A stretch of 64,000 nt of DNA from an uncultured bacterium (lineage in GTDB: Bacteria; Verrucomicrobiota; Verrucomicrobiia; Verrucomicrobiales; DEV007), in the NCBI GenBank assembly GCA_963977015.1, contig CAXBMO010000010.1:32001-96000 (forward strand), written 5' to 3'. The notes under the pieces were generated by a model. It did not search any database. It was not told the DNA's origin and saw only the letters and a list, made by a program, of their open reading frames with translations. Numbering within the stretch: the first letter of the stretch is position 1; each line of letters starts with the position of its first letter. Of this stretch, positions 1 through 64,000 are shown one piece after another. The translations under genes and the position numbers were made by a program.

Positions 1-1114
1 GTTTTACCGCTTGCGTTCGTTTTTTGATAATGCCGTCCACCCGGAGGGGGGGGCGTCCTTGGGCCACGTGGTTGCCGAAGCCGGCAATCGGCCGCCAAGA
101 AGCTTCATTTACGACCGCGGAAATTACCGTGAGCCTACGGAGGAAGTCGCACCCTGGTTCCCCAAAGTTGCCAATCCCAAATGGCATCGACCTCCGCCTC
201 TGCTTGAGACGATGACGCCAACCAGTACCGGCCGACGGACAGCTCTTGCGGCTTGGCTAACTGCTGATGATAACCCCCTCTTTCTACGGTCGATGGTGAA
301 TCGCATTTGGCAGCATCACTTTCAGCAACCCCTGGCCGGGACTCCCAACGATCTCGGCAGGAATGGAATGGCGCCTTCCCATCCCGAACTCCTTGATTGG
401 CTGGCCATGGAATTGCCAAAACGGCATTGGAGTTTCAAAGAGATGCACCGGCTCATTGTGACCTCCAGCACTTATCGGCAATCGAGCCTTTCCAATGCGG
501 GAGAATGGGAGAAGTCGATGGAAATAGATCCTGGGAATGAGCTTTTTTGGAGGTATCCGCGATGGCAGTTGAGCGGCGAAGCCATTCGGGATTCCGTTTT
601 GGCCATCAGTGGTGATCTCACGGATAAGATTGGAGGAGAAAGTGTTCATCTTCCTCTCCCAATGGAAGTTGAAGTCACACTCCTGAAGAAGCACCGAAGC
701 GAGCCTTCGAGTGACGAAGATCGGCGTCGCAGGAGCATTTATGTCTTCAATCGTCGCAACTTGGGCCACCCAATGTTTGATGTGTATGGACGCCCTGATC
801 GCCAAACGAGTTGTGGGATGCGAACGAACGCGACAACTCCCACGCAAGCTTTGACGCAGCTGAATTCGGATTTGATGCGGCAAGCTTCGAGTCGAATTGC
901 GGAGCAGATTGCAAACGAATTTCAGAACGGAAGTGAAGCGTGGGTGGAGCAAGCATTCCTCCGAATTTTGTCGCGCCCCCCTACCGAGCGAGAAATGCTG
1001 ACATGCCTTGGTTTCTTCACCACGTATGAGCAGCGGACCGGGTCGAATCAGAACCTGTTGACCGATTTCTGCCTGGCGCTTCTCAATTCGAATGCGTTTT
1101 TGTACGTGGAGTAG
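1..1114 (+). CDS. DUF1553 (PSD1) domain protein, 5'-truncated by window edge
   Basis: The frame is open from position 2. It has DUF1553 motifs (RTALAAWL..DNPL, VNRIWQHHF, PSHPELLDWLA, EAIRDSVL, RRSIY, PTQAL) and C-terminal LLNSNAFLYVE. Confidence 0.9.
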   Translation, partial: FYRLRSFFDNAVHPEGGASLGHVVAEAGNRPPRSFIYDRGNYREPTEEVAPWFPKVANPKWHRPPPLLETMTPTSTGRRTALAAWLTADDNPLFLRSMVNRIWQHHFQQPLAGTPNDLGRNGMAPSHPELLDWLAMELPKRHWSFKEMHRLIVTSSTYRQSSLSNAGEWEKSMEIDPGNELFWRYPRWQLSGEAIRDSVLAISGDLTDKIGGESVHLPLPMEVEVTLLKKHRSEPSSDEDRRRRSIYVFNRRNLGHPMFDVYGRPDRQTSCGMRTNATTPTQALTQLNSDLMRQASSRIAEQIANEFQNGSEAWVEQAFLRILSRPPTEREMLTCLGFFTTYEQRTGSNQNLLTDFCLALLNSNAFLYVE

Positions 1115-1189
1115 CTTCGGCGAGTTTGAGCGAATGATTGAGGCGAATTTGTATAGCGTTTGATCTTCGTTTTCGCTAGGCTCACCCCA

Positions 1190-1900
1190 ATGAGAAAGAT
1201 CATTTTCGCGTTATTCCTGATAGTTTCTGAATCGTCATTTGCAGAGGAAGAAATGCCGGTTGTTTTCGAGGACAACTTTCAGAGTGGGATGCAATCCTGG
1301 TTTCCGAGTGACAATGATCGTTGGATAATCACCAAGACGGAAGATCGAGGCAATGTTCTGCATCTGTTGGGCAAAAGTCGCTACCAACCTCCGCATCGAA
1401 GCCCCCACAGCATTGTCCTGCTGAAGGAACAGGTGCTTGGCGATTTTGTGCTGACCGCGAAAGTCAAGACCCTGCAAACGACACGGGGGCATCGCGACAT
1501 GTGTGTGTTCTTCGGCTATCAGGATCCTGCTCATTTTTACTATGTGCACTTGGGCGAAAAACCGGATCCCCACTCAAGCCAGATTTTCATCGTCAATAAC
1601 GCTCCGCGAACCAAGATCACGGAAACGCCGGATGTCGGAGTGGCCTGGAGTGATGGTGACTGGCATGATGTCAAGGTCGTCCGGAGAGCTGCCGAGGGAC
1701 TGATTGAAGTTTACTTTGATGATATGGAAACGCCTCAGAAAGTCGCGCATGATAAAACGTTTCAGTGGGGGATGATCGGATTGGGCTCGTTCGATGACTT
1801 GGGACAATGGGATGATGTTGTGATTCGCGGCGTCAAGGTGAACGAGGGCGCAACGTTGTTCGAAGCGGTGACCAATGAGAAGGACAAGGTCAAATCGTGA
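1190..1900 (+). CDS. Exported concanavalin A-like/DUF1080-like beta-sandwich protein
   Basis: Signal peptide MRKIIFALFL..SFA; FEDNF at the start; WHDVKV and G.IGLGSFDD..WDDVVI motifs. Confidence 0.65.
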   Translation: MRKIIFALFLIVSESSFAEEEMPVVFEDNFQSGMQSWFPSDNDRWIITKTEDRGNVLHLLGKSRYQPPHRSPHSIVLLKEQVLGDFVLTAKVKTLQTTRGHRDMCVFFGYQDPAHFYYVHLGEKPDPHSSQIFIVNNAPRTKITETPDVGVAWSDGDWHDVKVVRRAAEGLIEVYFDDMETPQKVAHDKTFQWGMIGLGSFDDLGQWDDVVIRGVKVNEGATLFEAVTNEKDKVKS

Positions 1901-1995
1901 TGCGCGGATGTTTCGTCGCCCGTGTCGTCTCGGAGAGTTGAGCTGACCGGGAAGTCATCGGTTAATGTCGTATCAACTTGAAAATTCACCCCAAT

Positions 1996-2934
1996 ATGAA
2001 ACTTCAATCCCTGTTGTTCATTTCTCTGATTCTTCTGAATCCTGCGTTTGCGCAGAATGAGGTTCGGACGTGGACCTCTGCGGATGGTCGATCGTTTGAC
2101 GGAACCCTGCGAGAAGTTACCGAGAGAGGCGCCACAATTCGAAGAGTCGATGGACGGCAGTTCACGGTTCCTGCCGCGAGTCTTTCCGCCCAAGACCAAA
2201 CGTTTCTGCGAGAGTTTCTTGAAAACAAAGCCAGGGCGGTGGGCTTTCAAGAAGGGCCGTATGCCGACGCAATTCAGGGAGAGTGGCAGAAGTTCCCGAA
2301 AGAACACCTGGGAATGGTGTTCCAGATTTATGGAACTGAGAAACTGAGGCGGCAGGAGGGAGAGGTCCCGCTCTTTGTTCATCTGCATGGTGCGGGGGCG
2401 CGAGCGGATGATGTTGAGGCCGGGAAGGTCGAAATTGCCGCTCAACGGTTGGTCGCATCAGACTTATATCAGAAGGATCCTTGTCTGCTTCTGGTTCCCT
2501 TGTGTCCGCCCGACGTTTCCTGGGGTCAACAACTGAAGCCGTTGGAGGCCGTCATTGATGATTTGGTCAGGAAACTGCCCATTGATCGAGACCGGATTTA
2601 TCTTTCCGGATATTCGATGGGCGCGCGAGGGATCGGCTCCCTGCTAGAGTCGCGTCCGGCATACTATGCGGCAGCCATGTTTGCGGACGGACAAGCCAAA
2701 CCAGAGTGGGCTGAGACCGTGGAAGCTGCGATATGGCTGTGGTTTTCTGGAGAACGCGATATGGCTGGTGCAGAAGCAACGGCGAATGCGTTTCTAAAGG
2801 CGGAAAAAATGGCTCACTACGAAGGATTTCCGGAGCTAACTCACAACCAAATTCATTGGAAGTTGGCCCACGATGAAGAAGTCTTCGATTGGATGTTTGA
2901 GCGTCGACGTGGAGAAAATAAAAAAGCGGACTAG
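1996..2934 (+). CDS. Exported SHD1-domain alpha/beta hydrolase (predicted peptidase/esterase)
   Basis: Signal peptide; SHD1-like EVRTWTSADGR...LSAQDQ; LHGAG; nucleophile elbow IYLSGYSMG; C-terminal His. Confidence 0.75.
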   Translation: MKLQSLLFISLILLNPAFAQNEVRTWTSADGRSFDGTLREVTERGATIRRVDGRQFTVPAASLSAQDQTFLREFLENKARAVGFQEGPYADAIQGEWQKFPKEHLGMVFQIYGTEKLRRQEGEVPLFVHLHGAGARADDVEAGKVEIAAQRLVASDLYQKDPCLLLVPLCPPDVSWGQQLKPLEAVIDDLVRKLPIDRDRIYLSGYSMGARGIGSLLESRPAYYAAAMFADGQAKPEWAETVEAAIWLWFSGERDMAGAEATANAFLKAEKMAHYEGFPELTHNQIHWKLAHDEEVFDWMFERRRGENKKAD

Positions 2935-3113
2935 CCCGCTTTTCCCACGAACCGCGTCGCGAGGTGCAGGCAAATGGCATTCCTGGAAGGCGCGCGAAGG
3001 ATTTTGGGATGAGCGCTATGCTGACATACCGTGAATCCCGAAATTCGAGCGGAACGCAGCAAGAATGCCATTGGGCAAGCCGCAGCAGCGGGCTCGGCAG
3101 AAATGCGGGCTAG
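2931..3113. mobile_element. MITE-like palindromic element bounded by CTAG
   Basis: 14-bp terminal inverted repeats (CTAGCCCGCTTTTC / GAAATGCGGGCTAG, 1 mismatch) and nested internal inverted repeats at 2973-2982/3063-3072 and 3001-3010/3035-3044. Confidence 0.6.
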
Positions 3114-4078
3114 GAATACGCAGCCAGAAATCCGCATTCCAGGGCGAGCCCTTCGCTCACATTGGTGTTGAGATCGGAGCGCAGGTTTTCGAGGACCGTC
3201 AGACGGTTTAACAATTCCGCCTCCGTGGTTTGCTGAGCTGCATTCTCAACCGCATTGCGGAACTCCGGGAGATCCAAGTGATCGGAATTGCGCTGCAGTC
3301 GCAGGGCGTCTCCATACCAGTCGATCAGAATTTGAATAAAGGTATTGCGACGTTGGAGGTAATCGCTTTCGACCAGTGACTTGTAGTGTTCTTCGCGGCG
3401 TTTGAGCCAATCCCCCTCCGTCGTCTTGGAATACGCTGAGGTTTCGCTTCTCAAATCGGCTTCGTATCGCTTCTTCAGTTCCTCTTTCTCGTTTTTTAAG
3501 ATTGAAGTGAAGGCCTGCATGAAACCGAGGGCGCCGGCGAGGCCTTTTGAGCGATCTGCCTGAAAGTGTTGGGACAGCGCTTCCAACAACATGGTTTCCC
3601 CCTTGCTCCGGATCGGCAATTCATTGGAGTGGAGGGGGATCTTGATGCAACGAGACAGGATCGTCTCGAGCAATTGTTCCGGCTGAGAGGAAACCAGCAA
3701 GAGGAGGGATTGTGGCGGTGGTTCCTCCAGGGTTTTCAGAAAGGCGTTGGCCGCTTCGGGCATCAGCCGTTCCGCATCCAGAATGATACCGACCTTGGTT
3801 TCCGCGCGGGGCGCAGCCAAATGCATCCGTTTTTCCAGAGCGCGCATCGCATCGACCTTAATTCGTCGGGACTTTGACTCCGGCCGAACGATTTGGACGA
3901 AATCACCAGCTGCATCGTCAAGGGTCGTTGCCTCGTGGCCCACCATCCGGAGAAGGCGCAGTGTCATCTCGGTCTTCCCACTGCCTTTGCCGCCTGTGAT
4001 GAGATAGGCGTGAGCCAGCCGACCCTCTTGATGGGATCGCTCGAGGAGTGAAGTGGCGTCGTTAAGAAGAAAAGCCAT
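3110..4078 (-). CDS. holB: DNA polymerase III subunit delta'
   Basis: RLAHAYLITG..GSGKT, AANAFLKTLEEPP and LLETILSRC motifs; overlaps the end of tmk. Confidence 0.92.
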   Translation of the reverse strand: MAFLLNDATSLLERSHQEGRLAHAYLITGGKGSGKTEMTLRLLRMVGHEATTLDDAAGDFVQIVRPESKSRRIKVDAMRALEKRMHLAAPRAETKVGIILDAERLMPEAANAFLKTLEEPPPQSLLLLVSSQPEQLLETILSRCIKIPLHSNELPIRSKGETMLLEALSQHFQADRSKGLAGALGFMQAFTSILKNEKEELKKRYEADLRSETSAYSKTTEGDWLKRREEHYKSLVESDYLQRRNTFIQILIDWYGDALRLQRNSDHLDLPEFRNAVENAAQQTTEAELLNRLTVLENLRSDLNTNVSEGLALECGFLAAYS

Positions 4079-4721
4079 CGAATCGGGAGTTGATGTGTTG
4101 CCAGATTTCCGAGTTGATTGAATCCACGGAGTTGGAGGCGTCGATGACAACAAAGCGCTCCTTTTGTTCGTTGGCTAGTTTGAGGTATCCGTTCCGAACT
4201 CTTTCGTAAAAACTCAGCTGTTCTTTCTCCATGCGGTCAACCTGATCCTGGAAGAGGTCTGCCTGTGTTTGTTGGCGAGCCCGATCCAACGCTGTTTTTG
4301 CATCCATATCCAACAAAATGGTGAGATCCGGCATGCACTCACCAACCGCCAGTGAATTGATGGAACGAATCAGATCCATGTCGAGGCCGCGCCCAATGCC
4401 CTGATAGACAACCGTAGAGTCGAGGAACCTGTCCGCCAGAATGTGCGTTCCGCTCTCCAACCATGGAATCAATACCTCGCGGACCAATTGCGCCCGGCTT
4501 GCGGCAAAGAGCAGTAACTCCGCCTCGGGAACCATGTTCTCGCCTTCCGGCGCAAACTTCAGCAAGTGACGGATGGATTCACTTAGAGGCGTTCCGCCAG
4601 GTTCTCTGGTGAGAGAGCAAGGGAAACCGTTATCCACGATCTGATTGTGAAGGAGTTGGATTTGAGTGGATTTACCACAACCTTCAGAACCTTCAAAGCT
4701 AATAAAAAGTCCACGCGACAT
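4062..4721 (-). CDS. tmk: dTMP kinase
   Basis: FISFEGSEGCGKSTQ, TREPGGT, ELLLFAASRAQ, ADRFLDST.YQG.GRG, PDLTILLD. Confidence 0.97.
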   Translation of the reverse strand: MSRGLFISFEGSEGCGKSTQIQLLHNQIVDNGFPCSLTREPGGTPLSESIRHLLKFAPEGENMVPEAELLLFAASRAQLVREVLIPWLESGTHILADRFLDSTVVYQGIGRGLDMDLIRSINSLAVGECMPDLTILLDMDAKTALDRARQQTQADLFQDQVDRMEKEQLSFYERVRNGYLKLANEQKERFVVIDASNSVDSINSEIWQHINSRFDGFSS

Positions 4722-4937
4722 GCCAAAAATGATTGGATCGATCAAAACCGCAGTTCGTCAAAAACTTAAACCAAAGGATTTTCTTGAATTGTGCGGATTG
4801 ATCGCTGGTCTATGCTCCAAATTCTAGCTCAGAGCTAGGCATTTACTGGAAAGTCCTATCTATCTGCCAAAAGAGCTTGAATTAATAAGCGAACTTTAAA
4901 TAATGGGCCACATTCGTTGGATCCCGACCTAAATGTG

Positions 4938-6065
4938 ATGAACACTCCCCACAAACTCCTCACGCTACTCACCGCTGCCACATTCCTGGCGACGGCAAAT
5001 TCCTACGCCATCCTTGGCATCCTCAAAGATGACAAAATGCAGGAAGTGCCCGATTCGGCTGAGTTGGCCAAACAAGAAGCTGCTGCATTAAAAGCCTACG
5101 AAAGTGCCCAAAAAGCGCAGAGCGACGGCAAGCTGGGGAGGGCGAAGGACATTTATGAAGATGTCGTCGAAGACTATCCGCTGACTTCGTTTGCTCCCAA
5201 AGCTCAGTTTGAAATTGGAGCGATTTACGAGAAGGAAGGCCGCGAAGATCGGGCGTTCGATTCCTATCAGGATTTGATCAATCGATACACTGGCAGTGAT
5301 CTCTTTGGGGAAGCGGTCAGACGCCAGTTCGAAATCACCAACCGCTCGATGAACACGAAAACGAGTCGTGTGATAGGTCTGATTCCTTCGAAAGCGCAAC
5401 CTTCACGGGTTATTGAAATGTTTCGTCAGATTGCAGACAATGCTCCCTACAGCAAATATGCGCCTCTCGCGATTTACCAAATTGGCGTGATCAATCGAAA
5501 AATTGGGAAAGAGCCGGAATCCATTTTGGCGTTTGAAGAAGTCGTGGAGAGCTATCCGGATGATCCAAAGGCGAAGGAAGCGAGCCTGCAAATCATTGAA
5601 GTTCGAGGAGACCGTGACACGCGGGATGGACGGCAGTTGGAGCGCTATCAGGATGAAGTCGCTGTCTTCATTGAGAACAACGAAGAGGATCCCAGAAGCG
5701 AGGAATTGCGGGCAGAGCTTGGCAAACTGCAAGACCGGGAGGCTGAGAAAAAGTTCAATATCGGGCGATACTACGAGAAAAAAGGAAATATGAGGGCGGC
5801 TGCGATCTACTATCAGGACGTTCTGTCCGGGACACCGGTTTACGGTGCCGCTCAGGATCGGCTTAAGGTGTTGAGCGCGCAGGATCCCAACGTGGTGTTG
5901 CCACCTCGGGCAACCAAGCAAAAAGTTGTGGCGCCGAGCAATGTGAAAGATCGCCCGGATTACTATGGCCCTCCGCCACCAAAACCGCCAAAGTTGGAAG
6001 CGGCTCCCAAGCCTCAGATGCGGGTTCCGGAAGACGATGTCCTTCCGATTCCGTCAGCATCCTGA
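4938..6065 (+). CDS. bamD: Outer membrane protein assembly factor BamD-like TPR protein
   Basis: Signal peptide, tandem TPR repeats, IGRYYEKKG..RAAAIYY; adjacent to lptE. Confidence 0.75.
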   Translation: MNTPHKLLTLLTAATFLATANSYAILGILKDDKMQEVPDSAELAKQEAAALKAYESAQKAQSDGKLGRAKDIYEDVVEDYPLTSFAPKAQFEIGAIYEKEGREDRAFDSYQDLINRYTGSDLFGEAVRRQFEITNRSMNTKTSRVIGLIPSKAQPSRVIEMFRQIADNAPYSKYAPLAIYQIGVINRKIGKEPESILAFEEVVESYPDDPKAKEASLQIIEVRGDRDTRDGRQLERYQDEVAVFIENNEEDPRSEELRAELGKLQDREAEKKFNIGRYYEKKGNMRAAAIYYQDVLSGTPVYGAAQDRLKVLSAQDPNVVLPPRATKQKVVAPSNVKDRPDYYGPPPPKPPKLEAAPKPQMRVPEDDVLPIPSAS

Positions 6066-6152
6066 CATTGACGCCAGCATTTTTTGACAAAGTGTTGGAA
6101 GCTGCCGCGTTCTCAGCCTAAACAGAGCGACGTCTTTTAGATTCGACTTACC

Positions 6153-6740
6153 ATGAAATCGCGCACGATTCTTCCTTCGTTTCTCAGCTTGGCTGCACTA
6201 TCACTGATTTTGAGTGGTTGTGCAGGCTACCAATTGGGCCCCCAGAAGCCTGTTGAATACGCTGATATCAGCAAGCTTTACGTTCCCACGTTTTCGAACG
6301 AGACCTTGGAACCACGCCTTGCGACGATCGTAACCAACTCGGTGATCAGCTTGTTGCAGCAGGACGGTACCTACGAGATTACGACCAAAGAAAAGGCAGA
6401 CGCGGAATTGACCGGAAGGATTCGGCGCATCGAGAAGCAGCAGCAACGGTCTGCCAACAACCAACTTCTCCGGACTCGGGAACTTCTTCTCCAATTGGAA
6501 GTTGCTTTCGATTTGCAAGACCTTCGGACGGGAGAAAAGATCAAGCGCGCCAACCCTTTTGGGGTTGATGCAGACGATCGGGACATTGTCACCGGGCGAC
6601 GCCGGGCCAGCAACCGGGTTGTCGGAAGCACATCACTGTTCTTGGATCCCAACTTTCAACTTTCGGAACGCGAAGCGCTTCCTCTGGCGGCAGAGGATGC
6701 GGCGGAGCAACTAGTCAGTGCGATTACGGAGGGCTGGTAA
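6153..6740 (+). CDS. lptE: LPS assembly lipoprotein LptE
   Basis: Lipobox LSGC followed by GYQLG; LYVPTFSNET.EP; ADAELTG.I. Confidence 0.8.
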   Translation: MKSRTILPSFLSLAALSLILSGCAGYQLGPQKPVEYADISKLYVPTFSNETLEPRLATIVTNSVISLLQQDGTYEITTKEKADAELTGRIRRIEKQQQRSANNQLLRTRELLLQLEVAFDLQDLRTGEKIKRANPFGVDADDRDIVTGRRRASNRVVGSTSLFLDPNFQLSEREALPLAAEDAAEQLVSAITEGW

Positions 6741-6996
6741 CGTTTTCTGGTCACTCCATTATCGGTTGGAGCCTCGTGCTTGGGAGCGTTTGAAAATGAG
6801 GTCGAGACGCGCTGCTGCGAGTGATTTTGTCGACTGCGAATTGGCCGGGGCGGCGATGAGCCTTCTCACAAAGCCCCGCACAGCATTGCCAGTCGGAAAA
6901 AGCGCAGCATCTCAAGATCATGCGAAGCCAATCTTCAAAAACGAGGAACAACTTGCGCGGCCGTCGTCATTTTAAAACGCTGCTTGGTCTTTTTGG

Positions 6997-7746
6997 ATGA
7001 GTGAGGCCCAAGCTGAAGGAGCGGTTCAAGATCTCCCACCTGGCGTCTACATCGTCGCTGGGCCGATTGGTAATTTGGGTGATATCACGATTCGCGCCTT
7101 GGATTGCCTTCGAATGGTTGATCGAATCGCCTGCGAAGATACCCGCCATACTTCGCGCCTCCTGGCGAGATACGACATCAAGAAGCCCTTGTTGAGCCTC
7201 CATGCGCACAATGAGGCGCAGCGGACAGCAGAATTGATCACGAGAGTTCGTGAGGAAGGGGAGAGGATCGCCTATGTCAGTGACGCGGGAACGCCCGGAG
7301 TATCTGATCCGGGGGAACGGTTGGTTCATCGGTGTATTGAGGCTGGTGTTCCCTACGACGTGTTGCCCGGGCCTTCTGCCGTGGTCACGGCCGTGGTTGG
7401 TGCCGGGCTTGGGGCGACCCCGTTTTTCTTTGGTGGCTTTTTACCGACGAAAAAGGGGCAAAGGAGAACACAGCTGCTCGCCGCGTTGGAACGCGATTGT
7501 ACGACAGTCTTCTATGAATCGCCCCACCGGCTGGTCTCCACTCTGGAAATATTGTGCGAGTTGTCACCCGAACGACTGATCACGGTGGCGAGAGAATTGA
7601 CCAAGCGTTTCCAAGAGTATCGGCGCACAACTTCCCAAGAAGCCTTGGCCCACTATCAGGAACGCCCTCCCAAGGGGGAGATTTGTCTGGTGGTTTCTCC
7701 TGAAAAACTGCCGAAATGGCTCAAGCTTGGCGATGTTGAGAGTTGA
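6997..7746 (+). CDS. rsmI: 16S rRNA (cytidine1402-2'-O)-methyltransferase
   Basis: PIGNLGDIT.RA, ACEDTRHT, VSDAGTPGVSDPG, FYESPHR, VARELTK. Confidence 0.96.
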   Translation: MSEAQAEGAVQDLPPGVYIVAGPIGNLGDITIRALDCLRMVDRIACEDTRHTSRLLARYDIKKPLLSLHAHNEAQRTAELITRVREEGERIAYVSDAGTPGVSDPGERLVHRCIEAGVPYDVLPGPSAVVTAVVGAGLGATPFFFGGFLPTKKGQRRTQLLAALERDCTTVFYESPHRLVSTLEILCELSPERLITVARELTKRFQEYRRTTSQEALAHYQERPPKGEICLVVSPEKLPKWLKLGDVES

Positions 7747-7821
7747 CCGGGGCTGCTTCCAATCTCAAAGGTGGAACGTCTCCAGTCCCGCACCTCTCGA
7801 ATTTTCTCCTCCCTGTAAGAA

Positions 7822-8739
7822 ATGCTTTCCTTTTCGACCGTTTGGAATAGTCACCGTCACACTGATGGAGAACGCATGTTGGGAGAGATTCGGACAATGG
7901 GCTTTGAGTCGATCGAGCTGGGGTCGAATCTGAAAATCAGTCAGCTTCCGGGCATTCGGCGCCTCCATCAGCGCAAGCGCATTCGCATCACGGCCCTTCG
8001 GAATTTCTGTCCGAGCCCGATTGAGGCCATCGCGCAACAATATGGGCGTTGTGAGTTCAGTTCGGCGGAAACCAAGGATCGGGAACGAGCCAAACAGCTT
8101 ACCCTGCAAACGATTGACTATGCCAAGGAACTGGATGCGGAATTCGTGATTGTTGATTTGGGGCAAACGGCCATGGATGAATACACCAATCGGCTGGTGA
8201 AGTATGTTCAGCGAAACGAAATCCATTCTCGAGACTATGTCAGGCACAAGCTCGCAGGTGTGAAGCTACGAGAAAAGGTCGGCCGCAAGGATCTTCAGCG
8301 GGCAAAGGAAAGCCTGGATTGGGTCGTTAATTATGCCGCGAAGAAGCAGGTGAAGATCGGGGTGACGATGCGGCGGGCCTATGAATCGCTCCCCAACGAA
8401 AGGGAAATGGTGGAACTGATGAAGGACTACGAAAAGAATCCCTTTGTCGGTTATTGGCACGATTTTGGGAGCGCCCAAGTGAAGGCCAATTTGGGACTCA
8501 TCAATCATCGCCAATGGTTGGAGAAAATGGAGCCCTTTATCATCGGTTGTCATTTGCATGATGTTCAGTGGCCAGACAAAACGCATTGCGTTCCGCTTTC
8601 CGGAATGATCGAGTTTGATGAGTTGATGGACATCATTCCGAGCCGAATCCCGATCGTTTGGGAATTGGATTCATCGCGGCGAAAGGCCGACATCAAACAG
8701 GCCTTGCCGGTTTGGGAGCAAAAATTTGGCATTAAGTAA
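7822..8739 (+). CDS. Sugar phosphate isomerase/epimerase family TIM barrel (some metal ligands substituted)
   Basis: GFESIELG, NFCP, YWHDFG, HLHD, G.IEFD and VWEL pattern. Confidence 0.75.
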   Translation: MLSFSTVWNSHRHTDGERMLGEIRTMGFESIELGSNLKISQLPGIRRLHQRKRIRITALRNFCPSPIEAIAQQYGRCEFSSAETKDRERAKQLTLQTIDYAKELDAEFVIVDLGQTAMDEYTNRLVKYVQRNEIHSRDYVRHKLAGVKLREKVGRKDLQRAKESLDWVVNYAAKKQVKIGVTMRRAYESLPNEREMVELMKDYEKNPFVGYWHDFGSAQVKANLGLINHRQWLEKMEPFIIGCHLHDVQWPDKTHCVPLSGMIEFDELMDIIPSRIPIVWELDSSRRKADIKQALPVWEQKFGIK

Positions 8740-8776
8740 TTAGAGGAATTTCGCAGATACCTTATTTTTACGGCAG

Positions 8777-9298
8777 ATGATTTCGATGATTCAGGACGGG
8801 GTTCAGTTCGTCAAAAAGAACGACCTACCAACCATTTGGGCAGCCTTTGTGAGTCACGACGCCCATCCATTGCTCCAATTCGTCAAGTATGGCGTATGTG
8901 GTGTGATGGCGGTGGTGGTGCACAATGCGATTTTTTACGCTCTCGCCTACACTCGGTTTCCAGCCATTGAGGGAATGACGATTGGTGACCAACCATTATC
9001 CGATGGGTTGAGAGCAAGGAATGTTGTGATCTGCAATTCGGTAGGCTTTGCCTTTGCCAACGTCGTTGCCTATTTGACCAACGTACTTTGGGTCTTTCGG
9101 TCAGGCCGCCATCATCGGGTGCTTGAGTTTGTGCTTTTCACCCTGGTTGCGCTCATTGGATTTGTTGCCGGGCTTGCAGGTGGACCTTTGCTGATCAAGC
9201 TGTTTGGAATATCGACCCACATTGCGCAGTTTCTTTTCGTGTTTACGTCAGTTGTGGTGAATTACCTCAGTCGTAAGTTTCTCATTTTCAAACGGTAA
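8777..9298 (+). CDS. GtrA family membrane protein
   Basis: QFVKYGVCG, N..WVF and VNYLSRKFLIF motifs; four hydrophobic segments. Confidence 0.88.
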   Translation: MISMIQDGVQFVKKNDLPTIWAAFVSHDAHPLLQFVKYGVCGVMAVVVHNAIFYALAYTRFPAIEGMTIGDQPLSDGLRARNVVICNSVGFAFANVVAYLTNVLWVFRSGRHHRVLEFVLFTLVALIGFVAGLAGGPLLIKLFGISTHIAQFLFVFTSVVVNYLSRKFLIFKR

Positions 9299-9360
9299 CA
9301 ATGTTTCCATAAATTGGGTTGATTGTTAGGGTTTCCTGAATATCTAGTGAGTGTACTAGT

Positions 9361-10197
9361 ATGATGGACTCCAAGGAAATCCGAAAACGCATTCGCCATT
9401 TAATCGCGGAGCAAGGCCCCGTTGCGAGGCGGGACGTTGTCGCAGCGTTTCGGAAGGACGGTGTTCCCAATGAGGAGATCGATAAAACGATCAACAAACT
9501 CATTAGTCTCCAAGTTCTTTATCCCTGTTCGCGCCAACGGGTTTGGGACCAGGATGAGAAGGCCCTGTTGATCGCGGAGGCCAAGCGGTTGATCGCTAAA
9601 GCGCCGCAAACCCGGGTCACGTTGTCAAGGGAGCTGGAGAAACTGGACACGGGTGCCAGCATCAATTTTCTGCGACAGGTTCTCTTTGAACAGCTTCAGG
9701 AAGATCCCGAGGTGTTCCTTCATTTTGGCCGCAACGGGCAGTTTTTGCTGAGCACGGAAAAGCCCGACGTGGAGGAGACCTTGAAGCCGGTGATTCCGCG
9801 AGTGCTGTCGCTTCAAAAAGCCGGTTACGATCGTGGAGAGTTGGAGTCAGCCCTTTTTGGAGGACAAGGCTCCTCTGGAACGTTTCAGGGAAGACTTCGG
9901 TCGCCCTCTCAGGAATCCGGGCTCGACTTTCAACGCGATGCTTGTGAATTGCTGGTTTTTGCCTGGCAAGACGCGGAGAGCGAGGAAACGCGCCAGAGTT
10001 TGGAAGGCGTCATGGTTACCTTGGGACTGGATCCGGTCGAAACGGCAGACAGCACGGCTGAGTTCAGCGGAGTGCTCCATCAATGCCGCGAAAAAGTCAG
10101 CAAAGGCGAGAAGGTGCGGGTGCAGTTGCCGGGATGGCGTCTCAAAAACAGCCGCGGCGATTATCTGATCGCGAAAGCCCACGTAGAGAAAATTTAA
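9361..10197 (+). CDS. Hypothetical protein: winged-helix-like N-terminus and GrpE-like C-terminal domain
   Basis: The C-terminus LGLDPV...F...LH...GEKVRVQLPGW.L...LI.KA.V resembles the GrpE beta domain. The N-terminus has helical wHTH-like segments. Confidence 0.55.
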   Translation: MMDSKEIRKRIRHLIAEQGPVARRDVVAAFRKDGVPNEEIDKTINKLISLQVLYPCSRQRVWDQDEKALLIAEAKRLIAKAPQTRVTLSRELEKLDTGASINFLRQVLFEQLQEDPEVFLHFGRNGQFLLSTEKPDVEETLKPVIPRVLSLQKAGYDRGELESALFGGQGSSGTFQGRLRSPSQESGLDFQRDACELLVFAWQDAESEETRQSLEGVMVTLGLDPVETADSTAEFSGVLHQCREKVSKGEKVRVQLPGWRLKNSRGDYLIAKAHVEKI

Positions 10198-10219
10198 ACA
10201 ACCGAGTTCACGAACCATT

Positions 10220-11569
10220 ATGTCATTCAACGAACAAACCATCTCGATCGACTTCGGAAACAGTTACTGCAAGGTCGGTTTGAGAATCGAAGGAAACGGA
10301 GACTCGCAGTTGTTGCGGGATGGAAGTTTCAGCTTCGATGAAGGGAATTTCTGCATCCCGACGATTGTGGGGCAGCGCAAAAGCGATGGAATTTTTCGCT
10401 ATGGAACGGAGGTGCTGGAGGAAGGAAGCGAGGACATCAAGGTCTACCGGAACTGGAAACCGCTCTTTTTCGAAGACAGCGATCAGGCGAGCCAGGATTC
10501 CCTGCGTAATGCTCTGATGGAAGATGGTCACGATGTCGAGGATCTCGCCCTGGGATATTTTACGTGGCTGCGTCGTCAGGTTGAGCCGATTTGCCGTCAA
10601 AATCATGAGCTCGAGGACCTCGAGAAACTTCCGGTCCGTATTACGCTGCCCGCGTTTGGAAATGTGGCTCGCGCGACGGAGCGTTTGGAAGAACTCCTTT
10701 CGGAGAGCGGTTGGGAGCTTTGCCATACCGAGCAAGCCATTCCCGAACCCGTTGCCAATGCGATCGGCGCATTTGCCCAGGGGCGTAACGCCGTTTGGTC
10801 GCCTCCCCAGATGCAGGGTGGCCGGCCGATGCCGATGCAAAGCGACAGTCTGATGCCTCATTATGGAACCATGTTTGAGGATTCACCTTTTCTTGAAGCG
10901 TTCCGGATGAACGCGATGCAGGATCTGGACGATCCCATGCATTGGGTGCTTGTTGTTGATTTGGGCGGATATACTCTCGATTTCGCGATGCTGGGGTTTG
11001 ACCTGGAAGATCTGAGCCAAACCTTCGATAGTTCGGCGCTGCAAAGCGATCCTCCTCGGTTCGCGAGGATTTCCTATCCTCTCGGTGTGATGGATCTCGA
11101 TCAGATGGTTCACGATGCGTTGCCGCCTGATCAGCAGGAAGCCATGCAAATCATGAATTCGGATGTTGATCAGCGGCGTCTCGAGACGTTCCACCGGCTT
11201 TGCTACAGCAATTTCCGCCCTTTCCGCGTTGGCCGGACGGAAATTGGCAGTGGTTCGAATGGCGAACTCGTGCGAGGCGCGGTGGACGCTTTTGCGGTCA
11301 AGATCCAGCAGCTTGCCGAGAAATTTATGGATTCTCATCAGTTCCCCCGCGTTGACCAACTGGTCCTCACCGGAGGTGGATCCAACATTCCGGCAGTTCG
11401 CAAAGTTCTCATCGATCAACTCCGGCCGGGGCACACCCACGGTGCGGTGAATCGAGAGGCGGAGCTCGGTGTGGAGGAAGATGTTTATACCGAGTTGGGC
11501 CACGATCTGGTGCGTGGTGCAACGGCGACCGGTGGAACGAGCGTCTACTTCGAGTTTTTGGCCAGTTAG
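10220..11569 (+). CDS. Hsp70/actin-like ATPase, nucleotide-binding domain only
   Basis: ISIDFGNS (phosphate 1), IPEPVANA (connect 1), LVVDLGGYTLDF (phosphate 2), LVLTGGGSNIP (adenosine). It ends at 449 aa with no substrate-binding domain. Confidence 0.8.
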   Translation: MSFNEQTISIDFGNSYCKVGLRIEGNGDSQLLRDGSFSFDEGNFCIPTIVGQRKSDGIFRYGTEVLEEGSEDIKVYRNWKPLFFEDSDQASQDSLRNALMEDGHDVEDLALGYFTWLRRQVEPICRQNHELEDLEKLPVRITLPAFGNVARATERLEELLSESGWELCHTEQAIPEPVANAIGAFAQGRNAVWSPPQMQGGRPMPMQSDSLMPHYGTMFEDSPFLEAFRMNAMQDLDDPMHWVLVVDLGGYTLDFAMLGFDLEDLSQTFDSSALQSDPPRFARISYPLGVMDLDQMVHDALPPDQQEAMQIMNSDVDQRRLETFHRLCYSNFRPFRVGRTEIGSGSNGELVRGAVDAFAVKIQQLAEKFMDSHQFPRVDQLVLTGGGSNIPAVRKVLIDQLRPGHTHGAVNREAELGVEEDVYTELGHDLVRGATATGGTSVYFEFLAS

Positions 11570-11738
11570 AGCATTTGAAGTGGAGTTGGCGCAAATTGCG
11601 GTTCCTCTTCCTTCGGCGAAGCCTCACTTCTTTCCAGATCCTGGTCATCTTCATTGGCTAAAGGTTTACTTGAACTGCTCTCCAGCGACGATTCGCGGAA
11701 TGGGTGCGTTGTGCTAAGGGTGTGGTGAAACAAACCCT

Positions 11739-13208
11739 GTGCAGATCATCAAAGCCCTTCTTCTCAGCCTCGTGGTATTGGCCCACGTCCCGATTGTGTC
11801 GGGCGGCCAGCCCAACATTCTCTTCATCGTCTCAGACGATTTATCGGCCACGGCTCTGGGGGCCTACGGCAATGAAGTTTGTAAAACGCCGAATCTGGAT
11901 CGGTTGGCGAGCGAGGGAATCCAATTCAATCGAGCCTATTGTCAGTATCCCGTTTGCGGAGCTTCCCGGGCATCGTTCATGAGTGGATTGTATCCCGAAA
12001 CGACCGGCTTCTTGGGAAACATCAAGACCTTGGGGAGTTACCGAAAGGTGAATCCAACTTACGCGGACCATCCCAGCATTGGCGGGTTCCTGAGGCGAAA
12101 TGGTTATGTTTCCGCGCGCGTTTCCAAGATCTATCATATGGGCGTTCCCGGAGGAATTGAAGCGGGCGAACCGGGGGGCGATGAGCCGGATTCCTGGGAT
12201 CGCGCCTTCGATGTTTGGGCGCCGGAAACGGGGAGTCCGGGAGTTTTTACCAATCTTTCTCCGGCCCATAAGCATTGGGGAGGAGCTTTCGTGCGGGTTG
12301 TCGTTCCCGACGATCAATCCGCGACGCAAGCAGATGAAATGGCGACGACGCAGGCAATTGGGATCCTCGAGAATCGCGCCTTGCACCGAAATAATACCAA
12401 TTTTCTGAAGCCGGGAGCCCCGCTCTTTCTCGCCGTGGGATTGGTTCGTCCACATGTGCCTCTCGTTGCTCCCGAACGCCATTTCCGGCACTACAACGCA
12501 GAAAATGTAACGCTTCCTGAGGTTGTCGATGGTGATTTGGATGATGTGCCCGCTCCCAATCGTAAGAAAGCGAATGCGACTTCCTACAAGATGTCTCCGG
12601 ATCAGGCTCAGGAGGCGCTCGCGGCATATTACGCCAGCGTGACCTACATGGATGAACAGGTTGGCCGACTCCTTGATGCCCTCGATCGCCTGGAAATGGC
12701 AAACGACACCATCGTCGTCTTCATTTCGGACCATGGCTGGCTTTTGGGCGAGCATGGATCCTGGCAGAAGTCGAATCTGTTTGATCCCGCCTGCCGGGTT
12801 CCGCTGATCATTCGGGCGCCGGGACGACAAGTTGGTGCCGGTAGAGCTGACGCCCATTTGGTGGAGTTGGTCGACCTCTATCCGACGTTGGCCGAATTGG
12901 CCGGTTTGAAGGAAAAGGCACCCGAAAGTCTGGAGGGTCTCTCGCTCGTTCCGTTGCTCGAGAATCCCGACTTTTCGGGGTGGCCGCGAGAGGCAAGTTT
13001 GACGGTGATGGGAACTAAAAAGGCGACTCACCGATCGTTGCGATCCGAGGACTACCGCTACAGCCGGTATGCCGAGGGAGAAGAAGAACTCTACGATCAC
13101 GTCAACGATGCCCGCGAGATCACCAATCAAGCCAGCAATCCCGAGTTCGCACCGGTTCTGGATCGGCTTCGAAGCGCCATGGACGAAATCATCGCCAAAC
13201 CCAAATAA
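11739..13208 (+). CDS. Sulfatase (iduronate-2-sulfatase-like)
   Basis: PNILFIVSDDL, FGly motif CGASRAS..SG, RPHVP, SDHG..LGEHG.WQK. Confidence 0.95.
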   Translation: MQIIKALLLSLVVLAHVPIVSGGQPNILFIVSDDLSATALGAYGNEVCKTPNLDRLASEGIQFNRAYCQYPVCGASRASFMSGLYPETTGFLGNIKTLGSYRKVNPTYADHPSIGGFLRRNGYVSARVSKIYHMGVPGGIEAGEPGGDEPDSWDRAFDVWAPETGSPGVFTNLSPAHKHWGGAFVRVVVPDDQSATQADEMATTQAIGILENRALHRNNTNFLKPGAPLFLAVGLVRPHVPLVAPERHFRHYNAENVTLPEVVDGDLDDVPAPNRKKANATSYKMSPDQAQEALAAYYASVTYMDEQVGRLLDALDRLEMANDTIVVFISDHGWLLGEHGSWQKSNLFDPACRVPLIIRAPGRQVGAGRADAHLVELVDLYPTLAELAGLKEKAPESLEGLSLVPLLENPDFSGWPREASLTVMGTKKATHRSLRSEDYRYSRYAEGEEELYDHVNDAREITNQASNPEFAPVLDRLRSAMDEIIAKPK

Positions 13209-13227
13209 CTGCATTTTCCCAACTCTG

Positions 13228-13650
13228 ATGAATCACATCTCTGAGCGACTCCTGAAGAGCGCCTATCACGTCGGCGAACTGCCATCCGGTGCCTTGTTGA
13301 TCAAAGACAACGCCATTTATCCGTGGTTTATGATCGTCCCCGCGGGCGAATTTACCGAATTGCTGGACTTGCCGAAGCCCTTACAGCTTCACCTGCTCGA
13401 GGACATCAACCAGCTTTCCCAATTCATCCTCAAACACTTGCCGGAATTTCAGAAGCTCAATGTGGGAGCGATTGGAAATGTCGTTCCGCAATTCCATTTC
13501 CATGTGGTCGGGCGCCATCAAGGTGATCCGGCGTGGCCCGGTCCCGTTTGGGGGCACCGCGAAAGCCGAAAATACGAGGATGGAGAGCTGACCCAACTCG
13601 TCGAAATGCTGGAAAATCACCTCGCGGAATTCACGAAACGCGAGGGGTAA
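13228..13650 (+). CDS. HIT family hydrolase
   Basis: YPWFMIVP, KLNVGAIGNVVPQFHFHVVGR..DPAWPGPVWG. Confidence 0.92.
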   Translation: MNHISERLLKSAYHVGELPSGALLIKDNAIYPWFMIVPAGEFTELLDLPKPLQLHLLEDINQLSQFILKHLPEFQKLNVGAIGNVVPQFHFHVVGRHQGDPAWPGPVWGHRESRKYEDGELTQLVEMLENHLAEFTKREG

Positions 13651-13654
13651 CCTG

Positions 13655-14413
13655 CTATTCGTCCTTATCCAGATATTCGAGTTCCTTCCGCATCACCCGG
13701 CCAACCCGGTGTTTGGCGAGGTAAACCTGGGCGCTGGTGACACCCAATTCCTTGCGGACCTCATCCACTTCCCAGCCCTTCACGACGTAACAGTAAAAAA
13801 TCTGATACTGCTGGGGTGAAACCTTGGCCTTGGTCCGCTTGAGCGCCATGTCGGTCAGGTTTCCCTTCCATTCCCGCTCCCAGAGGTGCTCAAACCCGAA
13901 ATTGGAGTTGTCGGGAATCATGTCCATCGTCGCGGTATTGCGATCATCGTAGGCGTCTTTGGGCCTTCCCTGATAGATCTCCTGCTGCTTGCGCGTCCGA
14001 AACTGATCCGCGATCCGCCATCGCGTCTGATTCATGAGCCACGCCTTGAACGAGCCTCCATCGCGGGTGAAGTTCTTCTTCTTCATGTTCTTCGCCACCC
14101 GAATGAAGGTTTCCTGAACCACTTCATTGGACTCGGTTTCGCTTAGACCCGCTTTGCAGGCGACCTTGAAGACAAAACTCGAGTAGGTCCGGAAAAACTC
14201 GTCCCAGCTAGCTTGATCGTCCCAATCCTTGAGCTTTTGAATCAGAGTTTTGCGTGTTGCCGGGTAGTTGAAGCCCTTCGATGCCTTTTTCTTGCCCTTG
14301 GTTACTTCGGCAGCGTCCTCTTCAACGACTTCGGCTTCTGATTCTTTCTCTGGTTCGCTCAAAATTTGGATTGCTGGGGTTTGCTTAGAAGAGCTTGATG
14401 GATTGGCGCTCAA
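13655..14413 (-). CDS. ECF RNA polymerase sigma factor
   Basis: TRKTLI..L..W.D..SW.EF, EVVQETF, GSFKAWL, and region 4 LGVTSAQVYLAKHRV. Start codon uncertain. Confidence 0.9.
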   Translation of the reverse strand: MSANPSSSSKQTPAIQILSEPEKESEAEVVEEDAAEVTKGKKKASKGFNYPATRKTLIQKLKDWDDQASWDEFFRTYSSFVFKVACKAGLSETESNEVVQETFIRVAKNMKKKNFTRDGGSFKAWLMNQTRWRIADQFRTRKQQEIYQGRPKDAYDDRNTATMDMIPDNSNFGFEHLWEREWKGNLTDMALKRTKAKVSPQQYQIFYCYVVKGWEVDEVRKELGVTSAQVYLAKHRVGRVMRKELEYLDKDE

Positions 14414-14513
14414 AAATCACCGAAATCTTCCTCATGAGTGTAGCGGAGTTCGTTTCGAAACGCAGGGATTTTTTTGAGTTTGGAAAAGGCAGAATTCTGG
14501 AGAGACTTCAACA

Positions 14514-15035
14514 ATGAGCAAAATTGTTGTCCTGATGGGAGTTTCCGGTTCAGGAAAAAGCACCATTGGCGAAATTCTGGCGGATTGGACTGAGGGAAAA
14601 TACTATGACGGAGATGATTTCCACCCTGCCGAAAATGTGGCGAAAATGAGGGCGGGGATTCCCCTCACTGATGAGGATCGCAAAGGATGGTTTGAGGCTC
14701 TTGGCAAATTGGTGACCGAGCGAATGGCGCAGGATGAGTGGACGTTCATTGCCTGTTCCGCACTTCGCCGGCGCTATCGGGACCGGCTTCGGGAGGATGA
14801 TCCCAATCTCAAGTTTGTCTGGCTGGAAGGTTCGTTCGAACTGATTGAGAGCCGAATGCAGGCCCGGGAAGGGCATTACATGCCAGCAAGCCTGCTAAAG
14901 AGCCAGTTTGAGGCGCTTGAAGCGCCCGAGCTAGACGAAGAGATTCCGGAAATTTCGATCGAGCCCGATCCTCCGGAAATCGCCAAACGCGTTGCGGAAG
15001 CCCTCAGTTTTTCGGTGCCAGAGCAGAAGTGCTGA
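14514..15035 (+). CDS. gntK: Gluconokinase
   Basis: MGVSGSGKST, DGDDFHP.ENV.KM..GIPLTDEDR, ACSALRR.YR, GHYMP.SLL.SQF..LE. Confidence 0.95.
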   Translation: MSKIVVLMGVSGSGKSTIGEILADWTEGKYYDGDDFHPAENVAKMRAGIPLTDEDRKGWFEALGKLVTERMAQDEWTFIACSALRRRYRDRLREDDPNLKFVWLEGSFELIESRMQAREGHYMPASLLKSQFEALEAPELDEEIPEISIEPDPPEIAKRVAEALSFSVPEQKC

Positions 15036-15297
15036 CGTAAGCCTCGATTCCGGTGCTGGATTCGACGAGCACGTAGCTGCCGGCATCCTGGAGAATTATT
15101 TTCACCTCGGTTCCGGGGGCGAACGTGCCATCCGGCGGGCGAGCTTGTTGCGGGCCGCCTACGTAATACGCGCTTGGTGTGTTTACCACGTGGGTAAAGT
15201 CGGTTTCGGGAGCGGGCGCCTCGGGGCCCGCATCATTGCAGCTGAGCAAGATCGCCGAACTGAACAGAAGGCTGATGAGAAGAGAGAGTTGTTTCAT
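15004..15297 (-). CDS. Small lipoprotein with SH3-like domain
   Basis: Lipobox LLSC; GPQQARPPDG...GT.V.I....GSY..V.....GIEAYV...L. Confidence 0.7.
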   Translation of the reverse strand: MKQLSLLISLLFSSAILLSCNDAGPEAPAPETDFTHVVNTPSAYYVGGPQQARPPDGTFAPGTEVKIILQDAGSYVLVESSTGIEAYVSTSALAPKN

Positions 15298-15385
15298 GAT
15301 TCTTCCTGCCGATTTTTTGTCCTGTTAGACGGACCTTCACATTGCTTTTGCGTGACGATTGTTTTCGGGATACAGAGCGCAACCA

Positions 15386-16060
15386 ATGAGCGACCAAACC
15401 AAAGCCCGCAAGAAGAACTATCGCATCGGCAAAGTGGCGGCGGTTTTCATGTATCTTGTCACCATGACGATGCGGGTCAAATTGCACGATCATTGCGGCT
15501 TTCTTTCCAAGCGGCCGGATCATCCCATCATTCACGCAATTTGGCACAACAGCATTTTTTCCTGGCCCTACTCTTACCTGAAGTATTGGCCGGAACGATC
15601 GGGAGCAGCCCTGACAAGCGCCAGCAAGGACGGCGAGATTGTCGCGGGAGCCTTGGAATACTTCGGCATCTCTGCCGTCCGCGGTTCGAACTCACGCCGC
15701 GGTGTCGCCGCCCTCATCGAGCTCAAAAAATGGATTAACAACGGCTACGACATCGCCATTACCCCGGATGGTCCGCGGGGGCCCTGTCATTATCTGCAAC
15801 CTGGAATCGTGATGTTGGCAAAAAAGAGCGAGGCCGTCATCATGCCGTATCGCATCGAATATCAAAATTCGTGGCGATTGAAAACCTGGGATCGCTTCCA
15901 CATTCCCAAACCCTTTTCCCGGGCCGATGTCCACCTTGGTCCCTACATCCCGGTTCCCAGTGACCTTTCCGACGAGGCATTTGAGGCGGAGCGGTTGAAA
16001 ATTCAGGAAGCACTTGGCGGAGAACCTAATTCAGCAGCCAAGGACCCAGATCCTTCTTAG
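15386..16060 (+). CDS. DUF374 / lysophospholipid acyltransferase family protein
   Basis: IWHN, SASKDGE, VRGSNSRRG, ITPDGPRGP, WDRFHIPKPFS. Confidence 0.9.
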   Translation: MSDQTKARKKNYRIGKVAAVFMYLVTMTMRVKLHDHCGFLSKRPDHPIIHAIWHNSIFSWPYSYLKYWPERSGAALTSASKDGEIVAGALEYFGISAVRGSNSRRGVAALIELKKWINNGYDIAITPDGPRGPCHYLQPGIVMLAKKSEAVIMPYRIEYQNSWRLKTWDRFHIPKPFSRADVHLGPYIPVPSDLSDEAFEAERLKIQEALGGEPNSAAKDPDPS

Positions 16061-19000
16061 CATCGTCGGTTGCCTCGATCCAATACCGGCGATGGGCCAG
16101 AATCACGGTTTCTGATCCATCCTCACCGTGAAGACGAAGGCGAAGAGGGGAGTGTCCGCGATGGCGCTCGGCGATGGCTTTGATGCGCTGCAGGTCCTGG
16201 ACGCGATCCGTGTTCGCGTCGATCACGAGTTCAATGGGCTCAATGGGAACCTGCACCGTTTCCTTCTCAAATTCGGCCGGATCAAAAGGTATCGCTTCCA
16301 GCGGAGAAATCTCCTGTGCGTTGAGGCGGCGCACCTCATTCCGTCGATCGAATTCGATATTTCCCTTGATCACGACGACGTTTCCTTTCACCAGATCCTG
16401 GCTGCAGACGTTATAAACGTCGTTCCAGACCGGAATCTCGACGGTGCCGGAGAAGTCCTCCACCATGAGAATCGCGAAAGGCTTCCCGTCTCTCTTGGCG
16501 TATTTGACGGCAGCTTCCGTGATCAGGCCCGCGAAACGCACCGGACTCTTGCTTTCGGGAAGCGCGGGAATTTGGGTGAATTTCTTGTATTTGCCGACTT
16601 TGAAAGACTTGCGATACAAATCGAGCGGATGGCCGGTCACGTAAAAACCGAGAAGGTCCTTTTCCGCAACCAGCATTTCATCTTGAGGCCATTCGTCCAC
16701 CTCGATCTCAGTTTGAGCCGCTGGAACCGATGTCTCGGCAATCTCATCCATTCCGAAGAGCGAACCTTGTCCAGACCGGAGGTCCTTCTGGGTTGTGGCG
16801 GCCGAGGCGACTACTTGATCAAGGCGGTTGAACATCGCGGCCCGTTTTTCCTCGGTGAAATCGAACGCGCCGCATCGGATCAGACTTTCCAGGATCTTCT
16901 TGTTCACCGTCTTTGAGTCGAGCCGGTTGCTGAAGTCTTCCAGACTCTTGAATGCGCCGTTCTTCTCTCGCTCTGCCACCGCCAATGCCATGGCCGCTTC
17001 ACCGACGTTCTTGATGGCGGCGACTCCGAAGCGAATGGCCCGTTTGGGTTGTCCCCATTCGTCGATTCCCGGTTCGGGAGCAAATTTGAGGCGGCTCAGG
17101 TTCACGTTCGGGGGCAGAATATCGATCCCCATTTTCTGGCATTCGGCGACGAAGATGGAGATTTTTTCCGTGTTGTTGATCTCGTTGGAGAGCAGGCCCG
17201 ACATGAATTCCACCGGATAATTCGCTTTGAGATAGGCGGTCTGATAACTCACCAATCCGTAGGCGGCGGAGTGCGACTTGTTGAAACCGTACTTCGCGAA
17301 TTCCTGCAGAATATCGAAAATCTGGTTCGCGAGCTTGGCTTCGATGTCATTGACCTCCTTCGCGCCTTTCACGAACTTCACGCGTTCCTGCTCCATGATC
17401 TCGACCTTCTTTTTACCCATCGCGCGTCGCAACAAGTCAGCTTGGCCGAGACTGTATCCCGCGAGGACGTTTGCGCATCGCTGCACCTGCTCCTGATAAA
17501 TCAGAATTCCGTAGGTCTCCTTTGCGATCTCCTCAAACAAGGGGTGGGGATAGTCGACCTGTTCCTTGCCCTTCTTCCGCGCGATGTAGCTCGGAATGAA
17601 GTCCATCGGACCGGGCCGATAAAGTGCGATCAGGGCGATGATGTCGTCGATGGAGTTGACGTCAAACTGCTTACAGAGATTGACCATGCCGCCAGATTCC
17701 AACTGGAACACGCCGCAGGTTTCTCCGCGATTCAGAAGGTCAAAAGTGGCCTGGTCATCGAGCGGAATCTTTGCGATATCAAAATCGGGCGTGTGAACAT
17801 GGATCAAATCCACCGCGTCCTTGATCACGGTCAAGTTCTTGAGACCGAGGAAGTCCATCTTGAGCATCCCGAGATCGGTGAGCGGGCTCATCGCGTACTG
17901 GGAGACGATTTCCCCCTCCTTTGCCCGGGTCAGCGCCATCAACTCGGTCAAATCCCGATCCCCAATCACGACTCCAGCCGCGTGAACCCCCGTTCCCCGC
18001 GTCAATCCTTCCAGTGCGGTCGCGTAATCCCAGACCTGCTTCGTCGCGGCTTCGTTTTCCAGCGCTTCTTTCAGCTCCGGATTCTTCTGCCGTGCTTCGG
18101 CCAAATTGATGTTCAATTCGTTCGGAATCATCTTCGCGAGACGATCGGAGTCGGTGAAACTCCAGCCCATCACACGCCCGACATCGCGGACCACACTCTT
18201 GGCGCCGAGCGTTCCAAAAGTGATGATGTGCGATACGCAGCGTTCGCCGTATTTTTTCCGAACGTAGTCGATCACTTCCATCCGGCGAGTCGGGCAAAAG
18301 TCGACGTCGACGTCCGGAGGAGAAACCCGCTCCGGATTCAGGAATCGTTCGAAAATCAGGCCAAATCGGATTGGGCAGATGTCGGTGATTTCCAATGCGT
18401 AGGCCACGAGGCTTCCCGCAGCCGAACCGCGGCCTGGACCCACTGGAATTCCGTTGTCTTTCGCCCATTTAATGAAGTCCCACACAATCAGGAAGTAGGA
18501 GATGAAACCCATTTTCTCCATGATCCCGATCTCGTAGTCGAGTCGTTCCTGGAGCTCGTCACTAATGTCTTCGCCGTAGCGATTCACGAGACCTTCCTGA
18601 CAAATGCGTCGGAAAAACTCCTCGGGAGGGCTTCCGTCGGGTGCCGCGAACCGGGGATACTTCTCAATGCTGGTCGCATCCAGCTTGATCTCCAAATCAC
18701 ACATGTCCGCAATGAGCCGCGAATTTGTCACCGCTTCGGGATACTCCGCGAAGACCTCGCGCATCTCCTCTTCGCTCTTGAAATACACCTCCTCGGAATA
18801 GGTCATCCGGTTTTGGTCCATCTCCAACCGGTTGGTCCCGATACAGATCAGGACGTCGTGCGCCTTGTGATCGGCGCGATTCAAGAAGTGGCAGTCATTC
18901 GCGGCAACGAGCTTGAGATCAAACTCCTTCGCGAATTCGACCAGCTGGGCGGTGCACTTGCGTTGCGCCTCCATCCCGTGATCGTGGATTTCGAGGAAAA

Positions 19001-19565
19001 AGTGCTCTTTCCCGAAAATATCGATGAACGACTGCACGCTCTCCCGTGCTTCCGCGATCATGTCGTCCTGAATGAACTGGTTGATCTCCCCCGTAATACA
19101 TCCGCTCAAAACGATCAAACCTTCGGAATACTTCGCCAGCGTCTCCTTATCGACCCTGGGTTTGTAATAAAAACCCTCCAGGTGCGCCATCGACACCAGC
19201 TTCGACAAATTCTCGAACCCCTTCTCATTTTTCGCCAAAACCGTGAGGTGGGAGTTCTTCCTTTGTCCCACCTTTTTGGTCTTCTGCTCCATCGGGACCC
19301 CGGGAGGTGTCAGGTAGATTTCGCAGCCAATAATCGGCTTGATTCCGTTCTTTTTCGCGGCCTGATAGAACTCGATCGCCCCGTAGAGATTGCCGTGATC
19401 AGTCATCGCGACTGCCGGCATGCGAAATTCCTTGGCCCGGGCCATCAGATCCTTGATTCGAATCGCCCCGTCCAGCGTGGAATACTCGGTGTGCAGATGG
19501 AGGTGCACAAATTGTGCGTCCAGCTTTGGTTCCTCGCTTTCGGGATTTGCAGCATCATCAGCCAT
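16026..19565 (-). CDS. dnaE: DNA polymerase III subunit alpha
   Basis: FVHLHLHTEYS.LDG PHP domain, GPGRGSAAGS, FERFLNPERVSPPDVDVDF, YGFNKSH. Confidence 0.99.
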   Translation of the reverse strand: MADDAANPESEEPKLDAQFVHLHLHTEYSTLDGAIRIKDLMARAKEFRMPAVAMTDHGNLYGAIEFYQAAKKNGIKPIIGCEIYLTPPGVPMEQKTKKVGQRKNSHLTVLAKNEKGFENLSKLVSMAHLEGFYYKPRVDKETLAKYSEGLIVLSGCITGEINQFIQDDMIAEARESVQSFIDIFGKEHFFLEIHDHGMEAQRKCTAQLVEFAKEFDLKLVAANDCHFLNRADHKAHDVLICIGTNRLEMDQNRMTYSEEVYFKSEEEMREVFAEYPEAVTNSRLIADMCDLEIKLDATSIEKYPRFAAPDGSPPEEFFRRICQEGLVNRYGEDISDELQERLDYEIGIMEKMGFISYFLIVWDFIKWAKDNGIPVGPGRGSAAGSLVAYALEITDICPIRFGLIFERFLNPERVSPPDVDVDFCPTRRMEVIDYVRKKYGERCVSHIITFGTLGAKSVVRDVGRVMGWSFTDSDRLAKMIPNELNINLAEARQKNPELKEALENEAATKQVWDYATALEGLTRGTGVHAAGVVIGDRDLTELMALTRAKEGEIVSQYAMSPLTDLGMLKMDFLGLKNLTVIKDAVDLIHVHTPDFDIAKIPLDDQATFDLLNRGETCGVFQLESGGMVNLCKQFDVNSIDDIIALIALYRPGPMDFIPSYIARKKGKEQVDYPHPLFEEIAKETYGILIYQEQVQRCANVLAGYSLGQADLLRRAMGKKKVEIMEQERVKFVKGAKEVNDIEAKLANQIFDILQEFAKYGFNKSHSAAYGLVSYQTAYLKANYPVEFMSGLLSNEINNTEKISIFVAECQKMGIDILPPNVNLSRLKFAPEPGIDEWGQPKRAIRFGVAAIKNVGEAAMALAVAEREKNGAFKSLEDFSNRLDSKTVNKKILESLIRCGAFDFTEEKRAAMFNRLDQVVASAATTQKDLRSGQGSLFGMDEIAETSVPAAQTEIEVDEWPQDEMLVAEKDLLGFYVTGHPLDLYRKSFKVGKYKKFTQIPALPESKSPVRFAGLITEAAVKYAKRDGKPFAILMVEDFSGTVEIPVWNDVYNVCSQDLVKGNVVVIKGNIEFDRRNEVRRLNAQEISPLEAIPFDPAEFEKETVQVPIEPIELVIDANTDRVQDLQRIKAIAERHRGHSPLRLRLHGEDGSETVILAHRRYWIEATDDAKKDLGPWLLN

Positions 19566-19682
19566 AACAAACCCATAAAATCACTCCCACATTCCCGCCA
19601 GCAAAACCTTTAATCTTTCCGAAAAACTCCCGAGGCCAGGAGATCGGCTGGCGTGCGGGGAAAGCTCTGCTAGGCTGCCGGA

Positions 19683-20921
19683 ATGAACTGTTGGATGTCG
19701 TTGCTCATTCTCCTTTCCGTTGGGTCTCATGGCTTGGCACAGGATTGGAAGTCGGGTGAGGATCGCCCGGTGTCTGTGCCGAGCTTGGCCAGTCCGGTTG
19801 CCGTTCATACGCCGGTCAACTATTCGCCGGATCAACATTGGCCGATCCTCTTTCATTACCATACCAATGGCATGGGGCCGAATGTGCAGCTTCCGGCCTA
19901 TTACTCCAACGAGAGCGATTTCATCCTCGTGGCAATGATTCGGGAGGAAAGCGACATCTTTTTGCAGGAGGAGCCATTTTGGCGCAACGAGTTCGCAAAA
20001 TTGGTCGAAGTGAGGTCGGAACTGGTCAAACAGGGACTGCAGGTGGACGTGAATCGGACGTATCTCGGAGGGCTCGGCTTGGGAGGATGGTATGCGAGCT
20101 ATCTGGCAGATTTCGCAATGGCGGAACTGGCTGGCGTTTACGTGATGGCGGCGGGAACCTACACGGCTTCCAAACTGACGCCGAAGCCGGTGCGAAAACG
20201 GATGCCAATTTACGTTGGTGTCGCGCAGTTGGAGACCAATTATGCCTTTGCCCTGAACGCAACGGAGCATTTTCGTCGCTTGGGAGCGCAGGTAACGTTC
20301 GACGAGTATTTGGGGCTGAATCACGTGATTCCGATGCCGCCCGGCGGGCCCGTAGCAGAGCGTTTCCGGCAATGGCTGCAGATCGAGGCAAATTTGAAGA
20401 CGCCGGAAGAGGGGAGGAGACTGGTGGCGGCCTGGAGTGAAAAGATTGATGCCAGGTTGGCGACGTTGGAAGCTCCAATGGATCAGTTTCTCCTGATTGA
20501 GCACGTGGCCACCTTTCCGTTTTACGCGGCCTTGCCAGCCGCAACTCGGGCGAAATTGAAAACGAGGCGGGAGGAATTGATGGTGAATCCGAAGTTGCGG
20601 GATGAGATGCTGGCCCGGCGCGAGTTTGCCAAGCTCAATCATGAAGAAACGCTCGACTTTGCGATTCGGAACCGGCGGCGAATCGCCTCGAATTATGCAT
20701 CGCTCTATCAGAAATTCCCGGAGACGCATTATGGAGCCCGCGCCGGTTTGGCGATGATTCGGTTGCGGGATCCGGTGGAGAATCCAGACCGTTGGATGTT
20801 TCAGAGTGAGGAGCAGAAGGAGCGATTTTTGGAGGAAGTGAAACGACGGCCGCTGCCAAGTCTTCCTCAAGGCAAACTGATGCTGGAAATGGAGCGAGTC
20901 ACGGAGGTTTTGAGCCTGTAA
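19683..20921 (+). CDS. Exported alpha/beta-hydrolase-like hypothetical protein
   Basis: Signal peptide; P.NY.P...WP; D.NRTYLGGLGLGG; GLNH; helical C-terminus. Confidence 0.55.
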   Translation: MNCWMSLLILLSVGSHGLAQDWKSGEDRPVSVPSLASPVAVHTPVNYSPDQHWPILFHYHTNGMGPNVQLPAYYSNESDFILVAMIREESDIFLQEEPFWRNEFAKLVEVRSELVKQGLQVDVNRTYLGGLGLGGWYASYLADFAMAELAGVYVMAAGTYTASKLTPKPVRKRMPIYVGVAQLETNYAFALNATEHFRRLGAQVTFDEYLGLNHVIPMPPGGPVAERFRQWLQIEANLKTPEEGRRLVAAWSEKIDARLATLEAPMDQFLLIEHVATFPFYAALPAATRAKLKTRREELMVNPKLRDEMLARREFAKLNHEETLDFAIRNRRRIASNYASLYQKFPETHYGARAGLAMIRLRDPVENPDRWMFQSEEQKERFLEEVKRRPLPSLPQGKLMLEMERVTEVLSL

Positions 20922-20923
20922 AC

Positions 20924-21559
20924 ATGTCACTTCACTGGAAATTGCTCTTTGGGCTGTGGCCGTGCGTCGCCGTGGGAATTGGACTTTGGAGGTGGGATTC
21001 TGCCTTTGCCGCAATCTTGCTCTATCACGCTGGAATTGCCGTTGGCGTCGGTTGCGACACCAAGGTTTTGGGACTGATCAAACGGGGATTCAGGTGGTTC
21101 CCGGCGATCGGGGGAATCGTGATCGGAATTCTCACGATTCCGGTCGTTTTGTTGTGCTTGCCGATTCTGGTTGGGATGGAATCTCCTGAACTGGGCGAGG
21201 TTCTGAGCTCGAAATTGGCGGAAACAGGGCTGAGTGGATCCTGGTTTTGGTTGTTCCTCGCGTATTTCGTCACCATTCATCCCATTCTGGAAGAGCTGGG
21301 CTGGCGAGCGATTCTGCAGAGTGACTCCGCCAAACCGCATGGCTTGGACCTGGAATTTGCGATCTATCACCTGTTGGTCCTGGGCTATTTTTTTCCGAAA
21401 GCCTGGCCGTTGCTCGTCGTCACCTTTCTCGTGCTTTCCGGATCCGCCTGGCTGTGGCGGCAGATGAGGAGATCCATGGGCGGGCTCGCTTCGGTCATCC
21501 TTTTCCACGCGGCCGCCGATGCCGGAATTTTGATCGCGGTTTGGATGCTGGTGCGCTGA
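20924..21559 (+). CDS. CPBP (Abi/CAAX) family intramembrane metalloprotease
   Basis: EELGWR, FAIYH and H...D motifs in a multi-TM protein. Confidence 0.85.
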   Translation: MSLHWKLLFGLWPCVAVGIGLWRWDSAFAAILLYHAGIAVGVGCDTKVLGLIKRGFRWFPAIGGIVIGILTIPVVLLCLPILVGMESPELGEVLSSKLAETGLSGSWFWLFLAYFVTIHPILEELGWRAILQSDSAKPHGLDLEFAIYHLLVLGYFFPKAWPLLVVTFLVLSGSAWLWRQMRRSMGGLASVILFHAAADAGILIAVWMLVR

Positions 21560-21568
21560 GCGGTTAGG

Positions 21569-23650
21569 CTATTCGAGAAACCGGAATTGGCCACTCGCCA
21601 AAAGCAGATGTATCAAGTCCGCCCACGCATCTTCTTCGTTCGTTTCCGCGCCTCGCAAATCCAAGTAAGCGGAGGCAATTTGTTTGGAGGCAGAATCGGG
21701 TTTGGCGCCCGAAGTGAGACGAAAGGCGAGCTCCAGGCGGGAGGCGGCTGGAACTGAGAGAATCCGTTGGGCGGCCGCCTTCGCCTGGGTTTCAAGAAAA
21801 GTTCCGTTCATGAGAAACAGGGATTGCGAGGGGATCGTTCGCGAATGTCGGGCGCCGATCGAGACATTGGGATCGGCGAAGTCGAACAACTGGAGAAACT
21901 CGGGCATCTCGTTGCGAACAATCGGTAAATAGATCGTGCGATGACGATCGGACGCGATTTCTTCTCGAAACTCGACCCGGTTCCCGCCATTTCCGTAATC
22001 CTTGCCGGCATATACGTGACGCATGATTGATCCGTCCGGAGGACTGAGGTCAAGTTGGCCGCTGACGGACAGCACGGCGTCTCGGAATTGCTCGATGTCG
22101 AGACGACGAAAGTTGGCCCGCCACCAAAAGCGGTTCTCGGGATCGATCTCTTGATTCTTGGCATTGGATTCGCTCGAAAGCTGCCACGTTTCAGTGAGCA
22201 CGATCCGGCGGATCAGCCGTTTGATGGACCATCCGTCCGCGATGAATCCCGCGCTGAGATGGTCGAGCAATTCGGGGTGACTAGGCTCGTCTCCCATCAC
22301 GCCAAAATTATCAACTGTTCGAACCAGGCCCTGACCAAACAGGTGATGCCAAACGCGATTCACGATCACTCGTGCGGTTAACGGATTCTCCGGAGCGGCG
22401 AGCCACTCGGCCAACTCCAGGCGACCGCTCTTTTCAATGCTGATCTCACTCCAGGTCGGCATGCCGGGAATGGAGAGGCCGCCGCGATTCACGATGGGGC
22501 CGTGGTCCTTCGGCATCCCGCCAATGCGAATCCGACAGTTCTCCGGCGGAGCACTCGCGCGCTGCATGGCCATGGTGTAGCCAGGTTGATCTGGTGGGGG
22601 ATTCTCGATCAACGCGATTCGCTCCTGATTCTTCGCCTCTGCGTCGGCATACATCTGTTCGCTCTTTTCATGAAGCGCCAGTAAGTCAGGCGCCTCTTCC
22701 GGCTTTTGGAGCCCGCGATCGCGCAGAGTGCCGGTGACCTCACGGCGGATGCGGTAAGCGGCCGATCGCGTTCCGGTAACGAACTCCGTCAGCCGGACTA
22801 CTTCCGCCCGCCACGCGGCAACCGCTGGATGGAGCTCGTTCGCCCGCGTTCCGATTGGAACCAATTTCGTGTCCTTCTCGTGCTTGTTGAGGTAAAGCGG
22901 GCCTGGTCCGTAGCGCGTTTCGCTGCTCAGGAAGATGCCGGCCAACGCATAGTAATCCGCAGTCGGGATGGGATCGAACTTGTGATCATGACAACGGGCG
23001 CACGCGATGGTCAGCCCGAGAATAGAACGCGACATCACATCGATTTGCTCATCGACAAGATCCATTTTGAATTTCTCGATGTCGGGCTCCTGAAACGCCT
23101 TCGGGCCGAGAGCGAGGAACGCCGTGGCAATTTTTTGCTCGTCGCTGGAATCCTCCAGCAGGTCTCCCGCGATCTGCTCCCTCACAAACTGATCGTAGGG
23201 CTTGTCCTGATTGAAGCTGGAGATGACATAGTCCCGGTAGCGCCAGGCATGTGGAAACACCACGTCACGATCCTTGCCGTTGGATTCCGCATAACGTGCC
23301 AAGTCAAGCCAGTGACGGCCCCATTTCTCGCCGAACCGTGGACTTGCCAACAACCGATCGACCAGTTGTTCCGTGGAAATCTGCTGCGCATCCTCAAATT
23401 CTTCAGGCGAAGGAGGTAAGCCAATCAGGTTGAAGTAGAGCCTGCGAATGAGGGTTTCAGTCTTTGCGGCGACGGCGGGTTTCAGGCCCTGTTCCGCTCT
23501 TTTGGTGGCGATGAACTGGTCGATCGCCGTTTCTTCCTCATGGCCGGTCAGACTGTGTTTCTGAATCGGTGAGAGCGACCAGAGCCCAGGTTCGCTGGCG
23601 AAAAGAATCGCCGGAAACAAAAGGGCAATGGTGGAAATGAGGCGGAACAT
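21569..23650 (-). CDS. DUF1549/DUF1553 domain protein
   Basis: GEKWGRHWLDLARYAES, DKPYDQFVREQIAGD, CARCHDHKFDPI, PSHPELLDHL. Confidence 0.93.
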   Translation of the reverse strand: MFRLISTIALLFPAILFASEPGLWSLSPIQKHSLTGHEEETAIDQFIATKRAEQGLKPAVAAKTETLIRRLYFNLIGLPPSPEEFEDAQQISTEQLVDRLLASPRFGEKWGRHWLDLARYAESNGKDRDVVFPHAWRYRDYVISSFNQDKPYDQFVREQIAGDLLEDSSDEQKIATAFLALGPKAFQEPDIEKFKMDLVDEQIDVMSRSILGLTIACARCHDHKFDPIPTADYYALAGIFLSSETRYGPGPLYLNKHEKDTKLVPIGTRANELHPAVAAWRAEVVRLTEFVTGTRSAAYRIRREVTGTLRDRGLQKPEEAPDLLALHEKSEQMYADAEAKNQERIALIENPPPDQPGYTMAMQRASAPPENCRIRIGGMPKDHGPIVNRGGLSIPGMPTWSEISIEKSGRLELAEWLAAPENPLTARVIVNRVWHHLFGQGLVRTVDNFGVMGDEPSHPELLDHLSAGFIADGWSIKRLIRRIVLTETWQLSSESNAKNQEIDPENRFWWRANFRRLDIEQFRDAVLSVSGQLDLSPPDGSIMRHVYAGKDYGNGGNRVEFREEIASDRHRTIYLPIVRNEMPEFLQLFDFADPNVSIGARHSRTIPSQSLFLMNGTFLETQAKAAAQRILSVPAASRLELAFRLTSGAKPDSASKQIASAYLDLRGAETNEEDAWADLIHLLLASGQFRFLE

Positions 23651-23743
23651 GATCGAAGCCTTTGGAATAACACGCCTGAAACAACGTCCTTGTTTCAAGG
23701 CGCATCCTAACATGATCACTATTGTCTTCCAGATTATTTTGCG

Positions 23744-24991
23744 ATGACGCGCTATCTCCGCGAACGAACCTTGTTTGGACCGTTGCTTGAGGAGCCTCCC
23801 TCAAATCGATTGGGAATGGTGGTGGTCATTCCGGCGAAAGATGAACCCAATCTGCTTCGGTCGCTCGAAAGCCTGGCTGATTGTGAGGTTCCAACTTCGG
23901 ATGGGGAAGTGATTGTAGTGATCAACTCCGGGGAAAACGATGCGGCTGAAGTCGTTGAGAGGAATGCCCGTTTGGAGACGGAGGCGCGGGAATGGGCGAA
24001 GTCCAATTCACGGGCGAAATTGAAGTTTGAGGTGTTGAATTTTCCCAACCTTCCGCACAAGCATGCCGGAGTTGGCCTGGCACGAAAGATCGGGATGGAT
24101 GAGGGGTGCCGCCGCCTCGAAGCGGTGGGCAATCCGACCGGAGCGCTTCTCTGCTTTGATGCGGATAGTCGCTGTGATCCCAACTATCTTCGCGAGGTGG
24201 AAGCTCTCTTCCGGCGGGATGAGTCTTGCCAGGCTTGCTCCATCTACTTTGAGCATCCGATGGAGGGACGCGAGTTTGTTCCGGAGATCTACGATGCAAT
24301 CATCGACTACGAACTTCATCTCCGCTACTTCGTGCGAGCGCAACGCCATGCCGGTTTGCCGCATGCTTTTCAAACGATTGGTTCGTCAATGGCAGTTCGG
24401 TGCGACGCGTATCAGGCCCAGAACGGAATGAATCGGCGCAAAGCTGGTGAGGACTTCTACTTCCTCCACAAGTTCACGCCGTTGGGAACGTTGGTTGATC
24501 TGAACAGCACCCGGGTAATTCCATCTCCCCGCCCGTCAGATCGCGTTCCTTTTGGGACCGGGAAAGCGGTTGGCGAATTGATCGAGACGGATGCGAAGTG
24601 CCTGACCTATCATCCGTCGAGCTTTCAGGATCTACGCAGTTTCGTCGGGACGGTGGATTCGTTGTTTGAGCTTGCTGAGGGGAAAGAGGAGGCGTTTGTC
24701 AAAAATCAGCCGGAGAGTGTCCGCGCCTTTCTCGAAACGCAGCCGTTCTGGGAGCGCGTTGCTGAAATCCGTTCCAACGTCACCACCCGTGACGCCTTTC
24801 GCAGCCGGTTCTTTCGCTGGTTCAGCGCCTTTCTCGTCATGAAGTTTGTCCATCACGCTCGCGACCACTTTTACCCGGATTGCGAAGTCGGAGAAGCGGC
24901 CAAATGGCTGCTGGAAGCGACCTGTCCGGCAAAAAACGCGGAGACGAATGCCGAACTGTTGAAAATCTATCGGGAACTGGACCGCGCCTAG
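23744..24991 (+). CDS. Glycosyltransferase family 2 protein
   Basis: VVVIPAKDE, GVGLARKIGMD, DAD (DxD), GEDFYF. Confidence 0.85.
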   Translation: MTRYLRERTLFGPLLEEPPSNRLGMVVVIPAKDEPNLLRSLESLADCEVPTSDGEVIVVINSGENDAAEVVERNARLETEAREWAKSNSRAKLKFEVLNFPNLPHKHAGVGLARKIGMDEGCRRLEAVGNPTGALLCFDADSRCDPNYLREVEALFRRDESCQACSIYFEHPMEGREFVPEIYDAIIDYELHLRYFVRAQRHAGLPHAFQTIGSSMAVRCDAYQAQNGMNRRKAGEDFYFLHKFTPLGTLVDLNSTRVIPSPRPSDRVPFGTGKAVGELIETDAKCLTYHPSSFQDLRSFVGTVDSLFELAEGKEEAFVKNQPESVRAFLETQPFWERVAEIRSNVTTRDAFRSRFFRWFSAFLVMKFVHHARDHFYPDCEVGEAAKWLLEATCPAKNAETNAELLKIYRELDRA

Positions 24992-26136
24992 TTCGAGCGC
25001 GTTTCCATCACGACTTTTTCAATGCGCTCAAGCGCAGAATCGATCTCGGCCTTGGTCGTGAAAATGGAGAGCGAAAGCCGCAAACTGCTGAACGCGCGTT
25101 CGTCGCTGAAACCCATCGCCTTTTGCACGTGACTGGGTTGGGCCTTGCCCGTCATGCAGGCGCTTCCCGCAGAGCATTGGACGCCGGCCTGATCCAGCTT
25201 GGGGAGCAGCTCGGATGCGGTGCAGCCATCGAAGGAAACATGAGCGACATTGCCGGTCCGGTGCTCACGCGATCCATTGAGGTGAACGCCATCCAGCCGC
25301 TTCACCAATTCGTTTTCCAGGAAATCGCGAAGTTCAGTCATTTCGGCATGGCCATCTTCATCAATCCGCAGCCTCATGATTTCAGCGGCTTTTCCCAATC
25401 CGACGATAAAAGGCACATTCTCGGTTCCACTGCGCATTCCCGATTCCTGGCCACCACCCCGGATCATCGGCTCAAAGTTTGCGTTTTCCCGGATGAACAA
25501 AGCTCCCACGCCCTTCGGCGCATGAAATTTGTGGCCGCTGATCGAAAGGAAATCGACCGGGACGTCCGCAACGTTGATCGGCACCTTTCCAACCGCCTGA
25601 ATCGCGTCGGTATGGAAGCTCCACTTGGCCGCTGAAGCGATCTCGCAAGCTTCGGCAATCGGCTGGACTACGCCGGATTCATTGTTGGCCCACATGATTG
25701 AGCAGAAGCCCGGTTTGGTGGAATCAACGACGGTTTCGAGGTCCGGAATCCGGAGTCTGCCATCCTCATTGACCCCAACGCGTTCAACGTCGAACCCGAC
25801 CGCCTGCATCGCTTCGAGAGGTCGGAGAACCGCGCTGTGTTCGATTTCGCTCGTGACAACTTTGGAGTTTTTTCGACCGATCAGTCGCGCGAGGGATTTG
25901 ATCGCCATGTTGTTCGACTCTGTGCCGCACCCCGTGAAGACGATCTCCGTCGGCCTTGCCCCAATCAACGCGGCCACTTGCTCTCGAGCGTTCTGAATTG
26001 CGGCTTTCACTTCCTTGCCGGCGGCATAGCCACTGGACGGATTGTACCAGGTTTCCGTCAGAAATGGCATCATTGCTTCTACCACCTCGGGATGAACCTG
26101 AGTGGTTGCGTTGGAGTCCAGGTAGATGGCAGCCAT
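24988..26136 (-). CDS. Cysteine desulfurase (NifS/IscS group I)
   Basis: IYLDSNATT, NPSS, FTGCGTESNN, EHSAV, HTDAIQA.GK, SGHKF (PLP Lys), SAGSAC (catalytic Cys). Confidence 0.95.
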   Translation of the reverse strand: MAAIYLDSNATTQVHPEVVEAMMPFLTETWYNPSSGYAAGKEVKAAIQNAREQVAALIGARPTEIVFTGCGTESNNMAIKSLARLIGRKNSKVVTSEIEHSAVLRPLEAMQAVGFDVERVGVNEDGRLRIPDLETVVDSTKPGFCSIMWANNESGVVQPIAEACEIASAAKWSFHTDAIQAVGKVPINVADVPVDFLSISGHKFHAPKGVGALFIRENANFEPMIRGGGQESGMRSGTENVPFIVGLGKAAEIMRLRIDEDGHAEMTELRDFLENELVKRLDGVHLNGSREHRTGNVAHVSFDGCTASELLPKLDQAGVQCSAGSACMTGKAQPSHVQKAMGFSDERAFSSLRLSLSIFTTKAEIDSALERIEKVVMETRSN

Positions 26137-26172
26137 AAGATCAAGAAGCGGCAATTCGAAGTGTCGGACAAC

Positions 26173-26204
26173 AAAAAAGCCCCGCTGCCGAAGCAACGGA
26201 GCTT
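26173..26204 (-). terminator. Rho-independent terminator after the HMA gene
   Basis: Minus strand AAGCTCCGTTGC-TTCG-GCAGCGGGGCTT followed by a U tract. Confidence 0.8.
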
Positions 26205-26227
26205 AACAAAAGTATCAATTAAGAAAC

Positions 26228-26548
26228 TTAACTGTCTGCGTCTGCTTTTGCCCATGTACGGACAACATAGCGAGATGCCTTTGGTCCCAGGCTTTCAACA
26301 GCTTGTTCCTTGGTGAGTTCTTTGGAACCATCGGTGACAACGGTCACTTTCTGGGTTCCTGCCTCTTCACCTTTTTCAATGAGGACTGATTTTACGCCTG
26401 CTAGAGATGTGAACGCCGAACTGACGTCCTTTTTACAGCCTGCTCAAGTTACGCCGGTCATACCGGCCGTGTAGGTTGCTTCACCTGCCAAAGCCGAACC
26501 GGCGAAGGCAAATGCGAGCAATCCGAGGGTTGCCATTAGTTTTTTCAT
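26228..26548 (-). CDS. Exported heavy-metal-associated (HMA/MerP-like) protein with UxxC motif; probable selenoprotein (in-frame TGA at codon 35)
   Basis: Manual translation: MKKLMATLGLLAFAFAGSALA-GEATYTAGMTGVT(TGA)AGCKKDVSSAFTSLAGVKSVLIEKGEEAGTQKVTVVTDGSKELTKEQAVESLGPKASRYVVRTWAKADADS*. TGA is at 26446-26444; 106 aa with readthrough. Confidence 0.8.
26408..26437 (-). promoter_or_regulatory. Candidate bacterial SECIS element
   Basis: Downstream of the UGA: stem GGACGUC/GGCGUUC (7 bp), loop AGUUC starting 21 nt after UGA with G at loop position 2 followed by U, and lower UGU/ACA pairing. Confidence 0.65.
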
Positions 26549-26732
26549 CGATGGTATTTTAACTTTACGATTTGTTTGCCGTCAACTGATGATGACAGCG
26601 CAAGTCTAGACGTCCACCTCACGGATCTATTACAAGAAAGTTCACACTTTGATCGATTTTTGGAGGTTGGATCGAAAATTCAACCCATTTCGCGATTGCG
26701 ACCGCCGCAGATTCGCGAATGATCCCCTCGAA

Positions 26733-29528
26733 ATGCCGAATCTGCTCCCCGGACAACGTTGGATAAGCCAGACCGAACCCGAAATGGGGTTGGGGACGGT
26801 GGTGGAACTCGAAGGTCGTCGCGTCACGCTTGAGTTCCCCGTCGTCGAAGAACGTCGAACTTACGTCGCCGCTTCCGCTCCCTTGCAACGCGCACTTTTT
26901 CAGGTCGGGGAACAGATTGAAACGGAAGAGGGGCAACGAATCACCGTGGAGAAGGTCGAGGAGAAGAACGGGCTTTTGACCTATTTCGAGGGCGATGTGG
27001 CGATTCCTGAGGGACTGATTTCGGCCCGCTCAAGCGGGGGAGGGCTTCTGGGGCGCCTTTATTCGACCATCATGTTTGATGATCCCGCAGATTTCGATTT
27101 GCGATTTCAGACGCTCAAGCTGGATGCCGAGTATCGCAAACTCCCGGTGCGAGGCTTGATTGGAGGGCGCGTGGAACTCATTCCCCACCAACAGTTTATC
27201 GCTCGCGAGGTCGTTTCGCGAAGGGTGCCTCGCGTTTTGTTGGCCGATGAGGCGGGACTGGGCAAAACGATTGAGGCGGGATTGATTTTGCATCGCCTGC
27301 TGTTGAGTGGCCGTGCGAATCGCGTCCTGGTCGTGGTCCCGGAATCCTTGGCGCATCAGTGGTTTGTCGAGTTGCTCAGGAGATTCAATCTTGCCTTCAC
27401 CCTGGTCGACCAGAGCTATTGTGAAGCGGTTGAAATGCATGATGCGGAAGGGAATCCCTTCACCGGTGTGCAACTTGCCCTGACGACGATTGAATTCCTG
27501 ACCGGAGCGCCAAACCGGCTCGAGCAGGCCAGCCAGGCGAGTTGGGATGTGTTGGTCGTCGATGAGGCTCATCATTTGGCATGGGAGCCCGGAAATCCAA
27601 GCCCTGAATATTCCGCGATTGAACTTCTCGCGCTCAAAACTCCCGGGTTGCTGCTACTGACCGCGACTCCCCGCCAGGTTGGCGAAACCGGTCACTTTGC
27701 CCGCCTGCGCCTGTTGGATCCGGTCCGGCACAGCGATTTTGAGCGCCACCTCGAAGAGAACAAGCATCTCCCGGAAGTGGCCAAGGCTGCCGCAAAACTG
27801 GCCGGAGGCAAAAATCTTACGGATGCTGAGTGGAAGGCATTTGGAGGGAAGGTGAAGCGGGTTGATCTCGAGGATCCAAAGGCGAAAGCCCGGCTGATCC
27901 AGGAACTGATCGATCGCCACGGAATCGGACGCGTCATGTTCCGGAATGTCCGCGCGGCGCTGGAAGGGAACTTTCCCGAGCGGATTCTCAAGCCGGCTCC
28001 TCTGGAGTTGTATTACGAAGAGGCGAGGGAGGCGATGCACGAGGAGTTTTTGTCCGATGTCGCGTTCGGCAAGGCTCCGGAATATGATTTCTTCGACGAT
28101 CCGCGAGGGGGATGGTTGCTCCGGCTCCTTGAGGATTTGGAGGGCGAAAAGGTTTTGCTCATCAGTTCAAGCCGGGAAAAAGCGGAAGCAATTGCCGCGG
28201 CACTCTCCGCCAACGAGGTCGCGGTGGGAGTCTTTCACGAGGGGCTGGAAATGATCCAACGCGATCGGGAAGCCGCCCGATTTGCGGAAGAGAAAGGCTG
28301 TCAGATACTGGTTTGTTCAGAAATCGGGAGTGAAGGGCGAAATTTCCAGTTTGCCCAGCATCTCGCCCTCTGGGATCTGCCGTTGAATCCGGCGGTGTTG
28401 GAGCAACGGATCGGGCGACTCGATCGGATTGGGCAACCTGGAAACGTCAACATTCACGTTCCGTTCGCGGCAGGGACGGGGCAGGAAGTGCTTTTCCGGT
28501 GGCTGCACGAAGGAATCGACGCGTTTGAGGCTCCGAGCGAAGGGGGCGATCTCTTCGTCGAGAAATTCGCCGCGCGGGTTCGTGATCTCGGCAAGCAGGT
28601 GGGTTCGGGCGACGCCAAGAAATGGGAAAAGGACGTCAAAACTTTGATCAAGGAAACGCGGAAATACTGCGACGAGGTGAACGCGATGCTGGACGAGGGG
28701 CGCGATTATCTTCTCGAACTGGCGTCCTGCCGCCCCAGAATGGCGAAGCAGATTTGCGATGGCATAGCCGCAGTTGATGCCGATACCCGGTTGGAGGAAT
28801 ACATGCTGGACCTGGTGGAGGCTCTTGGCTGGGATGTTGAGCGAATTGAAGATGGCGCCTACGTCCTCGATCCCGAAGGCCAGGAAACAGCCGCGTTGCC
28901 CGGGCTCAGTTTCGATGGCTGCTCAATTACGTTTCGGCGGTCAAGGGCTCAGGAGCGGGAAGATTGGCAATTCATCACCTGGGATCACCCCGCGGTTCGC
29001 GAGGCCATGGAACACATTGTGCGTGGCGAGCGGGGAACCATTTCCATCGGGAATACCAAAGCGCTCAACACCGGAACCAAGTGGGTCGTCGAGTGCATCT
29101 ATGTCTTGGAGTCTCAGGCGCCGCCTTCGTTGAATGCGGATCGTTTTCTCCCGCCGACTCCGATCCGCGTTGTGATCGGTGATGACGGCAAAAATCGCAC
29201 CAAGGAGTATCCGACGAACGCCTTGGCGGGTGACGTTTGGCCCCGGAAACGGCGCCCGGAATTACCCGAAGGACTGCCCGATTCGATCAAAACCTCCGGG
29301 GATCTCGCGGATGCTCATTGTCAGAAACTGATCGAGGCCGCGCTCAAACGCGTTGAAAAGCTCTACTCCGCGGAGATTAGCCGGCTGAAGCAGTTGATCG
29401 AGCGCAATCCATTGGTCGACAAGAGCGAACTGGAGGTGGTGATGACGGAGGGCCGCCAAGTCATCTCTGCCATTCGAGTTGCGCAGCCCCGATTGGATTC
29501 CGTGCGAGTGGTATTGTCCCTCGTTTAG
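26733..29528 (+). CDS. rapA: RNA polymerase-associated protein RapA (HepA)
   Basis: GQRWIS.TEPEMGLG N-terminus, LIPHQ, LLADEAGLGKT, DEAHH, LLLTATP, CSEIGSEGRNFQFA, EQRIGRLDRIGQ. Confidence 0.95.
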   Translation: MPNLLPGQRWISQTEPEMGLGTVVELEGRRVTLEFPVVEERRTYVAASAPLQRALFQVGEQIETEEGQRITVEKVEEKNGLLTYFEGDVAIPEGLISARSSGGGLLGRLYSTIMFDDPADFDLRFQTLKLDAEYRKLPVRGLIGGRVELIPHQQFIAREVVSRRVPRVLLADEAGLGKTIEAGLILHRLLLSGRANRVLVVVPESLAHQWFVELLRRFNLAFTLVDQSYCEAVEMHDAEGNPFTGVQLALTTIEFLTGAPNRLEQASQASWDVLVVDEAHHLAWEPGNPSPEYSAIELLALKTPGLLLLTATPRQVGETGHFARLRLLDPVRHSDFERHLEENKHLPEVAKAAAKLAGGKNLTDAEWKAFGGKVKRVDLEDPKAKARLIQELIDRHGIGRVMFRNVRAALEGNFPERILKPAPLELYYEEAREAMHEEFLSDVAFGKAPEYDFFDDPRGGWLLRLLEDLEGEKVLLISSSREKAEAIAAALSANEVAVGVFHEGLEMIQRDREAARFAEEKGCQILVCSEIGSEGRNFQFAQHLALWDLPLNPAVLEQRIGRLDRIGQPGNVNIHVPFAAGTGQEVLFRWLHEGIDAFEAPSEGGDLFVEKFAARVRDLGKQVGSGDAKKWEKDVKTLIKETRKYCDEVNAMLDEGRDYLLELASCRPRMAKQICDGIAAVDADTRLEEYMLDLVEALGWDVERIEDGAYVLDPEGQETAALPGLSFDGCSITFRRSRAQEREDWQFITWDHPAVREAMEHIVRGERGTISIGNTKALNTGTKWVVECIYVLESQAPPSLNADRFLPPTPIRVVIGDDGKNRTKEYPTNALAGDVWPRKRRPELPEGLPDSIKTSGDLADAHCQKLIEAALKRVEKLYSAEISRLKQLIERNPLVDKSELEVVMTEGRQVISAIRVAQPRLDSVRVVLSLV

Positions 29529-29546
29529 CGGGACGGCTCGACCCGT

Positions 29547-31007
29547 TCAGCTGAGTTTTTCCTCCAGGAGTTGCCGGACCATTTTCGGGTCGGCATTTCC
29601 CTGGCTTTTCTTCATCACCTGACCCAACAGCGCGTTGATCGCTTTCGGATTTCCACTTTTTACCTGCTCAACCGGCCCCGGATTCGCGGCGATCACTTCA
29701 TCCACGAACACTGCGATTTCACCCGCATCGGCGGCCTCAAATCCCATTTCTTTCGCGATATCGGCGGGCTTTTTATCCGGTTCGGTGAACAATTGCGCAA
29801 AAACTTCCTTCGCCTGATTGTTGTTGATCTGGCCATCTTCGATCAAGCCAACCAAATCCCGAAGCTGCTCCGGTTTGACCGGGCTTTCCGCGATCGAAAG
29901 ATCCGATTCCTTGAGCACGCTGAGTAGATTATTGATGACCCAGTTCGCGATTTTCTTCCCAAACTGGGTCTTCTTCGCGGCAGACTCAAAGTAGTTCGCG
30001 AGTTCGAGATCCGCCGAAAGGACGCCCCCATCATAGGCAGTCACTCCAAATTCGGACATGAAACGTTCCTGCTTTTCATGGGGCAGTTCGGGAACATGAG
30101 GCTTCACCGCCTTCAGGATATTTTGGGTGCGAATGGGCAACAAATCGGGATCCGGAAAGTAGCGGTAATCGTGGGCATTTTCCTTCGTTCGCATGATCTC
30201 CGTCTGCCCGGTTTCGTCGTTCCACCGCCACGTGGCTTGAACGATGGAATTCCCGTCCTCAATCTCGTCAATCTGGCGATCGATTTCGTAATGAAGCGCA
30301 CGACGCACCGCACTGACCGAGTTCATGTTCTTGAGCTCAATTTTCGTTCCAAACTCCTTCTGATCTTTGGGCCGAACACTGACATTCACGTCGCATCGCA
30401 TCTGGCCCTTCTCCATGTCGGCATCGCTCACGCCACCGTAACCAAGAATCTGGCGCAGGGAATTCAGATACGCGGCCGCCTCTTCCGGACTGTCGATTTC
30501 CGGTTCCGAGACGATTTCCATCAGCGGAGTTCCCGCCCGGTTGAAATCGATCGTCGTCATTTTGGCGTGATGGGTGCTTTTTGCGACGTCTTCCTCGAGA
30601 TGAATCCGGGTTAATCCCACTTTCTTGCCCGGATTCACGATCTTTTTCTGCGCATCTTTCGGGTAGGCCAACTCATAGAGCGGAACGCCTCCGCCCTCGC
30701 ACAATGGCAGATCAAACTGGCTGATCTGGTAGTTTTTCGGCATGTCCGGGTAGTAGTAATTCTTTCGGTCCCATTTGCTGATTTCCGGTGTCGTGCAGCC
30801 GAGCATTTGACCCGTCAAAATGGTCATTTCGATGGCGCGCTCGTTCAGAACCGGAAGCGCTCCGGGAAGTCCCAGGCAGACCGGGCAAATCAGGGTATTG
30901 GGGTCTGAGCCAAACCGTACAGGACAGCCGCAGAACATTTTGCTCTGGGTTTTGAGCTGAACGTGAACCTCAAGACCGATGGTGACGATGAAATCCTTCG
31001 ATGCCAT
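29547..31007 (-). CDS. gatB: Asp-tRNA(Asn)/Glu-tRNA(Gln) amidotransferase subunit B
   Basis: IGLEVHVQL.T.SKMFC, CPVCLGLPGALPVLN, RKNYYYPDMPK, HLEED, YRYFPDPDL. Confidence 0.98.
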   Translation of the reverse strand: MASKDFIVTIGLEVHVQLKTQSKMFCGCPVRFGSDPNTLICPVCLGLPGALPVLNERAIEMTILTGQMLGCTTPEISKWDRKNYYYPDMPKNYQISQFDLPLCEGGGVPLYELAYPKDAQKKIVNPGKKVGLTRIHLEEDVAKSTHHAKMTTIDFNRAGTPLMEIVSEPEIDSPEEAAAYLNSLRQILGYGGVSDADMEKGQMRCDVNVSVRPKDQKEFGTKIELKNMNSVSAVRRALHYEIDRQIDEIEDGNSIVQATWRWNDETGQTEIMRTKENAHDYRYFPDPDLLPIRTQNILKAVKPHVPELPHEKQERFMSEFGVTAYDGGVLSADLELANYFESAAKKTQFGKKIANWVINNLLSVLKESDLSIAESPVKPEQLRDLVGLIEDGQINNNQAKEVFAQLFTEPDKKPADIAKEMGFEAADAGEIAVFVDEVIAANPGPVEQVKSGNPKAINALLGQVMKKSQGNADPKMVRQLLEEKLS

Positions 31008-31058
31008 GCAGGTGTAAACCGTGCGAACGGCCAAAGTGCAAAGGCAAAAACGCGGAAT

Positions 31059-31976
31059 CTAGGTGAAAATCCGCTCAATCCACGGAAGGCGCTTCTTGCT
31101 GCGGGTTCCCGTGATAATGGCGCGAATTTCATCGGCCATATCAATTTGGGAGAGCTCCCGGCGCAGGTCGGGATAGTCCTTGAGGGTGCGACGGACGCGG
31201 CGATGCCGCAAAATGTCGAAATACTTGTTGTACTGCATTCCCCCGGCGATCAGCGTATTGATCTCCGGATCTTCGTAAAGTTCCATCACCGCCGGATGTT
31301 TCGCGATTTCCCGTGTGTCTTTGTGGCTGCGAAGCTGTTGGGCGAGGCTGGGATGGTAGCTTGCGATCAACAAATGAGCGAGATTTCGCCGGGCGACCGG
31401 TGTGATGGGATCGACCGTGTTAAGGATTTGCTGGCTTTTCGGGAGATTTTCCACAGCATTCCGCCAACGAACCGCTGCGATCGTTTTTGGATAGTTTTCT
31501 CTCGACCACTGGCCGGCTCTTGCGGAGATCTTGTCGACTTCATTCAACTCCCACATCGTGCCGTTGACGCGCACCAGCAGAGCCAGCAACAGAAGTACCG
31601 CGGCCGTGGGCAACAGGCTGAGAACCGCTCCGCTTCCGCCATACATCCAGTTTCCCAGAAACGAGTCTTTTCCAAACACCTTCAGAAAACAGGCCTTCGT
31701 GACAAGTCTCACCAAACTGAAGGTGATGATTGCCAAGCCAATGCTGACCACGACGGTCATGTTACCGTTCAGGTTCACATCCCCGTAGCGCCGAAGGAGG
31801 TCAAGTCCGTTATTACAAGCCCACCAACCTGCGAGACCTCCCGCAAGCCAGCTCGATAAGGCCCAGAGCAGGGACATCGCGCCCTTGGTCCAGGACCGAA
31901 TCGCCATGTAGATGGCGAACATGGTGCCGATCAGCACAAAGATCGAATCTTCGGCCATGAACTCGCCCGCATCCAT
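31059..31976 (-). CDS. CvpA-like membrane protein
   Basis: Four N-terminal TM helices with a CvpA-like pattern and a soluble C-terminus; ATG overlaps the aroC stop (TGATG). Confidence 0.55.
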   Translation of the reverse strand: MDAGEFMAEDSIFVLIGTMFAIYMAIRSWTKGAMSLLWALSSWLAGGLAGWWACNNGLDLLRRYGDVNLNGNMTVVVSIGLAIITFSLVRLVTKACFLKVFGKDSFLGNWMYGGSGAVLSLLPTAAVLLLLALLVRVNGTMWELNEVDKISARAGQWSRENYPKTIAAVRWRNAVENLPKSQQILNTVDPITPVARRNLAHLLIASYHPSLAQQLRSHKDTREIAKHPAVMELYEDPEINTLIAGGMQYNKYFDILRHRRVRRTLKDYPDLRRELSQIDMADEIRAIITGTRSKKRLPWIERIFT

Positions 31977-33079
31977 CAATCGTCTCCGTGCCAGCAGTCC
32001 ATTCCGGTAATCGATTGTTGTAAGGCGTGATCGCAAAGAACCAGTGCGGTCATTGCTTCGACCATCGGGACCGCCCGAGGCAACACACAGGGGTCGTGCC
32101 GGCCACGAGCCGCCAATTCGGTGTCTTTGCCGCCTTCTTCGACCGTTTTCTGATTCTGGAGAATCGTCGCAGTCGGTTTAAACGCGATTCGGAAAAAAAT
32201 TGGCTCGCCATTCGAAATACCACCCTGAATTCCGCCACTCCGATTGGACCGAGTTCGCACGCGATCGCCTTCCATGTAGAATTCGTCGTTGTGCTCCCGT
32301 CCGGTCAACTTGGTGCCTTCAAAGCCCGAGCCAATTTCGAATCCCTTGGTCGCGGGCAGGCTCATCATCGCCTTGGCCAAATCCGCCTCCAGTTTGTCGA
32401 AAACGGGTTCTCCCCAGCCGGGAGGACAGCCACGAGCGACGCATTCGACGATACCTCCGATGGAGTTGCCTTCGCTTCTGACGTCTTCGATGAGTTTGAT
32501 CATTTCGTCGACCATTTCCGGATCCCCGGTTCTGACGATGTTGGATTCGATCGTCTCAAATTGGACGCTTTCCGGATCCACGTTTGCGACCAGGTTTTGA
32601 ATCGTTTTGACGTAAGCGAGGATTTCCAAATCGGGAGCAAGCTTGGCGAGCACCTTCTTCGCGACGACCGCAGCGGCCACACGCCCAATCGTTTCCCGGG
32701 CACTGGCTCGACCGCCGCCCTGCCAATTTCGAATCCCATATTTGACCTGGTAGGTGAAATCCGCGTGGCTCGGGCGATACTTGGTCTGCATCTCGCTGTA
32801 GGCACCGGGCCGCTGATCCTTGTTCCGCACCAGAACCGCGATCGGGGTCCCAATCGTCTTTCCTTCGAATGTGCCTGACAAAATCTCACAGGAATCCGCT
32901 TCCTTGCGAGGAGTAACGATCTTGCTTTGGCCGGGTTTCCGGCGGTCGAGATCAACTTGAATATCTGCTTCCGTAAGTTCGATCCCGGGAGGGCAACCGT
33001 CGATCACCACGCCGACGCCACCACCGTGCGATTCACCCCACGTTGAAATTCGGAAATTTTGGCCAAAAGAGCTTCCCAT
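31976..33079 (-). CDS. aroC: Chorismate synthase
   Basis: [42 protein letters not shown]. Confidence 0.98.
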
Positions 33080-33121
33080 AATTGTGGACTAACAAAGAGG
33101 CGGGTTCGACAGAACGCAAGC

Positions 33122-33907
33122 TCAGTTGGAGGCCGGAGCAAACCGGGTTCCGATTCCTCGCCCCTCGACCAATTCGCTCAATTGTTCCGGATTCGTGCCC
33201 GAGGCGATGATCGTTTCGATTCCCGCATTGACCGTAAATCGGACCGCCTGAAGTTTGCTGGCCATCCCGCCAACGGAGAGGCGCCCTTTGCTGTCGTCCG
33301 CAAAATCCATCACCTCATCCAGGTTTTCGACATACTCCACGATATCGTTTTCGTCGATCGAGTCCGGACCTCGCAACCCGGGAACGCTCGTCAGAAGAAT
33401 CAGCAGGTCGACTCCCATGAGTTCAGCGACTTTCGACGACAGATTGTCATTATCGCCGAACCGAAGTTCATAAACCGCGACCGAGTCGTTTTCATTGATG
33501 ATTGGAACCACCTCGCTCTGCTCGGTCAGGCACTGAAGGGTGTGGAGCACGTTTTCGCGGCGTTTCTCGACCTCGAAATCTTCGTTGGTGAGGAGGAGTT
33601 GAGCCACTTTCAGATTAAAATTGCGAAAGCCGCTGTCGTAAATCTGCATCAAACGCGCCTGGCCAACCGCAGCGCAGGCCTGGAGCATTCCGGTTTCGGT
33701 TGGGCGTTCATCGAGTTGCAAGGCACTCATTCCCGCCCCAACCGCACCGGAGGAAACCACCAATACTTGATGGCCGGCTTCGACCAAATCCGAGACGGAC
33801 TGAATTAGCCGCCCCAGCATGGCATGATTCAGCGCACCGTCATGGGGGCGGGTTAAAACGCCGGTGCCGATTTTGATGATGACTCGTTTTCCGGAAGGAT
33901 CACTCAT
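33122..33907 (-). CDS. proB: Glutamate 5-kinase (no PUA domain)
   Basis: IIKIGT, VSSGAV, ACAAVGQ, PIINENDSV, FGDND.LS, GGMASKL; ends at GTRF. Confidence 0.95.
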   Translation of the reverse strand: MSDPSGKRVIIKIGTGVLTRPHDGALNHAMLGRLIQSVSDLVEAGHQVLVVSSGAVGAGMSALQLDERPTETGMLQACAAVGQARLMQIYDSGFRNFNLKVAQLLLTNEDFEVEKRRENVLHTLQCLTEQSEVVPIINENDSVAVYELRFGDNDNLSSKVAELMGVDLLILLTSVPGLRGPDSIDENDIVEYVENLDEVMDFADDSKGRLSVGGMASKLQAVRFTVNAGIETIIASGTNPEQLSELVEGRGIGTRFAPASN

Positions 33908-33982
33908 GGAAGGTCGGGAAAATCCCTTGCCTAGGGCCCAGTGTAAAGTAATGGTTTCGGCCCGCTTCACAGCGGCGACTAG

Positions 33983-34054
33983 GCACCCGTAGTAAAATGG
34001 ATATTACGTCGGTTTCCGGAGCCGAAAGTGCAGGTTCGATTCCTGCCGGGTGTA
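33983..34054 (+). tRNA. tRNA-Arg (CCG)
   Basis: Acceptor GCACCCG/CGGGTGT, anticodon arm TCGGT-TTCCGGA-GCCGA, T arm GCAGG-TTCGATT-CCTGC; CCA not encoded. Confidence 0.93.
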
Positions 34055-34081
34055 CTCCGTCTCTCGGGGGAGGAGGAGGGG

Positions 34082-34912
34082 TTAGAATTCGGACCGGCGA
34101 TAGGCCGCTGGTGAAGTTCCGCGATGCTGTTTCATCATTCGACTGAAGTAGTAGCGGTTGGGGAAGCCGCAGTCCTCCGCGATTTGCTCGATCGATGAAT
34201 CGCCGTGACGCAACATTCGGCAGGCCCGGTCGAGGCGAAAGTCCAACAGCACGCGCATGGGCGACATCCTGACATGCTGTTGGAAGAGATGGTTCAGATT
34301 GCGGACGCTCAAACCGGCGGCGCTGGCGACATGCTCGGAGGTGAGTTTTCGAGCGAGATTGCTGTGCATGAAATCCATGGCCGATTCGACCCGGACATCG
34401 ACTTTGCGCTTGGTCCAGATTTCTGCGGAAAGTTGATGGAGAGCCTCCGCAACGAGAATTGCGGATTGCCACGGGAACGGAGTTTCCTGGGCCGAGGAAA
34501 GCTGATTCAACGCGGAGGTCATTGATGAAGTCAGCTCAACGGGAAATACCCCGGTGGTGGCCCGGTCTCCGCTCGGGCCCAGGATGAAATGGGAATACCA
34601 CTTGGAAAAAGGGCCGACGTTGGTGGAGCGGATCGTGGTTCGAGGTGGAATGAGATAGCCTTTTCCCGGCGCGAGCTCCGTTTCGATTTCCGTGCCTTCG
34701 CTTTCCGTCCAAATGGTTGCCTTGCCTGAAACCGGGACATACAGCCGCCAAAATGGGTCATTGAGTCCCTGGAGTTTCCAAGTCGTCAGTTCGATTAACC
34801 GGGTGGAGAGGATCTGAAGGTTAACATTGCGTAAAATGACGAGGCGTTCCCCCGAGACGCGATGCGGCGATCCCTCAGGCACGAGGCTGATGAATTTTTG
34901 TTCGCCATTCAT
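34082..34912 (-). CDS. AraC family transcriptional regulator
   Basis: C-terminal double HTH (VASAAGLS.RNL.HLF; IEQIAEDCGF.NRYYFSR..K...G.SPAAYR) and a cupin-like N-terminus. Confidence 0.93.
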   Translation of the reverse strand: MNGEQKFISLVPEGSPHRVSGERLVILRNVNLQILSTRLIELTTWKLQGLNDPFWRLYVPVSGKATIWTESEGTEIETELAPGKGYLIPPRTTIRSTNVGPFSKWYSHFILGPSGDRATTGVFPVELTSSMTSALNQLSSAQETPFPWQSAILVAEALHQLSAEIWTKRKVDVRVESAMDFMHSNLARKLTSEHVASAAGLSVRNLNHLFQQHVRMSPMRVLLDFRLDRACRMLRHGDSSIEQIAEDCGFPNRYYFSRMMKQHRGTSPAAYRRSEF

Positions 34913-34979
34913 TACGGGGTTCGTTTCAGTAAATACACGCGGACAAGAAAGGGCGTCCGGGAACGCATTGGTGGAATTC

Positions 34980-35042
34980 TGCCGGATCGGACACAAAGTC
35001 GGCGAGACAAGGCATGGTGATTCCAAAAGATGACCATATTAT
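34980..35042 (+). promoter_or_regulatory. Repeated operator-like site 1 with -10 box (candidate AraC-activated promoter)
   Basis: TGCCGGATCG-GACACAAA-N13-GGCATGGTG, then TATTAT at 35037-35042. Confidence 0.55.
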
Positions 35043-35048
35043 CGTGAC

Positions 35049-35144
35049 GTCATCAAGCAGTCATCCGAGTTAAGGGGTTTTCTCGGATTGCTTAGTGGGG
35101 CCGCTTGCGACCATTTTTGGTTGCAAGCGGCTCATTTCATTTCT
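35049..35144 (+). ncRNA. Candidate small RNA (two hairpins, terminator-like end)
   Basis: Lies after promoter site 1. Hairpin at 35055-35093 with loop TTAAGGGGTTTT; 16-bp hairpin at 35098-35133 followed by ATTTCATTTCT. Confidence 0.4.
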
Positions 35145-35167
35145 GCCACAGGCAGTTTCGGGGCGTC

Positions 35168-35207
35168 TTCCGAATTTGACACAAACCTCTCAGGTGCGGG
35201 CATGGTG
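35168..35207 (+). promoter_or_regulatory. Repeated operator-like site 2 upstream of fbaA
   Basis: TTCCGAATTT-GACACAAA-N13-GGCATGGTG. Confidence 0.55.
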
Positions 35208-35266
35208 CTTTGGGAAATATGGCACGATCCTGGTTTCGTAAGTCAAAACCGAACCAAATTCCTCCA

Positions 35267-36289
35267 ATGCCTGTTGCCAATTCCTACCAATACCGATCCA
35301 TGCTTGATGCCGCCCTTGAACAGGGACATGCGCTGCCGGCGATCAACGTTTCAACGGTGACCGCAATCAATGGAGCCTTGAAAGCGCTTTCCGAAGCGAG
35401 GTCCGACGGCATCCTTCAAGTGCTTCCCTGCGCCGCGGAGTTCGCGTCGGGCGACTCGGCAACCCCGGCCGAGGGAGCGATTGTTCTGGCGGAAGCGGCC
35501 CACCGGTTGGCGAAGCAGTATGACATTTTGATTGGGCTTCACACCGATCATTGCCTTCCTGAAGACGTGGATCGATTTCTGCTTCCCTTGATTGAGGAAT
35601 CGGAGCGCCGGCGCGGTCTCGGATTGCCCAACCTGTTCAATTCCCACATGTTTGACGGTTCACGGCTTCCCTTGCCGGAGAATCTCCAGCAAGCCAAGCA
35701 ACTGCTTCGCCGGTGCAGTCAGATCGACATCGTGCTCGAGATTGAAGCGGGGGTCGTTGGGGGAAATGAAATTGAAGGAGATCCGGAGTCATCGAGCGGG
35801 GTAACGACGCCCGAAGAGATGGTGGAAGTCTATGAGCAGTTGGAAGGGCAGGGACGCTATCTGTTCGCTGCGGCATTTGGGAACCTGCATGGGAGCTACA
35901 AATCCGGCGCTCTGGATATCCAGCCGGAAGTGCTTCGAAGGGGACAAAAGGCGGTTCGCAAGAAATTTGGGAAAGACGCGGGATTCGAATTTGTGTTTCA
36001 CGGGGGCTCCAGTTCTCCGGTGGGGCAGATTCGCGAAGCGATTCGCCATGGAGTGGTGAAGATGAATCTCGACAGTGACACGCTCTATGCCTTCACGCGT
36101 CCCTTGGCGAAGCACTTGTTCATGCATTTTGACGAGGCGTTGAGGCTGGATGGCGAAATGGGGATCAAGAAAGCCTACGATCCCCAGGTCTATCTTCGGA
36201 AGGCGGCAGAGGGCTTTGGCGCTCGCGTGAAAGAAGCCTGTCACGATCTCATGAGTGCGGGGCGCACGTTGGCCGTCACGGCCGGTTGA
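35267..36289 (+). CDS. fbaA: Class II fructose-bisphosphate aldolase (divergent)
   Basis: PAINV, LHTDH, HMFDGS, LEIE.GVVGG.E, FGNLHG.YK, FVFHGGS, VVKMN.D, KKAYDP. Confidence 0.88.
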   Translation: MPVANSYQYRSMLDAALEQGHALPAINVSTVTAINGALKALSEARSDGILQVLPCAAEFASGDSATPAEGAIVLAEAAHRLAKQYDILIGLHTDHCLPEDVDRFLLPLIEESERRRGLGLPNLFNSHMFDGSRLPLPENLQQAKQLLRRCSQIDIVLEIEAGVVGGNEIEGDPESSSGVTTPEEMVEVYEQLEGQGRYLFAAAFGNLHGSYKSGALDIQPEVLRRGQKAVRKKFGKDAGFEFVFHGGSSSPVGQIREAIRHGVVKMNLDSDTLYAFTRPLAKHLFMHFDEALRLDGEMGIKKAYDPQVYLRKAAEGFGARVKEACHDLMSAGRTLAVTAG

Positions 36290-36298
36290 ATGGAGGAT

Positions 36299-36361
36299 TG
36301 CTGGATTCGACACAAACTCAGCGCTTCCGGCCATCGCGTCATGGCCATGAAATTCTACAAT
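36299..36361 (+). promoter_or_regulatory. Repeated operator-like site 3 with -10 box upstream of dhaL
   Basis: TGCTGGATTC-GACACAAA-N13-GCCATCGCG, with TACAAT at 36356-36361 (same offset as site 1). Confidence 0.55.
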
Positions 36362-36368
36362 CGTCGAA

Positions 36369-37028
36369 ATGGACTCAACGTTAACAAACCTCTCCCCAAC
36401 GGAAGTTCGAGAAATGCTGCTGTTGGTAGCCGATCGGATCATTGAAGCTGAACCTGAACTTTCAGAAGCAGACCGCAACCTGGGGGACGGAGATCACGGA
36501 ATCGGCATGCAACGCGGAATGAATGCGGCCAAAGAGGCACTCGCAGAAACCGCAGAGGACAGCACCGTTGGTGAGCTGTTTACGGTGATGGGAAAAGCGA
36601 TGATGAGTTCCATGGGTGGAGCGTCGGGAGTGATCTTTGGTTCCCTGTTTCGAGGGGGAGGCAAAGCCCTGAAAGGATACATTGGCGGATTTGATGCCCG
36701 GGCGCTTTCGATGGTGCTTTCCGCCGCCGTTGAGGTGATTCGAGATCGTGGTGGCGCGAAGGCCGGAGACAAGACGATGCTGGACGCGCTGATTCCCGCC
36801 AGTCTCAAAGCCTCGGAACTGATGGAGGTGCCGCTGGAAGAAGCCTTGAAGCAGGTTGCAGAGGCTGCCGAAGCTGGAAAAGAGGCTTCCAAAGACATGA
36901 TCGCAACGATGGGACGGGCGAAAACCCTCGGAGAACGATCGCTGGGGCACCCGGATGCCGGAGCCTGTTCGGTGGCGATTATTTTGCAGACGATGGCCGA
37001 TTTCACCGCGGAACAATCCGCATCTTAA
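36369..37028 (+). CDS. dhaL: Dihydroxyacetone kinase subunit L (ADP-binding)
   Basis: D...GDGDHG..M.RG, GGASG..FG, GDKTMLDAL.P, A..GRA..LGERS.GH.D.GA. Confidence 0.93.
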   Translation: MDSTLTNLSPTEVREMLLLVADRIIEAEPELSEADRNLGDGDHGIGMQRGMNAAKEALAETAEDSTVGELFTVMGKAMMSSMGGASGVIFGSLFRGGGKALKGYIGGFDARALSMVLSAAVEVIRDRGGAKAGDKTMLDALIPASLKASELMEVPLEEALKQVAEAAEAGKEASKDMIATMGRAKTLGERSLGHPDAGACSVAIILQTMADFTAEQSAS

Positions 37029-37060
37029 CCACAAACTACAAACTCCTAAACTCTACCACT

Positions 37061-38008
37061 ATGGCTGACTTAGATGGCGTTCAGAAGAACAAGGAATTCT
37101 ACACAGAAATTCCGCAGGAAACTCCGGGCTTTTTCCTCAAAGGCTCGAATCAATACGACTGGGGACTCCAAAATCGACTTTCCCAAGTCTTTAATCCCAA
37201 GACCGGTCGCACCATTATGCTGGCTTTCGACCACGGCTATTTCATGGGGCCAACCACCGGTCTGGAACGGGTTGACCAAACCATTTTGCCGCTCGAGCCG
37301 CATTGCGACTGTCTCATGCTGACTCGCGGAATTCAGCGCAGTATCATCCCTGCTTCGACCCAGAAAGCGATCGCGCTGAGAGCGTCGGGCGGAACGTCGA
37401 TGATCAGTCCAATGGACGAATACGAAGGTGAGTGGGATGGCAAGCCCATGAAGCTTTCCCGCCCCGGTTATGAGCCGCTTTCGTTCGAAGATACCGCCGT
37501 CGATATCGAAGAAGCGATTCGCCTCAATGCGTCGGTTCTGGCCGTCCAGGTCTTCATCGGGAGCCAGCATGAGCGGCGTTCGCTGCAAAACCTGACCAAG
37601 ACGATCGATGCCGCGAATCGCTATGGAATCGCGGTGATGGGCGTGGTGGCCGTTGGTCGTTCCATGGAGCGGACCGCAAAATACTTCCGGATGGCAACGC
37701 GGATCATGGCTGAGCTGGGTTGCCATTTGGTGAAGTGCTACCACGTGGAAGAAGAATTCGAGACCATCACCAGTTGCTGCCCGGTTCCGATCGTGATCGC
37801 CGGCGGTAAGAAGCGCCCCGAGTTGGACGCGCTTAAGATGGCCTATGATGCCTGCGAACAGGGTGCCAGCGGAGTCGACATGGGACGAAATATCTTCCAG
37901 TCCGACGCTCCGGTTCCAATGATGAAAGCCGTTCGCGGCGTGGTCCACGAGGGGTTGAAGCCTGAAGAAGGTTTCCAGCTCTATCAGGATCTGAAGGCTG
38001 AGGCGTAA
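37061..38008 (+). CDS. lsrF: 3-hydroxy-5-phosphonooxypentane-2,4-dione thiolase LsrF-like
   Basis: MADLD..., DWG.QNRLS..FNPKTGRT.MLAFDHGYF.GPTTGLER, VPIVIAGGKK, GVDMGRNIFQS. Confidence 0.9.
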   Translation: MADLDGVQKNKEFYTEIPQETPGFFLKGSNQYDWGLQNRLSQVFNPKTGRTIMLAFDHGYFMGPTTGLERVDQTILPLEPHCDCLMLTRGIQRSIIPASTQKAIALRASGGTSMISPMDEYEGEWDGKPMKLSRPGYEPLSFEDTAVDIEEAIRLNASVLAVQVFIGSQHERRSLQNLTKTIDAANRYGIAVMGVVAVGRSMERTAKYFRMATRIMAELGCHLVKCYHVEEEFETITSCCPVPIVIAGGKKRPELDALKMAYDACEQGASGVDMGRNIFQSDAPVPMMKAVRGVVHEGLKPEEGFQLYQDLKAEA

Positions 38009-38020
38009 GCCCTCCTCTGA

Positions 38021-38108
38021 GACACCTTACCTCTTTTGCAGTGCGGTTTCGCGATTCTTTCGCGTTGCCGCACTGTTGTTTTTGAGAAGAAGGGTGTCCT
38101 TGCTTTTT
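38021..38108 (+). terminator. Extended stem-loop after lsrF (probable terminator)
   Basis: GACACC/GGTGTC and CAGTGCGG/CCGCACTG nested inverted repeats, with T-rich runs following. Confidence 0.45.
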
Positions 38109-38294
38109 GCTGGCCAAATCGCCTTTGGTTGAGAGAGGATGACGAGAGGGAGCGCATCCGCCTCTCAACTCCGAAGAACCTGTTGTTCAGGTGTTTGCCG
38201 TGAACGAATGCCATCATCGTGCGTTCATTGGCTTCCACCACCGTTCAACGCTTACGCCCTCAGAAATTAACCCCCTCTACCAACCTGGAAAACC

Positions 38295-40982
38295 ATGAAG
38301 CATTGCGTCGTCAATGTTTCCCTGTTCCTCATCGGAACGCTCTCCGCGGAAGTCAGCGAAGGAGAGAAGCTCTTCGCGTTAAAGGTAAACCCGATTTTTG
38401 CTGAGAAGTGCAATGCTTGTCATGGCGATGAACCTGACAAGATAAAGGGCGGTTTTGATATGCGGACGTTGGAGTCAATGCTGAAAGGTGGGAAAACTTT
38501 CGCGGATGAGGTGCTGATACCTGGAAAAGGAGAGGAAAGCTTTCTCTATATCACGACGACGCGTCGGGAAGTGGACTATGAGATGCCGCCCAAGGAAGCG
38601 GAGCAACTGACTCAGGAACAGCAATGGTGGATTCGGGATTGGATCAATGAAGGCGCGCCGTGGCCGGGCGAAGAACGCATTGCTTTGATTCAGGAGAAAT
38701 ATGCGAAAGGTTTGCAAGTTAAGACATCAAAGGCGCTTTCGGAAGATTGGCAGAATCGACGCTACGAGCCGGAGAAACTGTGGGCCTATCATCCACTGAA
38801 AAGTGCTTCAGTTCCGGAGGGCGAACATCCTGTCGATTTTTTTATCAATCACAAGCTGATGGAAGCGAAGTTGGAACCTGCTCCAAATGCTGAGCCAAGA
38901 GAACTCGCCCGCCGGCTTCGCTTTGGCTTGACCGGCTTACCCCCGACTCCGGAGGAGGTGAAGGCCTTCGTCGATGGATACCACACCATTCCTGGGAAGA
39001 CAGTTCAGAGCTTTGCGGCTGAGTTGATGGCAAAGCCGCAGTATGGCGAACATTTTGGCCGCCATTGGCTGGACGTGACTCGCTATGCGGATTCCGCCGG
39101 ATTTGCCAACGATTACACCCGGCCGAATGCCTGGCGGTATCGCGATTATGTCGTGCGTTCGTTCAACGGCGACAAGCCGTATGATCAGTTCGTTCGGGAA
39201 CAAATTGCGGGCGACGAACTGGAGGAAACGAATCCGGAGAACCTGATTGCGACCGGATTTCTGCGGATGGGGCCGTGGGAACAAACCGGAATGAGCGTCT
39301 TCCGGGAGACCCGGCAAATGTGGTTGGATGACGTGACGGATTCGGTCGGCCAGACCTTTCTCGCTCACGCTCTGCAATGCGCGAAATGTCACGACCACAA
39401 ATTCGATCCCATTCCAACGCGGGACTATTACAGCATGATGGCGGTGTTTTCGACCACGCAATTTGTGGAGCGCAACGCCCCGTTTCTCCCACCGGAAAAT
39501 CAGACGGGTTTTTCGTCATCGGACCAATGGGTCAACGCCAAGTTGGCTTCCTACCAGCGGCAACAGAAAGCTCTCAAGGAGAAGGTGGCGAAACTCCGAA
39601 AAGCAGAATCGGGTTCGGCTAGAGTGGGGGACAACGGTCTTGATCCTGGCGACGAAGCTTCCCTGGCCAGAATGAACAAAAACTTGTCGCGCCATCGTTG
39701 GGAGTTGGATCGCACGAGGCCAATCGCCTTTTCGGTTTATACCGGAAGCACGATCACGCGAAAGAACGTTGGAAACCGAATCCCAATGCCGAAACATCGA
39801 TGGGAGCTTGGTCGGATGGAAACGGATGCGATTCTGGCAGGTGGCGATGTCTACTCTCCCTCCGATCCGGTGCATCCAGCACCACTGAGTGCGGCGGTGA
39901 GTCTTGGCGAAATGGAGGGGTCGACGTTTCCCGCCGGTCAGGGCAAGCGACGGCTTGCGCTGGCGAATTGGATCGTCGATCCCGGGAATCCACTCACCGC
40001 CCGGGTGCTGGTCAACCGGGTTTGGTCGTGGCATTTTGGGGTTGGCCTGGCCGGCAATCCCAACAACTTTGGAGGAACGGGAGGCCTGCCAACCCATCCC
40101 CGGTTGCTCGACTATCTTGCCAACTGGTTGATGGAAAATGACTGGTCGGTGAAGAAGCTGAATTCGCTGATCCTGAGTTCCGAGGCGTATCGCCGCAGCA
40201 GTCGGCATCCGAATCCACCCCTTCACTTGGCGCGCGATCCCAAATTGGAGAAATACGCAACCTTTCGTCCCCGGCGGTTGATTGCCGAGGAACTTCGCGA
40301 TGCCATGTTGGCGGTGAGCGGGGAATTGAATCCGCAGGTCGGCGGCATCCCGGCAAGACCGGACATGAACGAGGAAGTTGCCATGCAACCGCGCCAGATC
40401 ATGGGAGGAACGGCATCGGTTTACGAGCCGGATCCACTGCCGGAACAGCGAAACCGGCGCAGCATCTATGCGGAGAAAGTCCGGGGCTTGCGGGACCCAT
40501 TCCTCGAGACATTCAATCAACCCGGCCCTGATAATTCGTGCGAACTTCGGGAAACGTCGACCGTGGCTCCGCAGGCCTTGACGCTCTTCAACGCGGAGGA
40601 AGTGCAGGATCGGGCGATTGCGTTCGCGAAACGATTGACTGAGGAGGGCAATCCCGCCGAAAAAACAATTCAACGGGCATTCGAACTCGCCCTGGCGCGG
40701 AGCCCTTCCGAAGAGGAGCTCGCAACCTGCCTTACCCACTGGGAAACCATGGCTCGGGAGGAGGCGTCTTCGAACCACGAGCCCAAAAGCTTTCCAATCC
40801 GGATCAAGCGGACCGTGATGGCCGAGAAGACCGGCGAGCCCTACGACTTCTTCGAAGAAATGCCCGCTTTCGAAAACTATCAGCCCGACACCCAGCCCAT
40901 CGATGTCGATCCGAAAACGCGGGGCCTAGCCCAAGTCTGCCTCGTGATTTTCAACCTGAATGAATTTGCTTACCTGGATTGA
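38295..40982 (+). CDS. Planctomycete cytochrome c + DUF1549 + DUF1553 domain protein
   Basis: Signal peptide, CNACHG...MPP...WI..GA, GRHWLDVTRYADS, CAKCHDHKFDPI, DUF1553 C-terminus. Confidence 0.93.
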   Translation: MKHCVVNVSLFLIGTLSAEVSEGEKLFALKVNPIFAEKCNACHGDEPDKIKGGFDMRTLESMLKGGKTFADEVLIPGKGEESFLYITTTRREVDYEMPPKEAEQLTQEQQWWIRDWINEGAPWPGEERIALIQEKYAKGLQVKTSKALSEDWQNRRYEPEKLWAYHPLKSASVPEGEHPVDFFINHKLMEAKLEPAPNAEPRELARRLRFGLTGLPPTPEEVKAFVDGYHTIPGKTVQSFAAELMAKPQYGEHFGRHWLDVTRYADSAGFANDYTRPNAWRYRDYVVRSFNGDKPYDQFVREQIAGDELEETNPENLIATGFLRMGPWEQTGMSVFRETRQMWLDDVTDSVGQTFLAHALQCAKCHDHKFDPIPTRDYYSMMAVFSTTQFVERNAPFLPPENQTGFSSSDQWVNAKLASYQRQQKALKEKVAKLRKAESGSARVGDNGLDPGDEASLARMNKNLSRHRWELDRTRPIAFSVYTGSTITRKNVGNRIPMPKHRWELGRMETDAILAGGDVYSPSDPVHPAPLSAAVSLGEMEGSTFPAGQGKRRLALANWIVDPGNPLTARVLVNRVWSWHFGVGLAGNPNNFGGTGGLPTHPRLLDYLANWLMENDWSVKKLNSLILSSEAYRRSSRHPNPPLHLARDPKLEKYATFRPRRLIAEELRDAMLAVSGELNPQVGGIPARPDMNEEVAMQPRQIMGGTASVYEPDPLPEQRNRRSIYAEKVRGLRDPFLETFNQPGPDNSCELRETSTVAPQALTLFNAEEVQDRAIAFAKRLTEEGNPAEKTIQRAFELALARSPSEEELATCLTHWETMAREEASSNHEPKSFPIRIKRTVMAEKTGEPYDFFEEMPAFENYQPDTQPIDVDPKTRGLAQVCLVIFNLNEFAYLD

Positions 40983-40984
40983 TC

Positions 40985-42394
40985 ATGACGGAGAAAACCA
41001 GACCGCTCTTTGCCATGCCGCAACGCCGTGAGTTCCTCTATGGACTCGGAGCCGGGTTGGGTTCCGTCGCCCTTCATTCGATGTTGCAGGCCGATGAAGG
41101 AAGCAAACCTCTCAACCAGCCCCACCATCCGGCGAAGGCAAAACGCTGCATCTTTCTGATGATGGAAGGAGGTCCCTCGCACATTGATACCTTCGATCCG
41201 AAGCCCGAGCTCACGAAAAGACATCTTCAAAAGTTCTCGCGCAGTGGTGAAATGGAAAGCGCCATGTCCTCCGGGCAGAGATACTTTGTGAAGAGCCCCT
41301 TTGAATTCATTCGGGCCGGGAAAAGCGGCGCGGATATCAGCACCGAATGGGCGCATCTCAAGGATCGGGTTGATGACATTTGTTTCTATCGTGGGGCACA
41401 GGTTGATTCCGTGAACCACCCGACCGCTTGCTATCAACTGAATACCGGAAACCGCTTTGGCGGTGATCCCGCCGTGGGGGCGTGGGTAACGTATGGGCTG
41501 GGAACTCTCAACGAGAATCTTCCGGGCTTCGTCGTTCTCCCTCGAACCAGTTATCCTCAGGGAGGGGCCGGGAATTGGTCGAACGGCTATCTGCCGGCTG
41601 ATTTCCAGGGAACCCCGCTTCGCCCCGAAGGGAGCCCGATTCTGGACCTGAACCCGCCACGGGGCGTAACGCGCGAACGTCAGCGCAGCAATCTCGACCT
41701 CTTGGCGAAACTCAATCAAACGCATCTTGAGGCCCGCCCCGGACGCAGTGAATTGGAGGCCAGAATGTCCTCCTATGAACTCGCCTATCGGATGCAGATG
41801 GAGGTCCCGGGCGTGCTTGATCTGGAAGGGGAAAAAGCGTCCACGCTGGAAGCTTATGGGATTGGGGAGACCAAAACGGACGCCTTTGGCCGCAAGTGTT
41901 TGCTCGCCCGCCGCCTGGTGGAAAAAGGCGTCCGCTTCGTTCAAGCCTACGCGGGCAACTGGGACAGTCACGACTACATCCAGAAGGCGCATGGCTCCCT
42001 GATTCGAGCGGTCGACAAGCCAATCGCCGCGTTGCTGAGTGACCTCAAGAATCGCGGATTGCTCGAAGACACGCTCGTGGTTTGGTGCGGTGAATTCGGT
42101 CGAACTCCCGACAACGGCCTCCGCGGCGGCGGCCAATCCTACGGCCGGGATCACAATGCCAAAGCGATGACCATGTGGTTTGCCGGGGGCGGAGTGAACG
42201 CGGGTCACACCATTGGGGCGACCGACGAGCTTGGAGCCGAAGCGGTCGATTGTGTTCATCACATTCGCGATGTCCACGTCACCCTGTTGCATCTGCTGGG
42301 TCTGGACGACAATCGCCTGACCTACTACCACGCCGGCAGACACAAACAACTCAGTCAATTTGGAGGAGCCGTGATCCAGGAATTGATTGGATAG
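40985..42394 (+). CDS. DUF1501 domain protein
   Basis: Tat-like RREFL, AKRCIFL.MEGGPSHIDTFDPKP, ARRLVEKGVRFVQ, GEFGRTP, GRDH. Confidence 0.95.
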   Translation: MTEKTRPLFAMPQRREFLYGLGAGLGSVALHSMLQADEGSKPLNQPHHPAKAKRCIFLMMEGGPSHIDTFDPKPELTKRHLQKFSRSGEMESAMSSGQRYFVKSPFEFIRAGKSGADISTEWAHLKDRVDDICFYRGAQVDSVNHPTACYQLNTGNRFGGDPAVGAWVTYGLGTLNENLPGFVVLPRTSYPQGGAGNWSNGYLPADFQGTPLRPEGSPILDLNPPRGVTRERQRSNLDLLAKLNQTHLEARPGRSELEARMSSYELAYRMQMEVPGVLDLEGEKASTLEAYGIGETKTDAFGRKCLLARRLVEKGVRFVQAYAGNWDSHDYIQKAHGSLIRAVDKPIAALLSDLKNRGLLEDTLVVWCGEFGRTPDNGLRGGGQSYGRDHNAKAMTMWFAGGGVNAGHTIGATDELGAEAVDCVHHIRDVHVTLLHLLGLDDNRLTYYHAGRHKQLSQFGGAVIQELIG

Positions 42395-42520
42395 GTGTAT
42401 GTTGTGCGAAAATATCCACGGCAAGTGGAATGGTTTTCAATTCGAGGAGAATTCTTGTTCTTTGAGAATTTTCAGCTTGTTGGAAATGTGCGAGGTCGAA
42501 GCCTGGACTACTACAGCGAA

Positions 42521-45500
42521 TCAACAACCATCGTTGGCGATATTTGCCTGAAGTTCTAACGCAATTGGCTCCTGAGTCTTCGCTGTTCGTTGAACGAGGG
42601 CAAAATACACTTTCCGTTCCTCAGAACCAACTTGGGGCGATCTGAAGTGTTCTTCCCAGAGCAAGGAAAGATACCGAGCCATCCAACGAGGAAGATCGCG
42701 GATCTGCCACCAATAGTCGGACGCCTCTTGAGCATAGTTTGCAACCTCGGACAGCATGTGTTTTCGAATTCTCTTTGCCGAATTCTCGCACAACCAAAAA
42801 AGAAAGGCTTCAGCTTCGAATTGGGAGTTCATTACACGGCTGCAGACATTTTCAATGCGCTCGACTGCAAGTTCAAGGATCTCGGCGTCCTCTTCTTGCC
42901 AGAGGCTACCGAGGTAGGGCGTTGAACCGATTAGAGACATCCAAAGAGAAGGCAATTTGTGTCCCGATCGGCCCTTCGGAATCCAGTTTTCCGACGCCAA
43001 ACAATGGTCCACCATTTCAATCCACCTGTGGGCGAAGAACCTCGCCTCCATCTTGTTCTTGGCTTCGTGGAACCAGTGACTTAGAAAGGCTTCGATCCAT
43101 GACTCTGCGTGCCTTCCGAGATCCAGAATGGGTTGCCAATATCTTTCTGGACTCTCAATGGGTTTCATCTGCGAAATAACTGTCGCGAGTCGCTGCAACA
43201 CCCACCTGTCTGAGTCATAGGGAATCCCTGCCTCTGTTACTTCTTGTGGGACGTGCTCTCCGTTTTTATCGAAGAATCGCGTGCCTGCTAGGCAGACGTC
43301 TAGAGCTTGATCCCAAAATTCCAAAAACACTGCACGTTCGGAATCATCAACCGCTTGATCGGGCAGAAATATATTAGCGAAAGTGCCGGCAATCTGAACC
43401 ATATCAACCTTAGGTATCTTGATCAGCAAATGTACTTTTTCGGCTAACAAGTGACGTGAGTGGTTTCCCGGAGACCAAAGTTTGCCATTCGATATAGCTC
43501 GCTCTGCCCATTTGGGAAGTCCGGCATCGAAGTCATAGCACAAAAATCGTTGCGCAACCTCAGATTCCCATTTCGAAGTATCGAGTTCCTCTTTCGAATA
43601 TTTGGAATCGGTAATTTCCCAGCGAATCACTGCCGATTCAAAGATCAAATTCACCAATTGCCAGAATCCGTCACCAAGTTCATTCCGTCGTTCAAAGGCA
43701 CGCGACACCAAGATGCCCGCCGCACTATAGTGTTTCGCAAAAGCCAATTGCAGAACCGCTTCGCGCACAGCTGTATTCTCTTGGTCTTCCACCCAGAGAG
43801 ATGGGACTGTGTCTGCGGCGAAATGTTCCCAAGTCTCTTGTCCTATCGCGTCGGGAGAATCAAATCGTGACCAAGCGGGCGGCTCTGCGAGAACATCAGC
43901 AAGTGTCTCAAGGCACCATTTCTCTTCATCGGGATGATCTTCAAGCCAGTCTCGATGCAGGAGAAACAAAACAGCAATCGTTCCCAGTAGGCTGTTCGCA
44001 ACTGGTGAAAGTTCTAATACGTCTTCGTCTTCAGGCTCAAATCCCGCCAGGTCCTTCGCTTGCCGGATGAATGCGGGAATTTCTTCTTCTCCAAGCGTTT
44101 GTCCCTGAGAAATCATATTCCTACAGGTTAGGGGGAGTGAAATCAGCAGCATTTGCTTTTCATTACGAGAGATCACCTCCGGATCAGGTGCTAGATGCTC
44201 CGGAGGATAGTAGGAGAGGACTTTTCTTCCATCGGGCAGGCTGTCTTCTTTCCAGTTCTGCTCGTCAAATTGTGCAATCAACGCTTCCAGATTAGCCCGC
44301 CTTCGTTCATCAACAGGCTGTTCCAACTTGCTCCAGGCAATCCGCGCAGCAGAAAGAACTGTTCTTGTCTCTGGGTGATGGTGAAAGTGGTGAGCTGCAA
44401 TTTGAACAAGCTCACGTTTTCTGTGTTCCATTGCGTCCCATTCTCGAGCTAGATTGAAGAACCATTCCCCTTCGAGAAACGAAGCGCCAGTGCCCATCAG
44501 CGCGCCCCCACCCCTTAGGAAACGCCTGTCCTCAAAGTAGATCTCCGGAACCAGAAGCAAGGGCCTCAACAGGCCGGCGAAGAGGTTTGGCGAGAATTTG
44601 CCAACCTCACAAAGCACCCCGAGAAAAGCCACCGATCGACTTGCTGTCAAGATTAGTTCAATCGCCGATGAGACATCCTGCTCCTTTTCCAGATTAAGAT
44701 ACAACCACTTCTCCACAGCCATTAGCGCTGACGACGTAATTTCCGTTTGCGAATGTCCGTGGTACCAGTGAAATACGTCAGGATCGCCTACAAAATGCCG
44801 TATCCCATCGGGAAGGGAAATATCAATACCGACGTTACGGCTACTTTCCTCGTATCGGGACTCCATCCAACGCTCAGTAGCAAAGTCAACTAAACGAATG
44901 ATAGTCTGCAGTGCGGCCTCTACGCTTGCCCATAGAAATCGGAGAAAAGGTCCTCTTGTATAAAATCTCGGAGAGAAGCTGTGGACACGCTCAAGGCCGA
45001 CCTCTTCCTCCCGCAGCTTCATCCAACGATGGTCCGGTGGTTCCTTTTTTGATGGGCGGTACTCAATCAGCAATGCCAGGATAATCTCCTGTGCAAGGTC
45101 TGGCGCGGTCACCATAATGACATTTAGCGCATCCGAGTCCAAACAAGTCGAACGGAACGAATCGCAAACACGGATACATGGTCCTTCAGGCCAAGGTGGC
45201 TGCTCGGTCTCAATCCAACCTTGAAAGCTAGAAGTTACGCGGGCTACTGTCCCGGGTGGCCGATAGCCTTCAAATAGTTTTCCATCTTCCTTTGTGGGCT
45301 TAACTCGCCCAGCAGCTTTAAGTAACAGGTTTCGCACATCATCTGGCCGAACTGAGAAGGCTTCAATCAATGCCTTGTAAGGCAACTTTTCGGCATCCTT
45401 AGGAGCGCGGTAGTAAAATGTATCTACGCACATTTCTTGGGTGGCAAGGTCAATTGCAAGGGCCGCGGCCTCTTGCCGACCAGGCCAGTTCTCTCGGGTC

Positions 45501-47743
45501 GACCGGAGCCAAGTTCGAGCAATTCGAGCAGTCTCGGTAGGAGCAAGAGCGAGAACGTCCAGAGAATGGTTTGCCAGAGCGCCAACCACGCCGATCCAGT
45601 ACATGCCAAGTGGAATTCTTTCAACCGTTCGAGCTTCTTGCGGGTCTATTCCAGCTTGGATTGAGAGGGCCATGTAGCTGGGATTGGGCATGGATGCGAT
45701 GTGCTGAAAGCGCTTCAAATACGCATTCAAAAGTGTGCCATTATCCTCAGCCAACACCGACCAAACACTATCTAATAGCTTCCGGGCATTACCTGCAAAA
45801 ACTAGCGATTCGAGAAGAATATCGCGCCCACCTGGTGTTGCCAATACTGTTTCCTTCCACTGTTCGCCGGTATCATCGGTTTCAAGGAGATACAGTCCAT
45901 ACAACCGAATAGCCGCGTGCCAGTGCGGAATTGAGAAGCGTGTTTTGCAATACTGTTCAAGGCTCTCATCCTGGGTTGTAATTGCGCGAAACCTCGCCCA
46001 GTCAGAAATCAAATCGTGCGTGAAAGAAACCGTTCCGCGATCATGATCGGTTTTCAGGAAATTCGAGGACTGACTGACCAAATCAAGCTCCTCACCGGTA
46101 AGTTCTGCTTCAGGCACCTCAAACTGTCCCAGGTCCGCATTTTGAATCGCTAGTTTTTGTAGGAGTTGATCTCGGTGTGCACTCTTGGGACCAGATCGCA
46201 CCGAGTTGCGCCAATACCACGCAATCATTTCGGTTTCTCCAGTGATTGCCTGATGGTTTGGTACGTGTCCCTGAGCAACGGCGCCACACAAGAGATCGAG
46301 CACCTTAAGGTTCTGCATCCATCGAGTAAGGTGTGGACGTTGAGCCAGGCTTCTAAGCGTTGAGAACTCGCGCCAGACAGGCTCCAAGGATTCGAAGGTT
46401 GGAAGATCGATTGTTAACGTATTCCATGTGACTCGATGCCCAAATTGCAGGATGGTTTCAAGGCTTACACGCTCCCACGACTCCTCCCTTGCCGTAACCA
46501 AGAATCTCCAGGTGCATCCGGAGTCGGAAAGCGAAACCATATTCAGAAGCAGACTCAACTCCGCAAAATGCGTTTCTTCCTGCAGCCTTTCAGCGTTGTC
46601 GAGGATGATCAACCCGCGGCGATGTCGGCCACTCGCCAAGACTTCCCTCAAGGTATGATCCAAATTCTGGTGCGAAGCCAATGCCTCGACATAGCCTGGT
46701 CTCATCAACTCGCCCTTGAGCCAGATCACGTCACCGGATTCTTCAAACTCTTTGGCTACTGCCTTCGCAATGGCCGATTTTCCAGTGCCTGACGGACCAA
46801 TGAGCGCGACAAAACGCGATTCAAATTGCCCCATCACCTTGGAAACTAAGGCATCACGATTGATCGCTACCGTTCCGGCCATCCGATGCGGTATTGCGTC
46901 CACTTGGGTGCCCATCCACTGAGACAACTTCTCCCAATCGCGCGCAAAATCAGGAAAATCTCGAAGTTCAACAATCTTGCGTGCCTCTTGCCTGAGTTCT
47001 TCACACGTCAAACCGCCACCAGCCCTTCGCACTTCCTGGGCGATGCGGCACAAGCGGTCCCACAATCGACCGCTATCAGCAGTTGATCCGCTTTGGACAA
47101 GGTGGGAGCAAATGAAGCGAGCCAATGCTTCCGATGAAGAATCCGTGTGTTCGAAATCCAATTCCACCACCGACATCTTTTTCAAAATTCGGCCAGGAAG
47201 CTTTTCATACTCCTGGAGTTCTTCGGATAGATCATCGGGACAAGCACATGAATCGTGAATGCTTCGTTCGGCTGGGGAAGCGTAGCCCGAGGTAAAAAGG
47301 CGTTCAGCAAGTTGAGCCGGTGTTTGCCATCTGGCTTTCAACAGAAGGCTTTGAATCGCCACCTTCGGCGGATCGGGGTGGGGAACACAGATTAGACCAA
47401 ACCCGTCTAAATCTTCGTCCATCACTTCCGATGAGCGATGCAAAAGAAGCTCCCACGCAGCCCTAACCAAAGTAGTTGGAGCGGCTACTTTCGTAAATTG
47501 GAGATTGCTCTTAATTGAAAGCGCTGTGTGATGGTTACCGCGCTCGCTGATCGTAAGCAGCAGGTCATCCAACCCATTCCAACCATCTACTTGCGTTTGG
47601 CAGTCGATCCGCTCGATGGTCCCGTTGGCCCTGAACGGCGAAGTACCAGCAAGCATCCAAACCAAATAGTAGGCAACCACCTGGTCCTCGTAAGAGAATC
47701 CTCCTCCAGCGGTTTGCTTTGGTGCTGCGACATCCTTCACCAC
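42521..47743 (-). CDS. Large STAND/NACHT-like NTPase with N-terminal restriction-endonuclease-like domain (Avs/NLR-like defence candidate)
   Basis: N-terminal GGGFSYEDQV...DDLLL...SIKS; Walker A GPSGTGKS; Walker B LIILDNAE; VTAR sensor; F.HDL..DW; ~1100-aa helical C-terminus. Confidence 0.75.
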   Translation of the reverse strand: MVKDVAAPKQTAGGGFSYEDQVVAYYLVWMLAGTSPFRANGTIERIDCQTQVDGWNGLDDLLLTISERGNHHTALSIKSNLQFTKVAAPTTLVRAAWELLLHRSSEVMDEDLDGFGLICVPHPDPPKVAIQSLLLKARWQTPAQLAERLFTSGYASPAERSIHDSCACPDDLSEELQEYEKLPGRILKKMSVVELDFEHTDSSSEALARFICSHLVQSGSTADSGRLWDRLCRIAQEVRRAGGGLTCEELRQEARKIVELRDFPDFARDWEKLSQWMGTQVDAIPHRMAGTVAINRDALVSKVMGQFESRFVALIGPSGTGKSAIAKAVAKEFEESGDVIWLKGELMRPGYVEALASHQNLDHTLREVLASGRHRRGLIILDNAERLQEETHFAELSLLLNMVSLSDSGCTWRFLVTAREESWERVSLETILQFGHRVTWNTLTIDLPTFESLEPVWREFSTLRSLAQRPHLTRWMQNLKVLDLLCGAVAQGHVPNHQAITGETEMIAWYWRNSVRSGPKSAHRDQLLQKLAIQNADLGQFEVPEAELTGEELDLVSQSSNFLKTDHDRGTVSFTHDLISDWARFRAITTQDESLEQYCKTRFSIPHWHAAIRLYGLYLLETDDTGEQWKETVLATPGGRDILLESLVFAGNARKLLDSVWSVLAEDNGTLLNAYLKRFQHIASMPNPSYMALSIQAGIDPQEARTVERIPLGMYWIGVVGALANHSLDVLALAPTETARIARTWLRSTRENWPGRQEAAALAIDLATQEMCVDTFYYRAPKDAEKLPYKALIEAFSVRPDDVRNLLLKAAGRVKPTKEDGKLFEGYRPPGTVARVTSSFQGWIETEQPPWPEGPCIRVCDSFRSTCLDSDALNVIMVTAPDLAQEIILALLIEYRPSKKEPPDHRWMKLREEEVGLERVHSFSPRFYTRGPFLRFLWASVEAALQTIIRLVDFATERWMESRYEESSRNVGIDISLPDGIRHFVGDPDVFHWYHGHSQTEITSSALMAVEKWLYLNLEKEQDVSSAIELILTASRSVAFLGVLCEVGKFSPNLFAGLLRPLLLVPEIYFEDRRFLRGGGALMGTGASFLEGEWFFNLAREWDAMEHRKRELVQIAAHHFHHHPETRTVLSAARIAWSKLEQPVDERRRANLEALIAQFDEQNWKEDSLPDGRKVLSYYPPEHLAPDPEVISRNEKQMLLISLPLTCRNMISQGQTLGEEEIPAFIRQAKDLAGFEPEDEDVLELSPVANSLLGTIAVLFLLHRDWLEDHPDEEKWCLETLADVLAEPPAWSRFDSPDAIGQETWEHFAADTVPSLWVEDQENTAVREAVLQLAFAKHYSAAGILVSRAFERRNELGDGFWQLVNLIFESAVIRWEITDSKYSKEELDTSKWESEVAQRFLCYDFDAGLPKWAERAISNGKLWSPGNHSRHLLAEKVHLLIKIPKVDMVQIAGTFANIFLPDQAVDDSERAVFLEFWDQALDVCLAGTRFFDKNGEHVPQEVTEAGIPYDSDRWVLQRLATVISQMKPIESPERYWQPILDLGRHAESWIEAFLSHWFHEAKNKMEARFFAHRWIEMVDHCLASENWIPKGRSGHKLPSLWMSLIGSTPYLGSLWQEEDAEILELAVERIENVCSRVMNSQFEAEAFLFWLCENSAKRIRKHMLSEVANYAQEASDYWWQIRDLPRWMARYLSLLWEEHFRSPQVGSEERKVYFALVQRTAKTQEPIALELQANIANDGC

Positions 47744-47754
47744 TTTAAATACTC

Positions 47755-48212
47755 GTCCAGAAGCCTAACAAAGCAAGAACTCAGGAGATGCTCAGAACGC
47801 GTTCTTCATCCAATCACCAGAATGTGCGGCTTTTCGCTCACCACTCAGCCCTCGAACAAATTTACGATGCGTGGTAGATCTTTTTGATGTGGTTAACGCA
47901 TTGCTGGCGAAAATGAAGAACGTCCACGCCCAACAGGCTCTACGGTGTATCCCTGGGCTCATCGAAACGTTTACGGTCAACACGCTTAGCTGCTCCCGCC
48001 ACCCAAGCGAAAGCAATCCAACTGAGGTGATGCCGTCGCCTACATTTGGCGATTCAGCAATAAGCCGCGGCATCACCGAAGACCTTTATTGAAATTGAAA
48101 TTGATCCAACGCCATGCCTACGGCTTCCGAAACTTTAACAACTACCGCCTGCGCGTCATTGCCGAGTGCGGATGAAAAACAGCAATCCCCCAAACTTTGA
48201 TGTGCCCGGCCC
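47755..48212 (+). pseudogene. Degraded ISL3-family transposase remnant
   Basis: Frameshifted fragments HSALEQIYD, IWRFS, RGITE and an intact ISL3 C-terminal signature KLIQRHAYGFRNFNNYRLRVIAECG* (48092-48175), followed by an IR-like CCCCCAAACTTTGATGT. Confidence 0.75.
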
Positions 48213-48219
48213 AAAAAAG

Positions 48220-48291
48220 AGCCGAAGGTCGGAATTGAACCGACGACCTATTCATTACGAATGAATTGCTCTACCCCTGAGCTACTCCGGC
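48220..48291 (-). tRNA. tRNA-Thr (CGT)
   Basis: GCCGGAG TAGCTCAGGGGTAGAGC A ATTCA-TTCGTAA-TGAAT AGGTC GTCGG-TTCAATT-CCGAC CTTCGGC T. Confidence 0.95.
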
Positions 48292-48329
48292 ATTAGGCGG
48301 AAGGGATCATACCTTTTGGCTGCGAATTG

Positions 48330-49268
48330 TCAACTGGTGGCCGCTTTCAAAGCCTTTCTCATGATGTCAACCGGTGCGTCTCGGTTGAACCAGTATTCGT
48401 AGGAGATGGCTCCCTGCCACAAAAGCATGCTGAGGCCGTTGGCGAAGCGGGCGCCCTGAGACTGGGCGTTGTCCAGAAACCGCGTGTGGGGCGGGCTGTA
48501 GACCATGTCGTAAACGAGATGGTGCGGCTGAATGAGGCGAGCCGGCAGCGGCTCCTGATCCGAGCGTTTCATCCCGAGGTTGGTCGCGTTGATGATGAGA
48601 TCCGTGTGGTCCAGTTGGTCCGCGAGCAGGGATTCGTCCCACGGGAGCGCTTCGAGCCGTTCAACCGGGCCAATGAGGGCATCGCCTTGAAAGTCCGCGG
48701 CGACTTCTTCCTTGATTGCTTCCGCCTTGGCGACGGTCCGATTGACGAGAACAAGTCGTTCGCATTGATCAATCGCACACTGAATGGTGACGGCACGCCC
48801 GGCGCCGCCTCCCGCTCCCAGGATCATGATTCGGAGGTCGTGCAGATCGACGGAAAATTCGTCGCGAATGGCTTGCCGGAAGCCCGGAGCATCGCTGTTG
48901 AAGCCGGCGATTTCGCCTGCATCAAAAACCAGGGTGTTGACGGCTCCGATGCGTTCGGCCACGGGATCGATGCGATCCACGAGTTTGGCGATCTCCGTTT
49001 TGTGGGGAATCGTCACATTGACTCCGAGGAAGCCGTGCTTTTGGAACAGTTGAACGGCTTCGGGAAGTTCGCCGGGCTTCAGGTGAATTCGGACGTATTC
49101 CGCATGGATCCCGGACGCTTTGAGGGCGGGATTGTGCATCTGGGGAGATGCGGAGTGTTCAACGGGATCGCCGATGACGGCGAGAAGGGGAGGTGGGTCG
49201 AGCTGTGAAGTGACAGTTTCCCAATCCTGCAAGTCTGAGAGATCGTAAACTGATTTTGCTTCAGCCAT
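48330..49268 (-). CDS. aroE: Shikimate dehydrogenase
   Basis: GDPVEHSASP.MHN, NVTIPHK, GAVNT, N.D..GF, GAGGGAGRA, NAT..GM, DMVY.P, GL.MLL.QG. Confidence 0.96.
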   Translation of the reverse strand: MAEAKSVYDLSDLQDWETVTSQLDPPPLLAVIGDPVEHSASPQMHNPALKASGIHAEYVRIHLKPGELPEAVQLFQKHGFLGVNVTIPHKTEIAKLVDRIDPVAERIGAVNTLVFDAGEIAGFNSDAPGFRQAIRDEFSVDLHDLRIMILGAGGGAGRAVTIQCAIDQCERLVLVNRTVAKAEAIKEEVAADFQGDALIGPVERLEALPWDESLLADQLDHTDLIINATNLGMKRSDQEPLPARLIQPHHLVYDMVYSPPHTRFLDNAQSQGARFANGLSMLLWQGAISYEYWFNRDAPVDIMRKALKAATS

Positions 49269-49275
49269 TGGGGTT

Positions 49276-50601
49276 CTAAACTTTGGAAATTGCCGCTTCG
49301 ATTCTGGAGACGGAACGATCTCTTCCCAACCGATCGAGAATGGTGGTGAGGGCCAACCCGCCGGTTTGGCCACTGACTGCGACACGACAGGGAAACATGA
49401 GTGCTCCTTTTTTGAGTTCCAGTTCCTTTGCCGCGTCATCGATAGCCTGGTCCGCGGCTTCTCCGGACCATTTCTTGACGTCCGCGAAGTGTTTGCTCAG
49501 CGATTTTAGAATGTTTTTGATTCCCTCGCGTGTCTTCATTTTTTCAAACGCCTCGCCGTCTTGGGTGTAGTCGTCGCGATAAAGCGAGGAGAGCCACTTG
49601 GGTGCGTCTGAGAACTTTTTGATTTTGTCGCGAATTTCCTCGAGCAGCGCGTCCGGAACGTCGGCTTTTTCCGTGGGGAGGCCATGTCCAGCCAAAAACG
49701 GAGCCACGGCTTCGCGAAGTTCCGCCGGTTTCATGGAATGGATGTATTGGGAACTGAACCATTCGCACTTGTCGTAATCGAAACGGCCATTCGCGCGATT
49801 GACGCCGCTGATCTTGAACTTCTTGAGCAGTTGTTTCGGCGGAATGATTTCGGAATCGTCTTTTGGCGACCATCCGAGCATCGCGAGATAATTCACGACC
49901 GCATCGGCGTGAAATCCCATGTTTTTGTATTCGTGAATCGCTGATCCGCGGTCGCGTTTGCTCATTTTTGAGCCGTCGCCGTTCAGAATCAGCGGAATGT
50001 GGGCAAACTTGGGAGGTGTGGCTCCAAACGCCTCGTAAAGGTCGAGGTGCCGAGGCGTGTTCGAGAGGTGATCTTCACCGCGAATCACGTGGCTGATCTT
50101 CATTTCGATGTCATCCACCACACTGACAAAGTGAAAAATGTAGCTTCCGTCAGGGCGCCGAATCGTCATATCCGGTTCCTCGCGGTCTTTAAACTCCGTC
50201 TTGCCGCAAATCAGGTCATTGATCGTGCGGTCGGTGTTGGGCCCGCGAAATCGCATGGCGCCTTCGTCCTCATAGACGAGGTCCGCACGCTTCAGCTTGT
50301 TGAAATACTTGTCGTAGATCTTGGTGCGTTGGCTTTGACGATAGGGGCCGAATTTGCCCCGCGTTTGCTTGCCGACCGCATTGATGCCCTCGTCCCAGTC
50401 CAGCCCGAGCCAGCGCAGCCCGTCAAAAATCGCTTGGTCAGATTCCTCGTCGTTTCGCTCCTTGTCCGTGTCCTCAATCCGCAAGACAAACGTGCCTTTT
50501 TGGCTTCTGGCGAACAACCAATTGAAGAGGGCGGTGCGTGCTCCTCCAATATGGAGCATGCCGGTGGGAGATGGTGCAAAACGGACGCGGATATCGCTCA
50601 T
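49276..50601 (-). CDS. gltX: Glutamate--tRNA ligase
   Basis: RFAPSPTG.LHIGG, LRIEDTD, HVIRGEDH.SN, KMSKR, anticodon-binding C-terminus. Confidence 0.96.
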   Translation of the reverse strand: MSDIRVRFAPSPTGMLHIGGARTALFNWLFARSQKGTFVLRIEDTDKERNDEESDQAIFDGLRWLGLDWDEGINAVGKQTRGKFGPYRQSQRTKIYDKYFNKLKRADLVYEDEGAMRFRGPNTDRTINDLICGKTEFKDREEPDMTIRRPDGSYIFHFVSVVDDIEMKISHVIRGEDHLSNTPRHLDLYEAFGATPPKFAHIPLILNGDGSKMSKRDRGSAIHEYKNMGFHADAVVNYLAMLGWSPKDDSEIIPPKQLLKKFKISGVNRANGRFDYDKCEWFSSQYIHSMKPAELREAVAPFLAGHGLPTEKADVPDALLEEIRDKIKKFSDAPKWLSSLYRDDYTQDGEAFEKMKTREGIKNILKSLSKHFADVKKWSGEAADQAIDDAAKELELKKGALMFPCRVAVSGQTGGLALTTILDRLGRDRSVSRIEAAISKV

Positions 50602-50692
50602 AGCCTAGTTAGGGACCATGCCGCTGATCGAGGTGATTTTCAACTCTTTGGTTCTCGACCACTCGAATGGCTTCGGCTACAGGGAAAGTGAT

Positions 50693-52069
50693 ATGAGAAA
50701 ATTCCCACCATGGGTCCAGATTCTTACCGCTTTGGCGTTAGGCGCCATTTTTGGCGGATTTATCAACTATCTGTCGACAACCGCAGCGAGCGATCCTGAT
50801 TCCGCAGGAGTTCGTTTTTCTCAAACCTATATTGGGATCGCAGACTACGTCGGCGGACTGTTCATGTCCGCTTTGAAGATGATCATTGTTCCCCTGATTT
50901 TTTCTTCCGTTGTCGTGGGAATCGCGGGGGTCGGCAATCAAAAGGGATTCGGGCGCCGAGGGCTCAAAACCCTGCTGTATTACGTTTCGACCAGTTTCTT
51001 CGCGATCCTGATTGGTCTGACCTTCGTCAATCTGGTGAAGCCGGGATTTGTCGATGGAAAGCCGAATCCGGAGATTCGGGAAATGATTGAAGGCAGCGCC
51101 GACTCACTTGAAGAACGGGTTGCGGCAAAAGTGGCGGGTCAGGATCGAGAGTCTCTGAATTCTGTGTGGGACATCTTTGCTCGAATGGTCCCCAGCAACA
51201 TTACGGAAGTCTTCGCCGACAATGGGCGCATGTTGGCGCTGATCTTCGTCAGTTTGCTGGTAGGATTCGGGATCCTGCATGTCAGCGAGGCGGCGCGAAC
51301 CAGTCTGCTGGGAGTTTTCAAATCGGTGAACGAGTTGATGGTGCTGTTGACAGGGTGGATCATGGTTTTGGCACCGATTGGCGTTTTCGCGCTGGTGACC
51401 GAGACGTTCGCCACCAGTGGGTTCGAGATCATTGGTTTGGTGGCCAAGTATTTTGTTGTCGTCCTCCTCGCTCTCGCGACCCACATGTTCGTGATTTTGC
51501 CGCTCATCTTGAAGTACGTGGCGAAAGTCAGCCCCCTCAAGCATTTCATGGCGATGCGAAATGCGCTTTTGACCGCGTTCTCGACCTCTTCCTCGTCGGC
51601 AACCTTGCCGATTACGATTCGCGCGGTTCGCGAAAATGTGGGCGTTTCGGATCGCACGGCGAGTTTTGTGCTACCGCTGGGGGCGACCGTAAATATGGAC
51701 GGAACGGCGCTCTATGAATGCGTAGCCGTTATTTTTGTGGCGCAAGTAATGGGAGCTCAGCTCGCCGTTTCCCAGCAGCTGACCGTCGTGCTTTTGGCGT
51801 TGTTGACGAGTATTGGAGTTGCCGGCGTGCCTTCAGCCAGTTTGGTTGCCATTGTCATCATCGTCCACAACGTCCTGGTTCCAATTATTGGAGCGAGTGC
51901 CGATGCGGTGATTGGCCTGCTTCTTGCTGTTGATCGTCTTTTGGATATGTCTCGAACCGCAGTCAACGTCTTCAGTGATTCTTGTGGAGCGTTGGTTGTC
52001 GCCAAACTGGAAGGAGAAACTGGATTACTCGAGGATCCAATGCATACCGCTCACGCGAACCCTAATTGA
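50693..52069 (+). CDS. Dicarboxylate/amino acid:cation symporter (DAACS)
   Basis: LKMIIVPL, AFSTSSSSATLP, LPLGATVNMDGTA, GVAGVPSA, DR..DM.RTAVNV.SD. Confidence 0.96.
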   Translation: MRKFPPWVQILTALALGAIFGGFINYLSTTAASDPDSAGVRFSQTYIGIADYVGGLFMSALKMIIVPLIFSSVVVGIAGVGNQKGFGRRGLKTLLYYVSTSFFAILIGLTFVNLVKPGFVDGKPNPEIREMIEGSADSLEERVAAKVAGQDRESLNSVWDIFARMVPSNITEVFADNGRMLALIFVSLLVGFGILHVSEAARTSLLGVFKSVNELMVLLTGWIMVLAPIGVFALVTETFATSGFEIIGLVAKYFVVVLLALATHMFVILPLILKYVAKVSPLKHFMAMRNALLTAFSTSSSSATLPITIRAVRENVGVSDRTASFVLPLGATVNMDGTALYECVAVIFVAQVMGAQLAVSQQLTVVLLALLTSIGVAGVPSASLVAIVIIVHNVLVPIIGASADAVIGLLLAVDRLLDMSRTAVNVFSDSCGALVVAKLEGETGLLEDPMHTAHANPN

Positions 52070-52073
52070 TACC

Positions 52074-52811
52074 ATGTCAGAGGATTTATCGGCCAACGTA
52101 GATACACAGCCTCACAAGCCGAGGAGAGCCCGGTATTTTGTGACCGGTTTGTTCACCGTCATCCCTTTGGGGGTCACCGCGATCATTCTTTACTACCTCG
52201 TCAAAGGTCTTTCGCGGATTGGCAGCAAACCGGCGGAATTGGTTCAGAATCGACTCGAAAAGTCGTTTGGAGGAGGGGATCCGGAAGGATTGATGCGCTT
52301 CATCACGACGGAGTGGTTTCGAGACTGCATGGCCGTTTTGATCGTGATCGCGTTGGTCTACTTTTTGGGGATGCTGACGAGCAACCTGGTAGGACGCAAA
52401 CTGGTGAAGCTCTTTGAGTGGTTCATGGACCGGATTCCTTTTGTCCGGTCCATTTACGGGGGGATGCGAAAGCTGGTGGATTTGCTGCAGCAGGACACCG
52501 GGGCTGATGTGCAACGGGTCGTTTTGATTGAGTTTCCCAGTTCGGAAATGAAGGCGGTGGGGTTGGTGACCCGCACCTTTGCCGATAAGGACACGGGCCG
52601 GAAGTTGGCCGCGGTTTACGTGCCCACCACGCCGAACCCGACCAATGGCTACGTCGAGATCGTGCCGGTGGATCGCATTATCTCAACGAATTGGTCCTTT
52701 GATGAAGCGATCTCCTTCATCGTTTCGGGAGGCGCGGTCGCTCCGGATCAGATTCCCTATTCGAAATCGGAAGGGAAGTTGCTCGAACCCAAGGTCGAGC
52801 CTAAGCCGTAA
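52074..52811 (+). CDS. DUF502 domain membrane protein
   Basis: RIPFVRSIY, VVLIEFP, VYVPTTPNPTNG, IVSGG. Confidence 0.92.
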   Translation: MSEDLSANVDTQPHKPRRARYFVTGLFTVIPLGVTAIILYYLVKGLSRIGSKPAELVQNRLEKSFGGGDPEGLMRFITTEWFRDCMAVLIVIALVYFLGMLTSNLVGRKLVKLFEWFMDRIPFVRSIYGGMRKLVDLLQQDTGADVQRVVLIEFPSSEMKAVGLVTRTFADKDTGRKLAAVYVPTTPNPTNGYVEIVPVDRIISTNWSFDEAISFIVSGGAVAPDQIPYSKSEGKLLEPKVEPKP

Positions 52812-53973
52812 GCTGCGGCAGGAGAATCACGATCACCAGATTGAGAATTCCGACGAGGGCTGCGACCAGGATCAGGCTGGAAATGAGGACGAATCCAGCC
52901 TCAAACCCGACGAGAAGACGCAGGGTGGTTTGATCCGTTCCCAGGTTTGCGAGGCTTTCGAATTCCCGCGCTCGCAACCGGTGGGAGAGAACAAAAACGA
53001 GCGCGGCAATCAGGGATGCAGCGACAGCAACTGCGATGAGTGACGCGATCACCAGATTGCGGATCTGAAAGACCGTATTGAACAACTCCACCATCACCTG
53101 GTCCGGGCGGACGAGTTGGCCCGGGGCTGAGTCGGTCTGATAGCGGCCCAGCAAGATTGTCTCCGCCTTTTGGTCGCGAGGGATGATGATCGCGGCGGAG
53201 ATCGGAAGATCGCCGGGATCACCATGAAAATGGAAGCTCTTCACGTTGTCCGCGGTGATTTCCGTGAACTCGACAATTTTCGCGTTGATCGCCGTATTGT
53301 TCCCTTCCACATCGAGGATCTCGGATTCGGTGGCCTCATTGTGCCCGTGGGCGATACCTTCAATCACCCACGTTGTCTTGAGGTCACAGAAAATGGCACG
53401 ATCGTCGGAACTTCCCGATGGAGCCAGAACTCCGGTGATTCGCATTTTGAGCGGATAAACACCCGCGATATCAAAGGTCTGTTCCGGAGTCGAGGAGATG
53501 GTATCTCCGGGGCCGAGTTGGAGTTTCTGGGCAACTTCCGCCCCAAGCACGCAGTCTCCCAATCGTCCAAAAAGCCGGCCATCAGCGATCTCGAGGTCGC
53601 GAAATCGAAAGTAGTCAATGGAGGTTCCGACAATCCGATGTTTGCGCGCCTGGTAGCGAGCGTAGATCGGGATGTAGCGTCCCATGCCCTGGTCGGTTGC
53701 TTCCGCGGCCAGATTGGAAGTGATGTTCACCACATCAGGCTTGGAAAAATAGAGGCCGTTGAAAACCAGTTCCAAAGGGCTGCCGTGGCCGCCCAGCAAG
53801 AGCGGAGTCGCTTCAGCACGAGAACGCAGGTGAGCTTCCGCTTTGTGAACCAAGAGAAAAATTCCAATTGGCAGGAAAAGGCTCAACGTGATCGCGGAGA
53901 TCAAGAGGATGGCTTTCCCGCGATGTTGCAGGAGGTATCGCCAGCCAAGGTAGAGAATTCCGCGCAGGTTCAT
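52801..53973 (-). CDS. ABC transporter permease (MacB/FtsX-like)
   Basis: N-terminal TM, periplasmic domain (IVGT..DYF, V.G..VA..L.L.PGD), C-terminal TMs with R..E...L..LG. Confidence 0.85.
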   Translation of the reverse strand: MNLRGILYLGWRYLLQHRGKAILLISAITLSLFLPIGIFLLVHKAEAHLRSRAEATPLLLGGHGSPLELVFNGLYFSKPDVVNITSNLAAEATDQGMGRYIPIYARYQARKHRIVGTSIDYFRFRDLEIADGRLFGRLGDCVLGAEVAQKLQLGPGDTISSTPEQTFDIAGVYPLKMRITGVLAPSGSSDDRAIFCDLKTTWVIEGIAHGHNEATESEILDVEGNNTAINAKIVEFTEITADNVKSFHFHGDPGDLPISAAIIIPRDQKAETILLGRYQTDSAPGQLVRPDQVMVELFNTVFQIRNLVIASLIAVAVAASLIAALVFVLSHRLRAREFESLANLGTDQTTLRLLVGFEAGFVLISSLILVAALVGILNLVIVILLPQLTA

Positions 53974-54629
53974 GACATCAGGGATGGCAGGTTGACCGTT
54001 CGCTCGAAATTTCCAAGAAGCTGGTGATCGTGAGTCACCATCAACAAGGTTGCCTTCTGTGCCTTGGCCTGACCAATGAGCAGGTCCACAATCCGTTGCT
54101 GATTGTCAGGATCGAGGCTGCCGGTGGGCTCATCGGCGAGGAGAAGCTTGGGACGAGTGATCAAGGCGCGACAAATCGCGACCCGCTGGCGTTCCCCCTG
54201 CGACAGCTGTTTTGGGTAAGCCTCGAGCAGCGCTGAAATCCCCGTTTCGCGGGCCAGGGAGTCCACCCGCTCGTGGAGATTCTCATTCGAGCTGAGCTTG
54301 GACGTCAGGTGAAACGGAAGGAGGATGTTGTCCCGGGCGGAAAGGTAGTCGAGCAACTCAAACTCCTGGAAAACCAGGCCAATGCTGGAGATTCGGAACT
54401 GGCGAATCTGGTGCTCGCTCAAGTCCGTCAACGACTCTCCCAAGACACGGAGATTTCCGTCCTGAGGACGCAAGATTCCTGCGATGAGACGAAGCAGGGT
54501 CGTTTTGCCGCAACCACTTGGGCCAACCACCGCAATGGTCTCCTCTTCTGCGGCAGCAAACTCACGAACCTGAAATTGGAAGCGTTCGTTGGGATAGCGA
54601 AAGCGGATGTTGTTCAACACCAGGGTCAC
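53970..54629 (-). CDS. ABC transporter ATP-binding protein (LolD/MacB-like)
   Basis: GPSGCGKTT, LSQGERQR, LLADEPTG.LD, VTHD. Confidence 0.95.
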   Translation of the reverse strand: MTLVLNNIRFRYPNERFQFQVREFAAAEEETIAVVGPSGCGKTTLLRLIAGILRPQDGNLRVLGESLTDLSEHQIRQFRISSIGLVFQEFELLDYLSARDNILLPFHLTSKLSSNENLHERVDSLARETGISALLEAYPKQLSQGERQRVAICRALITRPKLLLADEPTGSLDPDNQQRIVDLLIGQAKAQKATLLMVTHDHQLLGNFERTVNLPSLMS

Positions 54630-55828
54630 AGTCTTCCTTCTTCAACAATTTCCAGTTCGGTAAGCTTCCAGGTCTCCCCGCGCGGTTCAATCACAAGCCA
54701 GGCATGGTAGAAATTGGGGCGTTTGTGAGTATGTCCCCAATGCGTCACTTCCCCCACGGCACGCCATTCGACATCGGCGCGAAACCCCTCGCGTTCCTCG
54801 ATCGGTTCGGCAAAGGTTTCGCGAAGATCGACGGTCGTCACCTTGACCCGCGGGCCGCCCTGATCTTCCAATTCCAACCCTCGCCGGATTTCCAGGTAAA
54901 TCTGTTCGAGGAGAGCGCCATCGACGGACGCCGCCAACGTGTCGTAGATCTTTGATTCATCGCGGTAATCAAAGGCGTGGTAAATATTTCTCAGCAACGC
55001 GTAAACGACTTCATCGACATAGGTTTCCTCATAGGCGGGCAGATCGCTGATTTCTTGCTCCAGTGGAACCCTTCCAAATCCCCAGAGAAGCGGGGCTCCC
55101 ACCAAGCAAAGCACCGCCGCGATCCCCAGTGGCAGATTCGCTCGTGGCGGTGCCAGGCGTCCCACGATGCCAATCAACAGGGCGCACCCCATCAAAACGA
55201 GGCTGGGAATGGGGAGTTCGGTCGGCCCGGTCTCGGCGCTGGCCACTACGGCGGGAACGGGAAGCAAAGTCGGCAGTTTGGCATTGGCCGGGACGTTCCA
55301 CTGTTGTTTTTGATTGGCCTCGGAAAAGGCGAGCGTCGCTTTCCCCGCGCCGGTGACGAACACAACCGGCACCTGCAGATCGGGACGAGGGAAAAAATCC
55401 CAGGTGAGTTCCAAAACCTCGGGATAGCCATTGGTGGGGACCGCATAGACCGCCGCAATCATCGCCTCCGCGACCGCGATCTCCGCGCGATCGTCGGGAA
55501 TGACGCCGAGTTCGTCCGCAATGCGCACAAACTGAATGCGGTCCAACTTCAGATTTGCCGGGGAGCCATCCATGGTCAGCGGGCTGGCCTGATCAAACTT
55601 CTCCTGAAATTCGGCGAGAATCGCTTCGCGTTGTTCCTGTTTGATCACGTCTCCCAGTTCCGCAGCTGCCTGCCACTTGGGATAGGCGCGGAGGTAGACC
55701 GCAAACTCTTTTCTCAATTCAAAGGGTTCAACGTAGACGTATCCATGAACATCCTCGGTCGGCACCTGGGCCTGCACCGGGATGGCAAAGAGAAGGAGAA
55801 AAAGTTGGGGGATGAGCCAGCGAGTCAC
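54626..55828 (-). CDS. Exported/membrane hypothetical protein co-operonic with the ABC transporter
   Basis: Signal peptide, two central TMs, C-terminal domain (NIYHAFDYR.E..IYD.L...V.HWGH.H.R.N); 4-bp overlap with the ATPase gene. Confidence 0.7.
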   Translation of the reverse strand: MTRWLIPQLFLLLFAIPVQAQVPTEDVHGYVYVEPFELRKEFAVYLRAYPKWQAAAELGDVIKQEQREAILAEFQEKFDQASPLTMDGSPANLKLDRIQFVRIADELGVIPDDRAEIAVAEAMIAAVYAVPTNGYPEVLELTWDFFPRPDLQVPVVFVTGAGKATLAFSEANQKQQWNVPANAKLPTLLPVPAVVASAETGPTELPIPSLVLMGCALLIGIVGRLAPPRANLPLGIAAVLCLVGAPLLWGFGRVPLEQEISDLPAYEETYVDEVVYALLRNIYHAFDYRDESKIYDTLAASVDGALLEQIYLEIRRGLELEDQGGPRVKVTTVDLRETFAEPIEEREGFRADVEWRAVGEVTHWGHTHKRPNFYHAWLVIEPRGETWKLTELEIVEEGRL

Positions 55829-55947
55829 GAGAAAAGGTTTGCACGAGATTGTCGCAGGCTTCTGCGAGGTTCAACTGGGAAATCGGAATCTCATCGCGCA
55901 GCTTGCTGAGAGGATAAATCCGGGTTCATTGATGGAAACTGCTGGTT

Positions 55948-56439
55948 ATGAAAATCCCTCTGCTCTTTACCGCGTTTCTGGTTCTCTCCTCCACAGCATT
56001 TGCCATTCCGGATTCCTTTGGCGGCTTTTTCATCAATCCCGCCGGTGCCCGGCTCGAAGACGTTGCCAACCGAAAAGCGACTTGGGAACCGAATGGTGAA
56101 CTGAAAGGAAAATGGGGACTGTGGAAGGAATCCGACAATCACGATACCAGTCTGGAGATTCAGCGCCTGGAGATGCGGGCGATCGTCTTCGGCGTCGAAG
56201 CAAAGCAGGTGACGGTTCACAAGCGTGATAATCGGAATGTGAGATTCGAGATCCATTATCCTGCCAGTGAACAAAATCCCGGTCGAACCACGCGCCAGGT
56301 TCTTGCGAACATTCGGGCGTGGAGTGGGGCCGACCTCTCACCCCAGAATCCGGCGATCGCCTTTGAGAATCTGGAAGTGAGCATCGGCCGACTTTCCGAC
56401 GGAGGGTTGCAGGTTTTTTTGGAGCCCCGTAATTCGTGA
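55948..56439 (+). CDS. Exported hypothetical protein
   Basis: Signal peptide ending in AFA; GTGA overlap with the next gene. Confidence 0.65.
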   Translation: MKIPLLFTAFLVLSSTAFAIPDSFGGFFINPAGARLEDVANRKATWEPNGELKGKWGLWKESDNHDTSLEIQRLEMRAIVFGVEAKQVTVHKRDNRNVRFEIHYPASEQNPGRTTRQVLANIRAWSGADLSPQNPAIAFENLEVSIGRLSDGGLQVFLEPRNS

Positions 56440-57626
56440 AAAAGTGGCTGCTGCTGTGGTGTTTGGGGACGGCAATCGGGGGTTCGGCTGAATTTCCAGT
56501 TCGGCAGGCCCTGACGGATTCCACAACGTGGGCGAACCCGGACTTCCTCCAGATTTGGCAGCCCCAATCCGCAGTCACCCGGATTTCCTCCAAGCATTGG
56601 CCCGAACCTGAGCCGGTTTTTGGACATCAACCCCATGCGATCACGGCGAGATTCGTGGACGGCGCCATTCAGTCGATCACCCTGCTGTTTCTGGATTCCG
56701 GAACGCACTTTGGTTACGTGCCTCGCGAGAATGCCGCGAAAACTCAGGAAGAACATCGGGAATCGTTTCGCACCCGGGTTGAGGAAACCGCGCGGGACGT
56801 GGAAGCTGGGTTAATTTTGCTGGCGAAAAGTGCGAACGGAGATGTTGGAATTCTCGGCGAAAACCAGCTTCTGAAACAGCGCGTGAAGCTCTTTCAATTG
56901 GGGGATCTGACGGCACGTCTGCATTACCTTGAGGAGCAGTTGGTGAAGGTGACGCTGTTTCCCGAGGACAAGCCGGCGCAAACCTGGCTCAGTGGAGCCC
57001 GATTAGGAAGCGAGAAAGCCGCTTGGGCGGAACTGATCGCTTCAAGGGTGAAGATTCAGGAAAATGGGGATCGGGTTTTGTCTCAGGTTCCGATGTTTCC
57101 TCAGGGCGACCGCGCGTATTGCGGGGTGTCGTCGTTGGCGATGACCGTTCAATACCTTGGCCTGGCGATGGAAACGGAAGATCTCGCGGCCGCAGCAGGA
57201 ATTCGATATGGCAGCACTCGCGGCGCCCGAATTCGCGAAGTCTATCAAGCGGCGTTTTATGAACTGGGAATGCGGCTGCCGCGTCGCGAGGTTTTCGATT
57301 TTGAAAAGGCCGTTGAAACGATCGATGCAGGCATTCCCGTTATCGTCTGGCGCCGGTGGCGTGCCGAACGCGATTACCTTCACACGCAATTCGCGCGACG
57401 TTTTCAAAGCGACCCAACCCTGGAATTGCCGCTCCCGGATGAGGGCGATCGAGAATTTTGGCCGCAGCCGTCAGACTACAATCATGCCTCCGTCATCACC
57501 GGTTACAACGGCGATCGCGGTGAAGTGATATTCACGGAAAGCTGGGGCGAACGCGTCCGAAACCGGCGAATGCGGGTCGAGGAGATGAAGGCGACGAGCT
57601 ACTACTCGTTCTACCCCGCTTTTTGA
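56436..57626 (+). CDS. Exported C39-like (papain-fold) cysteine peptidase
   Basis: VPM.PQG..AYCG..S..M, NHASVITGY, IFTESWG. Confidence 0.75.
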   Translation: MKKWLLLWCLGTAIGGSAEFPVRQALTDSTTWANPDFLQIWQPQSAVTRISSKHWPEPEPVFGHQPHAITARFVDGAIQSITLLFLDSGTHFGYVPRENAAKTQEEHRESFRTRVEETARDVEAGLILLAKSANGDVGILGENQLLKQRVKLFQLGDLTARLHYLEEQLVKVTLFPEDKPAQTWLSGARLGSEKAAWAELIASRVKIQENGDRVLSQVPMFPQGDRAYCGVSSLAMTVQYLGLAMETEDLAAAAGIRYGSTRGARIREVYQAAFYELGMRLPRREVFDFEKAVETIDAGIPVIVWRRWRAERDYLHTQFARRFQSDPTLELPLPDEGDREFWPQPSDYNHASVITGYNGDRGEVIFTESWGERVRNRRMRVEEMKATSYYSFYPAF

Positions 57627-57632
57627 GTGGCG

Positions 57633-59000
57633 TTAGAAGGATTCCGATTCGCGCTGCCAGGGCGCCTTGCCTGCCAGGTTCACGTGTTTCAGGAGTTCGT
57701 TGAAGAGCTCTTGGTATTTTTGGGGAGCCTTTTCGCGGGGAACCGAGGTCGTTTCGCCAGTATCATTGCCGACATGGAACAATTGGTAGGGCTCGAATGG
57801 TGTGTTGCGCAGGAGCTTCCAGTCTCCGATCCGCGCGGCATGGTAGGGGATGCCGCCGTATTTGGTTCCGCCCTCAAGCCGAACCCAGAAGAGTGGCCGG
57901 GCCAGATCTGTCTCAAACGGTTGCCCCAGCAAAAGTGGGGAAAACGATTCGCCGTCGATCGCATGGGAAAATTTCGCGCCTGCGATCTCGGCAAGGGTCG
58001 GATAAAAATCCATCGTGATTCCCAGATGATTGGATCGCGTGCCCGCAGCGATTTTGCCGGGCCAGACCGCACACGTGGAAACGCGAATGCCGCCCTCCCA
58101 CATTTCCTGTTTTCCGCCACGAAGAGGCAGATTGCGTGCTCCGACGTTGCTTTGACCTCCGTTGTCCGAGGTGAAAACGATCAACGTTTCTTCGCGCAGC
58201 TTCAACTCGTCCAGCTTGGCCACGACCTGCCCAATTCCATGATCCAGGTGTTCGATCAGGGCGACCAGTTTCGCTCGCCTGTCGGTCATTCCGGCTTCGC
58301 GAGCCTTCACCTTTTCCAACCAATCCTGAGGCGGCTGAATCGGCGTATGAGGCGCGTTGTAAGCCAAAAATAGAAACCAGGGTTGGTCCGGTGCCACGGA
58401 TTCACGCTCATTGATGTAATCGATCGACCACTGCGAGAACAGATCCGTCGCGTGTCCCTCCGGATGAATCAGGTCGTCATTCAGCCGCATGTATTCGATG
58501 CCGTGACGCTTGTGCTCGTAATAGTCGTCCATCATGTCACCGAGCCAGCCATGAAAGTGGTCGAATCCGCGATCGTGAGGGCGATCCGGCTTCTCCAAAC
58601 CCAGGTGCCATTTGCCAACCAAGGCCGTGTGGTAACCCGCGCTTTTCAAAACCGCAGGCAACAGCGGGACATCTTCCCTCAGTTTTCCCCAACTGGTGGG
58701 CCTTCCCTCCAGCGGTGTGCGGATGACCCCGGGGACACCGGATTTGTCCGGATACATTCCGGTCATGAACGAGGCGCGGGTCGGAGAGCAAACCGGACAA
58801 TTCGCATAGAATTGATCGAACCGCATTCCTTCGGCCATGAGGTTGTCGATGTTTGGCGATTTCAGGTCAGGCGTGCCATAGCTCGACAGGTCGCCATATC
58901 CCAAGTCGTCCACCATAATGAACAAGATGTTCGGTTGCGAAGCTGAAGCCGTGAGAGCCAGACAGAATACGGCAAGGGAAAGGAAGAGGGGTTTGATCAT
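57633..59000 (-). CDS. Sulfatase (arylsulfatase A-like)
   Basis: PNILFIMVDDLGYGD, CSPTRAS..TG, GKWHLG, APHTP, SDNG. Confidence 0.96.
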   Translation of the reverse strand: MIKPLFLSLAVFCLALTASASQPNILFIMVDDLGYGDLSSYGTPDLKSPNIDNLMAEGMRFDQFYANCPVCSPTRASFMTGMYPDKSGVPGVIRTPLEGRPTSWGKLREDVPLLPAVLKSAGYHTALVGKWHLGLEKPDRPHDRGFDHFHGWLGDMMDDYYEHKRHGIEYMRLNDDLIHPEGHATDLFSQWSIDYINERESVAPDQPWFLFLAYNAPHTPIQPPQDWLEKVKAREAGMTDRRAKLVALIEHLDHGIGQVVAKLDELKLREETLIVFTSDNGGQSNVGARNLPLRGGKQEMWEGGIRVSTCAVWPGKIAAGTRSNHLGITMDFYPTLAEIAGAKFSHAIDGESFSPLLLGQPFETDLARPLFWVRLEGGTKYGGIPYHAARIGDWKLLRNTPFEPYQLFHVGNDTGETTSVPREKAPQKYQELFNELLKHVNLAGKAPWQRESESF

Positions 59001-59135
59001 TTCCCGAACATGAACTGAGTCAAATTCAGGTCAAGTGAGATGGCGAAATGACCTGTTTATAGGCACGCGTTTGGGGAAATTGAGGCAACTCCGCCAAGAA
59101 TTTGCGATTCGAGATGACCCATATACTGTCACGCC

Positions 59136-60026
59136 ATGTCCCTTCGTCTTGAGATGTTGCAAGTAGCGCGACTGGCTCCCTCCTTACTGGGAGACGCGGT
59201 TGAGTTGATCGAAGGATTCGTGCGTGGAAGCCAAAATGAGGACGGCGGCTTCGGCGATCGCGATGGAAAGAGTGATCTCTATTACACGAGTTTTGCGATT
59301 GATGCCCTGACCGCCCTGCAAAAGGATTTGCCGGAATCGCAGATCGCGGATTTCCTCAACCATTTTGGAGACGGGGAGGGATTGGACTTTGTGCACTTGT
59401 GTTGCTTGGCGCGTTGTTGGTCCGCGTTGAAGTCCGAAACGGTCAATTCGGCTGATTTGGAGGGAATTTTTGGCCGAATTGAGGAGTTTCGAACGCCGGA
59501 AGGCGGCTACGAGCAGTCGCCGACGGCTCAGCATGGTTCCTGTTATGGATGTTTGTTGGCTTATGGCGCCTATGCCGATCACCAGCGAACGCCTCCCAGT
59601 CTGGACGGACTAACGAAGTGTCTCGACGGCCTCCGAACCAGCGAAGGTGCCTGGGCCAACGACACCAACATCCCGATCGGTTCGGGGCCTGCAACTGCGG
59701 CGGCGGTCACTCTTTGTCGGAATTTGCGGCATCCTATGGCCAGCGAGGAGACTGCCAATGCCCTCATGCAATGCTTTGATGTGGAGAGTGGAGGCTTCAA
59801 GGCGATTCCCAATGCTCCGATGCCGGATTTGCTTTCTACCGCGGTGATTCTGCACGCCTTAGACGGATTGCAGGCCCCCTTGGCAAAGCTCAAAGAGCCA
59901 TGTCTGGATTTCATCGATACGCTTTGGACGAACGAAGGCGGGTTCCATGGAACCTGGGCCGATGATGCCCTCGATGTGGAATACACGTATTACGGGTTGC
60001 TAGCCTTGGGACATTTGGCACTGTAA
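59136..60026 (+). CDS. Prenyltransferase/squalene oxidase repeat protein
   Basis: QNEDGGF, SDLYYT.F, PDLLSTA, EGGFHG, DVEYTYYGLLALG repeats. Confidence 0.85.
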   Translation: MSLRLEMLQVARLAPSLLGDAVELIEGFVRGSQNEDGGFGDRDGKSDLYYTSFAIDALTALQKDLPESQIADFLNHFGDGEGLDFVHLCCLARCWSALKSETVNSADLEGIFGRIEEFRTPEGGYEQSPTAQHGSCYGCLLAYGAYADHQRTPPSLDGLTKCLDGLRTSEGAWANDTNIPIGSGPATAAAVTLCRNLRHPMASEETANALMQCFDVESGGFKAIPNAPMPDLLSTAVILHALDGLQAPLAKLKEPCLDFIDTLWTNEGGFHGTWADDALDVEYTYYGLLALGHLAL

Positions 60027-60036
60027 GCGCCCTAAC

Positions 60037-61833
60037 ATGCATCCCGATCTCGATCAGATCATCACCAACGCGCGTTCAAGTCTGCTGGCCGAACGAAACC
60101 CTCAAGGCCACTGGACCGGTGAACTCTCGTCCAGCGCGCTTTCGACCGCGACGGCGATTGTTGCGCTTCACTGCGTCGATCCCGCCAAACACGCCGATTT
60201 GATTCGAGGCGGAGCGAAATGGTTGATTGATACTCAGAATGAAGACGGAGGCTGGGGAGATACGACGATTAGCCTTTCCAATATTTCGACGACGATTCTG
60301 GCGTGGTCGGCGCTGAGTCTGGTCAGCCCGGAAAATCGGAACGAAATTGAACGTTCACAGGGCTGGATTCAGCAAAACGTGGGAGGAACGGAGCCCGCCT
60401 TGCTGGTCAAGAAGGTCACGGAGCGCTATGGCCGCGATCGAACGTTTGCAGTTCCCATTTTGATGACCTGTGCGATTTGCGGTCGTCTCGGAGAGGATAA
60501 ACGGGCTTGGAGTCGCGTTTTGGCGCTTCCGTTTGAGTTGGCGGCATTGCCGCGAGAATGGTTCGCGGCGCTTCGGTTTCCGGTCGTGAGTTACGCGCTT
60601 CCTGCCCTGATCGCGATTGGTTATGCCCGCTTTTTTAATGCGCCGCCGTTGCCGCCGCTTTCGAATATTCGTGCCAAAGTCTGGCCGAAAGCGTCGGAAC
60701 TGCTGACGAGGATTCAGCCCGAAAGCGGCGGTTTTCTCGAAGCCGCGCCTTTGACGAGTTTTGTCACCATGGCGCTGGCGGTCTCCGGTCAACGTGATCA
60801 TTCCGTGGTGATCAAGGGAAGCCAATTCCTGGTTGAGTCCGTCCTGGAAGACGGAAGCTGGCCGATTGACACGAATCTCGCGACGTGGACGACCACCCTG
60901 GCGACGAAAGCTCTTACCATTCGAGGAGAGGATCCGGATTTCAGCGAAGACGCGCGATCGAGCATTCTCAAGTGGTTGCTCGATCAGCAATACAAGGAGG
61001 TGCATCCCTACACCGGCGCGGCGCCGGGTGGCTGGGCATGGACCGATCTAACGGGAGGTGTGCCGGATGCTGACGACACGCCGGGGGCGCTCCTTGCGCT
61101 TCGCGCTCTGAATGGAAATCCTGGCGAGGAGTTGACCGACGCGGCGACTCAAGCGGTGGCGTGGTTGTTGGATCTGCAAAATCGTGATGGCGGGATGCCG
61201 ACATTTTGCCGTGGTTGGGGAACCCAGCCGTTCGATCGCTCGAGTCCGGATTTGACGGCCCACACGCTGCGGGCTTGGAATGCGTGGAAAGAAGACGTGG
61301 ATTCGCGAGTTCGAGCCAATTTGGATCGGGGAGCTGATCGAGCATTGATGTTTCTGCGCAGGGAGCAGGCCCGGGATGGCTCATGGACGCCACTCTGGTT
61401 TGGCAATGAGCGCGCCAAGGAGGAGACCAACAAGACCTACGGGACGGCGATGGTCCTGCTGGCGCTTCGTGAGATTGAAGATTGGCAGCCGGTTTCCAAG
61501 AACATGGGGGGAAGTGCGATGACTTGGTTGCTGTCGAATCAGAACGAAGACGGCGGCTGGGGCGGGGAATTGGGTTGCCCCTCGTCGATCGAGGAAACGG
61601 CTTTGGCGCTTGATGCGATTGCGGCCGGGCTTCCGCGTGACATCAGCAGCGATCGAGTGGTCGCGAAGGCGATTGAGTTCCTCAAGGGCGCGACCAAGGG
61701 CGGTACGGAGTTCTCCCCATCACCGATCGGCTTCTACTTCGCCAAACTTTGGTATTTTGAGCGTCTCTACCCGAAAATCTGGACCGTTTCCGCCTTGGAG
61801 CGGGTGAAACGCAATCAGCCGAAGCCTTCCTGA
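60037..61833 (+). CDS. Squalene-hopene cyclase-like class II terpene cyclase
   Basis: QW repeats (QNEDGGWG, DGSW, QNRDGG, EQARDGSW), GGWAW and a DxDD motif (PDADDT). Confidence 0.85.
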   Translation: MHPDLDQIITNARSSLLAERNPQGHWTGELSSSALSTATAIVALHCVDPAKHADLIRGGAKWLIDTQNEDGGWGDTTISLSNISTTILAWSALSLVSPENRNEIERSQGWIQQNVGGTEPALLVKKVTERYGRDRTFAVPILMTCAICGRLGEDKRAWSRVLALPFELAALPREWFAALRFPVVSYALPALIAIGYARFFNAPPLPPLSNIRAKVWPKASELLTRIQPESGGFLEAAPLTSFVTMALAVSGQRDHSVVIKGSQFLVESVLEDGSWPIDTNLATWTTTLATKALTIRGEDPDFSEDARSSILKWLLDQQYKEVHPYTGAAPGGWAWTDLTGGVPDADDTPGALLALRALNGNPGEELTDAATQAVAWLLDLQNRDGGMPTFCRGWGTQPFDRSSPDLTAHTLRAWNAWKEDVDSRVRANLDRGADRALMFLRREQARDGSWTPLWFGNERAKEETNKTYGTAMVLLALREIEDWQPVSKNMGGSAMTWLLSNQNEDGGWGGELGCPSSIEETALALDAIAAGLPRDISSDRVVAKAIEFLKGATKGGTEFSPSPIGFYFAKLWYFERLYPKIWTVSALERVKRNQPKPS

Positions 61834-61837
61834 GGTG

Positions 61838-62668
61838 CTAGGAGTGTTCGAGGTAGGCCGCTTGGATCTGCTTCAGGAAATCATCTTGGTCGGTTGCCCA
61901 CCAGCGGTTTGAAAAGACCTCGACCTCGTTGAAGCCGTCGAATCCGGCTTCTTCGACCCACCCGCGAATTTGTCGAATGTCGATACAGCCTTCGCCCATG
62001 AGGCCGCGATCATTGAGTAAGTCGGAGGTTGGCGTCATCCAATCGCAAATGTGGAAGGCAAAGAGGCGGTTTTTGGCCGCCGTCAGTTGGATTTGGGATT
62101 CCAAATCAGGATCCCACCAAATGTGGTAAACATCGGCTGCGATTCCAACCAGTGGATGATTGAGTTGATCGCAAACGGCGTTGGCGCTCGCCATGGAATT
62201 GATCGCGCTGCGATCATCGGCATACATGGGATGAAGCGGCTCAATCGCGAGTTTGATGCCGTGTTCTTCCGCTTTGGGAAGAACGGCCGCGATGCCGTCG
62301 GCGATCTGCTGGCGGCTTGTTTCGAGAGGTTGCCCGGGAACGGCTCCGCAGACCAGGACGATCATGGGGGCGCCAAGCTCAGCGGCTTCCTCAATCGCCT
62401 TTTCGTTATCGATAATCGCTTTTTTCCGGTCAGTTCCGGACGTTGATGGGAAAAAGCCACCTCTGCAAAGGGAGGCGATTTCCAAATTTCGCGCCCTCAG
62501 GGCTTCACCCGTTTTGGCGATGTCGCGATTTTCCAGCCATTGGCGCCAGACGGTGATGCCCCCGACGCCGGCATCGGCGTATTTGTCCATCGCAACTTCG
62601 ACGCCCCAAGGCTTGGTGGTGATCGTATGAATGCAGAGTTTTGAGCAATCGATTATTTCCGTGGCCAT
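61838..62668 (-). CDS. Sugar phosphate isomerase/epimerase
   Basis: SLCRGGFF, LAIEPLHPMY..DR, DVYH.WWDP, HICDW, DRG.MG.G.ID, EVEVFS. Confidence 0.9.
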   Translation of the reverse strand: MATEIIDCSKLCIHTITTKPWGVEVAMDKYADAGVGGITVWRQWLENRDIAKTGEALRARNLEIASLCRGGFFPSTSGTDRKKAIIDNEKAIEEAAELGAPMIVLVCGAVPGQPLETSRQQIADGIAAVLPKAEEHGIKLAIEPLHPMYADDRSAINSMASANAVCDQLNHPLVGIAADVYHIWWDPDLESQIQLTAAKNRLFAFHICDWMTPTSDLLNDRGLMGEGCIDIRQIRGWVEEAGFDGFNEVEVFSNRWWATDQDDFLKQIQAAYLEHS

Positions 62669-62781
62669 TTGGCCAGATCGTTTGATTTGGTGTTTGGTGC
62701 AACGAAATCCATTTTATTGGGAAAATTTTGTGTTCGAGGACGTCATTTAGCGAGAACTTCGTTCGATCCATCACCCAATTT

Positions 62782-64000
62782 ATGAAGTCTGTCTTTTTGT
62801 TCGCAATCCTGGCCTGTCTCGTGACCGCGGCCCAGGCTGAAGTGCGGACGTGGACGGACAGCAAGGACCGGAAGGTCGAAGCCGAATTGGTGGGCATTGA
62901 ATCGAGTGGTTCCGGGCCGATTGTTCAGTTGCGGGGGAAGAACGGCAAAGTCATCCAGTTTCCCTTCCGCCTCCTCAGCCGCGAGGATCAATCCTACGTC
63001 AAAAAGAACCTTCCCTACGATCCGAGGCGTGCTGCCGAGCAGATTGACGCCTTGGTTTGGGAAAAACTGCGACAGGCGAACGGGGATCTGAAACTGCAGC
63101 TATCGCGCGTCATGCAGGATTCGAGTCTGAGCCGGTCGGATCGCCTCCAGAAAAAGGAGGAAATCGAATTTGAGATTTCGCTGACTCACCCGACCAACGA
63201 GCTGAGTGACGAGCAATTTGTTCGTCGGGTTTATCTCGACATCGCCGGGCGGATTCCAACCTACCAGGAAACGACGGAATTTCTGGATCAGAACGGGAAG
63301 GACAAGCGCGCTGAGTTGATCGACGATTTGTTGGTTTCGGATGGATTCACGAGCCACTTTTTCAATTACCTCAGCGATCTCCTTCGCATCCGCAGCAAGC
63401 TTTCGATGAATGGCGGCCAGGGGCTTCATAGCGGCGCCTATCACGATTGGGTGAAGGACCAAATTCGGAGCAACCGCGGTTGGGATGAGATTGTGAAGAG
63501 CCTGGTGACGGCGGAGGGCACGCTTTGGGAGAATCCGGCGGTCGGCTATGCACTGACTGATTTGGGAATGCCGCTCTGTAATCTTTCCAACACGTTTACG
63601 GTATTCCTCGGAACGGAAATCACCTGTGCGCAATGCCACGATCATCCCTTTGAAGAAGTCTATCAGATGGATTTCTATCGAATGGCGGCTTTTTTCGGAA
63701 AGGTGGAAACGGGACAGCTTGATGATCAGAAATCCAAGTTCCTGGCGAAACAAGCTGCCCGGCTGCAGAATGAAATCGCGAAGTTGGATGCGGGCAGCAA
63801 GATGGGCAGTGGGAATTCAATGGGGGAGATCATGGGCTCGCTGCGCTATTCGGTTCGCGATGGTGAAACCAACCGAACCAAATTGCCCCATGACTACAAG
63901 TATGATGATGGGGAACCGCTTCAGTTTGTCGAGCCGGCAACGTATTTTGGGGAGATCGTCGAACTGGAAAACTATCCGAATCCACGGATGGCGTTTGGTG
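62782..64000 (+). CDS. Exported SHD1 + DUF1549 domain protein, 3'-truncated (absent from ORF track)
   Basis: Manual translation: MKSVFLFAILACLVTAAQA-EVRTWTDSKDR...LSREDQ...SDEQFVRRVYLDIAGRIPT...FLGTEITCAQCHDHPF; runs to the window end. Confidence 0.88.
   Translation, partial: MKSVFLFAILACLVTAAQAEVRTWTDSKDRKVEAELVGIESSGSGPIVQLRGKNGKVIQFPFRLLSREDQSYVKKNLPYDPRRAAEQIDALVWEKLRQANGDLKLQLSRVMQDSSLSRSDRLQKKEEIEFEISLTHPTNELSDEQFVRRVYLDIAGRIPTYQETTEFLDQNGKDKRAELIDDLLVSDGFTSHFFNYLSDLLRIRSKLSMNGGQGLHSGAYHDWVKDQIRSNRGWDEIVKSLVTAEGTLWENPAVGYALTDLGMPLCNLSNTFTVFLGTEITCAQCHDHPFEEVYQMDFYRMAAFFGKVETGQLDDQKSKFLAKQAARLQNEIAKLDAGSKMGSGNSMGEIMGSLRYSVRDGETNRTKLPHDYKYDDGEPLQFVEPATYFGEIVELENYPNPRMAFG

Follow-up and report, generated by a model that had tools for sequence, protein, structure and literature searches.

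A stand-alone Hsp70-type nucleotide-binding domain encoded with a winged-helix partner that carries a remotely GrpE-like domain: a candidate two-protein nucleotide switch in Verrucomicrobiota

Introduction

GrpE is described as the single known type of bacterial exchange factor for Hsp70, and it acts on full chaperones (PMC4753570, in the part of the text available). According to the same part of that source, the GrpE β-domain enters the cleft of the nucleotide-binding domain (NBD) and rotates lobe IIB, all nucleotide exchange factors (NEFs) target lobe IIB, and NEFs are displaced by ATP. Here, we describe two adjoining genes, gene 1 and gene 2, that resemble the DnaK-GrpE complex (1DKG) in two respects. 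Gene 2 encodes an Hsp70 NBD fold in which all catalytic positions are kept, and gene 1 encodes a helix pair and β-domain that are remotely homologous to the GrpE β-domain and, by prediction, make contact with lobes IB and IIB. The pair differs from DnaK-GrpE in that gene 2 lacks the linker, substrate-binding domain (SBD) and lid, has GGYT instead of GGGT and contains an insertion of ~50 residues between the E176 and D247 motifs, while gene 1 lacks the long coiled-coil stalk, starts with two winged-helix domains and fails the Pfam GrpE model. Moreover, no J-protein is linked to the pair.

Related conflict systems are the GAP1-N2 systems, which are centred on a GTPase and contain Hsp70 and GrpE and sometimes an extra NBD-only Hsp70 (Kaur et al. 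2020, PMC7159879, in the part of the paper available). The pair shares with them an Hsp70 domain without a peptide-binding domain and a GrpE-type factor, outside classical proteostasis. However, as far as that text describes them, the GAP1-N2 systems also have proteins in which FNIII repeats are joined to DnaJ or TPR and a recognisable GrpE, and are found mainly in Actinobacteria and Firmicutes. By contrast, the pair comprises two genes only and lacks GTPase, FNIII and J-domain genes, and members of its family come from PVC phyla and Myxococcota. By GTPase, FNIII and J-domain content these are different systems, and we rejected the GAP1-N2 systems as the identity of the pair.

Three further groups also resemble the pair. 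First, eukaryotic BAG proteins likewise combine a constant NBD-binding exchange module with variable recruiting domains; however, they have an unrelated fold (a helical bundle), are eukaryotic and act on full-length Hsp70 chaperones (PMC4753570, same part of the text). Second, Escherichia coli YegD (NF008673) and CnuD are Hsp70-like bacterial proteins that have diverged and lie outside the DnaK cycle. YegD, with ~450 aa by model length, is comparable in size to gene 2, but gene 2 scores only 10.6 bits against the 331-bit cut-off of the YegD model. CnuD of CoCoNuT has an NBD and an SBD, degenerate ATPase motifs and a tie to McrBC-type GTPases (PMC11090510, in the part available); as a system that keeps the SBD and this GTPase link, it is a different one and was rejected as the identity of the pair. 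Neither protein is described with a GrpE-like partner in the text at hand, and “GrpE” occurs 0 times in that of the CoCoNuT paper (PMC11090510). Third, the type II partition pair ParM-ParR places an actin-fold ATPase beside a small adaptor of DNA-binding type; however, every ranked search places gene 2 with Hsp70, and the fold of the adaptor and its predicted docking site differ. Myxococcus GrpS was set aside as a canonical GrpE. In the literature outside subscription journals and bioRxiv supplements, we found no winged helix-turn-helix (wHTH)-GrpE-like protein paired with an NBD-only Hsp70.

Results

The pair lies in the window, i.e., the whole 64,000-nucleotide stretch of DNA analysed here. 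Gene 1 (9361..10197, + strand) encodes a partner protein of 278 aa with a tandem winged helix and a GrpE-like domain, and gene 2 (10220..11569, + strand) encodes a stand-alone Hsp70-type NBD of 449 aa. The gap between them (10198..10219, + strand) is 22 nt long, a promoter/terminator scan found no terminator-like site in it, and we infer that the two genes are probably co-transcribed. The open reading frame upstream (8777..9298) matches GtrA_DPMS_TM with 54.5 bits and that downstream (11739..13208) matches Sulfatase with 153.3 bits; together with a sugar-isomerase-type TIM barrel, these make up neighbours that, where examined, look like housekeeping genes. Elsewhere, the host genome encodes an ordinary DnaK and an ordinary GrpE that adjoins a J-domain gene, and its three matches to PF00226 are on contigs 4, 7 and 18, with none on contig 10, to which the window belongs.

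The 62-nt spacer in front of gene 1 (9299-9360) has 35.5% G+C compared to 54.6% in the window. Within it, a block (9311..9348, + strand) is kept across the window and two related loci, L001 and L002, while the surrounding intergenic DNA is divergent. This block is a candidate promoter/operator of the pair, with candidate elements TTGATT (9319-9324) and TATCTA (9341-9346) separated by 16 nt. The consensus promoter/terminator scan returned nothing above shuffles and made no call at the block. The two-gene unit appears to have its own promoter. For expression, no RNA run carrying this DNA was listed among seven runs, none of which contains half or more of the sampled words. Short inverted repeats are also present around the start codon, and their half-site is absent from L001. 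The initial annotation had described two co-oriented genes 22 nt apart, located between gtrA and a sulfatase gene, preceded by an AT-rich spacer and with no adjoining J-domain gene; this observation of a two-gene module is confirmed in each of these points.

Several lines of evidence identify gene 2 as an Hsp70-type NBD. First, among the 60 PDB sequences listed for the gene 2 family profile, there were solely NBDs of Hsp70, DnaK and BiP (best E 4.7e-7). Second, the AF2 model of gene 2 (pLDDT 87.4, pTM 0.87) retrieved only Hsp70-family proteins among the Foldseek PDB rows listed (E 6e-14 to 1.5e-12), at TM-scores by target of at most 0.65. Third, hhalign aligned the family with the DnaK NBD of this genome over 356 columns (E 3.4e-4), at a probability of just 37.6%. 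Fourth, D11, K80, E176, D247, T252 and D254 show no variation across 38 sequences and stand at the catalytic positions of DnaK, which we take to be D8, K70, E171, D194, T199 and D201 (E. coli numbering); the correspondence was derived by motif counting and from alignments to the DnaK of the genome and a PDB Hsp70.

These residues belong to the ASKHA/Hsp70 motifs IDFGNSY.KV, EPVANAIG, DLGGYT.DF and LTGGG.NIP. The phosphate-1 motif (residues 8-19, ISIDFGNSYCKV; 10241..10276, + strand) aligns with GIDLGTTN of DnaK, D11 corresponding to D8, and its I10, D11, G13 and K18 are invariant in the same 38 sequences. The same holds for D247, G249, T252 and D254 of the phosphate-2 motif (residues 245-255, VVDLGGYTLDF; 10952..10984, + strand), in which D247/T252/D254 correspond to D194/T199/D201, and for T384, G385, G386 and G387 of the adenosine motif (residues 383-391, LTGGGSNIP; 11366..11392, + strand), which aligns with LVGG..R.P of Hsp70s. 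In the phosphate-2 motif, Y251 takes the place of the third glycine of DnaK (GGYT vs GGGT), with a conservation of at least 90% across the 38 relatives. Gene 2 stops at residue 449, a few residues past the final NBD motif VRGATATGG, as do 38/38 relatives. It contains no interdomain linker, substrate-binding β-domain or helical lid, and the AF2 model has no extra domain.

At the level of curated families, PF00012 (HSP70) is absent from the Pfam matches of gene 2 at E≤1, none of the five matches listed in a whole-genome scan with PF00012 is at gene 2, and the DnaK models of NCBIfam, whose cut-offs are 822 and 1002, give 9.5-12.2 bits. Thus, gene 2 is an NBD of the Hsp70 superfamily at the fold level and not a member of Pfam HSP70 or a canonical DnaK chaperone. 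Weak ASKHA matches were obtained to ParM_N (E 0.0013; 19.2 vs a cut-off of 27.4 bits), PilM_2 (15.5 vs 27 bits), Salactin (E 0.05; 13.1 vs 27.1 bits) and MamK (E 0.037; 13 vs 400 bits), and to phrog_691, annotated “partition protein” (E 1.8e-4, 21.8 bits). Neither the 60 PDB sequences listed nor the Foldseek rows listed include ParM, MreB or FtsA, so gene 2 groups with the Hsp70 NBDs and not with these families.

For gene 1, there is no convincing E-value to any family: no Pfam, NCBIfam or PADLOC family exceeds its cut-off for either gene, and at E≤1 Pfam returns 0 families for gene 1. A word-indexed search found six relatives. The AF2 model (mean pLDDT 76.3) divides gene 1 into winged-helix domain 1 (residues 1-65; 9361..9555, + strand), winged-helix domain 2 (residues 64-134; 9550..9762, + strand), a low-confidence linker with pLDDT <50 (residues 168-182; 9862..9906, + strand) and the GrpE-like domain (residues 183-278; 9907..10194, + strand). 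Gene 1 has the three-helix bundle and β-hairpin wing of the winged-helix fold, and in a structural second look with VIA-align the list was filled by winged-helix domain 1. In the partner family, the N-terminal module is variable and mostly without a Pfam match while the C-domain is constant; among the relatives, only L008 reaches the cut-off of a DNA-binding wHTH Pfam family (MarR_2, 27.5 vs 27.0 bits). In the Foldseek list of gene 1, many of the tandem winged-helix proteins have protein, not DNA, as their ligand (ScpB and ESCRT-II rows). We infer that gene 1 may bind nucleic acid.

The GrpE-like domain consists of helices 184-204 and 208-220 and a β-domain, residues 223-277, in the AF2 model, and is common to the partners in 26 loci. 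When the C-domain family was aligned with 25 canonical GrpEs, hhalign gave a score of 39.8, a probability of 80.5% and P 1.3e-5 over 65 columns, which cover the end of the last helix and the β-domain and not the whole of GrpE. In 33 controls (two reversed profiles, one unrelated profile and 30 column-shuffles), scores were at most 17.6 and probabilities at most 1.0%. The aligned motifs follow the order in GrpE, i.e., G..V..G..FDG..H, then PGW.L, then KA.V, the reference region for β-domain homology in GrpE being FDP..HEA and GY.L..R.LRPA.V. For the complete model of gene 1, Foldseek lists six GrpE entries (E 0.036-0.076) as the recurring rows other than winged-helix proteins, and has no row at E≤0.001. 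Pfam GrpE (PF01025) matches 0/25 C-domain sequences at E≤10, and Pfam gives these 25 sequences scattered single matches only; the PF01025 scan of this genome misses gene 1. Similarly, no GrpE chain of the PDB is recovered at E≤10 with an HMMER profile built from the C-domain, its best matches (a serpin and a designed protein) having E 0.26 or worse. The model has no long GrpE coiled-coil stalk and, in its place, two winged-helix domains; the two short helices could be half a bundle. On these comparisons, the C-terminus of gene 1 is GrpE-like by remote homology only and is not a Pfam GrpE member. For both proteins, the initial annotation had read the domain layout from the letters, and its reading stands: a wHTH-like start and a GrpE-like β-domain at the end of gene 1, and in gene 2 the actin/Hsp70 nucleotide-binding motifs, GGYT for GGGT and a stop at 449 aa without an SBD.

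The two proteins are predicted to bind each other. The predicted complex has an ipSAE of 0.79 (0.79, 0.80 and 0.77 in the individual runs), and the best of three controls reached 0.00. The ipSAE mark was reached by 116/157 solved complexes and 2/215 mismatched pairs, a calibration that holds only roughly because our own alignments were used for the prediction, and the score may partly reflect model memory because the DnaK-GrpE complex has already been solved. The runs share at least 83% of contacts, with a partner pLDDT of at least 86. The GrpE-like domain provides the predicted contact surface of gene 1 and is placed on gene 2 residues 33-43, 55 and 67-72 in lobe IB and 319-339 in lobe IIB; the initial annotation had proposed this check for a GrpE-DnaK-like interface. 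Residues 33-43 align with the VLEN-SEG loop of DnaK. Predicted contacts also include residues 410-429, a lineage-specific segment of gene 2. Gene 2 residues 38-43 contact gene 1 residues 265-269 sequentially, which suggests strand pairing in the model and may differ from the GrpE wedge. The interface is not more conserved than the remainder, neither in gene 2 (mean information 1.87 vs 2.38; 9967/10000 permutations as high or higher) nor in the gene 1 domain (2.22 vs 2.40).

The partner gene lies directly upstream of the gene 2 relative in 26/27 related loci having upstream DNA. Because of this recurrence, the two-gene observation is more than chance, and the co-occurrence of homologues on which the initial annotation had made its reading depend is borne out. 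Only these two gene clusters are common across the loci, with no conserved third gene. The genome carries a second pair with the same gene order and a distance of 21 nt. The distance matrices of the two proteins correlate with r 0.77, a value reached by 0/2000 Mantel permutations. The pair family is present in 3/3 other genomes of the genus, in 1/21 other genera of the family-rank taxon, in 0/16 genomes from other families of the order and, at E≤1e-10, in 0/200 other sampled genomes of the phylum, yet it is found in records of Verrucomicrobiota, Planctomycetota and Myxococcota, a patchy distribution. Copy number is one to three per genome. The pair appears to be a rare, patchily distributed accessory element that duplicates and co-diverges as a unit.

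The GrpE-like domain has 630 representatives at E≤0.001. Among the 150 domain matches listed, six are long proteins. Of the long proteins that carry the GrpE-like domain, P0079 and P0080 contain InPase and DUF5661; P0079 also has GNAT and bears the GrpE-like domain twice in tandem. In P0157, the domain occurs in a portal fusion of lambda type. The InPase region of P0079 matches 462 phage records as well as head and DarB-like PHROGs. By these sequence matches, the GrpE-like domain is also present in long proteins with phage features, i.e., of polyvalent and portal-fusion type. InPase and portal fusions are described as polyvalent proteins that are packaged in virions and injected (Iyer et al. 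2017, PMC5512222, in the part of the text available). Of 80 pattern matches to gene 2 relatives in viral contigs, 0 were confirmed, and P0079 had no pattern match there. In 50,697 phage records, neither a tblastn search with the C-domain of the window nor a search with P0157 gave a match.

Discussion

Here, we describe a pair of genes that we read, with a probability of roughly 0.55, as a dedicated two-protein nucleotide switch derived from Hsp70-GrpE, in which gene 1 serves as a private adaptor. In silico, the folds, the remote homology, the gene linkage, the co-divergence and the predicted interface point in this direction, and they support the interpretation in the initial annotation of a non-chaperone nucleotide switch, in which an exchange-factor-like partner controls a stand-alone Hsp70 NBD. 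We suggest that gene 2 would be an Hsp70-type ATPase domain with its catalytic positions intact and its SBD lost and, therefore, would not perform classical chaperone work. The GrpE-like domain of gene 1, with its two helices and β-domain, would clamp gene 2 at its upper lobes, IB and IIB. By analogy with GrpE on DnaK, gene 1 would presumably stabilise the open state of gene 2, which is poor in nucleotide, and ATP would dislodge gene 1. The tandem winged-helix module, in turn, would couple this cycle to DNA or another winged-helix ligand, so that the ATP/ADP state and target binding would gate one another. On this proposal, gene 1 would have exchange activity, beyond mere binding, as well as DNA binding; the regulatory or anti-phage role that the initial annotation had considered possible would be a putative output.

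Three alternatives have to be weighed against this switch. The first, which we regard as possible although unlikely, is that the two genes serve anti-phage defence or another conflict, or form a toxin-antitoxin-like unit, gene 1 being a DNA-binding autoregulator that holds or tunes the ATPase. Phage proteins would trigger or jam the pair, and the domain copies in polyvalent proteins would be decoys or would seize host Hsp70s. A rare and patchy family, absent from 200 other sampled genomes of the phylum yet spread over three phyla, with one to three copies per genome and a partner that joins a variable N-terminus to a constant C-domain, would fit such a module. The layout also recalls type II toxin-antitoxin operons, in which the gene for a small DNA-binding protein precedes that for an enzyme. 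The GrpE-like domain in the long phage-featured proteins P0079, P0080 and P0157 also fits, and structural neighbours in the Atlas include Hsp70-caspase and Hsp70-WD40 clusters, which we take as a lead only. NBD-only Hsp70 with GrpE is, moreover, known from the GTPase-centred conflict systems (PMC7159879, in the part available). However, the pair has no linked effector gene (nuclease, pore-former, NADase or similar) and no conserved third gene, its examined neighbours are housekeeping-like, and no model of PADLOC-DB 2.0 fits, the best matches being SduA (E 0.0048, 14.4 bits), which covers a winged-helix stretch, ZacC (E 0.02) and PDC-M61B (E 0.039). Also, none of the viral-contig matches to gene 2 was confirmed, the window's own copy of the domain had no tblastn match in the 50,697 phage records, and the long proteins account for just 6/150 domain matches listed.

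The second alternative, which we consider improbable, is that the C-domain binds the ATPase without being an exchange factor, e.g., as a state-specific anchor or inhibitor, or that the likeness to GrpE is convergent or spurious and the two genes merely share an operon. That HMMER and Pfam do not see GrpE, that the alignment is limited to 65 columns, that the long coiled-coil stalk is absent, that the predicted contacts resemble strand pairing and include gene 2 residues 410-429, and that the interface positions have no special conservation all agree with this idea. Against it, the hhalign signal is far above the 33 controls and the aligned motifs are in GrpE order, the linkage is strict (26/27 loci) and accompanied by co-divergence, and the contacts fall on IB and IIB, the lobes where NEFs act.

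The third, a ParM/ParR-like or other actin-like cytomotive system in which gene 2 polymerises and gene 1 links the filaments to DNA or cargo, recalls ParR-ParM in its DNA-binding-type partner beside an actin-fold ATPase and in the weak matches to ParM_N, Salactin, PilM, MamK and phrog_691; however, it is highly improbable, given that all such family matches are far under their cut-offs (27 to 400 bits), that no ParM, MreB or FtsA is among the PDB sequences or Foldseek rows listed, that the partner is predicted at IB/IIB while ParR docks in the IA/IIA groove of ParM, that the gene order is the reverse of that of parMR, and that the pair is encoded on the chromosome, with two copies in this genome.

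A more speculative extension of the switch, to which we assign little weight, concerns the phage-like proteins. The pair might be a host sensor or switch in a phage-host arms race, in which an Hsp70 ATPase is restrained by a DNA-bound, GrpE-derived adaptor, and in which injected polyvalent head or portal proteins with one to many copies of the domain jam the switch or commandeer host Hsp70-type ATPases. If so, the domain would be the first known case of a bacterial or phage exchange-factor module for Hsp70 that passes between host and virus, and bacteria would gain a second, specialised family of GrpE-derived co-factors. That polyvalent and portal-fusion proteins of phages carry this domain too would offer a route to learning how phages use Hsp70-type ATPases at entry.

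Neither protein family is covered by any Pfam, NCBIfam, PADLOC or PHROG family. The family is small and tractable, consisting of two soluble proteins with no further conserved genes and a predicted interface that can be mutated. If the preferred reading of a dedicated nucleotide switch is correct, the module would show an Hsp70-GrpE engine that runs without its client-binding half and with a private, DNA-binding-looking adaptor. The pair would then amount to a chaperone motor converted into a switch of two proteins, and would be the counterpart in bacteria of the “exchange + targeting domain” logic of BAG proteins.

Results

Gene 1 (9361..10197, plus strand, 278 aa), the partner protein, and gene 2 (10220..11569, plus strand, 449 aa), the Hsp70-type ATPase, are co-oriented and separated by a gap of 22 nt; reading of the ORFs agreed exactly with the span and gap given in the initial annotation, which had described the two as a module. 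The ORF upstream of the pair (8777..9298) matches the GtrA/DPMS transmembrane domain (54.5 bits), and the ORF downstream (11739..13208) is a sulfatase (153.3 bits). The 62-nt spacer 5' of gene 1 has a G+C content of 35.5% versus 54.6% in the window, and within it a 38-nt stretch (9311-9348) is conserved among the window, L001, and L002, the three closest loci, amid diverged flanking sequence. This block, which includes TTGATT-N16-TATCTA, fits a candidate promoter or operator of the pair's own; a consensus promoter scan did not call it. A weak inverted repeat (9326-9337/9374-9385) straddles the gene 1 start codon. From reading translations, the wider surroundings of the pair (13655-14413, minus strand, and 4917-6740, plus strand) look like housekeeping genes and include ORFs resembling an ECF sigma factor and a TPR lipoprotein as well as a small lipoprotein.

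Gene 2 encodes an Hsp70-type ATPase domain that stands alone. Pfam, NCBIfam, and PADLOC gave no family assignment for either gene, and gene 2 matched actin-fold families only faintly (ParM_N, 19.2 bits; PilM, FGGY_C, salactin, MamK, and DnaK), with 10.6 bits against the YegD model. Its 60 relatives are without exception unnamed or "hypothetical," and their named sources are Verrucomicrobiota, Planctomycetota, and Myxococcota/"Deltaproteobacteria." First, in an alignment of 38 of these relatives (A1), the phosphate-1 (I10, D11, G13, K18), phosphate-2 (D247, G249, T252, D254), and adenosine (T384, G385, G386, G387) motifs have invariant residues, as do R77, W79, and K80 and E176 and P177. The GGYT reported by the initial annotation where DnaK has GGGT holds in this alignment: Y251, at the position of the third glycine, is at least 90% conserved. 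Second, at E ≤ 1 the A1 profile matched 108 different sequences in the PDB, of which the 60 listed are all nucleotide-binding domains (NBDs) of Hsp70/DnaK/BiP (best E 4.7e-7). Third, the AlphaFold model of gene 2 is confident (pLDDT 87.4, pTM 0.87), and every row among the Foldseek matches listed is Hsp70-family (E 6e-14 to 1.5e-12). MreB, ParM, and FtsA chains were absent from the matches listed in both the profile search of the PDB and the Foldseek search. Fourth, a profile alignment of A1 with the NBD of the genome's own DnaK spans 356 columns (pairwise E 3.4e-4, probability 37.6%) and, by motif counting, places D11, K80, E176, D247, T252, and D254 at the DnaK catalytic positions D8, K70, E171, D194, T199, and D201 (E. 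coli numbering). A few residues past the last NBD motif the protein stops. Its C terminus is a conserved hydrophobic tail (SVYFEF, with S441 and F444 conserved to at least 90%), and it has no linker, substrate-binding domain, or lid.

Membership of gene 2 in the Pfam HSP70 family was considered and rejected: a whole-genome PF00012 scan gave five matches, none of them at gene 2, and two of the five are full-length Hsp70s. The three further, partial matches (C3:469883-470866, C3:457206-457838, and C9:43493-43852) lie in open frames of 644, 943, and 342 aa, respectively, and the genome is rich in divergent Hsp70-like proteins.

Gene 1 had no Pfam or NCBIfam match at E ≤ 1. In its structure model (pLDDT 76.3), two helix-helix-helix-strand-strand units (residues 4-62 and 66-131) and short helices (137-166) are followed by a low-confidence linker (168-182), two helices (184-204 and 208-220), and a beta-domain (223-277). 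Foldseek with the whole model gave weak matches throughout, with none reaching E ≤ 0.001. They were tandem winged-helix proteins (UFL1/DDRGK1, ScpB, SelB, RNA polymerase III subunits, ESCRT-II), and the recurring family without winged helices was GrpE, with six entries (9a81, 4ani, 1dkg, 3a6m, 9bls, 9blt; E 0.036-0.076). We therefore aligned the C-terminal domain (C-domain, residues 183-278) of the window's protein with those of partner genes from 24 related loci (A3, 25 sequences) and compared it with 25 canonical GrpE proteins (A4) drawn from this and other genomes of the phylum. In this single prespecified hhalign comparison, 65 columns aligned with a score of 39.8 (probability 80.5%, P 1.3e-5), pairing G(L)..VGE.G..V.FDG..H with GrpE GV..I...G..FDP..HEA and PGW.L...LL.KA.V with GrpE GY.L..RLLRPA.VVVS. 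Among the controls, the two reversed profiles reached 15.3 and 17.0, the comparison with A1 reached 17.3, and none of 30 column-shuffles exceeded 17.6; all had probabilities of at most 1.0%. By contrast, HMMER with the C-domain profile retrieved no GrpE chain from the PDB at E ≤ 10, and the Pfam GrpE model matched 0 of the 25 C-domains. Because the hhalign match exceeds its controls and the HMMER-level tests are negative, the C-terminal ∼95 residues of gene 1 are a remote GrpE relative outside the Pfam GrpE family.

Where GrpE has its long stalk, gene 1 has winged-helix domains. Among its relatives (206-517 aa), the N-terminal part varies in length and sequence and is a winged helix-turn-helix wherever Pfam recognizes one: the L008 partner matches MarR_2 (27.5 bits versus a 27.0-bit cut-off) and, slightly below cut-offs, HTH_20, IclR, and DprA_WH, and the partners at L007 and L014 have weaker winged-helix-type matches.

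The two genes are one unit. A search for gene 2 relatives, with each species represented by one genome, yielded 29 loci, of which 27 could be assessed for a partner, as L013 and L018 lack upstream DNA. At 26 of the 27, a co-oriented ORF with the C-domain ends just 5' of the ATPase gene. At L029 the C-domain terminates a protein of 451 aa (E 2.4e-8), and in an Isosphaeraceae metagenome-assembled genome (MAG; L011:4901-5982) the partner gene is broken into two overlapping frames next to an intact ATPase gene, reflecting a frameshift or an assembly error. L028 has no C-domain partner anywhere in its 10.8 kb. Clustering of all neighboring ORFs across loci revealed no third widely conserved gene; the remaining clusters either occur at only a few loci or represent antisense shadow ORFs. 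The genome carries a second pair on the same contig, 82 kb away and outside the window (C10:124686-126293, minus strand; matches L057 and L059), with the same gene order, a 21-nt spacer, a 271-aa partner, and a 432-aa ATPase. The two ATPases are 31% identical, and the two partners 32%, in the C-domain only. Across 23 pairs, C-domain and ATPase distance matrices correlate (Pearson 0.77, Spearman 0.44; 0 of 2000 Mantel permutations reach that value), which speaks to inheritance as a unit and not to contact, because shared ancestry alone suffices to produce such a correlation.

Modeling gene 2 (with A1) together with the C-domain (with A3) gave a predicted complex with an ipSAE of 0.79 (runs 0.79, 0.80, and 0.77; best of three controls 0.00), part of which may be the model's memory because the DnaK-GrpE complex has already been solved. 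Solved complexes reach the ipSAE mark in 116 of 157 cases and mismatched pairs in 2 of 215, a calibration that is only rough here because our own alignments were supplied. Contacts agreed between runs by at least 83%, and the partner pLDDT was at least 86. Predicted contacts involve gene 2 residues 33-43, 55, and 67-72 (lobe IB), 319-339 (lobe IIB), and 410-429, and, on gene 1, the first helix (180-204) and beta-strands 237-245 and 260-270. In the profile alignment, gene 2 residues 33-43 align with the VLEN-SEG loop of DnaK, which is essential for stable GrpE binding. In the model, gene 2 residues 38-43 pair in a strand-like manner with gene 1 residues 265-269, an arrangement that may not be the same as the GrpE wedge. 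Neither interface is conserved above the rest of its protein (gene 2, 1.87 versus 2.38 bits; C-domain, 2.22 versus 2.40 bits). According to a review of nucleotide-exchange factors (PMC4753570), the GrpE beta-domain makes most contacts, wedges into the cleft, and rotates lobe IIB, the target of all nucleotide-exchange factors; these factors are displaced by ATP, and GrpE is the only type known in bacteria.

Gene 2 relatives are rare and patchy. At E ≤ 1e-10, none was found in 200 other sampled genomes of the phylum. The family is present in 3/3 other genomes of the genus (one to three copies each) and in 1 of 21 other genera of the taxonomic family, and was absent from the 16 genomes of other families of the order. 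The MAG labels of L004, L024, and L025 (Akkermansia muciniphila, Enterobacteriaceae, and Alcaligenaceae, respectively) are odd against the otherwise PVC/Myxococcota range; these contigs may be mis-binned or mislabeled, or may be real transfers. The C-domain profile matched 630 representatives at E ≤ 0.001, 210 of them at ≤1e-10, among 1.84 billion proteins. The 150 matches listed are mostly proteins of 200-330 aa with the domain C-terminal.

Six of these 150 are long proteins with one to many C-domain copies. The top match, P0079 (726 aa, 155 bits), contains InPase, GNAT, and DUF5661 domains followed by a winged-helix-like segment and two tandem C-domain copies; P0080 (1005 aa) shares InPase and DUF5661 with it. 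In P0157 (1142 aa), a portal protein of the lambda type, the C-domain sits in an extension at the C terminus. The InPase, DUF5661, and GNAT domains and the portal fusion are features of phage polyvalent proteins. Of the others, P0117 carries an ABC1 kinase-like domain, P0166 combines HTH_17 with a 2'-5' RNA ligase domain, and 16 stretches matched in P0198 (4370 aa). The P0079 InPase region matched 462 phage records, where the annotations of the genes include head and internal-head proteins, as well as minor-head, virion-structural, and DarB-like PHROGs. Iyer et al. 2017 (PMC5512222) describe InPase and portal fusions as polyvalent proteins that are packaged and injected; their text never mentions "GrpE," "Hsp70," or "DnaK." Searches of cultured phage records and viral contigs did not recover the gene 1 C-domain, and no gene 2 relative was confirmed in viral contigs.

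Discussion

A dedicated Hsp70-NBD/GrpE-like switch is the best-supported reading of the pair. DnaK-GrpE is the closest known kind. The nearest arrangement reported (PMC7159879) is Hsp70 with GrpE, with or without an NBD-only Hsp70, in GAP1-N2 GTPase systems; these differ in having other core genes and a recognizable GrpE. CnuD of CoCoNuTs (PMC11090510) and Myxococcus GrpS (PMC10313047) also differ from the pair. A search of full-text literature, with most subscription journals outside its scope, found no published description of this pair.

Elsewhere in the genome, a 1367-aa open frame contains a full-length Pfam GrpE match (L031; C7:35899-36444) that covers profile positions 4-164 and, at 28.9-30.3 bits, exceeds the cut-off. 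Of the three J-domain genes in the genome, one (C7:31100-31285) lies ∼4.6 kb away, and together they may be another noncanonical chaperone module.

As to what the pair is for, its rare, patchy, and multicopy distribution, the variable N terminus of the partner, and the putatively phage-borne copies of the C-domain point toward a conflict or accessory role. However, the clustering of neighboring ORFs linked no effector to the pair, no PADLOC model fits, and the neighbors examined here look like housekeeping genes. A ParMR-like system, for which the faint ParM_N match might speak, is unlikely because gene 2 groups with Hsp70 in every ranked search.

For the Hsp70-NBD/GrpE-like switch, we infer exchange activity, DNA binding, and an output of the pair. 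We suggest that an intact ATPase without a client-binding domain would team with a private adaptor, whose GrpE-derived domain would engage lobes IB and IIB and whose variable winged-helix module would provide the target.

Follow-up and report, generated by a model that had tools for sequence, protein, structure and literature searches.

A probable exported HMA-domain selenoprotein encoded across an in-frame UGA codon in Verrucomicrobiales

Organization of the locus

The window, i.e., the whole 64,000-nt stretch of DNA from an uncultured bacterium of the Verrucomicrobiales that was analysed here, carries on its minus strand a reading frame running from an ATG (26548-26546) to a TAA (26230-26228). 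The frame is composed of 106 sense codons and is interrupted by a single in-frame TGA at codon 35, after which 71 sense codons lead to the TAA (Table 1). The list of ORFs called with translation table 11 contains no ORF of at least 50 amino acids in this frame. An earlier note on this DNA had described a hidden gene with a TGA at codon 35; its frame, the 71 codons following the TGA and its absence from the ORF list are all read directly from the sequence. The gene is flanked downstream by a gene for a NifS/IscS-type cysteine desulfurase and upstream by a divergently oriented gene for RapA, an arrangement limited to genomes of the same genus (G001 and G002).

The predicted readthrough product is MKKLMATLGLLAFAFAGSALA/GEATYTAGMTGVT-U-AGCKK..., in which the slash marks the end of the predicted signal peptide. 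As judged by eye, its N-terminus (MKKLMATLGLLAFAFAGSALA followed by GE) resembles a Sec-type signal peptide, and starts of this kind are present in all 25 homologues aligned in this study (with a possible lipobox in one of them, G009); export of the HMA selenoprotein is predicted from this signal peptide. The loop around the TGA reads G-V-T-U-A-G-C-K, which places U at the position of the first Cys of the HMA CxxC motif.

Codon 35 is very probably a selenocysteine (Sec) codon. We put the probability that the frame 26548-26228 is a real, monocistronic gene coding for a small exported selenoprotein at about 0.88, and that of a genuine selenoprotein gene as such at about 0.9 or better. The core of the earlier proposal, an exported HMA/MerP-like selenoprotein in which U substitutes for the first Cys, together with a SECIS hairpin, is strongly supported by the analyses given below.

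Table 1. Features of the predicted selenoprotein locus (coordinates are those of the window).
Feature	Position	Strand	Details	Basis
Coding sequence, predicted exported HMA-domain selenoprotein	26228..26548	-	106 codons + TAA, Sec = codon 35	Translation, Pfam HMA match, orthologues with the same architecture
UGA codon 35, very probably read as selenocysteine, replacing the first Cys of the HMA CxxC loop	26444..26446	-		TGA kept in orthologues, Cys in Cys homologues
Cys38 codon, second ligand of the predicted U-x-x-C site	26435..26437	-		Column invariant (25-sequence alignment)
Predicted Sec-type signal peptide	26486..26548	-	Codons 1-21: MKK, hydrophobic core, A-L-A then G	Read from the sequence
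SECIS-type hairpin	26411..26429	-	7 bp here; conserved core 5 bp, 26427-26423 with 26417-26413; loop AGUUC 26422-26418, G-U at loop positions 2-3	
Sigma-70-like promoter match	26556..26585	-	TTGACG-18 nt-TAAAAT	10-of-12 consensus match
Intrinsic-terminator-like hairpin + T-run	26177..26204	-	24 nt past the stop codon; 12 pairs, 7 G-C, tail TTTTTGTTGTC	

Transcription signals and independent sequence data

The gene had also been credited with a promoter and a terminator of its own, and consensus matches to both are present (Table 1). The TAAAAT box (26561-26556) ends 7 nt before the ATG, with TTGACG located 18 nt upstream of it. Neither type of site is clearly above the shuffled sequences: one promoter-like site was found vs. 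0.7 expected, and three terminator-like sites vs. 0.9 expected. A TTGAC at a similar distance occurs in two same-genus orthologues only; the upstream regions of six orthologues align poorly, and neither the -35-like nor the -10-like box is conserved outside the genus.

Contigs covering the gene were obtained from a marine DNA run (X1) and from the seawater RNA libraries X6, X7 and X8 (three studies). The codon, at which reads with TGT or TGC had been named as a refuting outcome, is an unchanged TGA in all of them, which rules out an assembly error. Only two differences were found within the gene, at 26462 (synonymous, Gly29) and at 26323 (Lys76Glu). The contigs of the RNA libraries are confined to 26235-26586, and those of the DNA run X1 also cover the flanks. 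The three RNA-library contigs reaching furthest upstream end at 26581-26586, whereas the DNA run continues. Transcription may begin about 33-38 nt ahead of the ATG, upstream of the TAAAAT, although this indication is weak, given that such contigs do not define transcript ends or expression level, that nothing follows from the uncovered flanks and the 3' side, and that RNA libraries can contain DNA. The TAAAAT is a candidate promoter box, against which the ends of the RNA contigs speak weakly.

Distribution of the family and conservation of the TGA codon

Among 41 related genomes, a match to the readthrough protein was found in 21. The 27 matches comprise 14 sequences with exactly one TGA and 13 without any. 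In all 14 TGA-bearing orthologues the TGA occupies the same column, within the motif G-V-T-U-x-G-C-K (G-I-V-U-G-G-C-Q in one copy), at identities falling as low as 32%, and the protein stays conserved 3' of the TGA. Cys is present at the Sec column in 12 of the 13 matches without TGA (12 checked); the thirteenth, L040 (E = 8.8e-4), was left out since it lacks the loop pattern. In the resulting alignment of 25 sequences the Sec column is invariably U or C (14 U and 11 C). A Sec-only clade was weakly supported in the tree (69/87). A comparison of TGA with TGY at codon 35 of the orthologues had been proposed as a check, and its outcome is that TGA is kept at this column, together with a hairpin conserved through compensatory changes (see below).

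A match was also present in 103 of the 134 genomes of the same family, giving at least 150 matches. Among the 150 listed, beyond which lie 22 more, 90 contain one TGA (counted by presence, not by column), 58 contain none, one has a TAA and one a TAG. The TGA form occurs in at least 79 of the 134 genomes of this one Verrucomicrobiales family, many of which are marine or freshwater MAGs. A motif scan at the DNA level of 185,579 genomes (one per species), in which TGA, TGC or TGT was allowed, returned 73 stretches with 79 motif copies, all 79 of them with TGA and none with TGC or TGT. The titles of 70 of the 73 records name Verrucomicrobia, Verrucomicrobiales, Akkermansiaceae or Akkermansia. The other three are two bins labelled 'bacterium' and a 3.2-kb contig in a 'Polyangiales' bin. 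In a sample of the phylum, a match was found in 5 of 401 genomes, with just 12 candidates scored per genome. The window gene is the founding window copy of this widespread Verrucomicrobiales family, which annotation has missed.

Five of the motif loci encode tandem forms, in which two or three HMA units are joined in one frame behind a single signal peptide, each unit having its own U and its own hairpin (three units in L105; two in L097, L133, L148 and L149).

A frame that is broken under table 11 and skipped by annotation might also be that of a pseudogene, or reflect a recent nonsense mutation or a sequencing error. This explanation is contradicted by the presence of TGA in every motif hit and in all 14 TGA-bearing orthologues, however divergent, by the conservation of the protein past the TGA, and by the contigs of four runs from other studies, in which the TGA is intact and two substitutions lie elsewhere in the gene. 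It is refuted by these comparative data, and we assign it practically no weight.

The hairpin downstream of the UGA codon

In the window, the lowest-energy structure predicted locally is a hairpin formed by GGACGUC-AGUUC-GGCGUUC (26429-26411), whose loop is separated from the UGA by 21 nt. The fold of the single sequence (81 nt) is within the range of chance (z = -1.31; 18 of 200 shuffles fold as well), and the weight of the hairpin therefore comes from the comparison with relatives. The earlier note had described a 7-bp stem; the hairpin, its AGUUC loop and the 21-nt spacing hold, but conservation of the stem is limited to the inner 5 bp. Among the 14 orthologues, eight do not form the outer pair 22-38, and the two outer pairs were rejected as a conserved part of the element.

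Covariation was examined in an alignment of 82 copies (80 of them distinct), consisting of the window copy, the 79 motif hits and two divergent orthologues. The motif used in the scan ends at column 17 and the hairpin occupies columns 23-37, so the hairpin played no part in the selection of these copies. Of the 400 cells that make up the five inner pairs, 397 are paired. At pair 24-36, C-G occurs in 66 copies, U-A in 13 and U-G in one; at pair 27-33, 77 copies have C-G and three have U-A. Both sides are changed in 16 cells, and none of 500 shuffles matches either the covariation score or the number of double changes, a result which comes from two varying pairs and from shuffle tests inflated by kinship among the sequences. 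When the partner strand is slid by 1-3 columns, pairing drops to 22-46%. With the first 14 orthologues alone, the covariation did not reach significance (its score was equalled in 106 of 500 shuffles).

The changed bases are third codon positions: GAC/TAC is replaced by GAT/TAT (Asp/Tyr) together with GCG by GCA (Ala), and in the second changed pair GTC by GTT (Val) together with TCG by TCA (Ser). With pairing maintained, these stem changes are thus compensatory and synonymous. The loop variants AGUUC, CGUGC, CGUGA and CGUGG conform to N-G-U-N-N, with an invariant G-U and a G at position 2 in 82 of 82 copies. As a control, the 12 Cys homologues were inspected, and all of them pair at only 1-3 of the 5 positions and lack the loop G-U.

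The published criteria for bacterial SECIS elements (bSECIS) are a loop of 3-9 nt, a stem of 4-16 bp, a G within loop positions 1-2, a distance of 16-37 nt from the UGA and an MFE of -7.5 kcal/mol or lower (PMC13188914). The window hairpin, for which a comparison with a bacterial SECIS model had been suggested, agrees with all of them (loop of 5 nt, stem of 7 bp with 5 conserved, spacing of 21 nt, MFE of -9.5 kcal/mol). Calculated for the UGA plus 42 nt, the MFE reaches -7.5 kcal/mol or lower in 66 of the 82 copies and is weaker in 16. Compared with the bSECIS model and with the element of Escherichia coli fdhF, which serves as the comparison SECIS, the conserved stem is short (5 bp) and has no conserved bulged U or long lower stem. 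A search of positions 26150-26650 against Rfam gave no match near any gathering score.

Judged from these sequence comparisons, the hairpin appears to behave as a SECIS element. Such a compact natural SECIS (5 bp + N-G-U-N-N), for which both Sec-form and Cys-form controls exist, should be useful for SECIS models and selenoprotein predictors.

Selenocysteine machinery and the genetic code

The set selA/selB/selC/selD, whose presence had been named as a check, was found complete and above curated cut-offs in the genome (assembly 95% complete). The scores are 498 bits for selA, 293 for selB and 376 for selD, which itself carries one in-frame TGA, and 61.8 bits for the tRNA-Sec, whose anticodon is UCA. 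In the proposed mechanism, the ribosome would read UGA-35 as selenocysteine, with SelB and Sec-tRNA(Sec) presumably recruited by the hairpin that starts 14 nt after the UGA.

The UGA might instead be decoded by an ordinary tRNA as Cys or Trp, with no selenocysteine involved. One public gene call (P0002) does read the homologous TGA as W, and UGA-to-Trp recoding has been reported for some Verrucomicrobiota (PMC13462651). However, TGA is the commonest stop codon of the genome, where it ends 1202 of 2747 open frames of at least 400 codons, and it genuinely terminates the orthologous genes of G002 and G017, which excludes a general reassignment of TGA. Moreover, ARAGORN detected in the genome no UCA-anticodon tRNA other than tRNA-Sec, and the hairpin with the loop G-U is specific to the TGA forms. 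Finally, selA was above cut-off in five of five TGA-form genomes (five genera) and was not found in five of five Cys-only genomes (three genera, 83-99% complete); in these small groups of relatives, which are not independent and were defined by the TGA or Cys form, the pattern appears to be that expected for selenocysteine and not for ordinary read-through. Decoding as Cys or Trp is consequently considered very improbable.

The HMA domain and its relation to known proteins

The readthrough protein matches the Pfam HMA family (PF00403) with 27.2 bits, barely above the gathering score of 24.8, and no NCBIfam model reaches its cut-off with it. A structure model built on the 25-sequence alignment (pLDDT 84.7, with low values at residues 1-20) shows the topology beta-alpha-beta-beta-alpha-beta, with strands at residues 24-31, 52-59, 65-72 and 95-101 and helices at 36-47 and 80-92. 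In this model, U35 is placed at the start of helix 1, in the loop between strand 1 and helix 1. The second loop ligand is Cys in all 25 aligned sequences. The closest solved folds include HMA7, Atx1, MerP, ATP7B and plant HMA domains; their TM-scores, normalised to target length, are 0.6-0.75, and the E-values are weak (1e-3 to 1e-2). A circularly permuted ribosomal protein S6 ranks alongside the HMA structures in the same search. After cleavage of the signal peptide, the product would thus be expected to fold as a beta-alpha-beta-beta-alpha-beta HMA domain, whose loop between strand 1 and helix 1 would hold a selenolate-thiolate pair, U35-x-x-C38, where MerP, CopZ and Atx1 have Cys-x-x-Cys.

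Four groups of known proteins resemble the predicted product: (i) MerP (TIGR02052; PDB 1osd), a periplasmic protein that binds Hg(II), which shares with it a signal peptide, a single HMA domain and a loop with two ligands where helix 1 begins, and which is both the best NCBIfam match and a structural neighbour, yet reaches only 28 bits against a cut-off of 92.55; (ii) the copper chaperones CopZ/Atx1 (NF033795, NF047957; PDB 1cc7), with the same HMA fold and position of the binding loop; (iii) the UxxU_metal_bind (seleno)protein NF041115, which is likewise small and HMA-like, with Sec in the metal loop; and (iv) the cation ATPase selenoprotein (UxxC), a catalogued metal-handling selenoprotein with a U-x-x-C motif. 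The loop of MerP is G-M-T-C-x-x-C, whereas here it is G-V-T-U-x-G-C-K, with Sec for the first Cys, and MerP is encoded in the mer operon, whereas the gene described here lies outside any mer operon, in a genome without a MerA match above cut-off. CopZ and Atx1 are cytoplasmic and all-Cys, in contrast to a protein with a predicted signal peptide, and their models score 21 bits here vs. cut-offs of 85-91. NF041115 constitutes a separate family (18.8 bits vs. a cut-off of 95), with two Sec residues instead of the single one in U-x-x-C. The cation ATPase is a large membrane pump, whereas the product considered here is a free domain of about 85 residues that is predicted to be exported.

Genomic context and possible function

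The function that we favour, at roughly even odds, is the periplasmic binding of a soft metal, be it Cu(I), Hg(II) or Ag(I), through the Se and S of the U-x-x-C site. No mer or cop genes adjoin the window gene or the 13 other TGA-form loci examined, and the metal site is therefore deduced from the fold and the ligand pair only. One MerT-like match and four P1B ATPases were found in the genome, none of them on the contig of the window. The canonical Met of G-M-T-C is replaced by Val in this protein, an observation that counts against a metal role.

The context of the relatives is of a different kind. The gene mnmH, encoding tRNA 2-selenouridine synthase (450 bits vs. a cut-off of 266), lies divergently beside the TGA-form gene in 10 of the 29 family loci examined, namely at every one of the nine loci of g2, the largest genus, and at one of three in g15. 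Of the 73 motif loci, at least 21 show the same adjacency, a minimum count because their flanks comprise just 400 nt. Cys relatives directly follow a gene for an exported rhodanese in G028, G034, G038, G402, G594, G565 and G586, and in G037 the two are fused (Pfam Rhodanese + HMA). In five further genomes of family f4, the matches span both the rhodanese and the HMA domain. An exported thioredoxin-like protein with a WCPPC motif is encoded by the third gene in G028, and genes of this type flank the f4 genes. In the genome of the window, mnmH is on another contig, and the rhodanese orthologue, also on another contig (C6, 218716-219108), is found beside a gene for an exported Bcp-type peroxiredoxin and is not accompanied by an HMA gene. 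Overall, the context in relatives favours selenium, sulfur or thiol chemistry at least as much as metal binding.

The same selenoprotein could accordingly use U-x-x-C not as a metal site but as a redox-active selenenylsulfide or as a carrier of sulfane sulfur or selenium, acting in the periplasm together with an exported rhodanese and a thioredoxin-like protein. This would be in line with the rhodanese that precedes, or is fused to, the closest Cys relatives, with the WCPPC protein encoded near them, with the divergent mnmH beside the TGA-form genes (MnmH itself has a rhodanese domain) and with the cysteine desulfurase encoded by the next gene in the window. On the other hand, the links of such a relay are absent from the window's own locus except for the desulfurase, the synteny of which does not extend beyond the genus, and both the rhodanese orthologue and mnmH of this genome are located elsewhere. 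MnmH, moreover, is cytoplasmic, and its adjacency may reflect selenium-dependent co-regulation only. We know of no HMA domain that acts as a redox or sulfur carrier. On balance we regard this function as the main alternative to metal binding, possible though rather unlikely.

A bolder reading, to which we attach a low probability, is that the family is an exported module for handling selenium or other chalcogens and not a metal chaperone. It would carry one to three Sec residues behind a single signal peptide, be co-regulated with mnmH and derive from a periplasmic rhodanese-HMA-thioredoxin relay, and its role outside the cytoplasm would be to bind, buffer or transfer selenium or sulfane sulfur, or else to trap Hg/Cu as Se adducts. 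If so, it could be seen as the bacterial equivalent, in its logic, of a secreted protein with several Sec residues. Whichever function applies, the links to mnmH, the exported rhodanese and the thioredoxin-like protein offer a testable handle on the purpose of a periplasmic Se-S site.

Representation in the literature and in public databases

The replacement of Cys by Sec in a CxxC site, HMA-type selenoproteins and bacterial SECIS elements are known already. What appears to be new is the verrucomicrobial family itself, along with its tandem forms containing several Sec residues and its genomic links to selenium metabolism and to rhodanese. A 2026 table of prokaryotic selenoprotein families lists NF041115 (UxxU), the cation ATPase (UxxC) and a MerT-type protein, and the terms PF00403, HMA, MerP and 'periplasmic' do not occur in the accessible part of it (PMC13188914). 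The 2008 GOS catalogue includes a 'MerP' selenoprotein (its Table 2), the two sequences of which are a 33-residue fragment unlike the verrucomicrobial HMA family; it was rejected as a member of the same family. None of the motif strings GVTU, TGVTU and GIVU occurs in two supplement files of that catalogue. A search by term revealed no matching family in the accessible text of BSepDB, deep-Sep, the 2022 review, the 2021 GOS re-analysis or the Haft and Gwadz preprint, whose supplements may list one. Nothing relevant was retrieved from the full-text literature on selenoprotein or selenocysteine in combination with heavy-metal-associated, HMA or MerP.

The present data contribute a selenoprotein family with good support, the genes of which are split or dropped in annotation, and they extend the replacement of Cys by Sec to a free-standing HMA domain predicted to be exported, including its tandem forms that have two or three Sec residues. 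The earlier note had expected standard pipelines to miss the gene, and this is borne out by public protein sets, which hold the TGA form only as fragments or with TGA read as W. In a set of 5.8 billion proteins, only seven relatives of near length were found. No longer relatives were found in this set, which is weak evidence, as fused Cys forms exist in genomes. The seven include the W reading of the TGA mentioned above (P0002) and two Cys forms. P0005 is a C-terminal fragment called from an internal Met, and P0006 and P0007, one of which comes from NCBI, are 74-residue pieces lying between successive Sec codons of tandem genes. P0008 is a 117-residue call that opens with the C-terminal half of the domain.

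Tandem forms of the HMA family

Some family members are predicted to carry more than one Sec residue. Among the 73 loci of the DNA motif scan (L083-L155), L105 encodes three HMA units and L097, L133, L148 and L149 encode two each, in every case in a single frame with a single signal peptide in front; a further tandem form is encoded in genome G487. Each unit of these tandem forms has a separate in-frame TGA and a separate hairpin. Two public protein calls from NCBI and ENA (P0006 and P0007) are 74-residue pieces spanning one Sec codon to the next.

Genomic context of the HMA genes

The gene mnmH, encoding tRNA 2-selenouridine synthase, adjoins the TGA-form HMA gene in divergent orientation, with a spacing of roughly 100-200 nt, at loci L057, L068, L069, L071-L073, L075, L077, L079 and L082 and at no fewer than 21 of the motif loci. 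All nine loci examined in the largest genus of the family (g2) show this arrangement. In the genome of the window (G000), mnmH is not beside the HMA gene.

The neighbouring cysteine desulfurase of the window scored under the equivalog cut-offs of both NifS and IscS, and its match to the selenocysteine lyase SclA is weak (84 bits against 525). Its long, TTG-initiated ORF is matched by Pfam only from residue 24 onward, so that the ATG at 26136 is likely the true start. A PSCyt2/PSD1 protein is encoded near the HMA gene of the window, and PSCyt1/PSCyt2 proteins are encoded close to the TGA-form gene at L027 and L034, in two other genera; this proximity may be due to chance, because such families may simply be abundant in these genomes.

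A Cys paralogue of the exported HMA family, also in G000 (L042), has the loop G-V-E-C-T-G-C-K, a Pfam HMA score of 27.9 bits and no hairpin. The selD gene of the same genome contains one in-frame TGA, and SelD itself may thus be a selenoprotein; the tRNA-Sec gene is located about 6.6 kb away.

Cys relatives of the family are found fused to an exported rhodanese and in a three-gene row. These, a glutaredoxin-domain gene beside a TGA-form gene and a rhodanese gene elsewhere in G000 are listed in the table.

Genes discussed in this section (the two window features are given in window positions)
Feature	Location	Strand	Remark
NifS/IscS-type cysteine desulfurase	window 24988-26196	-	TTG-start ORF overlaps HMA gene's putative terminator
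PSCyt2/PSD1 (DUF1549/DUF1553) protein	window 21569-23719	-	2.5 kb from HMA gene
Tandem HMA form	G487:C17:34569-35420
mnmH	G000:C11:138291-139205
Cys paralogue (L042)	G000:C1:526612-526914		outside window
selD	G000:C5:255715-256644		outside window
tRNA-Sec gene	G000:C5:263260-263354		outside window
Exported single-domain rhodanese (218716-219108) and neighbouring gene	G000:C6:218716-219763		outside window; rhodanese active-site loop C-G-G-P-S-C; rhodanese directly after exported Bcp-type peroxiredoxin gene
Cys relative (L044/L171)	G037:C22:65295-65978		exported rhodanese-HMA fusion
Three-gene row (G028)	L048 842-2315		exported rhodanese, HMA(CxxC), thioredoxin-like protein with WCPPC
Glutaredoxin-domain protein, 265 residues (G024)	L025 71-865		upstream of TGA-form HMA gene; one genus
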